A stretch of DNA of 64,000 nt from Eledone cirrhosa. Taxonomy: Eukaryota. Location of the stretch: positions 355,694,001 to 355,758,000 of the forward strand of contig OZ024741.1 in NCBI GenBank assembly GCA_964016885.1. The letters are read 5' to 3'. How positions within the stretch are numbered: position 1 is the stretch's first letter; the number at the start of each line of letters is the position of its first letter. The notes beneath the pieces were generated by a model. The model was not told the origin of the DNA. It searched no databases and was given only the letters and a program-made list of their open reading frames with translations. A program made the translations under genes and the position numbers. This document shows, piece after piece, positions 1 through 64,000 of this stretch.

Positions 1-388
1 GGAAATAAATCAGTAAGTTTGAAGTATAAAAGAGAAAGTAGCAAAATGTGTGGGTTGTAGATAGAGGTAAGCAGATGATATGAGAGAGTAAAACGGACAG
101 TATCACCATCAAGATTGGAAAGAGAAAGTAGCAGGAAGTATGAAGTTGTATAGATTTTGAATGGTAATGGAAAGAGTTTAGCAGTTTAAATGAGAGAGAA
201 AATCGTAAAATATTGAGTTTTATCTATTTTTTGCGTAATTGTGGGTGAAATTGAAAAAATTATATGTGCCAAGACGCAATCGAAGCTATTTCGAATACTG
301 AATTGTAAATTTCAATTGAAGAAATTCTATATCGTAGATTTCTATAACAAAGGAGCATGTCCATACACTGAGCTTTATAGATTATGAT

Positions 389-433
<45 letters not shown>

Positions 434-720
434 GTTTAACGTCCATCTTCCACGCTTGCATGGGTTTGGACGGGAGTTTTCCCACTTGAGGCAAGATTGG
501 TTGTCCTGCTCGTATAGGACTGTCTGGCGGGTTTTCTACGGCTGGATGCCCTTCCTAACACCAACCACGTTTACAGTGTGGACTGGGAGGTTTTTACCGT
601 GTTACCTACACGGCCACATTACAGCGTGGACTGTGTGTTTTTTTTTGTCGTGACACCTACACATATATATATATAGATATATAATGATATTGGCAACCAA
701 TATTTTTAGACCTAGTCCGC

Positions 721-751
<31 letters not shown>

Positions 752-932
752 CACAATGGCGGACTAGGTCTAAAAATATTGGTTGCCAATATCATTATAT
801 ATCTATAATAAGTCACACGAATACAACAATTTCACAGTTAAAGGACTGACATTTATTACATAACTAACACGTGTTTCGCCAATGAACAGGTGACCAATAT
901 CTAGAATACCCTAACGAAATCTGATCTCTACT

Positions 933-1800
<868 letters not shown>

Positions 1801-1987
1801 ATATATATATATATTATTTTAATAAATAAGAGAGGGACGGTTTTATTCGTCTCTCTTATTCATTATACTAAAACTCCGGACGTTACCTTACGGGGAAAAT
1901 CCTAAGGAACAAAACTCGTGGAGTACTTCACGGCTGTTTAATAATAAGTCCGCATATTTTTAATCAACCAATTTTTTTCAATTTAAC

Positions 1988-2069
<82 letters not shown>

Positions 2070-2409
2070 CGGCGATGAATTAGTTTTGCGAGGTTTTTTA
2101 TATGAAATCGTGTGTCGAAACAAATATTGTTATACTTGGGGAGGGTCATATTTGTGTAATATTGCCAGAATGAATAACAGAACACACTCACTGTTTGGTT
2201 GGTTTTCGCTTTTCGCTTCTGTGTCCTTTATATCGGTAATCTAATTTTTATTTTTGACCGTTGGTCAGTCAATGGCAACATTGAGGACCGAATAAATTAG
2301 ATTACCGATATAAAGGACACAGAAGCGAAAAGCGAAAACCAACCAAACAGTGAGTGTGTTCTGTTATTCATTCTGGCAATATTACACAAATATGACCCTC
2401 CCCAAGTAT

Positions 2410-2476
<67 letters not shown>

Positions 2477-5265
2477 GAATGGATGAATAGTAAAGTTAAT
2501 CTCGTCAGGATTTCAATTCAGAGTGCTGGGAGCTGGAATGAATACCGCCAATTCGCCGCCTACAGAGAGTCAATTTTCGAGAAATATAATGAAACCGACC
2601 ATCGAATAATGACATAGGGCTGGATATAAAATTCAAGTTGACACCTGTATCATTCGAATTTGTATTTCAGTGTTAGCCCCATATGGCTGAGTATGGGGGT
2701 TAATGTTAAACAAGACTTCTGATGAAAGGTGATCTCAAATTTTGTGTAACTAGCAATACATAGTCCAATATATTTTTTTTAAACAGTAAGATGTGCTTTG
2801 AGAAGCTTAGCTGCCATTTCTAGGGATTTCGTGTTACTCCAGAGCAGAGAGACAGAACTAAATATTTCAATGTATTAACCCCCTGTCCTTCCGTTTCTAC
2901 AGATGGTTTATTCTCAGCCAACAAGCTATAATTCTTTTAAAAACATTGTTATAAAGCTACGTATTTGTTGTGGAGGTGTAGAGTTGACGAAAATTTACTT
3001 GGGATCCATTTTAGCGGCCACAGAAAGGCAATGTCGATCTCGTCAGGATTGGACCTAAAAAAACAGACTAAGAACTACAAAAGAGCTTTAACTGAAATAC
3101 AATAAACTTCCCCCAAAACAGACAATTCAGTCACACACACAACAGAAAGACACGATGGAATAACTAGAACAAAATCAAACAGGAGAGAAGACACAGGGGG
3201 CCAACATAGTAATTAAGAAGATAACATAATGTGTGACGAAAGAGCTTTAATAAACAAGTTAATAGCCTTTTTTCTTAATTCAGGGTTATCTTAATATATT
3301 TGAGGCTACCGGGAATATTACACATTGATGTTCCTAACGCACAATACCTTTCGTAAACATATTTCAATTGATTAATGAAGAATTTTGAGGGATTTACTAA
3401 AATGATTAATTATTGAACTACTAAGTTAATAGCTCAACATATCGTTGTTATATAAAATTATGCCATTAATTTAACTAGGATCCCTTTAAAATAGATGGCT
3501 TTGTTACATGGAACTAGGGCTGTTTCGACTGGGTTGGTATCCAAAGAGTTAAAATTAAACTTTTTACTGAGAAAATTTGAGGCATTTCATTGCAGATAAT
3601 TATTTTATAAGCGGTTAAAATTTTATATTATTGAGAAAATAATAGATTTTAAAAATGGATGTCATGAAACAAACTATAAAACTACTATAGGGATTAATTT
3701 TGTTAGATCTCTAAATACATTTATTGTTGAAGGAAGTCTAGATTTTATTTCACTGAGAGATTCTTCTAGCACAGCCATACATTTTAAAAAAAATTTCTAT
3801 AAGAGTTTCATTAGTGATGTTCTCCTGTAAAACCTGGCTACAGTCTGTTAAGAATTTGATTTCCCAAATCAATGTTGTCAATATACCTTTTCTTGTCCAT
3901 TGCTATCATACAGTGTATTGTGGAGACCACACGGGATTAACGCAGAGTCGAACGTCAGATATAATCCCACTGAAATAAACTTTGCCTTTTATCCGTTCGA
4001 GGTTGATAAAAAGTATCAGTCTAGTACTGGAGTCGATTCTTCCTTTATATCTCTTTCTCGTTTCCTCTCCCTCTTTCTCACTTTCTCCTTTTCTGGAAGA
4101 TATCGGCCGTGTTCCGATCCGGAGAGGAGATGGGTTCCGTCAGTTTCAAAGCGCCCAATACACGTCATATGTCACGACAGCGCGCGCCCTCACAACTCCA
4201 TCTGGAGTTATTGGTCCATACATACAATGCGGGGATAATTTTCGGTAGATCAGATTTGGTATGTTGGGAAAAGATTGTAGAATTTTTCAAATTCTTGATG
4301 TTGTAAATTATGAAAAAAACAAAAACAAAAAAAAAACAAAAAAAAAACGCAGGACCATTAATCGCAGGGACAGCGGCAACTGCCCAGGCGATGTGACAGA
4401 ATTGTTCTTATCGGCTCTCTGGACCCCCGACCCGATGCACCGAGTAAACCACCCATTTATTGACCCTGCCACCATATTTATATTTAAAATGCAGAACGCT
4501 CACCCATAATATTGTTGATAAAGAAAAGAGCCAGCAACGTACTAGTTTGTTCATGTTTGATTTCGCAATATTAAAAATACTTTTATTTTCATTTTGAAAT
4601 ATTCGTGTTTTACCCATCTCCCACTCTTCCCAATTTCTCACTGTTCTTTTCATCAACCAATAAAACGGTATTCATTATGCTGTGTATATATTTTATTGAC
4701 AATATCCTCTTTATGCAATAAGATGCAGCCCACTTCCTTTCCCCACAAAAAAAGAAATTAGAAAACGGAAAATTCACAATAACAGCTTCTGAAAACCCGA
4801 GAGGCATTAATTTGAACAGAAACAAGGGTGATGTCTAAAAACATGGAAACGAAGCTTAGATTAATAAAGAAATATAGAAAGATGCTTGGTCGGAATTGTA
4901 ACGGAATACTACTATGTTTTACCTGGCGAAGATTCGAAACCGAATCTGAGGGTTCTCGCTTCTAAAACCACCTATTGTTGGGAGTTCTCACCATTGTCCT
5001 GTCAAGAGACAACTATGATAAACATACATACCACTTGACCGGTGACCCATATACACATCCTTCTAGCTATAGGGTTATTATATTATACAAGTACTTAAAG
5101 AGTCCAGCAGGCAGACCGAAGCAGCAGTCCGTGAGAGGTTAACGGTGTAGCCCATTCACTATCTACAGACCTTTTACACACTCTCTCCTGGCCTTACATG
5201 CTCTCACATTTCATATCAGCTCGGCAGATTGACTAACTATCACAGGAACAACGTAAACTAAGGGT

Positions 5266-5345
<80 letters not shown>

Positions 5346-5814
5346 TAGGTTTCATTATATTTTTCCCTACTACAATTTATTTATCCTTTCGTCTTCCTAT
5401 TATTTCACTTATAGGGCGGTGAATTGGCAGTATCGGTAGAGGGTCGGACGCCATACTTTGAAGCATAGAGTTACCTCCCTTTATGATCTGAGTCCAAATC
5501 CAGCCGAGGTTAACTTTGCCGTTTATCCTTACTGGGTCGATAAAATAAAGTACCAGTAGTGCACTGGGATAATTGCTGGCTTTGTGCCAAAAGTAGAAAC
5601 AATTATTTCACTTATATTATATCGTTGTATTGATACATGCATACACGCTAGCTCGAAGTAGTTAGTAAGAAAATAATGTAGGGATAATTGCTGTCACAAT
5701 TTTATTACTCGATATTCAACAAGTGAATTTTGTTATTGTAAAATAAACATTGTCAATATCACAATTCTGGCATCATTATTTTTTATCATTCACCCCGAAA
5801 AGAATACATCTATC

Positions 5815-7417
5815 TGTAGCGAAATCTGTCCACGCTTTGAACCCTGGGTGATACCTAAAAGTCAAATTCTAGGCCAGCATCCTTTTCAGTGTGGACAGGT
5901 TCATGCGTGGGCGATCCCTCGAGGTGGGAGACAGAAAGCGACAGGTATATAAAGCCTGTATCATCCCACGTTTAGACAGAGATCGGAGCACCACGATACA
6001 GACAAGCTACCTTCAGACCACAGAGGTCTACAGACCATTACTCTCTCTCTCCTGGTCGCAGACTACACCAGCCTCATAAACCAACAACAAAATAACATTG
6101 TCAACCTTCGCAACTCGTGGTAACTTGTTTATTGTTCTTTTTGATTGAAGTGAAGTAAACTTTTTTTTATATATAAAGTAAATCGCTATTCTTGTTATTA
6201 CATCTAACAACATGTTAATCCATTTAACAACTAACTACTAAAATACCCGACGTGATATATATAAAAACAAAAAACGAAGTGGTATTTAAAAAAAAAAGAA
6301 AACAACACGCACCCTTTTTTCTACGATATGATAAAACTTCACTTTTTCAAATAGTTCACCAAACTTCCATTCTACGGAATATTTACAGTAACTTCACTTT
6401 TATATTTCGATTCATTACCAAACACTTCACCACGTGCTTAGTAATCTCCAACAACAGACAATACTACTAGCTTCCTAGCGAGAAAACGATCACATAAAGA
6501 AGAGAAAAACGAACCTTTCGTAAAGAACAATTATATAAATATTTAAAACAAATTTTTTACAGGTTATATATAAACGTTCATTTTTATTTGTTTCACTATA
6601 TTATATGCCTGTATCAACATAAACGTTTTGCATCAAACACACATCATTTTCTTTGTCACCAACATGTTTTTGTCTATGGAATATTCTGGATTCAGTTGGG
6701 TCTCTGCGAGATCACTTTTCAATTGGTCGAGGTTCGGCAACAGCTAGTAAATACATGATACGGTTACTACTCACTTGGACTCACTCAAGCACGCAACTCA
6801 AACTTGCACTCACTCATGTCAGCGTAAACTTCGACTCACTGGAAGAGAATCTTACGTATGATGATACATCGAGAGAAATAGTCATCTGTGTTATCATATC
6901 GTAATCCGATACCGTAACACCAACGTTCAGCCATCCATACACAACAGTTCGAAATACATGATCACAACTCTGTATATTTACAGTTTCTTCTAAATATTAC
7001 ACACACACACACACACACACATGCATACACAGTTATACGATATATATTTTCTCTCTCTCCAAATTTCTCTACACTCGAAATGCGGACGCAGTACCCACAT
7101 TTTGTGTGTTTTGGGACAGGCTTCTGGAATAAGATTTCGCTACCCCTTTTATAATCGATTGCTGCTCCTGCATCGATCTGGGTAGGGAACTAATGTAGCG
7201 AAATCTGCCCACGCCTTGAACCCTGGGTGACACCTAAAAGTCAAATTCTAGGTCAGCATCCTTTTCGGTGTGGACAGGTTCATGCGTGGGCGATCCCGAG
7301 GTGGGAGACAGAAAGCGACAGGTATATAAAGTAAATCACTATTCTTGTTATTACATCTAACAACCATGTTAATCCATCTAACAACTTACTAATACCCTTC
7401 GTTAGATATCCACTACA
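5815..7417 (+). repeat. Two LTR-like direct repeats (5815-~6258 and 7194-7417)
   Basis: Both start tgtagcgaaatc and the second ends cactaca (TG...CA). TATA-like tatataaag is present, and a purine-rich tract precedes the second copy. No coding sequence or TSD seen. Confidence 0.55.
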
Positions 7418-10400
7418 GAATCACTTAAAAAAAAAAAAAAAAAAAAAAAAAGACCGATAAGAAATATAAGGAAAGCAGAAGATATAAAACGCTAAGAAAA
7501 AATGGAAGCTCGGGTAGATGGAAAGAACTGAACAGAATGAAATGTGAGGAAGACTGGTCTACGGAGTCGGTGGAGACAAAGGACGAAATAGAAGGATGAG
7601 ATTCATAAGTACACGGACGTTACATGGATGAGAGTAGCAAAGGATAAGATAAAATGGTTCCAGCTTTGTTTTGGGGACTTTCGCTTTGTAATGGGCAGAT
7701 AATAGCTGTGAAAGATAACGACGATGATGTAAATAAAAGAAAGAGAAAGTCAATCACGGCGGTATCTGATGAAAAAAAAAAACAATCAGAACCAAACTTC
7801 GGATGCAGAAAAGTGTAGTCTCGCCACACTGTACTAACTTGTATGATAAAAATAATGATTTCTAAATTAGGCACATGGCCAACAATTTGTAGCGAAGGGA
7901 AAGGTGATAATATCGACCCGGAAAGATGAAAAGCAGGGTTGAAGTCGGCTTGATTGAAGCTCAAAATGTAAAGGACTGTGATTGAATGCAACATTTTTAT
8001 CGACGCTCTAACAATTCTGTCAATTCCCCACACTTAATACTTTCTCAAATTAGCAGAAGACCAGCAAATTGAAGTAAGGGGGAAAATCAATTAAATCGAC
8101 CCCGGTATTTGATTGGTACTTTATTCTATTAATCTCTGAAGAATGAAAAAAAAACAAAACAATGTCGACCTCGGTGAGATTTTAACTCAGAATATAAGGA
8201 ACTGGAACAAATACTGCCAATCATTTGTCCAACGCTGTAAGGCTTCCACCACCCTCTCCTTTGTATGTTAGTTTCCAGTGAACCTAAACAACCCCTATAC
8301 TATGAGGTCTTGGAAAGATAAACACACAGATACATAACTCAAATCCCAGAAATTACAAATATATACAACACACAGAAAATAGCATTACTAGGTACTGCAT
8401 ACATATTAGGATAAGTGTTCTCAATACAATAGAAACACCAAACAACACTGCACATAACCAAGGTGCACATAGCTGTACTCGGTAATACATTGACAACATA
8501 CAATAAAAACAAAACTAATGATAATAATAACGGTTTCTTTATTGTTCACAGGGATCCAACCCGTAAAAATATAAATGTTATACAAATAATATGTTTAAAC
8601 ACGTTAGGATTTATTTATTCCCCCCCCCCCCCAATTGAAGTATGTGTGTGTGACATAATACAGTATAAAAATACATTTAAAAATTACTTTATACAAGCAA
8701 AAGACAGCCGAGAGAATCAGAGCATTCCAAGCTTGCGCCTCCAAAAGCCCCTCACCTCTCCAGACAGATTTTTCAATATCAATAACTGGCCGTCTTACAC
8801 ATCAGTTCTATCCTTTTCACTCACTTTTCTAATAATCTAGAGGTAATAATGGTTTTTAATTAAGGCACAAGACGTAATTTGGAGGGGAGGAAAAGATCGA
8901 CAGAACATTAAAAAAAAAATGTTTTGTTTTTTTCTTTCGTATATCATTGATATTACATTTTGCTTAAATTTATTTTACTCTTCTCCATCATATTGTTTTG
9001 TTTATATACGATTACATCTTTAAATAAAACTAATATATGATGCTTAAAAAAAAAATTGACACCAATACTTGACCGCTTCTTTATCCCAGAAGGATAAAGA
9101 AGGAAAATTGACTGTGGTGGGGTTTGAACTCAGAAAGCTGGGTCAAATATCACACAACATTTTACCCGATGTTCTAACGATTCTGCCAATCCAATGCCCG
9201 TGCAAGCGCTAATAATGATTATATTCTATATAGACATAACCCGAGAGATGTTAAAGAAAAGTGGGCGGTTTGACTTTCACGAGTTCCCTTCACTACTGCT
9301 GACATGCATGGTAATATGGGTTAGAAAATCGTTTCGCAATTACGTGGTTCTGGTTTTGATCACACTCCGTGAAATTTTGAGTGTCTTTCTTCTACCAAGC
9401 TTCTAGGTTGAATACAGCCTTGCGAATGAATTTGTGTAAACCTGAAACTTCACGGAAGCCGACAGATCATTCCCGTTCATGGCTTAACCACTTTCATTAC
9501 CATATTTCTAATGAAAGATGGTGTATAATGTTCAAGTCAATTAAAAAAAAAAAAAAAAAATTTAGAGTGATTTAGTTATATACCACTTCCTCTCCTTCTC
9601 TAGAAGAAATTGGCTGTGATCATATCTGTACAGGGATGGACTTTGCCAAGTTGAAAATGGCCCAAAATATGCCGTATGTCACTACGGCACCCCTACGTTT
9701 TCACCAGGAGTTCCGAGTTCATGCTTACATGCAAATATGTAGTAATATAACAATAACATTATGGTTGAAGGTTGATACAGTTTTCTATCGTAGAATCAAG
9801 GGCGGTTTCAGGTGATTTGGTATAAAAAAAGAGTTAACTTGTCGCCCAATTTAACAGCATGTGGCTTTTAGCTGCCCATAGCAGAATTCACTCTGTTGTG
9901 AGCATTCGGATCAGATCTGTTTTACGATAATTTCAGCGCTTCCTTTCACAATTCTCTGGGTGCTGCCATTCCTCCTTTGACAAAGCCATTGAAAAAACAA
10001 CCCCACCCCAAACAAAAACAAAAAAGCAAAACAAAAACAAAAGCAACAAAACAAAAAAAAATTAGTTACATAAATGAAGTAAAACTGTCAGCAAAGAGTT
10101 GAACCTGCACCTCAAATACGACTAATTGAGAGTCTTACTCCCCCTACACAACGAAGTTTGCCACAACACAATCCCAATAAAGTCTAATTAATCCGACGCT
10201 TTACGGTCCCATGAAAAAAGAGATTCGACTATTTCATATTGGTTTCTAATTTAGACATAAAGATAAACTTGTGAGAAGGAAAAAAAGTTGATTATATCAA
10301 CTACAGTTCTTAACTTGTACTTTGGCCCCAGAAGGATGAAAAGCAAAGTCAACCATCTTGCTGCGATCTAGCTCTGTGAAAATGGGAGCTACCTTTGAAG

Positions 10401-11723
10401 AAAACAGATGGTCATCTTCGCGTAATTTAACCTAAGAATGTTAAGTGTCATAACAAATACAGCAATGGCATTTTACCCGACACTATCAATCCCCCGTCCC
10501 CTTTACCTACTCCATATTGTCACCTTGTTTTGACAGCAAGGTCACCCATTTATAATAAAAATATGTGATTGCGCTGTGTTGTGTTGTTCATGAACTTCCA
10601 TGACGAGCATTTACAACGTTCGTGATGGGAATCGTTTCAACTAGGGAACGACACTATGCTACAAGCTCGTCCGATTTTAGTGTTCCTACAGTTCTACTTA
10701 GAATATAATCGCTCACCACAAGGCAATTTTGTAAATAAAATATCTATATAAAAGGCGGAATCGAGTCAATGGAAACCAAATAAAGAAATATTACGGATTC
10801 TTAGTTTACTATCACGAGATAAAAAAAAAAATAAAAGGGATGGGAGGCGAATGAGCCTCTAGATAGTCGCTCGACATGCTAAAAATGGCAGCCGATCCAC
10901 TGACTAAGGAAAGGATATATTAAGAAATATAATCAATCCTAGACACTCGAAAGTAGGTGGGATGGTTACATCTGGAATGCTTTTGATTATAAGTTTATTT
11001 AGATCACAGTTAACTTGGGGTTTAGTAATAACACCCAAAAGAAAAACAACAAAAACAAATACAGAATAATTAAATAACGCAATTTAGTTGGTTTGGAGCT
11101 CAACCGTTCTAATATGGTACCCTCGATAATTTTGCAAAGAAGAGCCAGAACTACAGTAGATTGAAATCGACTCCAATGGAATTTGAACAACGGAAGCTTC
11201 AGTTAATATAGTGTCTACTATAAAACATTGCAAACATCACGGTGTGTGTTTGTGTGGTTGTGTGTAATATTATATATATATATATATATATAGGTAAACG
11301 GAATAGAAAATGCTGACAAATTGTTCACAGTGAAAAATAGTTTAATTAGGAATATATGAGAATTAGTAATGGTATTGGTTAGTATTAAGTTTTACCGGTT
11401 GCGCATTTCTAATGCTTTTCAAAAATAATTTTGCGATAGAGCGTCCGTGATGCTTGCTCTGATCTGATTATATATATATATATATATATAAGCCAAAGCT
11501 TTCCAAGGGGAGGGAGAAAATTCATTCTTTATATAAACAAGCCTGAAGTATACGTTACAGGCAATTATGTTAATCAACTCCTGAGTGATTTTGAACACGG
11601 AGTAGGGAGACATTAAACTCAAGCATGTTTATATTATCTCAAACCCAGGGTTGGCAAAGAAATATATACACGGAGAAGCCAGTTATCAATATTTTTTTCC
11701 ACATTAAAGTATATAAAACATTG

Positions 11724-11761
<38 letters not shown>

Positions 11762-11941
11762 TATATATGAGTAAAATTGATACATGTATGTAAATATAAT
11801 CCAACAAACTTTGAAAAAAGACTGGCGTGTCAGACAGACAGATAATGTAAAAGACGCAAGTTTTTTTTTGTAACTATCACTCAGTCTTATACAGAATCCC
11901 CCAAACTAAAGCGTTACACTTGTAAAAGAGGTTGTTGTCTT

Positions 11942-12847
11942 TCATAAATAATTCCTAGTATAACAGCGAACTGTGATCAATTCGTATAAAAGCAAAGCAA
12001 GAATACCACAAGTGAAAATAATAGATACGGTTGTAACACAGAAAGCGACCTGGGATAGCAGGTTATTGCACATGTACAGGCGACTGTCAGTGATGATGGC
12101 AGTGGAGATGTACATGATGGTGGAAGCGAAGTAAACAGCATCTTTTACCAGGGGCCGGGGCTCATGGTAAGCCCACAGTACATGACAGAGGTTTGGCACA
12201 GCAGCACTTAAGAATAACATAGCCAAACCGGCTTGCATGGATGTCCAGGAAGAGGTACCCATACATGACGAAACTCCAGGAGATTGATAAGAAATGCAGA
12301 CAATTGAAATCGTGCTGACGAGCAGGAGAGCGAACATGATGTACATTAACCAAGACACAGTTTCCACGAACTCCTGGAATTGATCGTAGTAGAAGCGCAA
12401 ATCGGATTCATTGTCACCTGAGGTCTCCGTAGTCTCAGTGTTCGTCGTTTGATGAATCGGTCGTATGTATGGTACGGGTTCATAAAGGCTCGTGGATGCA
12501 GGGTCAGCTTCAATGCCTGTCGGATAATTGTGCATGCTGCTGCATACCCAAACAGTCAAGCGTTCGCTGTCGTAATAATGGTCGCTCTCCATGTCGCTCA
12601 AATGATCGGGTAAAATTACGACGTTCGGGTCTTGCGAGGAACTTTTAACAGGTTTTGGGGGTTTAAGCGATTCTGATTCATCTGCAATTTCTATTGAACA
12701 AACACTATCTTTTTCTGCCATATTTTTCTCAATCGCCGTCTGTCTCAGCCAATACCTAGGCGGTTGCTTCGATGGCCAGTTTTCTGCTGCTAGCCTTTCC
12801 GCTCTTGTTTCACCTTCAAAATGTAATTCTTCTGTTTTTATTTTCAC
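11942..12847 (-). CDS. Uncharacterised membrane protein with four predicted TM helices (first ATG at 12721, 259 aa)
   Basis: Uninterrupted, non-repetitive 900-nt ORF, more GC-rich than its flanks. Acidic Ser/Thr/Pro-rich N-terminal half followed by four hydrophobic stretches. A possible splice acceptor (tgtcag) lies immediately upstream of 12847. Confidence 0.75.
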   Translation of the reverse strand: MKIKTEELHFEGETRAERLAAENWPSKQPPRYWLRQTAIEKNMAEKDSVCSIEIADESESLKPPKPVKSSSQDPNVVILPDHLSDMESDHYYDSERLTVWVCSSMHNYPTGIEADPASTSLYEPVPYIRPIHQTTNTETTETSGDNESDLRFYYDQFQEFVETVSWLMYIMFALLLVSTISIVCISYQSPGVSSCMGTSSWTSMQAGLAMLFLSAAVPNLCHVLWAYHEPRPLVKDAVYFASTIMYISTAIITDSRLYMCNNLLSQVAFCVTTVSIIFTCGILALLLYELITVRCYTRNYL

Positions 12848-13031
12848 CTGACATGCAATATATATATTTATATGGAAGAAAATACATCTGTTATTAGAAA
12901 TAATTTAAATATGAAAAAAGTGACGAAGTTGAAGTAAAGAACAAGAAATAAAGAAATGATAATATAAAAAAATAAAAATAAAATTAAGTTGTAGTAAAGT
13001 TTATTACAGGTTCCATCCCGGACAATCGTTC

Positions 13032-13072
<41 letters not shown>

Positions 13073-13075
<3 letters not shown>

Positions 13076-13316
13076 AACATGTATGACCCCGACGGCAGAG
13101 CTCAAGCCGTTTCGACGGCTATTTCTGGACTCAGAAATCGCCGTCGAAACGGCTTGAGCTCTGCCGTCGGGGTCATACTTGTTCCTATTACCCACTCTAA
13201 TACCCTAAGTATTGAGTACTTTGGTGCGTTATGGTCCATCTGGTTCCTTACCACATTTCCTTCGTTATATAATATATATATATATATCTTGAGCTCAGCC
13301 GTCGGGGTCATACTTG

Positions 13317-13320
<4 letters not shown>
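13073..13320. mobile_element. Short fold-back remnant of a PLE B-related subfamily (pLTR 3' end)
   Basis: 13132-13266 aligns to 55007-55140 and ends at the same ccttcgtt|TA. 13073-13130 is its inverted copy. A third piece lies at 13288-13320. Flanked by TA tracts. Confidence 0.85.
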
Positions 13321-13347
<27 letters not shown>

Positions 13348-15330
13348 TACAAAAAATCCTGGCATAAATGCAAAGCCCCAATCATATATAGGCTAGGAAT
13401 GACTATTGTAAAGTTTTTGTATTATTGAAACACATCATTTCCAACGAGGAATGTTCCAGTTAATTTAATGAGTCGTTAGAATGTCAGATAGAATGCTTTG
13501 CGGTATTTGTTTTTACTCTCTGTGCTGAGTTGAAAACTTTTCAAAGTCAACGTTGATTTTTTATTCTACCAAGGTCGATAAAAAAAAGCACCAGTCCAGT
13601 GCCGGGTTCGATTCTTCCTCTATACCTATCTCTTTCTAACTTCTTCTCTCCCTCTCCACCCCCTCTATCTCTCTCTTTCTTTGAAAGAAATCCCTTGTAT
13701 TCAGACCATGTCAGGAGATAGGCACCGCCAGTTTAAAATAGGAAAATAAATCCAAGACACACCACGGTATCCCTACGACTCCATCACGAGTTACAGGTTC
13801 ATGCATACATAATATAGGGTCGCGGGGAGATGATTAGTAATTATGAGGTGGAGAATTTGGAGTATTTTAGTTGCGTGTTATCCTGGAATATGGTCGGGTA
13901 CAGCATTGCTTTTTTGATATGTACAGCGATTGTGTATTAATGCTGTTAAATGAGATAAGATTGATATGTCTCCATTTCCTAAGCTGGCTTAACCCAAACA
14001 AAATCAATCACTGCTTCAGACCACAATTTCCGCTAGACACCATTTATTCTTGGCAGAGCTGCTTTGCTAGTGATATGGTTGTTAGTTGCAGTATATATGG
14101 GCTCCTTCTGGACGAATAAACAATCCAGGACCAAACACCAGTCAGCTCTAGGGGAAATCGAGCAAGTGATAACACTGCTGGCTTTCAGGAAAACTCTCAC
14201 AACCCAGCGATGTAGTTACAACGAGGCAAGTAAAAGCTGCCCCTTAAAAAAATCATCTCTAGTCTTCACAGGTGTGAGGATATAACCAAATTGATACCTG
14301 ATGCAAATAAGACCACAAAAACGACAGTATGGTCAGATTGAATGCAAGCAATCATACTACATCAACCTTATGTGACGCGTTCAGGCCTTAGTTTGAGAGG
14401 ATTGTTCAAAACATATATTGCAGTCTCCACCCACGCCAAAAAGATAAGTGGCAACCTTTTATACATCAGTGGCACAGCAAGAAAAGTATCAATGAGAGTA
14501 AAAATATTTATTTCCTTTTCCTTGATTATATGTTTTTGTCTTATAAATCTCCATACTTTTGGTTTCGTATTAACAAGGAACAATATAATTTACAAATGTT
14601 ATGTTTCACTGTTTCGTTAATAAAATAACATTGCTATTAATTATTTTTTAAGTTGCTTATAAAGTTCAATAATATATATGCATTGTTATATTTCAAATGT
14701 CTTTAAAACCGTTGATATCAATAATTGTTTGAACATACTTTCTAAAACGACTTTACTTGTTATAATATTTTGTAAAACAATAATAGTAAACAGGGACTGC
14801 ATGGTGGAGTGGGCTACGGGGGTTATGGTCACTCTCAAACATTCCATAAATAATAATTATAGTGAGGCAAAAAAGCTAAAAGCTCCTTAACTTATGATAG
14901 AATAATAGCGGTGCCTTCCTGACACACACGATTTCTTCCAGTGCTTGATTGTTACTTTATTTATCGACGTTCGTTTAACTTTATTTAACTTGGGCGGGGT
15001 TTGAACTCAGAATTCAGTGAACTGGAACAAATCTTGAACCATTATTAGGTGGATTGGTAGTATAGGTAGAGAGTCGGACGCCATGCTTTCCAGCATAGTT
15101 ACGATCTGAGTTCAAGTCCCGCCGAGGTTAACTTTGCCTTTCATCCTTACAGGGTCGATAAAATAAAGTATCAGTAATGCACTGGTGAATTGCTGGCCTT
15201 GTGCCAAATGTAGAAACAATTATTAATCCTATGCCCTAACGACTCGCAGCCTTCAATAGTGAGGTACAGTATAAAAACCATTTTCTGTCAGATGACAAAG
15301 TTTAGCGCTCCCCTCTCCCTCTTCTCTCTC

Positions 15331-15426
<96 letters not shown>

Positions 15427-15467
15427 TCGTTCTGTTTACCTTTTACATATAAATATATATATATATG

Positions 15468-15683
15468 TGAAGGCTGAGTGGTTAGAGAATTGGATTCGTA
15501 ATCGTGAGGTTGTGAGTTCGATTCCCGGACCGGGTGATGCGTTATGTCCTTGAGCAAGACACTTTATTTCACATTGCTCCTTCTACCTGGAGTTGCGACC
15601 GATAGATAGTATTAGCAATTAGAAAGACCAATCGAAACATTGTTTCCTCGGTCCGCTTTGACGAATTTCGATCGTTAAAAAAA
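15468..15683 (+). mobile_element. tRNA-derived SINE with CORE-like domain; other copies/fragments at 19523-19590 (+), 35557-35715 (-), 32472-32553 (-), 18808-18875 (-)
   Basis: A box tgagtggttagag, B box gagttcgattcc, then gtccttgagcaagacactt. The 3' part is shared among the listed copies. Confidence 0.8.
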
Positions 15684-15830
15684 ATATATATATATATGCC
15701 TCTGCCAGCAGAGGTCCGACGAGTTTTTGATTCTTGAGTCGGGCCAGATCGATACAGATCGATCCTTGAGCTGATCAACAGCGAAACGTGCGTCACCAAT
15801 CAATAAACGTAGTGAAGGCTTAACAAATCG

Positions 15831-15906
<76 letters not shown>

Positions 15907-16726
15907 ATTTATATATATATATACACACATACACACATATATGTGTATATAAGTGTGTGCGTGTGATTATACCCTCATAAAAACCGACCATTAAAATAAA
16001 TACCAGACTTGGAAAAAGTAAGTGCTGGCGTTGATATGATTCACTAAATAAATGCAGTACCTCAGCATGACCGCAGTCTATGACCGAAACACCTACGCTC
16101 TAAAGATCTCTCTAAAGAAGCCTCGTTGCCGGTGTCCGATACCTCCTTCAGGAAAAGTCCTGAACTCCGATCGACCCAGTGAAAGGGAATGAAATGCTCT
16201 ATTTTACTCCACTCACCTTCCGTCTTTCCAACACTGGTGCCGATTGAGGCGTCCTGATGACAACACCTTTAGTAAAGGCCAATACTTCGACCTTCCGGTA
16301 GACGCCTATTCCATGTGTGTTCGAGCACGCTACACTCCTCTCGTTCATGCCCACCGCGCCCGCAGTCTTTCATCTATGATGCCAGCACAAAGCGACCGAG
16401 TAACCACTACACTTGTAAGGGGATGTGTCGGCCACTGTCAGAGTAATTGCCTCTGACGACACCGACCTCTACCCTACCGAGGAGGTCTTAGTTGTTCTTT
16501 GTCTCAAATATACTGAGCCACCCGCATACCTCCACCTGATCTTCATTCACTATGCGTGGCTACAGAGCAAGGCATCACCTCTACCGTTGTTATTCGATTT
16601 ATCGTTTTTGTTTTTAATTTGTTCTTTTTTTTGTATATTTTTAATTTGTCATTGTTTTTTTTTGTTTTTTTTTAATTTGTTTTATGAGTTGTACTTTAAA
16701 AAAAATTTTTTTTTAGTAATTTTATC

Positions 16727-16861
16727 TTTGAGAGTGTCAACCTCTTCAACTTTGACACGGCGATGGACCGACGCTGCTGTGTTTCGCCTTCTTTTGAGAG
16801 TGTCAACCTCTTCAGCTTTGACACGGCGATGGACCGACGCTGCTGTGTTTCGCCTTCTTTT
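16727..16861. repeat. 66-bp tandem duplication spanning the SLC22 stop codon
   Basis: agagtgtcaacctcttca...cgccttctttt starts at 16731 and again at 16797, with one mismatch. Confidence 0.9.
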
Positions 16862-17003
16862 CACGCTGCATACGATCGAGTTCTTGAATTGTCTGAGGCA
16901 AGGTTTTATTTTTGGTCTCTGGTAAGAAGATAGAGAGTAGAACTGCCGCCACGGTACAGCCGGCACCAAGGACCAGGGTTGGCAGCCAAGGATATTTCAA
17001 TGC
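16812..17003 (-). CDS. SLC22-like transporter last coding exon (TM12, LPETK motif)
   Basis: Acceptor ttttgcag. Translates ALKYPWLPTLVLGAG...FLPETKNKTLPQTIQE...PCQS*, with the LPETK-x-x-x-LP-x-T SLC22 signature. Confidence 0.92.
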   Translation of the reverse strand, partial: ALKYPWLPTLVLGAGCTVAAVLLSIFLPETKNKTLPQTIQELDRMQREKKAKHSSVGPSPCQS

Positions 17004-17049
17004 CTGCAAAATGACAACAACAACAACATACAATATAGAAGGTGGTGGA

Positions 17050-17980
17050 TCATTATCATCATCACCATCATCGCCATCATCATTAGCAGCAACAGCATCA
17101 TCATCATCATCATGATAATTTTCATCATCACCATCACTACATTCATCGTCATCATCAGCAGCATCACCATCACCATCATCATCATAATCATCATCATCAC
17201 CAAAACTCTCATGATCATCATCATCTCTGATAGTGGCCGCGGTGGTGGGGTGAGGCTAGTCATGGAGGTGGTGATGGTGGTGGTGGTGGTGGTGGTGGTG
17301 GTGGTGGCGGTGGCGGTAGTGGTGGTGGTGGTGGTGGTGGTAGTGGCGGTAGTGGTAGTGGTGGTGGTGGTAGCGGTGGTGGTGGTGGTAGTGGTGGTGG
17401 TGGTGGTGGTAGTGGTGGTGGTGGTAGTGGTGGTGGTGGTAGTGGTGGTGGTGGTGGTGGTGGTGGTGGTGGTGTTAGTGGTGGTGGTGGTGGTGGTGGT
17501 GGTGGTGGTGGTGGTTGTAGTGGTGGTGGTGGTGTTAGTGGTGGTGGTAGTGTGGTAGTGGTGGTGGTGGTAGTGGTGGTGGTGGTAGTGGTGGTGGTGG
17601 TGGTGGTAGTGGTGGTGGTGGTGGTGGTAGTGGTGGTGGTGGTAGTGGTGGTGGTGGTAGTGGTGGTGGTGTTAGTGGTGGTGGTGGTGGTGGTAGTGGT
17701 GGTGGTGGTAGTGGTGGTGGTGTTAGTGGTGGTGGTGGTGGTGGTGGTTGTAGTGGTGGTGGTGGTAGTGGTGGTGGTGTTAGTGGTGGTGGTAGTGGTG
17801 GTGATGGTGGTAGTGGTGGTGGTAGTGGTGGTGGTGGTAGTGTGGTAGTGGTGGTGGTGGTAGTGGTGGTGGTGGTAGTGGTGGTGATGGTGGTAGTAGT
17901 GGTGGTGGTGGTGGTGTTAGTGGTGGTGGTGGTGGTGTTAGTGGTGGTGGTGTTAGTGGTGGTGTTAGTAATGGTGGTTG
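17050..17980. repeat. (CAT)n followed by ~720-bp (GTG/GTA)n trinucleotide tract
   Basis: Directly visible; lies in the last SLC22 intron. Confidence 0.95.
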
Positions 17981-18954
17981 TTTACTTTAGAGATGTCTTT
18001 TCGCCAGACCACTCTACCGCACACACTCATAGCTTATGTATAAAATAATTTTATTCAGCAAATTTTCATTAAATTACGTAATGTTTGCAATGAAAAATAA
18101 ACACAAAAATTAAATAACGAAAATAAGGGGAAAGGGGAGGGAATGGCAGACACTACACTCCAATTTAGGGGGTTGATCTCAGCTGTACCACGCAGAGTAA
18201 ATAGCGAAGGCATTTCCACGGTGAACAGATAGCGAAACCCGCTACACTAACCACTCAAATTCCCGAGGATCTTTCCTCAAGCAAGATGTACCCTTCCCAA
18301 TTTTTCGGAGGAAAATGTCAGTTTGAGTGCCGAGGATTCCAGAGTTCCCGACGGCGACTGAAAAATTCAAATGCTATCCCTGGATTTTTTTGTAAAAACA
18401 CTGACTTTTTTCCCCCTTACAGGGCTCACTAATATTACGACCTATGATTTTGAACAATATGGGTAGGTCTATCATAATGGAACATTTCAATACTGGATAC
18501 GTTTTCAAAAGCATTTTTTTAGCAAACAAGTATCAGTAATTATCTACATTATCCAGCTAAATTTATTCAACTGTATAATACACTTTCCCTAGCTTTCATG
18601 TTTTTTTTTTGTATATAGCCATCCAGAGAAGGTACGGTACAGGCCTACCAATCATGTTACAATCTTAAAAAAAGGTATGAATACTAACCCTTTCAAACAA
18701 ATATTTTTGGTATGTCCCTTTGATTTTGTTTTGTAGAGCTTTGATCATTGCTCTTGCTTTGATCGATCGATAAGATCCCAAACCTCATTCGTTTGCCTAG
18801 TGGGGTGGACCTCGTCAAATCGGACCAAGGAAACTTTTTTGTTTCCGTTGGTCTTTACAATGCTGATACTATCTATATGCAAACTGAAATACTCGGGTAA
18901 ATAAGTAAATGTTGGAGTCGGGGAATAACAATGATATTAGTACACACAAACTGA

Positions 18955-18993
<39 letters not shown>

Positions 18994-18994
<1 letters not shown>

Positions 18995-19362
18995 TTTTCT
19001 TTATTAACCACAAGGGTTCACATAAAGTAGACATTAAGGACAGTACAGGACAATACAGGACGGTACAAATGGGCATTTCTGCGTGTAAAAAAACAGAGGT
19101 TGAAATAAAATAACAAAGAAAAATTCCCCAATAGGGGGGAGACTTCCAAGGGACATTTGTGGAGAAAGCCCATTAAAAGACCACAGTGGCCCTGACCACC
19201 AGGGCAAGTGCCCTCTCCCAGTTTTCCACCTTTAATTTACAGACACATACTCAGAGAAGGCCCATTCATTCGGGCCATACTTGCTTCTCTCACCCATCTT
19301 TCAGCATTTTGTTGAAAGATGGGTGAGAGAAGCAAGTATGGCCCGAATGAATGGGCCTTCTC
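18994..19362 (-). mobile_element. 3' end of a related Tx1-like LINE with terminal inversion, within (AAT)n
   Basis: FVERWVREASMARMNGPSL matches the 24770 C-terminus FYERWVKGARMARVNGPSL. Hairpin at 19251-19365. (AAT)n on both sides. Confidence 0.8.
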
Positions 19363-19411
19363 TGAATAATAATAATGATAATAATAATAATAATAATAAT
19401 AAAGAATTTAC

Positions 19412-19484
19412 CAGAAGTCTCAGGAACGGAACTCCCATGACAACCATTCGGGATACAGATGAAGACAGACCCAATCCAACACTC
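19412..19484 (-). CDS. SLC22-like transporter exon (TM11)
   Basis: Acceptor ccctacag, donor gtaaat. Translates SVGLGLSSSVSRMVVMGVPFLRLL, matching the R-x-x-G-x-G...R-x-x-x-x-x-P pattern. 73 nt, phase 2 to 0. Confidence 0.88.
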
Positions 19485-19936
19485 CTGTAGGGATAATATA
19501 ATAAATTACTGAGACAGTGTTAAGGCGTGTGGCTTCGTGGTTAGGGTGTTGGACTCACGATCGTAACGCCGTGTGTTCAATTTCCGACGGAGGTCCAACA
19601 ATACGAAATAGAAGACAACTAGTTGACCCCATTACACACACTAGTTCTTTATTCTTTCATAGAATCGTTTTCATGAAATAACATATGCAAAGGAAAACTG
19701 TGCCCCGAGTGAAAAAGTTATTATATTTATTATTTATTCATTTAGTTACCTATACTATATTATTTCTTAGAATTTTTTCAAAAAGGAACATAGAATTTTG
19801 GATAAAAATAGTACCGTGAAGACGGTGCCCCAGTATGGCCGCAATCTAAAGACAGAAACCAGTAAAAGAATAAAAGAATTACAAAATCCATAACACATAA
19901 TATCGAATTGATATTTTGTTTATATAAAGAAATATA

Positions 19937-20033
<97 letters not shown>

Positions 20034-20245
20034 TCTTTAATTACTCTATTCTCTTACTGGTTTCATTCATTCGACTCCAGCCATGCCGAGGAAAAGCGTT
20101 AAGGGGATTTTGTTTGTCGACCATGTCGACCGTAATAATTGTTTTTCAAATCTGATATTTATTCATTTTTATCGAATTGCTAAATCATGGGACAAACATA
20201 AACAGATATGTGGACACACACATACACACACATACGCACGCACGC

Positions 20246-20317
<72 letters not shown>

Positions 20318-20585
20318 TTGTTGTGAAAGAGTCATTTCTCAATCTTGGCGCAAAACCAATTTTTTATCCACATGACCTCTACCGACCAATCAAAATTGTT
20401 TTGACCAAGAATTTTTGCTGGAGCCACTTTTTTAACATAAAAACAGTCTTGGCGCAAAATCAACTTTTTACATTCACATGACCTCTACCGACCAATCAAA
20501 ATTGTTTTGACCACAAGCATTTTTGCAACACAAAAATAACGCTGGAGCCACTTTTTTAACATAAAAACAGGTAGAATTCCCAAAA

Positions 20586-20825
20586 CTAATCAGATCAGAG
20601 CAAACAGCACGGACACTCTATCTCAAAATTATTTTTGAAAAGCATTTAGAAATGCGCAACCGGTAAAAACTTAAAAACTTAAAACCACAACTGAATACTA
20701 ACCCATACAATCACTAATACTCTTTTATTCCTAATTAAACCATTTTTCAACTGTGAACAATTTGTCAGCATTTTCTATTCCGTTTACCAATATATAATAA
20801 CTTGTGTGTTACACCTCTATTCTTT

Positions 20826-20829
<4 letters not shown>
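20586..20829 (+). repeat. Dispersed repeat ending at (TA)n; copies at 11292-11469 (-) and 39401-39625 (+)
   Basis: Shared ctctatctcaaaattatttttgaaaagcattagaaatgcgcaaccggtaaaa...tttgtcagcattttctattccgtttac. Probably another PLE 3' end (inference). Confidence 0.7.
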
Positions 20830-20886
<57 letters not shown>

Positions 20887-20889
<3 letters not shown>

Positions 20890-21526
20890 AAAATTCTATT
20901 TAAATTGTTGGGATACAACAAGCAAATATTTTTATAACTGATATAAAACACTCAACAAGTATTTGGAGTAAACATACGATATTAACAAATGGAAACTATA
21001 TTTACAAAACCATATCTATTTTATTATACATATTTCAAGGACACCATGTTAAATTATGGTATGCTTTCATCAGACAAAATACAATATATATCGGTTTTAT
21101 AAATAAATATTAACAAACCCTTACAAAATGCAACCATTACTGTTGGAAGCTCCCGGATAGACTATCCATGACTGCTGCTATGGTAGCAGGCAGGCCGCTG
21201 TCTTATTAGCAAACCACTTTCCACTGATTGACCTCGATGTCACGTGATTGATTCTTTTTGAATTTGCCACCGACGCAGAGGCAGTGATTTTCTCAATGGC
21301 TAGGAATTCAGTCCACGCTTTGCTATTTTCTATCCACTGAATTATTTTTTAATAAGTTTCCAGAGTCCACGCTTTGCCTGGATACTTAGATGAGAATAGT
21401 CTTCACTGACAACGGAATGATTCTCTATGTTTTCTTCGGAAAATATATTTATTCCATTCCAGAAACTAATTAGTTGGAAGTGATATTTTAGTAAGTAAGT
21501 TAATTTTATAATTTTCTTATTTTACG

Positions 21527-21532
<6 letters not shown>
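20887..21532 (-). mobile_element. PLE 3' end related to element C, with hammerhead
   Basis: 20887-21100 aligns with 57334-57548. CUGAUGA...GAAA core at 21017-21081. Between TA tracts. Confidence 0.75.
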
Positions 21533-21619
<87 letters not shown>

Positions 21620-21825
21620 TATTATTATTATTAGAAAGTGAGGTTTTTTTACAAAATGGAAAAAAAACGAGGTGTCCTACACGAGTGAAAGTATAAGGAA
21701 AAAAGATGAAATCGAAAATGCAACTGGAGTCTTTTTTTAAAAAATATATTTATTTGGTTCATTTACCAGTTTCGCAGTTCTTGTGCTTTTCAAAAGTAGA
21801 ATTGAGATGGAGGGTTTGTCCCCCC

Positions 21826-27560
<5,735 letters not shown>

Positions 27561-27567
27561 ATGTATA

Positions 27568-27624
<57 letters not shown>

Positions 27625-27651
27625 ATATATATATGTATGTATATATATATG

Positions 27652-27719
<68 letters not shown>

Positions 27720-28078
27720 AATATATATACTGCGGTAAGAATTTTTTCTTATATCAAAGTTTAATGGGCTTCCACTGATGATTTATAAGCGCCCACCTAA
27801 ATATATTCTTACATGAATATATGTTAGGCTTCTACATAAACTGGAAACAATCTCCTAATTTGTAGAAAACTTATAATGAAACAATTGTTTGGAAAGAGAG
27901 ATATGTTTTAACTTTAATTATATCTAATAAAATAATACAACTGGTTTTCCACAAAATACATATAGTTAGCACCCCAAACACTTAAATTGGGTTTATACTA
28001 ACATATAACCTAATGTTTGTTGAGTGAGATGGTTACCAGTCAGAGTTTAGCTTTAAGCTATCTCTGTTATTATGTTAA

Positions 28079-28132
<54 letters not shown>

Positions 28133-28140
<8 letters not shown>

Positions 28141-29402
28141 GTGAGGTTTTTTTTACAAAATGAAAAATAACCGAGGTGTCCTACACGAGTGAAAGTATAA
28201 AGAAAAAGAGATGAAATCGAAAATGCAACTGGAGTCTTATTTTTTTTAAAATATATATATTTATTTGGTTCCTTTACCGGTTTCGCAGTTCTTCTGCTTT
28301 TCAAAAGGTGAGTTGAGATGGAGGGTCTGTGGTTTTTCTCACATCTGGTTGGTCTCTGAATGTTACTTGTTTTATATGGAAAAAGTGGCTCGAAATGCCA
28401 CGTTTTTCGAGAAGTAATTTGATTGGTTTGTCAATAATTATAATAAATTTCGCGCCAATTCGCGTTACAATAGTTCTTCAAATAAGAGGGGGGAGTGGGG
28501 GGGGGGGGGGGGGGGTTGTCACAGGTTTTTTTTCATATATGTGTGTTTGAATTTCTTTTTACTTGAAAAAAGGAGGCTCACGAAGGCTTTTTTTGGGTTG
28601 GTTATAAATGAAATTATGGCTGTCACGTGAACAAATTTTCATTAAATTTTTGTGCCCTTATTTGGAAATCCATTCTCTAGCCTTTTTAGAGAATTTTTTG
28701 ATAAAAAGATAATGGTCAAGAGAAAGGGATGGGAGAATTGTTCTGGTTCAGTGAATATGGTTAGTTCGCTGGGGTGTCAGAATTCAGATTTTCTATTGAA
28801 TAAAGAAAGTAAAGATATGTGTGTTTATTTGTGTGCTTGTGTGTGTGTGTGCTTGTGTGTGTGTGTGTGTTTGAATTTCTTTACTTTAGAAAAAGGTGGC
28901 TCACGAAGGCTTTTTTTTAATAAACGTGATTTGATTGGTTATAAATGAAATTTGGCTGTCACGTGAACAAGTTTTCATTACATTTTTGCGCCCTTATTTG
29001 GTAAACTATTCTGTAGTCTTTATAGCGAATGTTATGACAATGGACAGATAGTGGTCAAGAGAAAAGGGATTGTTCTGGTTCAGTGAATATGGTTAGTTCG
29101 CTGGGGTGTCCCCCCTTCTTATTTGAAGAACTATTGTAACGCGAACTGGCGCGAAATTTATTATAATTATTGACAAACCAATCAAATTACTTCTCGAAAA
29201 ACGTGGCATTTCGAGCCACTTTTTCCATATAAAACAAGTAACATTCAGAGACCAACCAGATGTGAGAAAAACCACAGACCCTCCATCTCAACTCACCTTT
29301 TGAAAAGCAGAAGAACTGCGAAACCGGTAAAGGAACCAAATAAATATATATATTTAAAAAAAAAATAAGACTCCAGTTGCATTTTCGATTTCATCTCTTT
29401 TT

Positions 29403-29406
<4 letters not shown>
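28133..29406. repeat. TA-flanked fold-back repeat with internal tandem duplication; shorter copy at 21630-21818
   Basis: 28196-28487 is inverted relative to 29116-29408. ~28540-28778 is duplicated at ~28862-29110. Confidence 0.75.
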
Positions 29407-29467
<61 letters not shown>

Positions 29468-29813
29468 AACACACATATATATATAGTAAACGAGGTATCG
29501 TATAAGGTAATCCAAATAGAGGTTACGAGTAATCTGTACAGTGGATGATTCTAACATGCGGCGTTGTTTGATTCAACAAGATGTTTACTTAGTTGTGGTG
29601 TTTGGGTGGCTCATTCCAGACAGTTCCTAGGTAAGCAGTTTCTGGAGTATTTTTTATAATTTGGCTGGTGATAAAGTACTTCAAATCGGATGTCAAAGCA
29701 ACACTTCAGATAGCGATTTTTAGACACACCGAGCTAATGAAACATATGTTAATATCTGGAATAAACTCTAATGTATAGCTTATCCGTGTTATTCTTCACT
29801 CCTTCATTATATA

Positions 29814-29902
<89 letters not shown>

Positions 29903-29918
29903 GTATATATATGTATGT

Positions 29919-29958
<40 letters not shown>

Positions 29959-30223
29959 GGCAAGTAAGTATGTTTTGAAACAGTGAGCAGGTTTGAAATT
30001 AGAAAATAGAATAGCTTTCACCGTATTTTTGACTAAAGGAATTTTAGCCTGATAATGGGGTTTAGAACCCTCAGATAAATGGAAAAAGATGAGTATTGAT
30101 GTACATGTACGTCAATACTCATCTTTTTCCATTTATCTGAGGGTTCTAAACCCCATTATCAGGCTAAAATTCCTTTAGTCAAAATTACGGTGAAAGGTAT
30201 TATATATATATATATATACATAC

Positions 30224-30279
<56 letters not shown>

Positions 30280-30468
30280 AGAATAAGATGGCTGTGTAGT
30301 TGCTAGTTAAGTTAGGCTTAACATGGAATGAGAATAAGAAGAAAGCAAGAACGGGGGGGGGGGGTAGTGAGTTTTCCTCATCAGTTGTCTATTGGGGGTC
30401 TCGGATATTTCCACGCTTTAAAGACAATATATCTACCCCCAGAGCGTTCAACAACTGGGTAAGTTATT

Positions 30469-30712
30469 GGGAAAACGGAAGAGGGAGAGAAAGAAAATAG
30501 AAGGGAAAACGGAAGAGGGAGAGAAAGAAAATAGAAGGGAAAACGGAAGAGGGAGAGAAAGAAAATAGTAGGGAAAACGGAAGAGGGAGAGAAAGAAAAT
30601 AGAAGGGAAAACGGAAGAGGGAGAGAAAGAAAATAGAAGGGAAAACGGAAGAGGGAGAGAAAGAAAATAGAAGGTAAAACGGAAGAGGGAGAGAAAGAAA
30701 ATAGAAGGGAAA
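30469..30712. repeat. 34-bp purine-rich minisatellite, ~7 copies
   Basis: Unit gggaaaacggaagagggagagaaagaaaatagaa. Confidence 0.9.
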
Positions 30713-31536
30713 AGGGGAAAAGGGGAAAAAAGAGAAAACAGCGAAAAAAACCCAACAAACCGAGGAATGTGTAAGAAACTTAAGATAAGAAAATCCAAGA
30801 CCACAGCGGTGACAGAACTTAAGTTTGAGAGCGTGTGCGCGAACGAAAAGACACGACTGACCCCTGTGAGTGTTAGTGAGAAAAGGACTGCTAGAAGGTT
30901 AGGCGAGGGAAACAATGAGGTGGATGGCAGAGAGAGGGTGAGTGAAAGGGAGAGGAAGAAAGAGGAGGAAGAGTAGATAGTAATGAAATAGTAAGGTAGA
31001 GGGAGAGAAAAGAATGGTCACAGCGAAACATGATAAAATATATGGAGAATAAGATGACTGTGTAGTTGCTAGTGTAAGTTTAGCAAGTGACATTAAGTGA
31101 CATTATTGAAAAAATGAGAGGGACAATTCTTTTAAAAAAGAGTTTTATAATGTATATAAAGTATAACCGGTTTCGATGTATTAGTAAAATTGCTTTTATC
31201 AAATGTTGAGTAGTAAAATTAAAAAGAATTAATAAGAATTAAAAACTAAAAATTAAAGATTTCAAATGAAGTGTTGATATAAGTTTTTTTCATCTTCCTT
31301 GTTGAGAAGGAGACTGGAAAATGAATTCTTGTGTATAGAGAGAGAGAGCTGTGTAGTCATGATAGTAGCAGCAGCAGTGTTGGTAGTTGTGTTTTTTCAC
31401 ATAGAACAAAATTGTTTTTAGGGACAAAGAAAATATTCTGTAAATATGTGTGTGTATCTCAATTGTGTTAATGGACTGGTTAAGAGTTCAGATGGGGTGG
31501 CGAAGAAGTGACTTGTAAGCTAGAGACAAATTCTAT

Positions 31537-31592
<56 letters not shown>

Positions 31593-32289
31593 CGTGTGTG
31601 TGTGCAACAAGAGCGAATATTTGAGGGCTTTCTACCAGATTGATTGATTAAATAATGTTAGAGTCTATATATTATTAGTTAGAAGTAATTTAATTGAGAA
31701 ATTACAATGACAATGGCTGGTTTTCAAAATCAATGTAAAAAAGTTTTAGATATTCACATACTGTTTATAGCAAAGTAACAACTGGTTGGAAAGGGAAAGA
31801 GAGACGGCTTTTATTTTTTATGTATGAAATAGGGAGAGAGAAGGAAACAAACAAAGAGTGAGAGAGACTGGCTGAAAAGAGAGAGAGAGAGACGGTATAT
31901 TTGAAGTTTATCTTTGCATATATAAATTTCAAAATGCTAGATTCGAATGTGTGTATGTGTGTACGTACATACATTTATATGTGTATCTATGTACATATCC
32001 TGCTCTATCTTTCGCTACTCTGACATCACCCCTCCCTCCCCATCACTATATTATATATATTGGGTCGTCAACTATGAAATTTGCAGAAAAAAAACAAATT
32101 TCTACAAGTTTCATAGTTGACGACCCAATATATATCATATAGTGATGGGGAGGGAGGGGTGATATCAGAGTAGCGAAAGATAGAGCAGGATATGTACATA
32201 GATACACATATAAATGTATGTACGTACACACATACACACGCACATTCGAATCTAGCATTTTGAGATTTATATATGGTCAATGTTCTTAC

Positions 32290-32410
32290 CTCATTGAAGT
32301 CGGATATAGTTCTGGTGTATAGATATAATTGCCTCCATATCCAGCACCTATACCAAACATGGCTGCCAGATTAAACGCTAGAAATATAGTATCGTTTGTC
32401 TTGCTTTCTT
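32290..32410 (-). CDS. SLC22-like transporter exon (TM10, ELYPT motif)
   Basis: Acceptor atttcag, donor gtaaga. Translates ESKTNDTIFLAFNLAAMFGIGAGYGGNYIYTPELYPTSMR, with the SLC22 signature ELYPT. 121 nt, phase 1 to 2. Confidence 0.92.
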
Positions 32411-32789
32411 CTGAAATTGAAAAAACGTAAAAATAATTTTAAAAACAAACAAACACTATATATATATATATTCGATCGACTTTCGTCAAATCGGACCGAG
32501 GAAACAATGTTTCCATTTGTCTTTCCAATTGCTAATACTATCTATCGGTCGCAACAAGAAAATCAAAAACGAAAAACAAACAAACAAACAAACAAACAAA
32601 CAAACTCCATTTTTGCTGGTTTCCATCTATCCTGTGGATCATACGACCTGACGAACTAGCCAAATGTTCATCACTTTGTTCTCAGAATATTTGTTCTTGA
32701 TTTTCAGATGGAATTAATAGGTATACTAAATGATATGCTCAAGAGACATAACATAGATCTTATCTCGATTTTCTGCAATGGTGTTCAAG

Positions 32790-33410
32790 GGGTATATATT
32801 GTTGGGCAAGCTTACTCGGCGGGTGTACGATTAATCGGCTGATATTTGCAGACGATATTGTGCTCCTTAACTCGCCGGAAGTTGATCTCCGGCATGCACT
32901 GGATAGGTTTACTGCCGAGTAATGTAAAGCAAGAATGAAAATCAGTGCTGCTAAGACTAAGACATTTATCTTCTTGAGAAAGCCTGCGCAGTGCGCTTTA
33001 CATGCAAGTGTTGTTGCACTGAAACAGGTAGAGAAGTTCAAGTATCTCGGGGCCACTTTAACGGACGGTGGGATACAGGAGGTTTAATTAAATAAAAAAA
33101 TTGCTGGTGCAGGTGTAATAATTGTTTCTACTTTTGACACAAGACCAGCAATTATCCCAGTGTATTACTGGTACTTTATTTTATCGACCCCGTAAGTTAA
33201 CCTCAGCGGGATTTGAACTCAGAACGTAAAGAGCCATAACTCTATGCTGCAAAGTATGGTATCTGACGCTCTACCGATACTGACAATCCACCGGTGCAGG
33301 TGTAATAATTTGCCAGCTTCAGCATTCGGTCATTGGAAGAAGGGAAGTAGGTGTAAAAGCCAAATTCTTTAATTGGGTATTCGTATCTATCCTTACCTAC
33401 GGTCATGAAT
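32790..33410 (+). mobile_element. Degenerate RTE-like LINE RT fragment interrupted by a SINE
   Basis: LIFADDIVLL...MKISAAKTK...QVEKFKYLG. The SINE at ~33123-33292 is flanked by an 18-nt duplication, ggtgcaggtgtaataatt. Confidence 0.75.
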
Positions 33411-33477
33411 CTTTGGGAGAAGAAGAAGAAGAAGAAGAAGAAGAAGAAGAAGAAGAAGAAGAAGAAGAAGAAGAAGG

Positions 33478-33520
<43 letters not shown>

Positions 33521-33604
33521 GGAGGAGGAGGAGGAGGAGGAGGAGAAGAAGAAGGAGAAGAAGAAACTGCGTTAAGAACAAGTCTCACAAGCATCCTTAC
33601 TTAC

Positions 33605-33690
33605 TGCCAAACAACTTGAGGAATCCCGCAACAAGAAGACAAAGGCCACCAAACATTTTTGTAACAAATAATGAAACTTTGTGTCCAAAT
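33605..33690 (-). CDS. SLC22-like transporter exon (TM9)
   Basis: Acceptor tttttacag, donor gtaagt. Translates RFGHKVSLFVTKMFGGLCLLVAGFLKLFG, an MFS motif-A-like RFGxK. 86 nt, phase 2 to 1, bridging the adjacent exons exactly. Not in the ORF track. Confidence 0.85.
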
Positions 33691-33779
33691 CTGTAAAAAG
33701 AAAAAGCGGGGATCCTCAACACACTGTTCTATTTAAATGTACGTATTTTGTCTTCGCCATTTAATTTTACGCAAGATTC

Positions 33780-34310
33780 TGTGATGAGCGTGTTGAGATC
33801 ATTAACCAACTGGTTTCAGGTTACAAAGTGTTAGTTCTCAGGAATATAAAACGAGGCATGATAGAGTGAGGCAATACTTACACCAGGTAGTGTGCAGGCT
33901 TTATGGCCTGAAAACGGAGAGAAAATGGTACACCCATTACCCAGATGCAGAAGCAGGAGGCGAGAACGTGACAATCCTATCGGATTTCCCTGTGAATACT
34001 GACAGAACAATCAAAGCCCAGATACCTGATATAATTGTGAAGGGCCATAACAAGAAAACATGTTTTTTTAATTGACATGAGTATTCCATCAGATCGTAAC
34101 TTCTCCTCGAAAGAGTTTGGAAAGCTCAGCAAATATAAAGATATATCAATTGAAATTGAGAAAATATGGCATCTTTAATACCAGTGGTAGTCGGTGCACT
34201 TGGAATGATAAAAAAGGGAACTGAAAAATATTTGGACCGGATACCCGGAAAGCCATCTCTGAAAGAGATACAGAAAATAGCGCTGACTGGCACTGAGAAG
34301 GGCATTATCT
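33780..34310 (+). mobile_element. R4/Dong-type LINE C-terminal restriction-like endonuclease fragment
   Basis: RHDRV..LH, PDII, LIDMSIP, KLSKYKD, PVVVGALG, IQKIALTGT. A similar 3' end occurs at ~8280-8510 (QKIALLGTAYIL). Confidence 0.8.
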
Positions 34311-34805
34311 ATTTTAAATCTTTGCAAAGACATTTACTGTTGTTTGTACCCTTATGGCAGTATTTGTATGACAAATGATTGTAAAATGTGTGTATTATCA
34401 AATTTTGCCTCAGGTGTAAGGGTAGTTGCACTTTGGTTTAAGATACGACAGAAACGAAAGTAAGTGTGTACCAATGCAGCAGACAGGGTTAAACTGTAGA
34501 TGGATCTTCTAACCTGTGAAATTCTGTCCCTTTCTCAAGAAAGCAGTTGTGGTCTGGGTTATGATGTGGCAGAGACGAAGGGAAATAAAATCACATGGAA
34601 AAGTTACAGAAAAAATTCACACATTTTGCTAGGAGAAAAAGTAAACGAGAATTTAAGTGCTCTTTTCGTAGCTTTATAGGTATAATTTTCCACTCTTTTA
34701 AATGAATTACTTTTTTCGTGGTATTTAAATAAAATGGAACGTTTTCTCCTGTGTTTTATTTGTTCATGAATTTACGACAAACAGGAGTTTATAATGTACC
34801 ATTAC

Positions 34806-34940
34806 CTTGTTAGTGTGTAAGCATAGACCAATGCAGCAGAAGTTTCAGCAAAGGACATAATGATGAAGTTGACGTAGATGCTTCCGCCTAACACTTCAGA
34901 TAATAAGTAAAGACCATTGTATGTTGCTGCGTCTACAATC
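34806..34940 (-). CDS. SLC22-like transporter exon (TM7-TM8)
   Basis: Acceptor ttttacag, donor gtaatg. Translates IVDAATYNGLYLLSEVLGGSIYVNFIIMSFAE, matching the YYGL...LGGNxYLNF motif. 135 nt, phase 2 to 2. Confidence 0.9.
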
Positions 34941-35049
34941 CTGTAAAACAAACACGTGAGTTTATTGTGAATACATGAGATGAATAAATGAGGAAAATGA
35001 TGAATGTTGACTGAATGAAGGAACACACACACACACACACACACACACG

Positions 35050-35133
<84 letters not shown>

Positions 35134-35157
35134 CACACCCACACACCCACACACACA

Positions 35158-35188
<31 letters not shown>

Positions 35189-35312
35189 CAAATATACAAC
35201 ATCAACTGACAATATCAGAAAGTAAAAATAACCATTAAAAATTTTACTTTTCTCTGATATTATCTTTTCTCCAAGAAAAACTTTATGTTTTTTGTTTTAT
35301 GTGTTACTTCTA

Positions 35313-35371
35313 ACTGTCTGAAGAGGTCATAGCTGTTGAATTGTGGCTATCACCGAAATATATATAACAGT
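35313..35371 (+). ncRNA. Type I hammerhead ribozyme in a probable PLE 3' end (~35195-35521)
   Basis: actgt-CUGAAGA-ggt.atagc/gctat.acc-GAAA-tatata-UA-acagt, followed ~150 nt later by (TA)n. Confidence 0.78.
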
Positions 35372-35514
35372 AATGAAATAAATAAATTTTGAAATGTTGA
35401 CATATACCTCTTGTTTATAAATTTACGCCGGAGTTAACAGACCCTCTTGTGGTTGTGGACTTCGTTGAGTGCTCTACCCTGCAGGTGTTGGTGTTAAACT
35501 AACACATAATCTGA

Positions 35515-35553
<39 letters not shown>

Positions 35554-35865
35554 GTCTATCGACCTTCGTCAAATCGGACCGAGGAAAAAATGTTTCCATT
35601 GGTCTTTCCAGCTCCAGGTAGAAGAAGCAAGGACATAACGTATCACCCGGTCCGAGAATCTAACTCACAACCTCACATTGCGAATCCAATTCTCTAACTA
35701 CTCAATCACGCGCTTTCACGTAATACACACACACACACACAGACACACACAAAAAAACCCACATGTTGAGGCTCAACTGAACAACATCGGGTCTTAAACT
35801 CAGAATGCAATGAGCCGGAAGATATCTCGTTAAACGCTCTAATTCTGCTAAAACCCCGACGTAGA

Positions 35866-36028
35866 TACCGTATTTCCCGGCGTCGAAGACGCTTCGTTCT
35901 CGAGGACGCACCAACTAAAAATTTGAAAAAGAAATGATAAACAACCTTCGGCCTCCAAGACGCATGGTAGATTTTTTAGACTTATTTTAGGAGAAAAATA
36001 GCGTCTTCGACTGCCGGGAAATACGATA
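35866..36028. mobile_element. Pogo/Tigger-like MITE
   Basis: TIRs ccgtatttcccggc-gtcgaagacgc and gcgtcttcgactgccgggaaatacga, flanked by TA on both sides. Confidence 0.7.
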
Positions 36029-36567
36029 GGTACTTTACTTTAATTTTATCGGTTTTTAATAGGATGAAAGATAAAGGATGAAAAGATAAAGGATGAAAGA
36101 TAAAGGATGAAAGATAAAGGATGAAAGATAAAGTCGGATTTGAACTTAGAGTGCTGAGGGCTTTTCAATGCACATAATCTATTTCGATCGGAAAAGAAAG
36201 CGGATTCAATTTTCGAAACAGTTATTAAAATGTCTTTTAAACAAGTATATTTTTACTTTATAGCTCAGTTTGACACACGGTTAAACAATGACAACAAACA
36301 ACAATAACGAAACAACGAAAGAGTCTATATATCTCGTTACTTCGCCTTCTAGAGATAGCAGCCAAATCTCTGAAATCACATTTTAAAAAGAGAAGGCACG
36401 TTGAACATTGCTGTGATGCATACACAAAAAACAATATTGACATGATTAAAATACTTTTAATTCTAGACATACGTGACCGGGGCTTAACAACAACAACAAC
36501 GACAACAACATACAAATAAAAGAAAATAAGAAAAATAAACCATTGGAAAGAAAATATTTTTCATTAC

Positions 36568-36936
36568 CATATAATCATAACGACAAACGTGATTTTCCTC
36601 AAATACGGCATTTTGAAAATATCAATCAATTGAAACCAGATTGATTCAGTTTCCTTCTCGGTTATCTTTACATGTGGCTGTTGTTGGTTAGAGTCAGTGA
36701 CAGCACTGGCATATTGTACAGAGGTATCGTTACCGCTAATGTCCTTACAATTGATGCTATTAGATAATGGAGCATCATCATTACCAATGGTTGTATTCAA
36801 AGAGACATCTATTACGAAATTCTTCCAAATACTATCGAAATCAATATTGTTTTGGCGGGTTGCTCTCTTCAGAACATTCTTGGCCTGATCCAGTCTTCCC
36901 TGTGCAAACAACCAGCGAATAGATTCCTCCAGGAAG
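36568..36936 (-). CDS. SLC22-like transporter exon (central cytoplasmic loop)
   Basis: Acceptor ttacag, donor gtaatg. Translates FLEESIRWLFAQGRLDQA...DIFKMPYLRKITFVVMIIW, containing a PESPRWL-like motif. 369 nt, phase 2 to 2, in frame with both neighbours. Confidence 0.9.
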
Positions 36937-36962
36937 CTGTAAATTAAATTATTTCAAAATAA

Positions 36963-37005
<43 letters not shown>

Positions 37006-37274
37006 AATCACATGAATGCAACAATTTCGCAATTGAAGGATTAACATTTATTACGGAACTGACACGTTTCGTTAATATGTAGGTGAGCATATCTAGAACT
37101 GCTAATCCGATGTATTTTTTTTTCAAATTCAAATATTTTGCGTCAACACAATAACATGTCAGTTTCTCAAAGTTTAACAAAGATTTTATTCATACAGGGT
37201 AACGTTTATATATAGAGAGAAGGCGTGTCACTAAAGAGAAATCTAGGTTGTACAAATTTATAACCGTATCGAAA

Positions 37275-38148
37275 TATAATTGTTTCTACTTTTGGCACAA
37301 GGCCAGCAATTACCCAGTGCATTACTGGTACTTTATTTTATCGACCCCGTAAGGATGAATGGCAAAGTTAACCTCGGTGGGATTTGAACTCAGAATGGCA
37401 AGGACCGTAACTCTATGCGTCAAAGCATGGCATCCGACCCTCTACCGATACTGCCAATCCACCGCCCAATCAACCGTATCGAAATATAATTGTTTCTACT
37501 TTTGGCACAAGGCCAGCAATTACCCAGTACATTACTGGTACTTTATTTTATCGACCCCGTAAGGATGAAAGGCAAAGTTGACCTCGGCGGGATTTGAACT
37601 CAGAATGGAAAGAGCCGTAATTCTATGCGTCAAAGCATGGCGTCCGACCCTCTACCGATACTGCCAATCCATCGAAATATAATTGTTTCTACTTTAGGCA
37701 CAAGGCCAGCAATTACCCAGTGCATTACTGGTACTATATTTTATCGACCCCGTAAGGATGAAAGGCAAAGTCAACCTCGGCGGGATTTGAACTCACATCG
37801 TAAAGGGACGTAACTATGCTGGAAAGCATGGCGTCCGACCCTCTACTGATACTGCCAATCCACTCGAAATATAATGAGAGACAAAGAGATGTGAATAAAG
37901 GAGTAGTCAGGCAATGCCACAACTCTATCATTCACATTGATAGTAACAACAACATATGGTGGATTGGCAGCATCGGTAGAGGGTCGGACGCCATGCTTTA
38001 CAGCAAAAGAGTTACCTCCCTTTATGATCTGAGTTCAAATCCCGCCGAGGTTGACTTTGCCTTTCATCCTTACGGGGTCGATAAAATAAAGTACCAGTAA
38101 TACACTGATTTAATTGTTGGCCTTGTGCCAAAAGTAGAAACAATTATT
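37275..38148. mobile_element. Cluster of a second SINE family: three tandem minus copies (37275-37865) facing one plus copy (37957-38148)
   Basis: Repeated ggattggcagtatcggtagagggtcggacgcc...gagttcaaatcccgccgagg...cctttcatccttacggggtcgataaaataaagtaccag. Dispersed copies at 5415-5605, 15048-15222, 33123-33292; older ones near 8090-8250, 9060-9190 and 13470-13610. Confidence 0.85.
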
Positions 38149-39154
38149 ATTATTATTATTATTCCATGCGGCGGGGCTACCATAGATATTAGACGTTGCT
38201 GTTGATTTGTTGAGTAAAGGATAGTTCTATGGCCATAGGTCTGTGTCAGGTCACTTTCACTGAGATTATGGGGCGTTCGCAGTGGGTGGTGGTAAATCAT
38301 GTTGACATTTCAATGTTCTTGTTGCTAAGGTTGAACAGTGTTGTATCTTGCCTGCCACCGTAAAGTGATAAACGGACAGAATTGAGGTCGATGCTTGGTT
38401 TTATTTATATGCCCAAAGGGCATGGTTGTGTGATCGGGTTCCACGTTATTCAGGATTACAACAGGAGAAAGTTTTAAACTGTTTATGTCTACAATTGAAC
38501 ACTCGTTCTAATCTATTATTTATTAAAATGGTTTCGGTTATTTTAAAGTACATTTCTAATATACATATATTACTGAACATTGATAGAATACTTGAGAGTC
38601 AGTTGGAAAAATGAAACAAGTACTTAGCAAAATCCCAAGAAAAGGTAAGATAGTATGAAGAAATGAAGAATTAATTAAAAAAATTCTCATACCTAAAGAA
38701 AACCGAACATTATTAGCAGGGACAGAGACAATGATAAGCATGTTCCGGTCTTATTAGACCTTATCAGAATAGCATAGTAAGAATGAGAGTCGTTAGAAAC
38801 TCTCAAAGAAAAAGCAACATAATTTTAAGTAATAAAGAACTAAAAAAAAAAATAATTTGTGTGCTTCAGGGGAAACTTTTTATAACTCTTTAGTCTCTAA
38901 AAATTATCCCTCCATTTCCTTTGAGAATCGCCAATAACTGCCGCTAGCTTTTTGTTGGACTTTATTTGAAAATCAAATCTCCTACATGTTTTACTCAGTA
39001 GGCATGGTTCGACCCGTGGTGGCTACGGTAAATAATACATATACAAGACGTCACGCAGGGGGATCATACTTGAGACCTAATGATTATGAAGCAAACTCTT
39101 TAACCAATCGGTCTTGATTGCAGACACACAAACGTTGCAGATACACAAACTTAC

Positions 39155-39357
39155 AAGATTTCTACAATGAAAAATCCGCTGACGAAGCAGTTGAAGATGG
39201 CCAAAGCGGTCCAGCTATAGTCTTGAAGAAAATAAGCCATTAAACCTGGCACAAAATTCATGAAACTCCAGATGAAGGAGAATATCCCGGTCATCAATAG
39301 TCGTTTCTCCTTTGCAAATAATTCTACAACAGCAGTCAAACAGCTCACCAGACAACA
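39155..39357 (-). CDS. SLC22-like (MFS) organic cation/anion transporter, first coding exon visible in window
   Basis: Acceptor tttttcag at 39358 and donor gtaagt at 39154. Translates CCLVSCLTAVVELFAKEKR...LMAYFLQDYSWTALAIF, matching the SLC22 E-x-x-x-x-x-R and AYFLRDWR-type region. 203 nt, phase 0 to 2. Confidence 0.85.
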
Positions 39358-39622
39358 CTGAAAAATATTGTAAAAGAAAATAAATTAGTTTTATATATAT
39401 TAGAGCAAACACCATGGGCGCTCTATCTCAAAATTATTTTTGAAAAGCATTAGAAATGCGCAACCGGTAAAAACTTAAAACTAAAAACTGAATACTAACC
39501 AATACTTATTACTAATTTTTACTTATTCCTAATTAAACTATTTTTCACTGGGAAAAATTTGTCAGCATTTTCTTTTCCTTTTACTAATATATCACAACTC
39601 GTGTGTTACACCTCTATTCTTT

Positions 39623-39660
<38 letters not shown>

Positions 39661-40468
39661 TAAAATAATGAATAAACAAAGAAACAGTTCCTTATATTAA
39701 AAAAATTCATCATTTTACGATCGTTTCTAGGATATATATGTGTTAGAGTTGGTATGCATATTCTATAGATCTATGTACAATATTTATACAAACTATCAGA
39801 GGGAATATACATACCTACACATATATATGCTGTCTTCAGAAATAATGATATTTGTTTATTGAAAAAAACAAAGATTCAATACAATAGGCCTGGTTGGGAA
39901 CAGGTTTTGAATTGACCAATAGAGAGATAGTGAGGGTCAGGATAGTAATATAGTAGTAGAAGAACCTTAAATTATGGGTAGAGGAAGGTAGATTTCAGTT
40001 TTGGATGGAAAAGAATATTATGAATGAAGGATTATTTTAAGGAAGAAATAGGTCTTATGCTGACCTCAGAAATAATTTTATTTTTTCATTGAATAAAACC
40101 AACAAAGATCTAATATAGTCTGTCTGTTTGGTAAGAGGTTTAGAATTAACCAATAGAAAGTTAATAATTGGCCAAATGGTAATTGAAGCTTATTTTAGGG
40201 GTGAAAATAGGTCAGGTGGTCAGTAAAAGGTATACATGCAGTTGCTGTTATGAAATAGTAATGCCAATACAAATATCTAAGGTGACTAAAGTTTTAAGAT
40301 AAGAATGTTAGTGAAAAAAATACATCAATGAAAAGAATATAAATTAATTTAATTGATGGGTATATTTATATTGATAAAATTATACTAATACATAAAGATA
40401 TGATAAATAAGAGTTAGATGCAGTTGAAAAGTGCTGTTAAAGATGAGGGGAAATTAAAAGAATATAAA

Positions 40469-40512
<44 letters not shown>

Positions 40513-40546
40513 TTATACATATACATATATACATATATATACACAT

Positions 40547-40600
<54 letters not shown>

Positions 40601-40640
40601 TTATATATATACATATATATACATATCTATCTATCTATCT

Positions 40641-40996
40641 AAGGCGGGTAAAATTCCCGAGATCCATGGACGAGTTCTCTCCAGCGGTCTCTGTCCCTCA
40701 TTATCGCTGCCATATCCTGCATCTCCAACAGACCAGTGTCTGTCCTTAGGGCATCAACATATGTTAACCTTGGTCTTCCTCTTCTAGTGTGTCCATGTAG
40801 GGGCTCCCAAAGGAGCACTGAGTGCAATGTCAACTCTGGATGTCGGTGAGCATGTCCAGCCAACCTCAGTCTTCTCTGTGTCACTTTTGAGCTGACTTTT
40901 GGGATGCTCCCATACAGTGAAGGAGGCAGAGGATTTGATGCGGGAGGTTGAGACTGTGTCGATGAGTGTGGGGCTGAGAATGAATGAGACTAAAAA
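40641..40996 (-). mobile_element. RTE-like LINE 3' fragment nested in the microsatellite of PLE A minus arm
   Basis: RRLRLAGHAHRH...LLWEP...[10 protein letters not shown]...DRDRWR followed by a (TAGA)n tail. Absent from the plus arm. Confidence 0.8.
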
Positions 40997-41066
40997 ATAT
41001 ACATATATATACACATAAATACACACACATACACACATATACATATATATACATATACACATACAT

Positions 41067-41129
<63 letters not shown>

Positions 41130-41497
41130 GATATATACATGCATATATACATACATACACATACATATACACACACATATACACTTACATATACATATCA
41201 TTATTGGGGGGGGGGGGATTAAATTTATTAGTGAGAAATAGTAAATATATATAGTTTTCAAGGAACATAGAGTCATAACCTGAAGTTAAAGCATTATATA
41301 TGTTTACTTAATGGTATCAGTTTTAGGAAATGATATTTGTAAGAAGGAAAGCAAAATTATGTAGTTCATCAGTAGTAGAATATTAATTATAGGTTTATAA
41401 TTTTTAAAGCAGAAATATGTAGTTCATCAGTAGTAGAATATTAATTATAGGTTAACTAAATTAAAAATAATTTATAAATTAATTTCTAAAGTGTATA

Positions 41498-43972
41498 TTA
41501 ATTAGGTTTATAATATTTAAAGGTTTTTCTCAGTTTATGATTACACGATATTATTAATTCCTGTCGCTTATTTAATAGGATATCCTTAGATTTCATTATT
41601 TCAAAATGTTCTTGGGAACATAATCTACATTCGTTTCTACTATTTTGATAAGGGGTGGCCCTTTTGAGCACACTCCAGGTCAGGTCATATTCTATATTCC
41701 CCTTTCTATAACTATTTATTATTTCAGCTAGAGATGTTGTATTAGCTAGTGCGGCATTTTTAAAACTATGTTTGTGGGTATTAAATCTTACCTTAAATTT
41801 GTTAGAGGTAGCTCCTATATATGAATAAATTGAGTCTTTAGTGTTAACTTTACATTTATATACTATGTTATTAACAAGGCAATTTCCTTTTAATGGACAA
41901 TTTGCCTTGTTCCTACAGTTACAACTTTTCGTGAATCCTGTATCCGAGGAGATATTATGGTTAGTTTGATGTACTGGTGGTATACTCGTGGTTTTTTTAC
42001 ATTTATATGCATTATAGGCACTTATATTTTGTTTTATGTTTTTGGTTGTTGAGTAGGAGAATTTAACCGTTGATCTATTTAAGATTTGATGGTATTTGTG
42101 GTTTGGCGGGAAGTTTTTCTCTAGGATATTAAAGAATTTTTTAGGTATATTATCCTTAATTTGTAAATTAAATGGAGCATTGTTCCAAGTAACTCGTCTA
42201 TTACGGTTTCGATGTTGTTTATTGTTTTTATAGGATGCATCCTGATGTTTATTAAGAGAATTATTGTTAATGACCTCACCACACACATTTTTAGTTAGAT
42301 TTATTGATTTAGGTGTTTTAGCTTGTTTATTAGGAGTTTTATTATTAACATTTATTAGAGTTGTAGGATGAGTAGTTTTTTGAGAGTGACTATACTGTAT
42401 ATTAGAAGAGTTAGAGAAATTTGGTTTTATGTTGGTGTTTTGGGGTATAGTGTGAGTGGCATTTAGGTGTGTATGTTTCATTTGGTGTTTGTTGGTAATA
42501 TTAGGTTGTATGTTTGTAGTGTTATTGGTAGAAGGTATATATACTAATCTATTTTTGTGGCCACTTCTAGCTAGAGCTTCGTTATAAAAGGTCACATTTT
42601 TATCAAATACATCTTGGTTAGACGAAAGGTTAGAAATTCTAAGTGATATATTATATGCAAGGTTTTTAAGGATAGATTTAGGGTGATTAGATTGTGAGTG
42701 TATGTAGTGTAAATTTTGGTTGGGTTTATGGTAAGGTTGGTAAATACCCGTAGATAAGTCTAATGTTATATCTAGGAAATTAACTACTTTACTTGTGTTT
42801 TTAAATGTAATATCTAGACTATAATAGTCTTTGAGGAAAGTTCTAATAAGCTTTTTATTTTTTTCGCTCTCTGAGAGGCTAAGGTTATTGGAAAGAAGAA
42901 GACAGTCGCCACGATATAAACCACCTTTAAGGTGGGGAAAAGAAGCATTTATGTTAAAAAGAAGAAAGAGGCCCACAAGATCAGTAATTTGGGCAGAATC
43001 GCTTGAGCCCATAGTAATATCGAATAGATTACTATATGTGTTTCTGGTCCAGTAGTCATTCTGAAATTCCAATAGTGTTAGTCTAGCATGTGTAATAATA
43101 TTAATGTCATCCAAAGTTAAGTTAGATCTATTTTTAGCAAATATCCAGGCTTTGTTCACGAGTATAGGTGATATAGAAGAATAATAATTATCTATATCAA
43201 ATTGTAAAAATGAAGCAGAGGATTTATTTCTAATATTATTAAACCAGTTAATTACCTGGGATGTGTTTTCCCAGAGTGGTAAATTAACATGTTTTCTTAG
43301 TTGTGGGATGACTCTATCTAAATTTTTTTTACTAATTATTCCAATATCAGATTTGGAAGGGCATATAAGCCTTATAGAAGGATTAGAGTTAAAGTTAGAT
43401 TTATGATCTTTCAGGTTGAAGTGTGGTCTTTTCAATGCCAAAGGTTCAGTTCTATCTTCAATATTAAGTCTATTCACTATGCTGTGTGTTTTGTTGTTGA
43501 TGTTGGTAAGTGACGCATTATTTGTTTTTCTATAATTTTTCCTGAGTTCTTTATATATGAACTCATTGTAATTTTCAATATCCATGTGATATAGATTTCC
43601 AGTTTTGTCCGAGTGGACATGGATTTTTTTAGATTTTTTTAGGTCCAATAGGGTAGAATCAAGGTCCTTTTGAAAATTAGATTTATACCTCTTAAATTTG
43701 AGGTGTTTGATTAAATTAAAAAGGTCTTTCTCAAAGTTTTCAAGTAAGGAGTTGTGTGGTGGATTTTTATATGTAGTGAAATCATACAAATATTTCCTAT
43801 CAGTACATTTTGTTTTTTTATCGAAGTGGTAGGCCCTCCATCTGATTCTTCTGATAAATTGGTTGGTTTTTTGTATCATAAGAAGTAAGAAATCATCCTT
43901 AGAAGGTAATGGTATATTCTTTAAAGAAGTTCCCAAGTATTGTTTTTCCATTGTGATATGGATAATGGACAA
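41498..43972 (-). CDS. Naiad-type PLE RT + GIY-YIG ORF (element A, minus arm); open but catalytic motif is YRGD
   Basis: 824-aa ORF with KNIPLP...RIRWRA, QFDID, TMGSSDS, LYRGD, CNCRNKANCPLKGNC, IVY...YIG, FKVR, CRLC. Confidence 0.9.
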   Translation of the reverse strand: MSIIHITMEKQYLGTSLKNIPLPSKDDFLLLMIQKTNQFIRRIRWRAYHFDKKTKCTDRKYLYDFTTYKNPPHNSLLENFEKDLFNLIKHLKFKRYKSNFQKDLDSTLLDLKKSKKIHVHSDKTGNLYHMDIENYNEFIYKELRKNYRKTNNASLTNINNKTHSIVNRLNIEDRTEPLALKRPHFNLKDHKSNFNSNPSIRLICPSKSDIGIISKKNLDRVIPQLRKHVNLPLWENTSQVINWFNNIRNKSSASFLQFDIDNYYSSISPILVNKAWIFAKNRSNLTLDDINIITHARLTLLEFQNDYWTRNTYSNLFDITMGSSDSAQITDLVGLFLLFNINASFPHLKGGLYRGDCLLLSNNLSLSESEKNKKLIRTFLKDYYSLDITFKNTSKVVNFLDITLDLSTGIYQPYHKPNQNLHYIHSQSNHPKSILKNLAYNISLRISNLSSNQDVFDKNVTFYNEALARSGHKNRLVYIPSTNNTTNIQPNITNKHQMKHTHLNATHTIPQNTNIKPNFSNSSNIQYSHSQKTTHPTTLINVNNKTPNKQAKTPKSINLTKNVCGEVINNNSLNKHQDASYKNNKQHRNRNRRVTWNNAPFNLQIKDNIPKKFFNILEKNFPPNHKYHQILNRSTVKFSYSTTKNIKQNISAYNAYKCKKTTSIPPVHQTNHNISSDTGFTKSCNCRNKANCPLKGNCLVNNIVYKCKVNTKDSIYSYIGATSNKFKVRFNTHKHSFKNAALANTTSLAEIINSYRKGNIEYDLTWSVLKRATPYQNSRNECRLCSQEHFEIMKSKDILLNKRQELIISCNHKLRKTFKYYKPN

Positions 43973-45108
43973 GAAAAAGAGCTCAACTATTTGTATATGG
44001 AGTTATAAAGTTATACACATATATGTATATATATATAAATATATATACACATACAATATAAAAATAAGAGTATCCCCATGAAAATAGGAGCAAAGTATGT
44101 AGATAAATCTACCAAAAGTTTACGGTAGTGTCCAATCCGTATGAAGAACTCAATGTAATCCGGATATCATGAAAAGAGAAGATGCATTCAAAAACTACTT
44201 TCGGTGAAAAATAAACGGAAAACAGAGTCAAGATAAATTAATAAAATAATGAATAAACAAAGAAACAGTTCCTTATATTAAAAAAATTCATCATTTTACG
44301 ATCGTTTCTAGGATATATATGTGTTAGAGTTGGTATGCATATTCTATAGATCTATGTACAATATTTATACAAACTATCAGAGGGAATATACATACCTACA
44401 CATATATACGCTGTCTTCAGAAATAATGAAATTTGTTTATTGAAAAAAACAAAGATTCAATACAATAGGTCAGTTTGGGAACAGGTTTTGAATTGACCAA
44501 TAGAGAGATAGTGAGGGTCAGGATAGTAACCTTAGTAGAAGAACCTTAAATTATGGGTAGAGGAAGGTAGATTTCTGTTTTGGATGGAAAAGAATATTAT
44601 GAATGAAGGATTATTTTAGGGAAGAAATAGGTCTTATGCTGACCTCAGAAATAATTTTATTTTTTCAATGAATAAAACCAAGAAAGATCTAATATATTCT
44701 GTCTGTTTGGTAAGAGGTTTAGAATTAACCAATAGAAAGTTAATAATTGGCCAAATAGTAAAATAGTAGTAATTGAAGCTTATTTAATGATGAATTTTTT
44801 TAATATAAGGAACTGTTTCTTTGTTTATTCATTATTTTATTAATTTATCTTGACTCTGTTTTCCGTTTATTTTTCACCGAAAGTAGTTTTTGAATGCATC
44901 TTCTCTTTTCATGATATCCGGATTACATTGAGTTCTTCATACGGATTGGACACTACCGTAAACTTTTGGTAGATTTATCTACATACTTTGCTCCTATTTT
45001 CATGGGGATACTCTTATTTTTATATTGTATGTGTATATATATTTATATATATATACATATATGTGTATAACTTTATAACTCCATATACAAATAGTTGAGC
45101 TCTTTTTC

Positions 45109-47584
45109 TTGTCCATTATCCATATCACAATGGAAAAACAATACTTGGGAACTTCTTTAAAGAATATACCATTACCTTCTAAGGATGATTTCTTACTTCT
45201 TATGATACAAAAAACCAACCAATTTATCAGAAGAATCAGATGGAGGGCCTACCACTTCGATAAAAAAACAAAATGTACTGATAGGAAATATTTGTATGAT
45301 TTCACTACATATAAAAATCCACCACACAACTCCTTACTTGAAAACTTTGAGAAAGACCTTTTTAATTTAATCAAACACCTCAAATTTAAGAGGTATAAAT
45401 CTAATTTTCAAAAGGACCTTGATTCTACCCTATTGGACCTAAAAAAATCTAAAAAAATCCATGTCCACTCGGACAAAACTGGAAATCTATATCACATGGA
45501 TATTGAAAATTACAATGAGTTCATATATAAAGAACTCAGGAAAAATTATAGAAAAACAAATAATGCGTCACTTACCAACATCAACAACAAAACACACAGC
45601 ATAGTGAATAGACTTAATATTGAAGATAGAACTGAACCTTTGGCATTGAAAAGACCACACTTCAACCTGAAAGATCATAAATCTAACTTTAACTCTAATC
45701 CTTCTATAAGGCTTATATGCCCTTCCAAATCTGATATTGGAATAATTAGTAAAAAAAATTTAGATAGAGTCATCCCACAACTAAGAAAACATGTTAATTT
45801 ACCGCTCTGGGAAAACACATCCCAGGTAATTAACTGGTTTAATAATATTAGAAATAAATCCTCTGCTTCATTTCTACAATTTGATATAGATAATTATTCT
45901 TCTTCTATATCACCTATACTCGTGAACAAAGCCTGGATATTTGCTAAAAATAGATCTAACTTAACTTTGGATGACATTAATATTATTACACATGCTAGAC
46001 TAACACTATTGGAATTTCAGAATGACTACTGGACCAGAAACACATATAGTAATCTATTCGATATTACTATGGGCTCAAGCGATTCTGCCCAAATTACTGA
46101 TCTTGTGGGCCTCTTTCTTCTTTTTAACATAAATGCTTCTTTTCCCCACCTTAAAGGTGGTTTATATCGTGGCGACTGTCTTCTTCTTTCCAATAACCTT
46201 AGCCTCTCAGAGCGCGAAAAAAATAAAAAGCTTATTAGAACTTTCCTCAAAGACTATTATAGTCTAGATATTACATTTGAAAACACAAGTAAAGTAATTA
46301 ATTTCCTAGATATAATATTAGACTTATCTACGGGTATTTACCAACCTTACCATAAACCCAACCAAAATTTACACTACATACACTCACAATCTAATCACCC
46401 TAAATCTATCCTTAAAAACCTTGCATATAATATATCACTTAGAATTTCTAACCTTTCGTCTAACCAAGATGTATTTGATAAAAATGTGACCTTTTATAAC
46501 GAAGCTCTAGCTAGAAGTGGCCACAAAAATAGATTAGTATATATACCTTCTACCAATAACACTACAAACATACAACCTAATATTACCAACAAACACCAAA
46601 TGAAACATACACACCTAAATGCCACTCACACTATACCCCAAAACACCAACATAAAACCAAATTTCTCTAACTCTTCTAATATACAGTATAGTCACTCTCA
46701 AAAAACTACTCATCCTACAACTCTAATAAATGTTAATAATAAAACTCCTAATAAACAAGCTAAAACACCTAAATCAATAAATCTAACTAAAAATGTGTGT
46801 GGTGAGGTCATTAACAATAATTCTCTTAATAAACATCAGGATGCATCCTATAAAAACAATAAACAACATCGAAACCGTAATAGACGAGTTACTTGGTACA
46901 ATGCTCCATTTAATTTACAAATTAAGGATAATATACCTAAACAATTCTTTAATATCCTAGAGAAAAACTTCCCGCCAAACCACAAATACCATCAAATCTT
47001 AAATAGATCAACGGTTAAATTCTCCTACTCAGCAACCAAAAACATAAAACAAAATATAAGTGCCTATAATGCATATAAATGTAAAAAAAACCATGAGTAT
47101 ACCACCAGTACATCAAACTAACCATAATATCTCCTCAGATACAGGATTCACGAAAAGTTGTAACTGTAGAAACAAGGCAAATTGTCCATTAAAAGGAAAT
47201 TGCCTTGTTAATAACATAGTATATAAATGTAAAGTTAACACTAAGGACTCAATTTATTCATATATAGGAGCTACCTCTAACAAATTTAAGGTAAGATTTA
47301 ATACCCACAAACATAGTTTTAAAAATGCCGCACTAGCTAATACAACATCTCTAGCTGAAATAATAAATAGTTATAGAAAGAGGAATATAGAATATGACCT
47401 GACCTGGAGTGTGCTCAAAAGGGCCACCCCTTATCAAAATAGTAGAAACGAATGTAGATTATGTTCCCAAGAACTTTTTGAAATAATGAAATCTAAGGAT
47501 ATCCTATTAAATAAGCGACAGGAATTAATAATATCGTATAATCATAAACTGAGAAAAACCTTTAAATATTATAAACCTAATTAA
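45109..47584 (+). pseudogene. Naiad-type PLE RT + GIY-YIG ORF (element A, plus arm), frameshifted near 47090
   Basis: Near-identical to 41498-43972. An extra A in the poly-A run at ~47083-47090 splits it into ORFs 45109-47121 and 47060-47584. Also YRGD. Confidence 0.9.
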
Positions 47585-48063
47585 TATACACTTTAGAAAT
47601 TAATTTATAAATTATTTTTAATTTAGTTAACCTATAATTAATATTCTACTACTGATGAACTACATATTTCTGCTTTAAAAATTATAAACCTATAATTAAT
47701 ATTCTACTACTGATGAACTACATATTTCTGCTTTAAAAATTATATACCTAATTAATATACACTTTTGAAATTAATATATAAACTACTTTTAATTTAGTTA
47801 ACCTATAATTAATATTCTACTACTGATGAACTACATAATTTTGCTTTCCTTCTTACAAATATCATTTCCTAAAACTGATACCATTAAGTAAACATATATA
47901 ATGCTTTAACTTCAGGTTATGACTCTATGTTCCTTGAAAACTATATATATTTACTATTTCTCACTAATAAATTTAATCCCCTCCCCCAATAATTATATGT
48001 ATATGTAAGTCTATATATGTGTGTATATGTATGTGTATGTATGTATATATGCATGTATATATC

Positions 48064-48168
<105 letters not shown>

Positions 48169-48956
48169 ATGTATGTGTATATGTATATATATGTATATGT
48201 GTGTATGTGTGTGTATGTATGTGTATATGTATATATATGTATATGTGTGTATGTGTGTGTATGTATGTGTATATATATGTATATATATGTATATATATAA
48301 GTGTATATATATATATATATAATTTTTATATTCTTTTAATTTCCCCTCATCTTTAACAGCACTTTTCAACTGCATCTAACTCTTATTTATCATATCTATA
48401 TGTATTAGTATAATTTTATCAATATAAATATACCCATCAATTAAATTAATTTATATTCTTTTCACAGATGTATTTTTTTCACTAACATTCTTATCTTAAA
48501 ACTTTAGTCACCTTAGATATTTGTATTGGCATTACTATTTTATAACAGCAACTGCATGTATACCTTTTACTGACCACCTGACCTATTTTCACCCCTCAAA
48601 TAAGCTTCAATTACTACTATTTTACCATTTGGCCAATTATTAACTTTCTATTGGTCAATTCTAAACCTCTTACCAAACAGACAGAATATATTAGATCATT
48701 GTTGGTTTTATTCAATGAAAAAATAAAATTATTTCTGAGGTCAGCATAAGACCTATTTCTTCCCTAAAATAATCCTTCATTCATAATATTCTTTTCCATC
48801 CAAAACTGAAATCTACCTTCCTCTACCCATAATTTAAGGTTCTTCTACTACTATATTACTATCCTGACCCTCACTATCTCTCTATTGGTCAATTCAAAAC
48901 CTGTTCCCAAACAGACCTATTGTATTGAATCTTTGTTTTTTGTCAATAAACAAATA

Positions 48957-49098
48957 TCATTATTTCTGAAGACAGCATATATATGTGTAGGTATGTATAT
49001 TCCCTCTGATAGTTTGTATAAATATTGTACATAGATCTATAGAATATGCATACCAACTCTAACACATATATATCCTAGAAACGATCGTAAAATGATGA
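48957..49098 (+). ncRNA. Type I hammerhead ribozyme with ~105-nt stem II (PLE A); copies at 39707-39848 (-) and 44288-44429 (-)
   Basis: Stem I tcattattt/aaatgatga; CUGAAGA; stem II includes atatatatgtgt/acacatatatat and ggtatgtatattc/gaatatgcatacc; GAAA; palindromic acgatcgt; GUA triplet at 49087-49089. Confidence 0.75.
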
Positions 49099-49288
49099 AT
49101 TTTTTTAATATAAGGAACTGTTTCTTTGTTTATTCATTATTTTATTAATTTATCTTGACTCTGTTTTCCGTTTATTTTTCACCGAAAGTAGTTTTTGAAT
49201 GCATCTTCTCTTTTCATGATATCCGGATTACATTGAGTTCTTCATACGGATTGGACACTACCGTAAACTTTTGGTAGATTTATCTACA

Positions 49289-49344
<56 letters not shown>

Positions 49345-49346
<2 letters not shown>

Positions 49347-49830
49347 GAATATAAAAGAAAAACGAACACAGATATATAGATATGTGTTCAAATCGTAAGG
49401 GACCGGATTCGCTAAGGTGAAAAGAATACTAACTATAGACAATTGGGTTTGCTTGTCTCAATTTAAGGAAAAATTAAGAAAATAAATACAACTTGTCGTT
49501 GTTTCGCAATGTTAATTGTGAATAGAATTACTAATTCAAGCTCATCAGTGGGTGATAAATTAGTATCCTAGACACTTCTAAGTATATTAAGAAAATTAAA
49601 ATAGTGTGCCACTGATGAGCTTGAATTAGTAATTCTATTCACAATTAACATTGCGAAACAACAACAAGCTGTATTTATTTTCTTAATTTTTCCTTATATT
49701 GAGACAAGCAAACCCAATTGTCTATAGTTAGTATTCTTTTCACCTTAGCGAATCCGGTCCCTTACGATTTGAACACATATATGTATATGTCTGTGTTTGT
49801 TGTATTCTATTATAATATACGACTCGGAAA
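49345..49830. mobile_element. Fold-back PLE 3'-end remnant with hammerhead-like core in both arms
   Basis: 49345-49552 is inverted relative to 49609-49815. CUGAUGA-gc...gc-GAAACAAC-gacaa-GUUGUA is present, but no stem I is evident. TA-flanked. Confidence 0.7.
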
Positions 49831-49922
49831 TATATCTTTCTTAGAGCTATTTTGTTGTAAGAAACTATTTTGAGTTCCTAACTCAATATATACCTTTGAT
49901 ATATACCTTTGATATATACCTT

Positions 49923-50035
<113 letters not shown>

Positions 50036-51410
50036 TATATAGGAACCAGTAAGACCCCGACAGCTGAGCTCAAGCCGTTTCGACGGCTAATTCTGGACTA
50101 AATGAAAATTTATCCTGGTATTTAAATAGCCGATCTTCTCAAGGGGTAATTCCATATATGGTCAAAGTGATTGTCAAAAATCAGTAGTAATTCTGTGGTT
50201 GCAAATTAGTAGGGGAGATGGTGGCTAAACCTGCCAGTAGGAGAAAGAGGGGAGGGGGTGGAGTAGACCCAATCCAGCGTTGGTAGTGCCAGCTACAGCT
50301 GGGCATGAGGTCAAAGAAGATACAGGGGAGGGGGAGGGGGAGGAAGTCGGAACGGTAGGTAGAACAATGGGGGGTAGAAATAGGAAAGAAAAAGTACTGA
50401 GAGTGAAGAAAAGCAAATAAGTGTAAAGAAAAAAGTAAAGTAAATTAAATTCTACGACCTAGGTCTCAGGCTATTGTTAGGCTAGAATAAAATAAATAAA
50501 GAAAGAAAGAAGTAAAGAAATAAATAAATAAAGAAATAACGAAATAAGTAAAAGAACTAGGTGGGACGGAATAGGCAAGGACCCTTTTAAGAGGTATAAG
50601 TACGTAAATGATACGGTGACGGGTCAACAAAAGGGGCCAAAATACTAAAGAGACTACCACGAAATAAACAATAAAGGTTTCCATCGCGGGCCAGCAACGA
50701 CCCAGTGCAGCAAAGTGAACTTGTACGAGATAATAATTCTGAGTCCCGAGAAAAATATATACTAATGCTAACTCTAAAAGATCTAAAACAAGCTACATGA
50801 AAGTTCGTACGAAATAAAGGTAGAATACGGAGAAATAAATTCAGAATCCACCCCGCCCAGAAGAAAAGCGAAGCAAGAAATACTGAAACGAAAAAATAAG
50901 GCATAAGTGCCACTAAGAAATATAGAGGGCACCGAGAATAGTGGGAGCGGTCGGAAAAAGGGGGCAAGTATCCGGGGTCTAAGCCAACTGCTATAAAGAG
51001 CGGAGTCCGCCAAATCTATCATAGACTAGGGGAGGGGGTGGTGGGGGTACTTTCTTTCTTTCTTTATTTTATTCTAGCCTAACAATAGCCTGAGACCTAG
51101 GTCGTAGAATTTAATTTACTTTACTTTTTTCTTTACACTTATTTGCTTTTCTTCACTCTCAGTACTTTTTCTTTCCTATTTCTACCCCCCATTGTTCTAC
51201 CTACCGTTCCGACTTCCTCCCCCTCCCCCTCCCCTGTATCTTCTTTGACCTCATGCCCAGCTGTAGCTGGCACTACCAACGCTGGATTGGGTCTACTCCA
51301 CCCCTCCCCTCTTTCTCCTACTGGCAGGTTTAGCCACCATCTCCCCTACTAATTTGCAACCACAGAATTACTACTGATCTTTGACAATCACTTTGACCAT
51401 ATATGGAATT

Positions 51411-51504
51411 ACCCCTTGAGAAGATCGGCTATTTAAATACCAGGATAAATTTTCATTTAGTCCAGAATTAGCCGTCGAAACGGCTTGAGCTCAGCTGTCG
51501 GGGT
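51411..51504 (+). ncRNA. Type I hammerhead ribozyme, U3-A8 core variant (PLE B); copies at 54954-55047 (+) and 50054-50147 (-)
   Basis: Stem I acccc/ggggt; core UUGAGAA; stem II ga-t-cggcta...tagccg-tc; GAAA; stem III acggc/gctgt; GUC cleavage triplet at 51497-51499. Confidence 0.75.
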
Positions 51505-51689
51505 CTTACTGGTTCCTATTACCCACTCTACTACCTCAAGTATTGAGTACTTTGGTGCGTTATGGTCCACCTGGTTCCTTACCACATTTCCTTCGTTATC
51601 TAGCTCCTACTCCCGTAGTAGAGCACTTTCCGACCCTACCACGCCGTATCCAGACTTTTCCGCTAAGCTCAATTCATTTCACCCGCACC

Positions 51690-53855
51690 ATGCGAAAACA
51701 CAACATTGACTTCTCTACCAAGAACATCCCAATCCCACCGAAAAAACTTTACCTTCGGATGCTCACGCAAAAAATCGATCTATTTGCGAAAAGACTTAGA
51801 TGGAGAACTTTTTTCTATGACAGATATTGCGACAACCAAGACTTCGGCACCAAGGAGAGATTCGGATTTATTACCTACAAATCTCCGCCCCTGAACCCCT
51901 TGCTCGCACCCTTCGAGAATGACCTCTTCCAACTGGTCAAGAACATTAAATTTAAACCCAGACACAACCGATTCCTACAAAAACTCCGTAGCAACTTAAC
52001 AGAGTATGATAACACAAATGACATCATGGTGCATTCGGATAAAGCTGGGAACCTATACTTTGTCAACCCTGACAGATACCACACACTGATCAGGAGCAGC
52101 CTAAACTCCACCTATAAAAAGGCCAACCACTCTTGCATCGAGGACATAAATCGAGATGGACAACAAATCACCTCCAGCCTCGGGGTCGCCGACCGCACGG
52201 AACCTCTAGACCCACGGACACCATACTTCACACTGAAGGACCATAAATCCGATTTTGACCGTAAACCCTCTATCAGGCTTATTAACCCAACGAAGTCCGA
52301 CATAGGGAGAATCAGCAAAAAAATCCTAGACCGCGTGATACCAAAAGTCAAGCAACACACCCGACTTAGCCTATGGATCAACACCCAGGAAGTAATCTCC
52401 TGGTTCAGCAATATGGAGGATAAACGAGAAACTAAATTCATACAGTTCGACATAGAGAGCTACTATGCTTCAATCACCTTACCGCTACTTACTGCCGCCT
52501 TGGACTTCGCCGAAACACTTGTGCCCATCACCGACCAGGAAAGAAAAATCATCCTCCACGCCAGGAAGACAGTCTTACTCTTTGACGACTCTAAATGGAT
52601 AAAAAGAGCTCCCGACTCACCCTTCGACGTCAGCATGGGCGCCACGGATTCGGCGGAGGTCACAGATCTTATAGGATTATTCCTAATAGCCAAACTCACT
52701 GATATGTTTCCTGCATTCGGTGGTGGATTGTACCGTGATGATGGGCTCCTTACCCTTAAAGGGTACAACCCCAGTAGTACAGATCGGGTCCGGAAACAAT
52801 TAATCAGATTCTTCCGCGACTGGGGATTTAAAATAACCCTACAAACGTCCCCGACCCGAGTAAACTTCCTGGACGTGACCCTCGACCTCGAAAACGACCT
52901 GTACTACCCATACAGGAAACCTAATGACAATCTGCACTACATCCACCGCCGATCAAACCATCCTAGGAACATCACAAACAACCTGGTCAAAAACATCTCC
53001 CTCCGCATATCCCGTTTGTCAGCTAATGAGCGGATATTCGATGAACATGCGCCTTATTACAACCAGGCCCTCAAGCGGAGTGGTTTCCGGGAGGAAATAT
53101 CCTACTGTCCAGCTCCCATTAGCGGAACCAGCAGGAGACACCGCCGCTCACGCAATGTAACATGGTTCAATCTTCCCCACAACGCAGAGGTGACAACTCC
53201 CATCGGGAAACTATTATTTAGGCTCATTGAAAAACACTTCCCATTACAACACCGCTACCACAACATAATTAACAAAAATACCATCAAACTCTCTTACAGC
53301 ACTACACCAAACTTCGCACAAAACATCGTCTCCTCTAACAACAAAAAACTCAACCCCGATGGCAGAAATAACCTAAATAGCAGTGGAGAACCGACCAGGA
53401 GGTGTAACTGCCCGGATAGATCTATTTGCCCACTCGACAATAGATGCAGAGACCGTAATGTGATCTACCAGTGCAACGTGAGGACGGATACCTCCAACAA
53501 AGCCTATATAGGACTTACCGCATGTGACTTCAAGACCCGGCTATACCAACATAGACATACCTTCCGAAACCCGGCCCGGCGTCACGCCACTACACTTTCG
53601 TGCCACATATGGGACCTCAAGGACAACAACATCACCTATGATCTCACTTGGAGATTACTGTCCAGAGCCAATTCTTACACGGGAGGACGCCGTCCGTGCA
53701 ATTTATGCTCGGAGGAAACTTTACAAACGCTGTTTTCGACGGACCAACTCCTAAACAAGAAAGATGAACTGGTCACTGCATGTAAACATAGATTGCGTAG
53801 GACTTACCTCGCCCTCAAACCCCATAATGACCCGGGGGGGGGGGGGGTAGACTAG
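51690..53855 (+). CDS. Penelope-like (Naiad-type) RT + GIY-YIG endonuclease, apparently intact (element B)
   Basis: KNIPIP...RLRWR N-terminus, SDKAGN, QFDIESYY, SMGATDS, catalytic LYRDD, VNFLDV, YRKP, SNHP, CNC-x5-CPL-x3-C linker, VIY...YIG, FKTR, CxLC-xxE, LLNK. No stops or frameshifts. Confidence 0.93.
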   Translation: MRKHNIDFSTKNIPIPPKKLYLRMLTQKIDLFAKRLRWRTFFYDRYCDNQDFGTKERFGFITYKSPPLNPLLAPFENDLFQLVKNIKFKPRHNRFLQKLRSNLTEYDNTNDIMVHSDKAGNLYFVNPDRYHTLIRSSLNSTYKKANHSCIEDINRDGQQITSSLGVADRTEPLDPRTPYFTLKDHKSDFDRKPSIRLINPTKSDIGRISKKILDRVIPKVKQHTRLSLWINTQEVISWFSNMEDKRETKFIQFDIESYYASITLPLLTAALDFAETLVPITDQERKIILHARKTVLLFDDSKWIKRAPDSPFDVSMGATDSAEVTDLIGLFLIAKLTDMFPAFGGGLYRDDGLLTLKGYNPSSTDRVRKQLIRFFRDWGFKITLQTSPTRVNFLDVTLDLENDLYYPYRKPNDNLHYIHRRSNHPRNITNNLVKNISLRISRLSANERIFDEHAPYYNQALKRSGFREEISYCPAPISGTSRRHRRSRNVTWFNLPHNAEVTTPIGKLLFRLIEKHFPLQHRYHNIINKNTIKLSYSTTPNFAQNIVSSNNKKLNPDGRNNLNSSGEPTRRCNCPDRSICPLDNRCRDRNVIYQCNVRTDTSNKAYIGLTACDFKTRLYQHRHTFRNPARRHATTLSCHIWDLKDNNITYDLTWRLLSRANSYTGGRRPCNLCSEETLQTLFSTDQLLNKKDELVTACKHRLRRTYLALKPHNDPGGGGVD

Positions 53856-55138
53856 GGCTATAACACCCCACTTGCCGATTTTGCAATGGGTAACCCCTGC
53901 TTGCCAAGGAAGACGTAAGATCTTTGTATTCTTTTATCGCTTCCTTTATTTCCTTCCCCCCTCTCTCCTTAGTCCTTCTACTCCAGCTCTTCTCCTTTGT
54001 CGGCGTCTTTTCTCGCCCACCCGAGGCTGCCCTTTGGCCCCATGTAGCCTTAGTACCCCCACCACCCCTCCCCTAGTCTATGATAGATTTGGCGGACTCC
54101 GCTCTGTATAGCAGTTGGCTTAGACCCCGGATACTTGCCCCCTTTTTCCGACCGCTCCCACTATTCTCGGTGCCCTCTATATTTCTTAGTGGCACTTATG
54201 CCTTATTTTTTCGTTTCAGTATTTCTTGCTTCGCTTTTCTTCTGGGCGGGGTGGATTCTGAATTTATTTCTCCGTATTCTACCTTTATTTCGTACGAACT
54301 TTCATGTAGCTTGTTTTAGATCTTTTAGAGTTAGCATTAGTATATATTTTTCTCGGGACTCAGAATTATTATCTCGTACAAGTTCACTTTGCTGCACTGG
54401 GTCGTTGCTGGCCCGCGATGGAAACCTTTATTGTTTATTTCGTGGTAGTCTCTTTAGTATTTTGGCCCCTTTTGTTGACCCGTCACCGTATCATTTACGT
54501 ACTTATACCTCTTAAAAGGGTCCTTGCCTATTCCGTCCCACCTAGTTCTTTTACTTATTTCGTTATTTCTTTATTTATTTATTTCTTTACTTCTTTCTTT
54601 CTTTCTTTATTTTATTCTAGCCTAACAATAGCCTGAGACCTAGGTCGTAGAATTTAATTTACTTTACTTTTTTCTTTACACTTATTTGCTTTTCTTCACT
54701 CTCAGTACTTTTTCTTTCCTATTTCTACCCCCCATTGTTCTACCTACCGTTCCGACTTCCTCCCCCTCCCCCTCCCCTGTATCTTCTTTGACCTCATGCC
54801 CAGCTGTAGCTGGCACTACCAACGCTGGATTGGGTCTACTCCACCCCTCCCCTCTTTCTCCTACTGGCAGGTTTAGCCACCATCTCCCCTACTAATTTGC
54901 AACCACAGAATTACTACTGATTTTTGACAATCACTTTGATCATATATGGAATTACCCCTTGAGAAGATCGGCTATTTAAATACCAGGATAAATTTTCATT
55001 TAGTCCAGAATTAGCCGTCGAAACGGCTTGAGCTCAGCTGTCGGGGTCTTACTGGTTCCTATTACCCACTCTACTACCTCAAGTATTGAGTACTTTGGTG
55101 CGTTATGGTCCACCTGGTTCCTTACCACATTTCCTTCG

Positions 55139-55181
<43 letters not shown>

Positions 55182-55195
55182 CATACACACATACG

Positions 55196-55298
<103 letters not shown>

Positions 55299-55321
55299 GT
55301 ATATACATACACACACACATA

Positions 55322-55369
<48 letters not shown>

Positions 55370-55469
55370 CACATATAAATACACTCACACACATACATAC
55401 AAACACAAATATACAAGTGTATACATATACACACAAATACACATAGATATATATACATATATATACACA

Positions 55470-55960
55470 TGTTATCTCGGGCACCGAGGATTGCAAAAAA
55501 ACTTACATCGGCATGACCTCCAACAACTTTAAGACCCGTTGGTATGCCCATACCCACTCCTTCAGAAGACCGGATAAATCAAATCAGACAACACTCGCCT
55601 CCTACGTTTGGGACCTCAAAAGGAACTCCACCCCATTCACGCTTAAATGGAAAATACTCCAGAAAGCGCGCTCTTACAACGGAGGACACAAGGGCTGCGA
55701 CCTTTGTATTTCAGAGAGCTACGAAATTTTATTCGCCAAGGGCCGCTACTGAACAAACTCTCTGAACACTGCCCGAACTGCATGCACAAGAACTTTGCAA
55801 CTTCAAACACTTTAAGCCAGTGTTAAAGCCCGATAGCTAAAAACGACCTCCCCCTATTGGCCCCTATACCTCCTCCCCACCCTACCCCACCCCTCCTCAA
55901 CCTGAAATACGGCCACTATGGTTATGTGAGTACCTCTTTCGTATCTACATTTTCTGCCTG
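55470..55960 (+). mobile_element. Naiad-type PLE GIY-YIG fragment (element D)
   Basis: Translates [21 protein letters not shown]...WKIL...CDLCISE, then frameshifts to LLNK. Embedded between TA/CA/TG microsatellites. Confidence 0.85.
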
Positions 55961-55989
55961 TAGAGGTGTTTTTATGTGCCTGCGTATAT

Positions 55990-57331
<1,342 letters not shown>

Positions 57332-57335
<4 letters not shown>

Positions 57336-60300
57336 AAAGTTATATTTAAAATTGTTGGGTTACAACTAGTAAATATTTATAACTGATATAAAAGCACTCG
57401 ACAAATATTTGGAGTATATTTACAATATTAAATAAATGGAAACTATATTTATAAAACCATATATATTTCATTATATATATTTCAGGGATATCATATTAAC
57501 AATATGCTATGCCTTCCTCAGACAAAATACAATATAAACAGTTTTATAGATAAATAGATTCGACATACCGTAACAACATCAACTTGCATTTGAAGAGGTT
57601 GATTTGGCAGTGAAAAAATTGTACACAGAGAGAAAGAAAGAGAGAAAAAAGAAAGAAAGATAGAAAACGAAGAAAAGGAAGAAAAGAAGAAATGCATTGA
57701 ACAAAATAGAGAGATGGAAAGATAGATAAAGAGAAGAACTTCATGTAAAGAAACAGAAAGATATATATATATATAGAGAGAGAGGAAATAGAGATAGATA
57801 CATATATATATAGAAAATTAGGTAGTGGGAGGTCTGTTGAGTAAATGTATCAATGATACATTTATTTATTTATTTATTTATTTAGCTCTAGTATTAATGT
57901 AAGGGAGATATATATATAGAGAAAAAAAATATATATAGAGAAAAAATATAGCGAGAGAAAAAATAAAAAAATAACCAGATATATGCGAGGCGTAAAAACC
58001 CTATGTTTTAACGTAGAGATATTAGTATTTATAAAACATCCACTATATTGTAAATATCAGTATTCCTGAATGAGACAAGTATCCATAGTGTGTGAAAATT
58101 AATGATCTTATGTTTAGTTTTTTAAAAAAATTCATATGTTTATGTGATAGCTACAAACATCCATGTGAATCTACATGATCAACTCTGCAAACCCTAAGTT
58201 CACGGAAAACATTCTCAATGTGGTATAAAAATTTGAGTATACATATATGTGTATTATTATTCCTGTCTTTACTCTACAAGATTATCTATCAAGCAGAAAT
58301 AGAGAGCAGATTTCAATATACTAATAAAAATATATATCAGAAACAAAACTAAAAAATAACAATAATAATAATAAGTAATAATAAAATAGAAAACTAAAAA
58401 AATATTACGAAAGAATATTACATATTAAAAATATTACATATTAAAAAATTTACATATTAAAAATATTAAAAATAAAAATATTAGAAAATACTACAATAAT
58501 TAAAAAAAAAAAAAAAAAAAAAAATAATAAAAAAAATAAATAATAAATAAAAATAAAAAATAAACCACAAAGATCAACCCTTCAAAATTAATTGACAATA
58601 TATTGCCAAGTTCATTATAAGCATCAGAGTCGAAAAACAGATAAAGCCAAAAATTATCTATCAAATCACATCTAGCAAAGATCATTTCAAAAAGTTTAGG
58701 ATGCCCAATTTGGTCTACATGTGTTCTTATATTTAATATAGAAGTTTATCTAGTGTAACGTTTATTCGAAATATTTGGAGCATCAGCTTTTAGGGTAGCT
58801 TAATTTTTCATGAGGAATGTTTAAATAAAAATAAAAATAAAAATAAAAATAAAAAATAAAAAAATAAAAAAAGAATAAAAAGAAGGAATCAAAGATTTAT
58901 CGGCTAGTTTCCCATATAAATATAAATCAAACTAAATATACTACATTTTAAATTTAAATTTATATTTAAACGTTGAGTTTAATCTATGTTTGCAACAACT
59001 GAATAAATTTGTCAATAGACATACAATAAAATTAACCTACTCATCCACCAAAAATTTAGCACAAAATATTAATAGAATAAATAATAGGAACTTAAAACCT
59101 AGTGATAATAGCATAAATAATATACAAGTTAACAAATGTAACTGTAGAGATAGATCTAAATGTCCGTTAAATAACAACTGCTTACTTAAAAATATAGTAT
59201 ACAATTGTAATGTTAATACTGACTCTAATTCTTTTAACTACGTCGGTTCCACATCGACGGAATTTAAACTTCGCTATAATAACCACAAGAATTCTTTCAC
59301 AGATCCAAGCAAAAAATCTTCAACGGCACTATCAGGCGTACTCTGGCAACTTAAGCTAGATAACGTTAGATATTCGACGGCTTGGAATATAGTCTCAAGA
59401 GGGATTCCTTTTAATTCATCCTCTGAGACATGTGACCTCTGCGCAGAGGAGATATTCTTTATACTAAAATCTAAAAATTCCCTTAATCTACGGACAAATT
59501 TATTCAGTTGTTGCAAACATAGATTAAACTCAACGTTTAAATATAAATTTAAATTTAAAATGTAGTATATTTAGTTTGATTTATATTTATATGGGAAACT
59601 AGCCGATAAATCTTTGATTCCTTCTTTTTATTCTTTTTTTCTTTTTTTATTTTTTATTTTTATTTTTATTTAAACATTCCTCATGAAAAATTAAGCTACC
59701 CTAAAAGCTGATGCTCCAAATATTTCGAATAAACGTTACACTAGATAAACTTCTATATTAAATATAAGAACACATGTAGACCAAATTGGGCATCCTAAAC
59801 TTTTTGAAATGATCTTTGCTAGATGTGATTTGATAGATAATTTTTGGCTTTATCTGTTTTTCGACTCTGATGCTTATAATGAACTTGGCAATATATTGTC
59901 AATTAATTTTGAAGGGTTGATCTTTGTGGTTTATTTTTTATTTTTATTTATTATTTATTTTTTTATTATTTTTTTATTTTTTATTATTGTAGTATTTTCT
60001 AATATTTTTATTTTTAATATTTTTAATATGTAAATTTTTTAATATGTAATATTTTTAATATGTAATATTCTTTCGTAATATTTTTTTAGTTTTCTATTTT
60101 ATTATTACTTATTATTATTATTGTTTTTTTTTAGTTTTGTTTCTGATATATATTTTTATTAGTATATTGATATCTGCTCTCTATTTCTGCTTGATAGATA
60201 ATCTTGTAGAGTAAAGACAGGAATAATAATACACATATATGTATACTCAAATTTTTATACCACATTGAGAATGTTTTCCGTGAACCTAGGGTTTGCAGAG

Positions 60301-61055
60301 TTGATCATGTAGATTCACATGGATGTTTGTAGCTATCACATAAACATATGAATTTTTAAAAAAAACTAAACATAAGATCATTAATTTTCACACACTATGG
60401 ATACTTGTCTCATTCAGGAATACTGATATTTACAATATAGTGGATGTTTCATAAATACTAATATCTCTACGTTAAAACATAGGGTTTTTACGCCTCGCAT
60501 ATATCTGGTTATTTTTAAATTTTTTCTCTCGCTATATTTTTTCTCTCTCTATATTTTTTTTCTCTCTCTATATATCTCCCTTACATTAATACTAGAGCTA
60601 AATAAATAAATAAATAAATGTATCATTGATACATTTACTCAACAGACCTCCCACTACCTAATTTTCTATATATATATATGTATCTATCTCTATTTCCTCT
60701 CTCTCTATATATATATATCTCATTCTGTTTCTTTACATGAAGTTCTTCTCTTTATCTATCTTTCCATCTCTCTATTTTGTTCAATGCATTTCTTCTTTTT
60801 CTTCCTTTTCTTCGTTTTCTGTCTTTCTTTCTTTTTTCTCTCTTTCTTTCTCTCTGTGTACAATTTTTTCACTGCCAAATCAACCTCTTCAAATGCAAGT
60901 CGATGTTGTTACGGTATGTCGAATCTATTTATCTATAAAACTGTTTATATTGTATTTTGTCTGAGGAAGGCATAGCATATTGTTAATATGATATCCCTGA
61001 AATATATATAATGAAATAGATATGGTTTCATAAATATAGTTTCCATTTTTTTAAT

Positions 61056-61060
<5 letters not shown>
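57332..61060. mobile_element. 5'-truncated Naiad PLE C with long inverted arm (minus 57332-59013, plus 59011-61060)
   Basis: GIY-YIG ORF 59011-59565 (CNCRDRSKCPLNNNC, IVY..YVG, FKLR, CDLC). 57421-59013 is the reverse complement of ~59492-61060. TA tracts at both ends. Confidence 0.9.
60953..61018 (+). ncRNA. Type I hammerhead ribozyme (PLE C); copy at 57464-57529 (-), relative at 21017-21081 (-)
   Basis: tattttgt-CUGAGGA-agg..catatt/aatatg..cct-GAAA-tatata-UA-atgaaata. Confidence 0.75.
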
Positions 61061-61112
<52 letters not shown>

Positions 61113-61697
61113 GTATGTGTGTATGTATATGTATGTATATAAATATATTTATATATACGTATGTGTGTTTTTATGCGTGTATATGTGTATGTGTATGTGT
61201 ATTTATGGTTGCGCGTGAGTGTGTGAGTGAGTATGTTTTTTTGTGAATGTGTCTGTTGATTTTTGGCATATAGTTGATTAGTTTAAGAGAAGTTCGAAGA
61301 TAATTGTAAGATATGCACTCAGTATTTTGAATCTGTCTACAGAATTCTCTAAACCTTTGTCACTTAGTAGAAACTTAATGATTTTAGCTTTTAAAGAATC
61401 TCCCTTTTCTTTAATTCTATCGACCATGACTGACCCCCCACTGATCTTATAGACATCTGTTAGCTTAAGAGAAACTTAATGACAAGGAATGGTATGCCAT
61501 CCGGAACCTGTTTATAGAATTCTGTCTGCCCTTGTTACTCTAAAAACATAAATAAATAAAAATAAACTATAGCTTTGTAGAATTAGCTTTTAATGAATTC
61601 CCTTTTCTATCAACCAATGACCTACACCCATCCCACTCCCCACCCTCTCCTACCACTTGTAGAGACCTATAAATACCATTTTTATTTTTTGATACCC

Positions 61698-61748
61698 AGA
61701 TTCCTGATGATTTCTAAAGAATGAAACAGTTCTAGTCCTGTAGAATCT
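61698..61748 (+). ncRNA. Type I hammerhead ribozyme in a probable PLE 3' end (~61260-61831)
   Basis: agattc-CUGAUGA-t-ttc-taaa-gaa-t-GAAACAG-loop-CUGUA-gaatct. Stems I and III pair fully; the element ends in (TA)n. Confidence 0.75.
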
Positions 61749-62034
61749 CATCTATATTAAAACTTTTATACTCTGCTTTGTATTGAGTACCTTACTTACT
61801 GTGGTTACCTCCGAATCAACCCGGAATAACGTATATATATATATATATATATACTGTATATATATATTGCTAACTGTATATAGAAGTGCTTTCTCTCTAT
61901 TTCTTTCACTTTTCACTCTTGTTTTATTTATCTTTATTTTTCTCATTCTATCTGATGAAAAACTAACGTCAGAAATGTTAAAACTTTTTTCCTATTATTT
62001 TTTCAAGCATTAAACTAATACATATCTTCACTGT

Positions 62035-63447
62035 ATGTATCGTTTTGCTGCAGCCTCAAACATACCAAGATTATTCTTTGATATATTGGAAAAAAACCTA
62101 CCCCTAAATCACAAATATTATAGATTAATAAATGAGAATATACTGAAATTATCTTTTTCAACTACACGAAACGTAGCAGATTTATGCCGGGTATTCAATA
62201 ACAATAGGAAAATTTATAAACATAAATTTGAACAAGAAATAAACTACAATATGCAAACCCTCCCTCCTATAACACACTTAGGCTGTCTAGAATAGATAAT
62301 TCTATATCTAACTACAATATTTAATTGAAATTGAAGAGTCCCCAGCTCTTGCCCACTTAGAAATAATGTTATATACTCGTGTTAATTCTCGACATTTAAT
62401 AACACTTACAATTACAGAGGAGCAACTGCAAATAACTCTAAGACACATTTTTATTCGCATTTACATTCTTTTAAGAATGAACCCCCCCCCCCCAAACTCT
62501 ATAGCCTTAGCTAAATTAATCCAGCGTCTGTAAAACGGTACCACGTGGCATATTGTTAATTCTGCAAAACCTTATAGAGGAAGTAGAAGTAAATGCAATG
62601 TTTGTCTGACTGAAGCGTTAGAAATAATTACTTCAAAAATTAATCTTCTCAATTCGAAAAATGAAATCATCCCTTCCTGTCGACATAGAACATTTTCTTC
62701 CTTTCTCAAAAACTTCCACCCAGATTAATTCTACCCATAACACTTAGAAAATGTGTATCATATAACATTTATAGCCTTCCATTATGTTAAACTATCTTGT
62801 AAAATTCATTTCTGGTACCCCATTTTTTTTACTACTAGTGTTTAAGGAACTCTAACTTTTAATTCACACACACACACACACAAGTTCAACAAGTTTTCCT
62901 TTTGCTCTCCTATTTATCATATAATTGTAACCCCACCTAGGTTCCCGCCTTATTGTAAAAACAGATTATCTCCTCTGTGCTGCTATAATTTAGTCAGTGA
63001 AATTTCTTGAGTCACTAAACATTTATCTTGATTATATATGTATTTATTTACTGTTGTATGCTTCCATACATTTTTATTATATTCTAAAAGTATTTTTTTC
63101 ATAACTTCACTTACGAAGTCCTAACACACTTTATAATTCTCATTAATATAACTCTAGCTCTATTTTAGTGTATGTTATCCTTTTCGTAACGATATATTAC
63201 AGTCAGTGAAATATCTATAGTTACTAAACGTAAACATTTTATCATTTATAAATTTTAACGTCTTCCCTATTAAATTTAAACGTTATATCGCTTGTTTCTC
63301 CTTCCTGCTATATTTAATTCATATAAGTTAAATTATTTGTATTTAATCGACTCTGATAAGTTATTATTACAGGAATGAACTCTTCATTATTGTTAGCCTA
63401 GCAAAACGTTCGTAAGTCCATTAAATGTTTTAATAATAATCCTTGTC
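62035..63447 (+). mobile_element. Degenerate Naiad-type PLE 3' half (element E)
   Basis: FFDILEKNLPLNHKYYRLINENILKLSFSTT is homologous to the A and B linkers. Broken GIY-YIG follows (YRGAT, CNVCLTE, LLNSKNE..SCRH). Decayed hammerhead at ~63349-63418. Confidence 0.75.
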
Positions 63448-63528
63448 TAAATTTTTGTTTTATATATAGATACAAACAATGACATGCACGCACAAATACA
63501 CACACGCATACACACATACATACACACG

Positions 63529-63670
<142 letters not shown>

Positions 63671-63955
63671 ATACATACATATATACATACATACATATCG
63701 TATCAGCAAAATACTATGCACACAAGAAAGCAGTTACATAAGACGTACAGACAACTGCATCTCTAGATCTCTTCAGCCATCTTCTGGAGTGCATTTTCGC
63801 ACCGCCCGTCCCCTCAATCTATCTTATTTCTCATTCTTTCTTCTGATGAAGGACTAGCGTCCAAAACGTTAAGACCCTCTTCCTGCTATATCAAGAGTTA
63901 ACCTAATATATCCCTTCCATATACTATACTGATTGTGTTGTTATTTCTGTTTACC

Positions 63956-64000
<45 letters not shown>

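Follow-up and report, generated by a model that had tools for sequence, protein, structure and literature searches.

The role of the hammerhead ribozymes in Penelope-like elements (PLEs) is described as 'still unclear' by Craig et al. (2021, PMC8557442), in whose Hydra clade many of the features of the element analysed here (family A) can be found. As presented in the sections of that paper used for comparison, the clade has an RT with a GIY-YIG endonuclease joined to it C-terminally, a DKT motif, a CxCX5C linker, CxxC and CxH motifs around conserved E and N, no CCHH, (TA)n targets, a pLTR hammerhead, an inverted 5'-truncated neighbour and a tail at one end. All of these recur in family A, which is inserted in (TA)n and whose 817-aa ORF, read by eye against section 11 of the paper, holds RWR, DKT, CxCX5C, CxxC and CxH and lacks CCHH. 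Set against the clade as described there, family A differs in having RWR in place of RWK (a conservative change), a unit of 4.3 kb rather than 'generally <3 kb', a tail of 139 nt rather than 30-40 nt, a hammerhead whose stem II, of 105 nt, is closed by a mismatched pair, and thousands of copies. A Pfam search with two PLE ORFs gave zero matches, so that the PLE assignment is made without profile support; judged by its motifs, family A is a Hydra-clade PLE.

Minimal or atypical hammerheads of the dimer type have been described in metazoan PLEs (Cervera and De la Pena, 2014, PMC4209133), and family A shares with them the type I form, the conserved core and the palindromic helix III, as well as the occurrence of many solo copies and of close pairs on opposite strands. 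In the portions of that study compared here, however, stem II has 6-8 bp, whereas that of family A is far longer, and where those hammerheads have G10.1-C11.1 family A has C-A or, as a minor variant, U-A. For Poseidon PAc from Anolis (Frangieh et al., 2024, PMC11167929), the tail is bounded by two internal start sites of the RT, as in family A, and uncleaved RNA was the main substrate in vitro, which is also what the genomic ends of family A suggest. The hammerhead of Poseidon PAc overlaps the start of the ORF, whereas the family A cut site lies 345 nt upstream of the ATG, and the small excess of ends at the cut in family A sets it apart from Poseidon PAc as reported in the excerpts of that paper considered here. 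Finally, the position of cleavage by the 5' HDV-like ribozyme of R2 correlates with genomic 5' junctions, according to the part of Eickbush et al. (2013, PMC3774820) drawn on here; this is a known case of the model proposed for family A in the preliminary description. Family A differs from R2 in that about 2% of its copies have their end at the cut, the main 5' end being upstream of the ribozyme. In a literature search, thin on subscription papers, no study was found that had set the genomic 5' ends of PLEs against an initiator or the hammerhead cut.

The head-to-head locus and its hammerheads

The window is a 64,000-nt stretch of Eledone cirrhosa DNA (GCA_964016885.1, contig OZ024741.1), in which family A is present as a head-to-head PLE pair inserted in (TA)n (Table 1). 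Positions are given relative to the predicted cut, with +1 at window 49090 and -1 at 49089. The marks of an EN+ PLE were found, namely a single ORF with RT and C-terminal GIY-YIG (motifs by eye), a pLTR from a partial tandem, an inverted 5'-truncated neighbour and a tail at one end.

Table 1. Features of the family A locus and of a second inverted pair in the window.
Feature	Position	Strand	Remarks
Minus arm	39652..44785	-	5' end -491 (44785 = 48598), full ORF, 3' end +64 then (TA)n
Minus arm 3' hammerhead	39707..39848	-	intact; core starts 39839
ORF, 817 aa, unbroken	41498..43951	-	RT + C-terminal GIY-YIG endonuclease; motifs read by eye in translation
Minus arm 5' hammerhead	44288..44429	-	intact; predicted cut 44297/44296
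Head-to-head junction	44785..44786		-491 joined to +2, zero shared bases
Plus arm	44786..49292	+	5' end +2, ORF from 45130 frameshifted, 3' end +203 (tail) then (TA)n
Type I hammerhead, plus arm 3' pLTR	48957..49098	+	intact; predicted cut 49089/49090
Initiator-like motif TCA(+1)TT	48957..48961	+	A = 48959, position -131 (44427 on minus arm); putative transcription start
Family C, inverted PLE pair	57330..61052		hammerheads 57521 (-), 60961 (+); initiator-like motif A at 60871

The preliminary description placed the start of the plus arm next to the predicted hammerhead cut, and this was borne out: the sequence from 44786 onward is identical to that from 49091 onward over 202 of 202 nt (repeat family D8), and since the cut is predicted after GUA 49087-49089, with 49090 as the first base of the 3' product, the arm starts one nucleotide later, at +2. 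Neither side of the 44785/44786 junction showed microhomology. The plus arm was itself copied through its own 3' pLTR hammerhead (core at 48966, +), which is intact, as are the cores at 44420 (-) and 39839 (-) of the minus arm, so that three of the four hammerhead positions of the locus are uncleaved; the uncleaved 5' copy that had been pointed out on the minus arm is indeed complete.

The plus-arm frameshift is due to one extra A near 47083. In place of the catalytic YRDD, both arms have YRGD (at window 46172 and the mirrored site of the minus arm); all five YRGD matches fell at this locus and the other 39 matches all retain the first Asp. Over 3,155 positions the arms share 10 variants unseen in the other sampled copies, with one more in the 3' region, and differ from each other at 18 positions. 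Such shared private variants point to one source locus that moved in trans or to later gene conversion between the arms, and are a misfit with two unrelated templates. In a similar comparison of 19 short pairs, which has low discriminating power, the arms had three rare alleles in common and differed 221 times.

As a motif, the hammerhead proposed in the preliminary description holds up, its cleavage activity being a prediction. The conserved core (C3-A9, G12-A15.1, U16.1, H17) is complete in the window copies and lies, in the plus-arm 3' hammerhead, at 48966-48972 and 49078-49081; of 112 copies retrieved by a pattern that itself demanded core-like sequence, 106 had the same 5' core and 100 the same 3' core. 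Stem I pairs over 9-10 bp, or over 7 bp in an RNA that begins at -131. For stem III there is an 8-nt self-complementary palindrome (49081-49088), which permits a dimer fold, and the explicit dimeric fold was the cofold minimum, at -89.0 kcal/mol compared with -77.6 kcal/mol for two monomers. Stem II, of about 105 nt, does not have the R10.1-Y11.1 closure that is usually G-C: in the commonest variant (77/112) its closing pair is a C-A mismatch, 4/112 copies have U-A, and a subfamily swaps the next pair from A-U to G-C. A search of the window against Rfam returned no hammerhead family among its 19 matches at E<=1, made up of one hairpin and of microRNA models that had matched simple repeats.

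Several other elements were seen in the window. Tandem 58-nt units in the 3' UTR (47560-47847 and 41348-41522) contain the 5' half of a hammerhead core; the plus arm has three of them, the minus arm two and other copies one to three. Directly after the (TA)n of the plus arm lies a long, near-perfect inverted repeat (about 49360-49810), which gave a weak MIR5998 match in Rfam, below threshold, and is likely to be another head-to-head fragment pair or a MITE. A third PLE (50039-55062) has an inverted-repeat layout and an unbroken 788-aa ORF (51489-53855) with YRDD, DKA and a similar C-terminal endonuclease; the hammerhead core pattern had zero matches in it. Hammerhead-like cores also occur at 21073 (-) and 35318 (+), and the ORF list indicates LINE-like RT frames at 21697-24770 and a PLE-like fragment at 24903-25901 (together 21697-25901).

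Genomic 5' ends at the predicted cut

In the 3.0-Gb genome, 4,035 matches to an anchor at +4..+29 formed the set at risk of ending at the cut. Ends in the cut window (-2..+4) were retrieved with a pattern requiring a mismatch at both -4 and -3, which had 116 matches; 100 were listed and 99 distinct ones examined (sampled copies in this work being largely first-listed matches on contig C1), and 64 of the 99 proved to be true breaks, 16 matches being unseen. For an upstream control window (-14..-9; 4,224 at risk) there were 56 matches, 55 of them distinct, and 40 true breaks, 37 identified by script and three as inverted junctions re-read by eye; a downstream control (+27..+32; 1,958 at risk) gave 17 among 30 matches. 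The cut window was therefore in excess by 1.72-fold (p 0.0027, pooled) with the 16 unseen matches taken as non-ends, or 2.0-fold when scaled; some pairs contribute both of their arms to these counts, which makes the p values optimistic. Both arms start at -2..+4 in several pairs (L110, L147, L150, L155, L169 and L177). In a classification by flank, some labels of which are approximate, head-to-head ends amounted to 31/4,035 at the cut against 25/4,224 and 12/1,958 in the controls (1.3-fold, p 0.35-0.62, not significant), and ends joined to (TA)n or unrelated DNA to 28/4,035 against 12/4,224 (2.4-fold, p 0.01) and 2/1,958 (6.8-fold, p 0.001). No single-base peak was found among the 64 ends within the cut window, the number of matched letters upstream of the anchor, from 0 to 5, being 5, 13, 8, 13, 9 and 16, which fits a flat spread.

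The great majority of copies (about 97-98%) read through the cut site and about 2% begin there. Among exact anchor copies, which represent the window's own subfamily, 598 of 633 keep the five nucleotides upstream, and the A at +1 is absent in four of the 633, one of them at this locus. The ORF-linked class rests on 30 loci selected at the ORF start, of which 19 read through the cut (the minus arm of this locus included), while the plus arm stops at +2, L032 at about +3 (by eye) and the rest at +10 to +249. Since about 1% of at-risk copies end in any 6-nt window of this region, a single such end is, with thousands of copies, unremarkable when taken alone. The plot of 5' truncation points that the preliminary description had proposed gave a modest excess at the cut when carried out genome-wide, but not the expected spike, and the head-to-head excess was not significant; nor do the 5' junctions pile at the cleavage site in the manner of R2. 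The pattern in the population is more informative than the junction that was flagged, which alone carries little weight, and the single 44785/44786 junction cannot be used as a footprint of cleavage in vivo.

A real excess at the cut could have arisen through microhomology or fold-back, if the sequence at -2..+3, a TA and an A-run, pairs with (TA)n, with the T-run at +10..+16 or with the 5' strand of stem I, and we give this explanation a little less than an even chance. Junctions of the kind it calls for were found, with -128 joined to +2 exactly across stem I in L184 and the A-run joined to the T-run in L156, L158, L162, L179 and L180, and the distribution of the TA-flanked ends is compatible with a flat one. 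As the downstream control lacks a TA dinucleotide, its contrast with the cut window is inflated, but the upstream control also has TA and yet fewer TA-flanked ends (5 compared with 17). At the 44785/44786 junction itself there is no microhomology, so this route does not explain the present locus.

The absence of microhomology at a +2 start is, on the other hand, in keeping with reverse transcription of the plus arm to the 5' end of a self-cleaved RNA, with one base lost on joining. The excess of ends in the cut window is consistent with the same origin, as is the dimer fold, the predicted minimum for two copies; the full transcript would carry a hammerhead at each end, and the passages of PMC11167929 on Anolis report that the PLE protein enabled hammerhead cleavage in vitro. 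Against it, the excess of head-to-head ends is not significant, the 17 TA-flanked ends include 10 in the exact +1 classes where a flat spread predicts 8.5, and in the same plus arm copying went through a 3' hammerhead that was uncut. The commonest variant, furthermore, has C-A at a position where G10.1-C11.1 is highly conserved, and minimal PLE hammerheads cleave poorly in vitro (both as stated in the portions of PMC4209133 used here). Given that the excess makes up about 20% of the head-to-head ends and that microhomology can explain part of it, we consider it unlikely that this plus arm came from cleaved RNA. Of the footprint of self-cleavage that had been read into the junction, the hammerhead motif and a modest excess of ends are left standing; the extent of read-through and a dominant end about 130 nt upstream speak against the remainder.

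The main 5' end upstream of the hammerhead

To describe this dominant end, three position-ordered samples were combined (124 loci); with 16 repeats and 22 loci without the motif set aside, 86 distinct copies reach the 5' core, of which 51 read through, 26 end at -127..-133 and nine carry a SINE there. The commonest end in family A was -131, the A of TCA(+1)TT (eight copies), and none of the 26 extended beyond -133. This pile had about 0.043 ends per nucleotide, the cut 0.004 and the controls 0.002, so that the rate in the pile was about 10 times that at the cut; the comparison uses an estimated detection correction of 0.7. We take TCA(+1)TT to match the metazoan initiator consensus. An Inr-like TCACT has been described in the pLTR of a rotifer PLE, in the part of PMC3846280 cited. 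This motif, the A of which is the commonest end, is the likely start of the RNA; in family A it overlaps stem I and so its conservation is confounded.

The SINE is about 170 nt long, presumably tRNA-like, and sits at the 5' stem of the hammerhead (about -131) with differing 5' truncations and some tandem copies (L078, L081, L084, L188, L193, L195, L277 and L384). Its 3' end had 103,667 matches in the genome, and 30 of 30 sampled 3' ends, retrieved with a pattern that itself demanded the hexamer, open with the AT-rich hexamer found at the -131 site. Its AT-rich tail or target preference, together with its copy number, roughly explains its presence there. Copies with a common upstream flank at -130 were considered as a subfamily and rejected, the flank being SINE insertions.

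A second family in the window (family C), with a short and well-paired hammerhead and 44,098 anchor matches, served as a replicate. A sample of 60 loci, two of them repeats, gave 58 distinct copies, 39 of which were at risk; 13 end at -1..+8 of a YCA(+1)CT motif that precedes the cut by about 140 nt, although some of these belong as two arms to one and the same pair. The motif is passed by 26 copies, and 19 stop downstream of it, several of the latter belonging to diverged subfamilies and not being true ends. The 5' edge of this pile is sharp, and the motif, about 80 nt upstream of stem I, is kept in most read-through copies with differing flanks (exceptions L401, L411 and L424). No pile was found at stem I or the ribozyme of family C, 53 of 56 core-holding copies reading through stem I, and at the cut a sample of 30 copies included one that ends at about +1..+4 (L403) and one ambiguous case (L413). 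Since the ends of family C pile at the initiator-like motif and not at the ribozyme, a transcription start is favoured over a structural stop. By eye, stem II of family C varies between subfamilies yet stays paired. In L399 and L418 the 3' half of the hammerhead core is absent through the same short deletion, and these are possibly a ribozyme-dead subfamily that still spread.

A stop of the RT or a DNA nick at the 5' strand of stem I (paired in trans in the dimer), or an intron branch point, is an improbable source of the -131 pile: although the family A ends fall inside that strand, nine of the 86 copies have the SINE at the same site and an intron of D. virilis has one end at the 5' end of helix I (in the text of PMC4209133 referred to here), the family C pile lies at its motif some 80 nt further upstream, with a sharp edge and no counterpart at stem I, there is no strong fold just upstream of -130, and the copy number and AT-rich hexamer of the SINE roughly account, by our estimate, for its insertions.

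With about 2% of copies beginning at the cut and far more about 130 bases upstream, it is likely that mostly uncut RNA was copied. Overall, we think it probable that family A has been copied for the most part from uncut RNA that starts 131 nt upstream of the cut, and that the +2 end of the plus arm is more likely to be an ordinary 5' truncation than a trace of cleavage. Counting against this view are the excess at the cut, which is greater where the flank is (TA)n or unrelated DNA, and the pairs in which both arms start at -2..+4.

Pair geometry and the copying of family A

The arms of the pairs also differ at their 3' ends. In 55 head-to-head pairs, from loci picked for their 5' ends and not at random, exactly one arm ends near +64 in 51, both do in one and neither in three; the other arm ends at about +203 in 31 pairs and is likely to do so in most of the remaining ones, where the alignment runs on into TA. 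The tail on one arm corresponds to the tail 'at one end' in the relevant section of PMC8557442, and the +64 and +203 ends match the two internal RT start sites in that of PMC11167929. The tailed arm had the longer 5' part in six pairs, the shorter in 13 and an equal one in 12; as either arm can be 5'-longer, a strict fold-back of one cDNA was judged unlikely.

A mechanism of the following kind would fit uncut templates. The promoter of the pLTR would start the RNA at about -131, and the RT would prime at two internal sites, +64 and +203, one on either side of a break in (TA)n. The two cDNAs would stop independently at scattered places, their ends then being joined head to head or to the target, and short cDNAs primed on the 5' pLTR would run off the 5' end of the transcript at about -131. 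Most templates would be uncut, and a small cleaved minority may account for some of the 1.7-2-fold excess of ends seen at the cut.

Only tentatively do we suggest that two RNA ends formed in vivo by PLEs are recorded in this genome, a major one, found in two families, being a capped start at an initiator just 5' of the hammerhead and a minor one being formed by self-cleavage at +1. If so, the minor class would be the first genomic evidence of a PLE hammerhead cutting in vivo, an atypical, dimer-type hammerhead with a long stem II closed by C-A would be active, and the solo and opposite-strand paired hammerheads of animal genomes would be run-off products of the 5' pLTR. By these counts, no more than about 1-3% of the insertions extending to the site had cleaved RNA as their template. 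For two high-copy families they also give a candidate transcription start at a precise position, which, with the near-fixed asymmetry of one short and one tailed arm in the pairs, constrains models of PLE integration. The genomic counts point in the same direction as one in vitro system, in which cleavage is dispensable.
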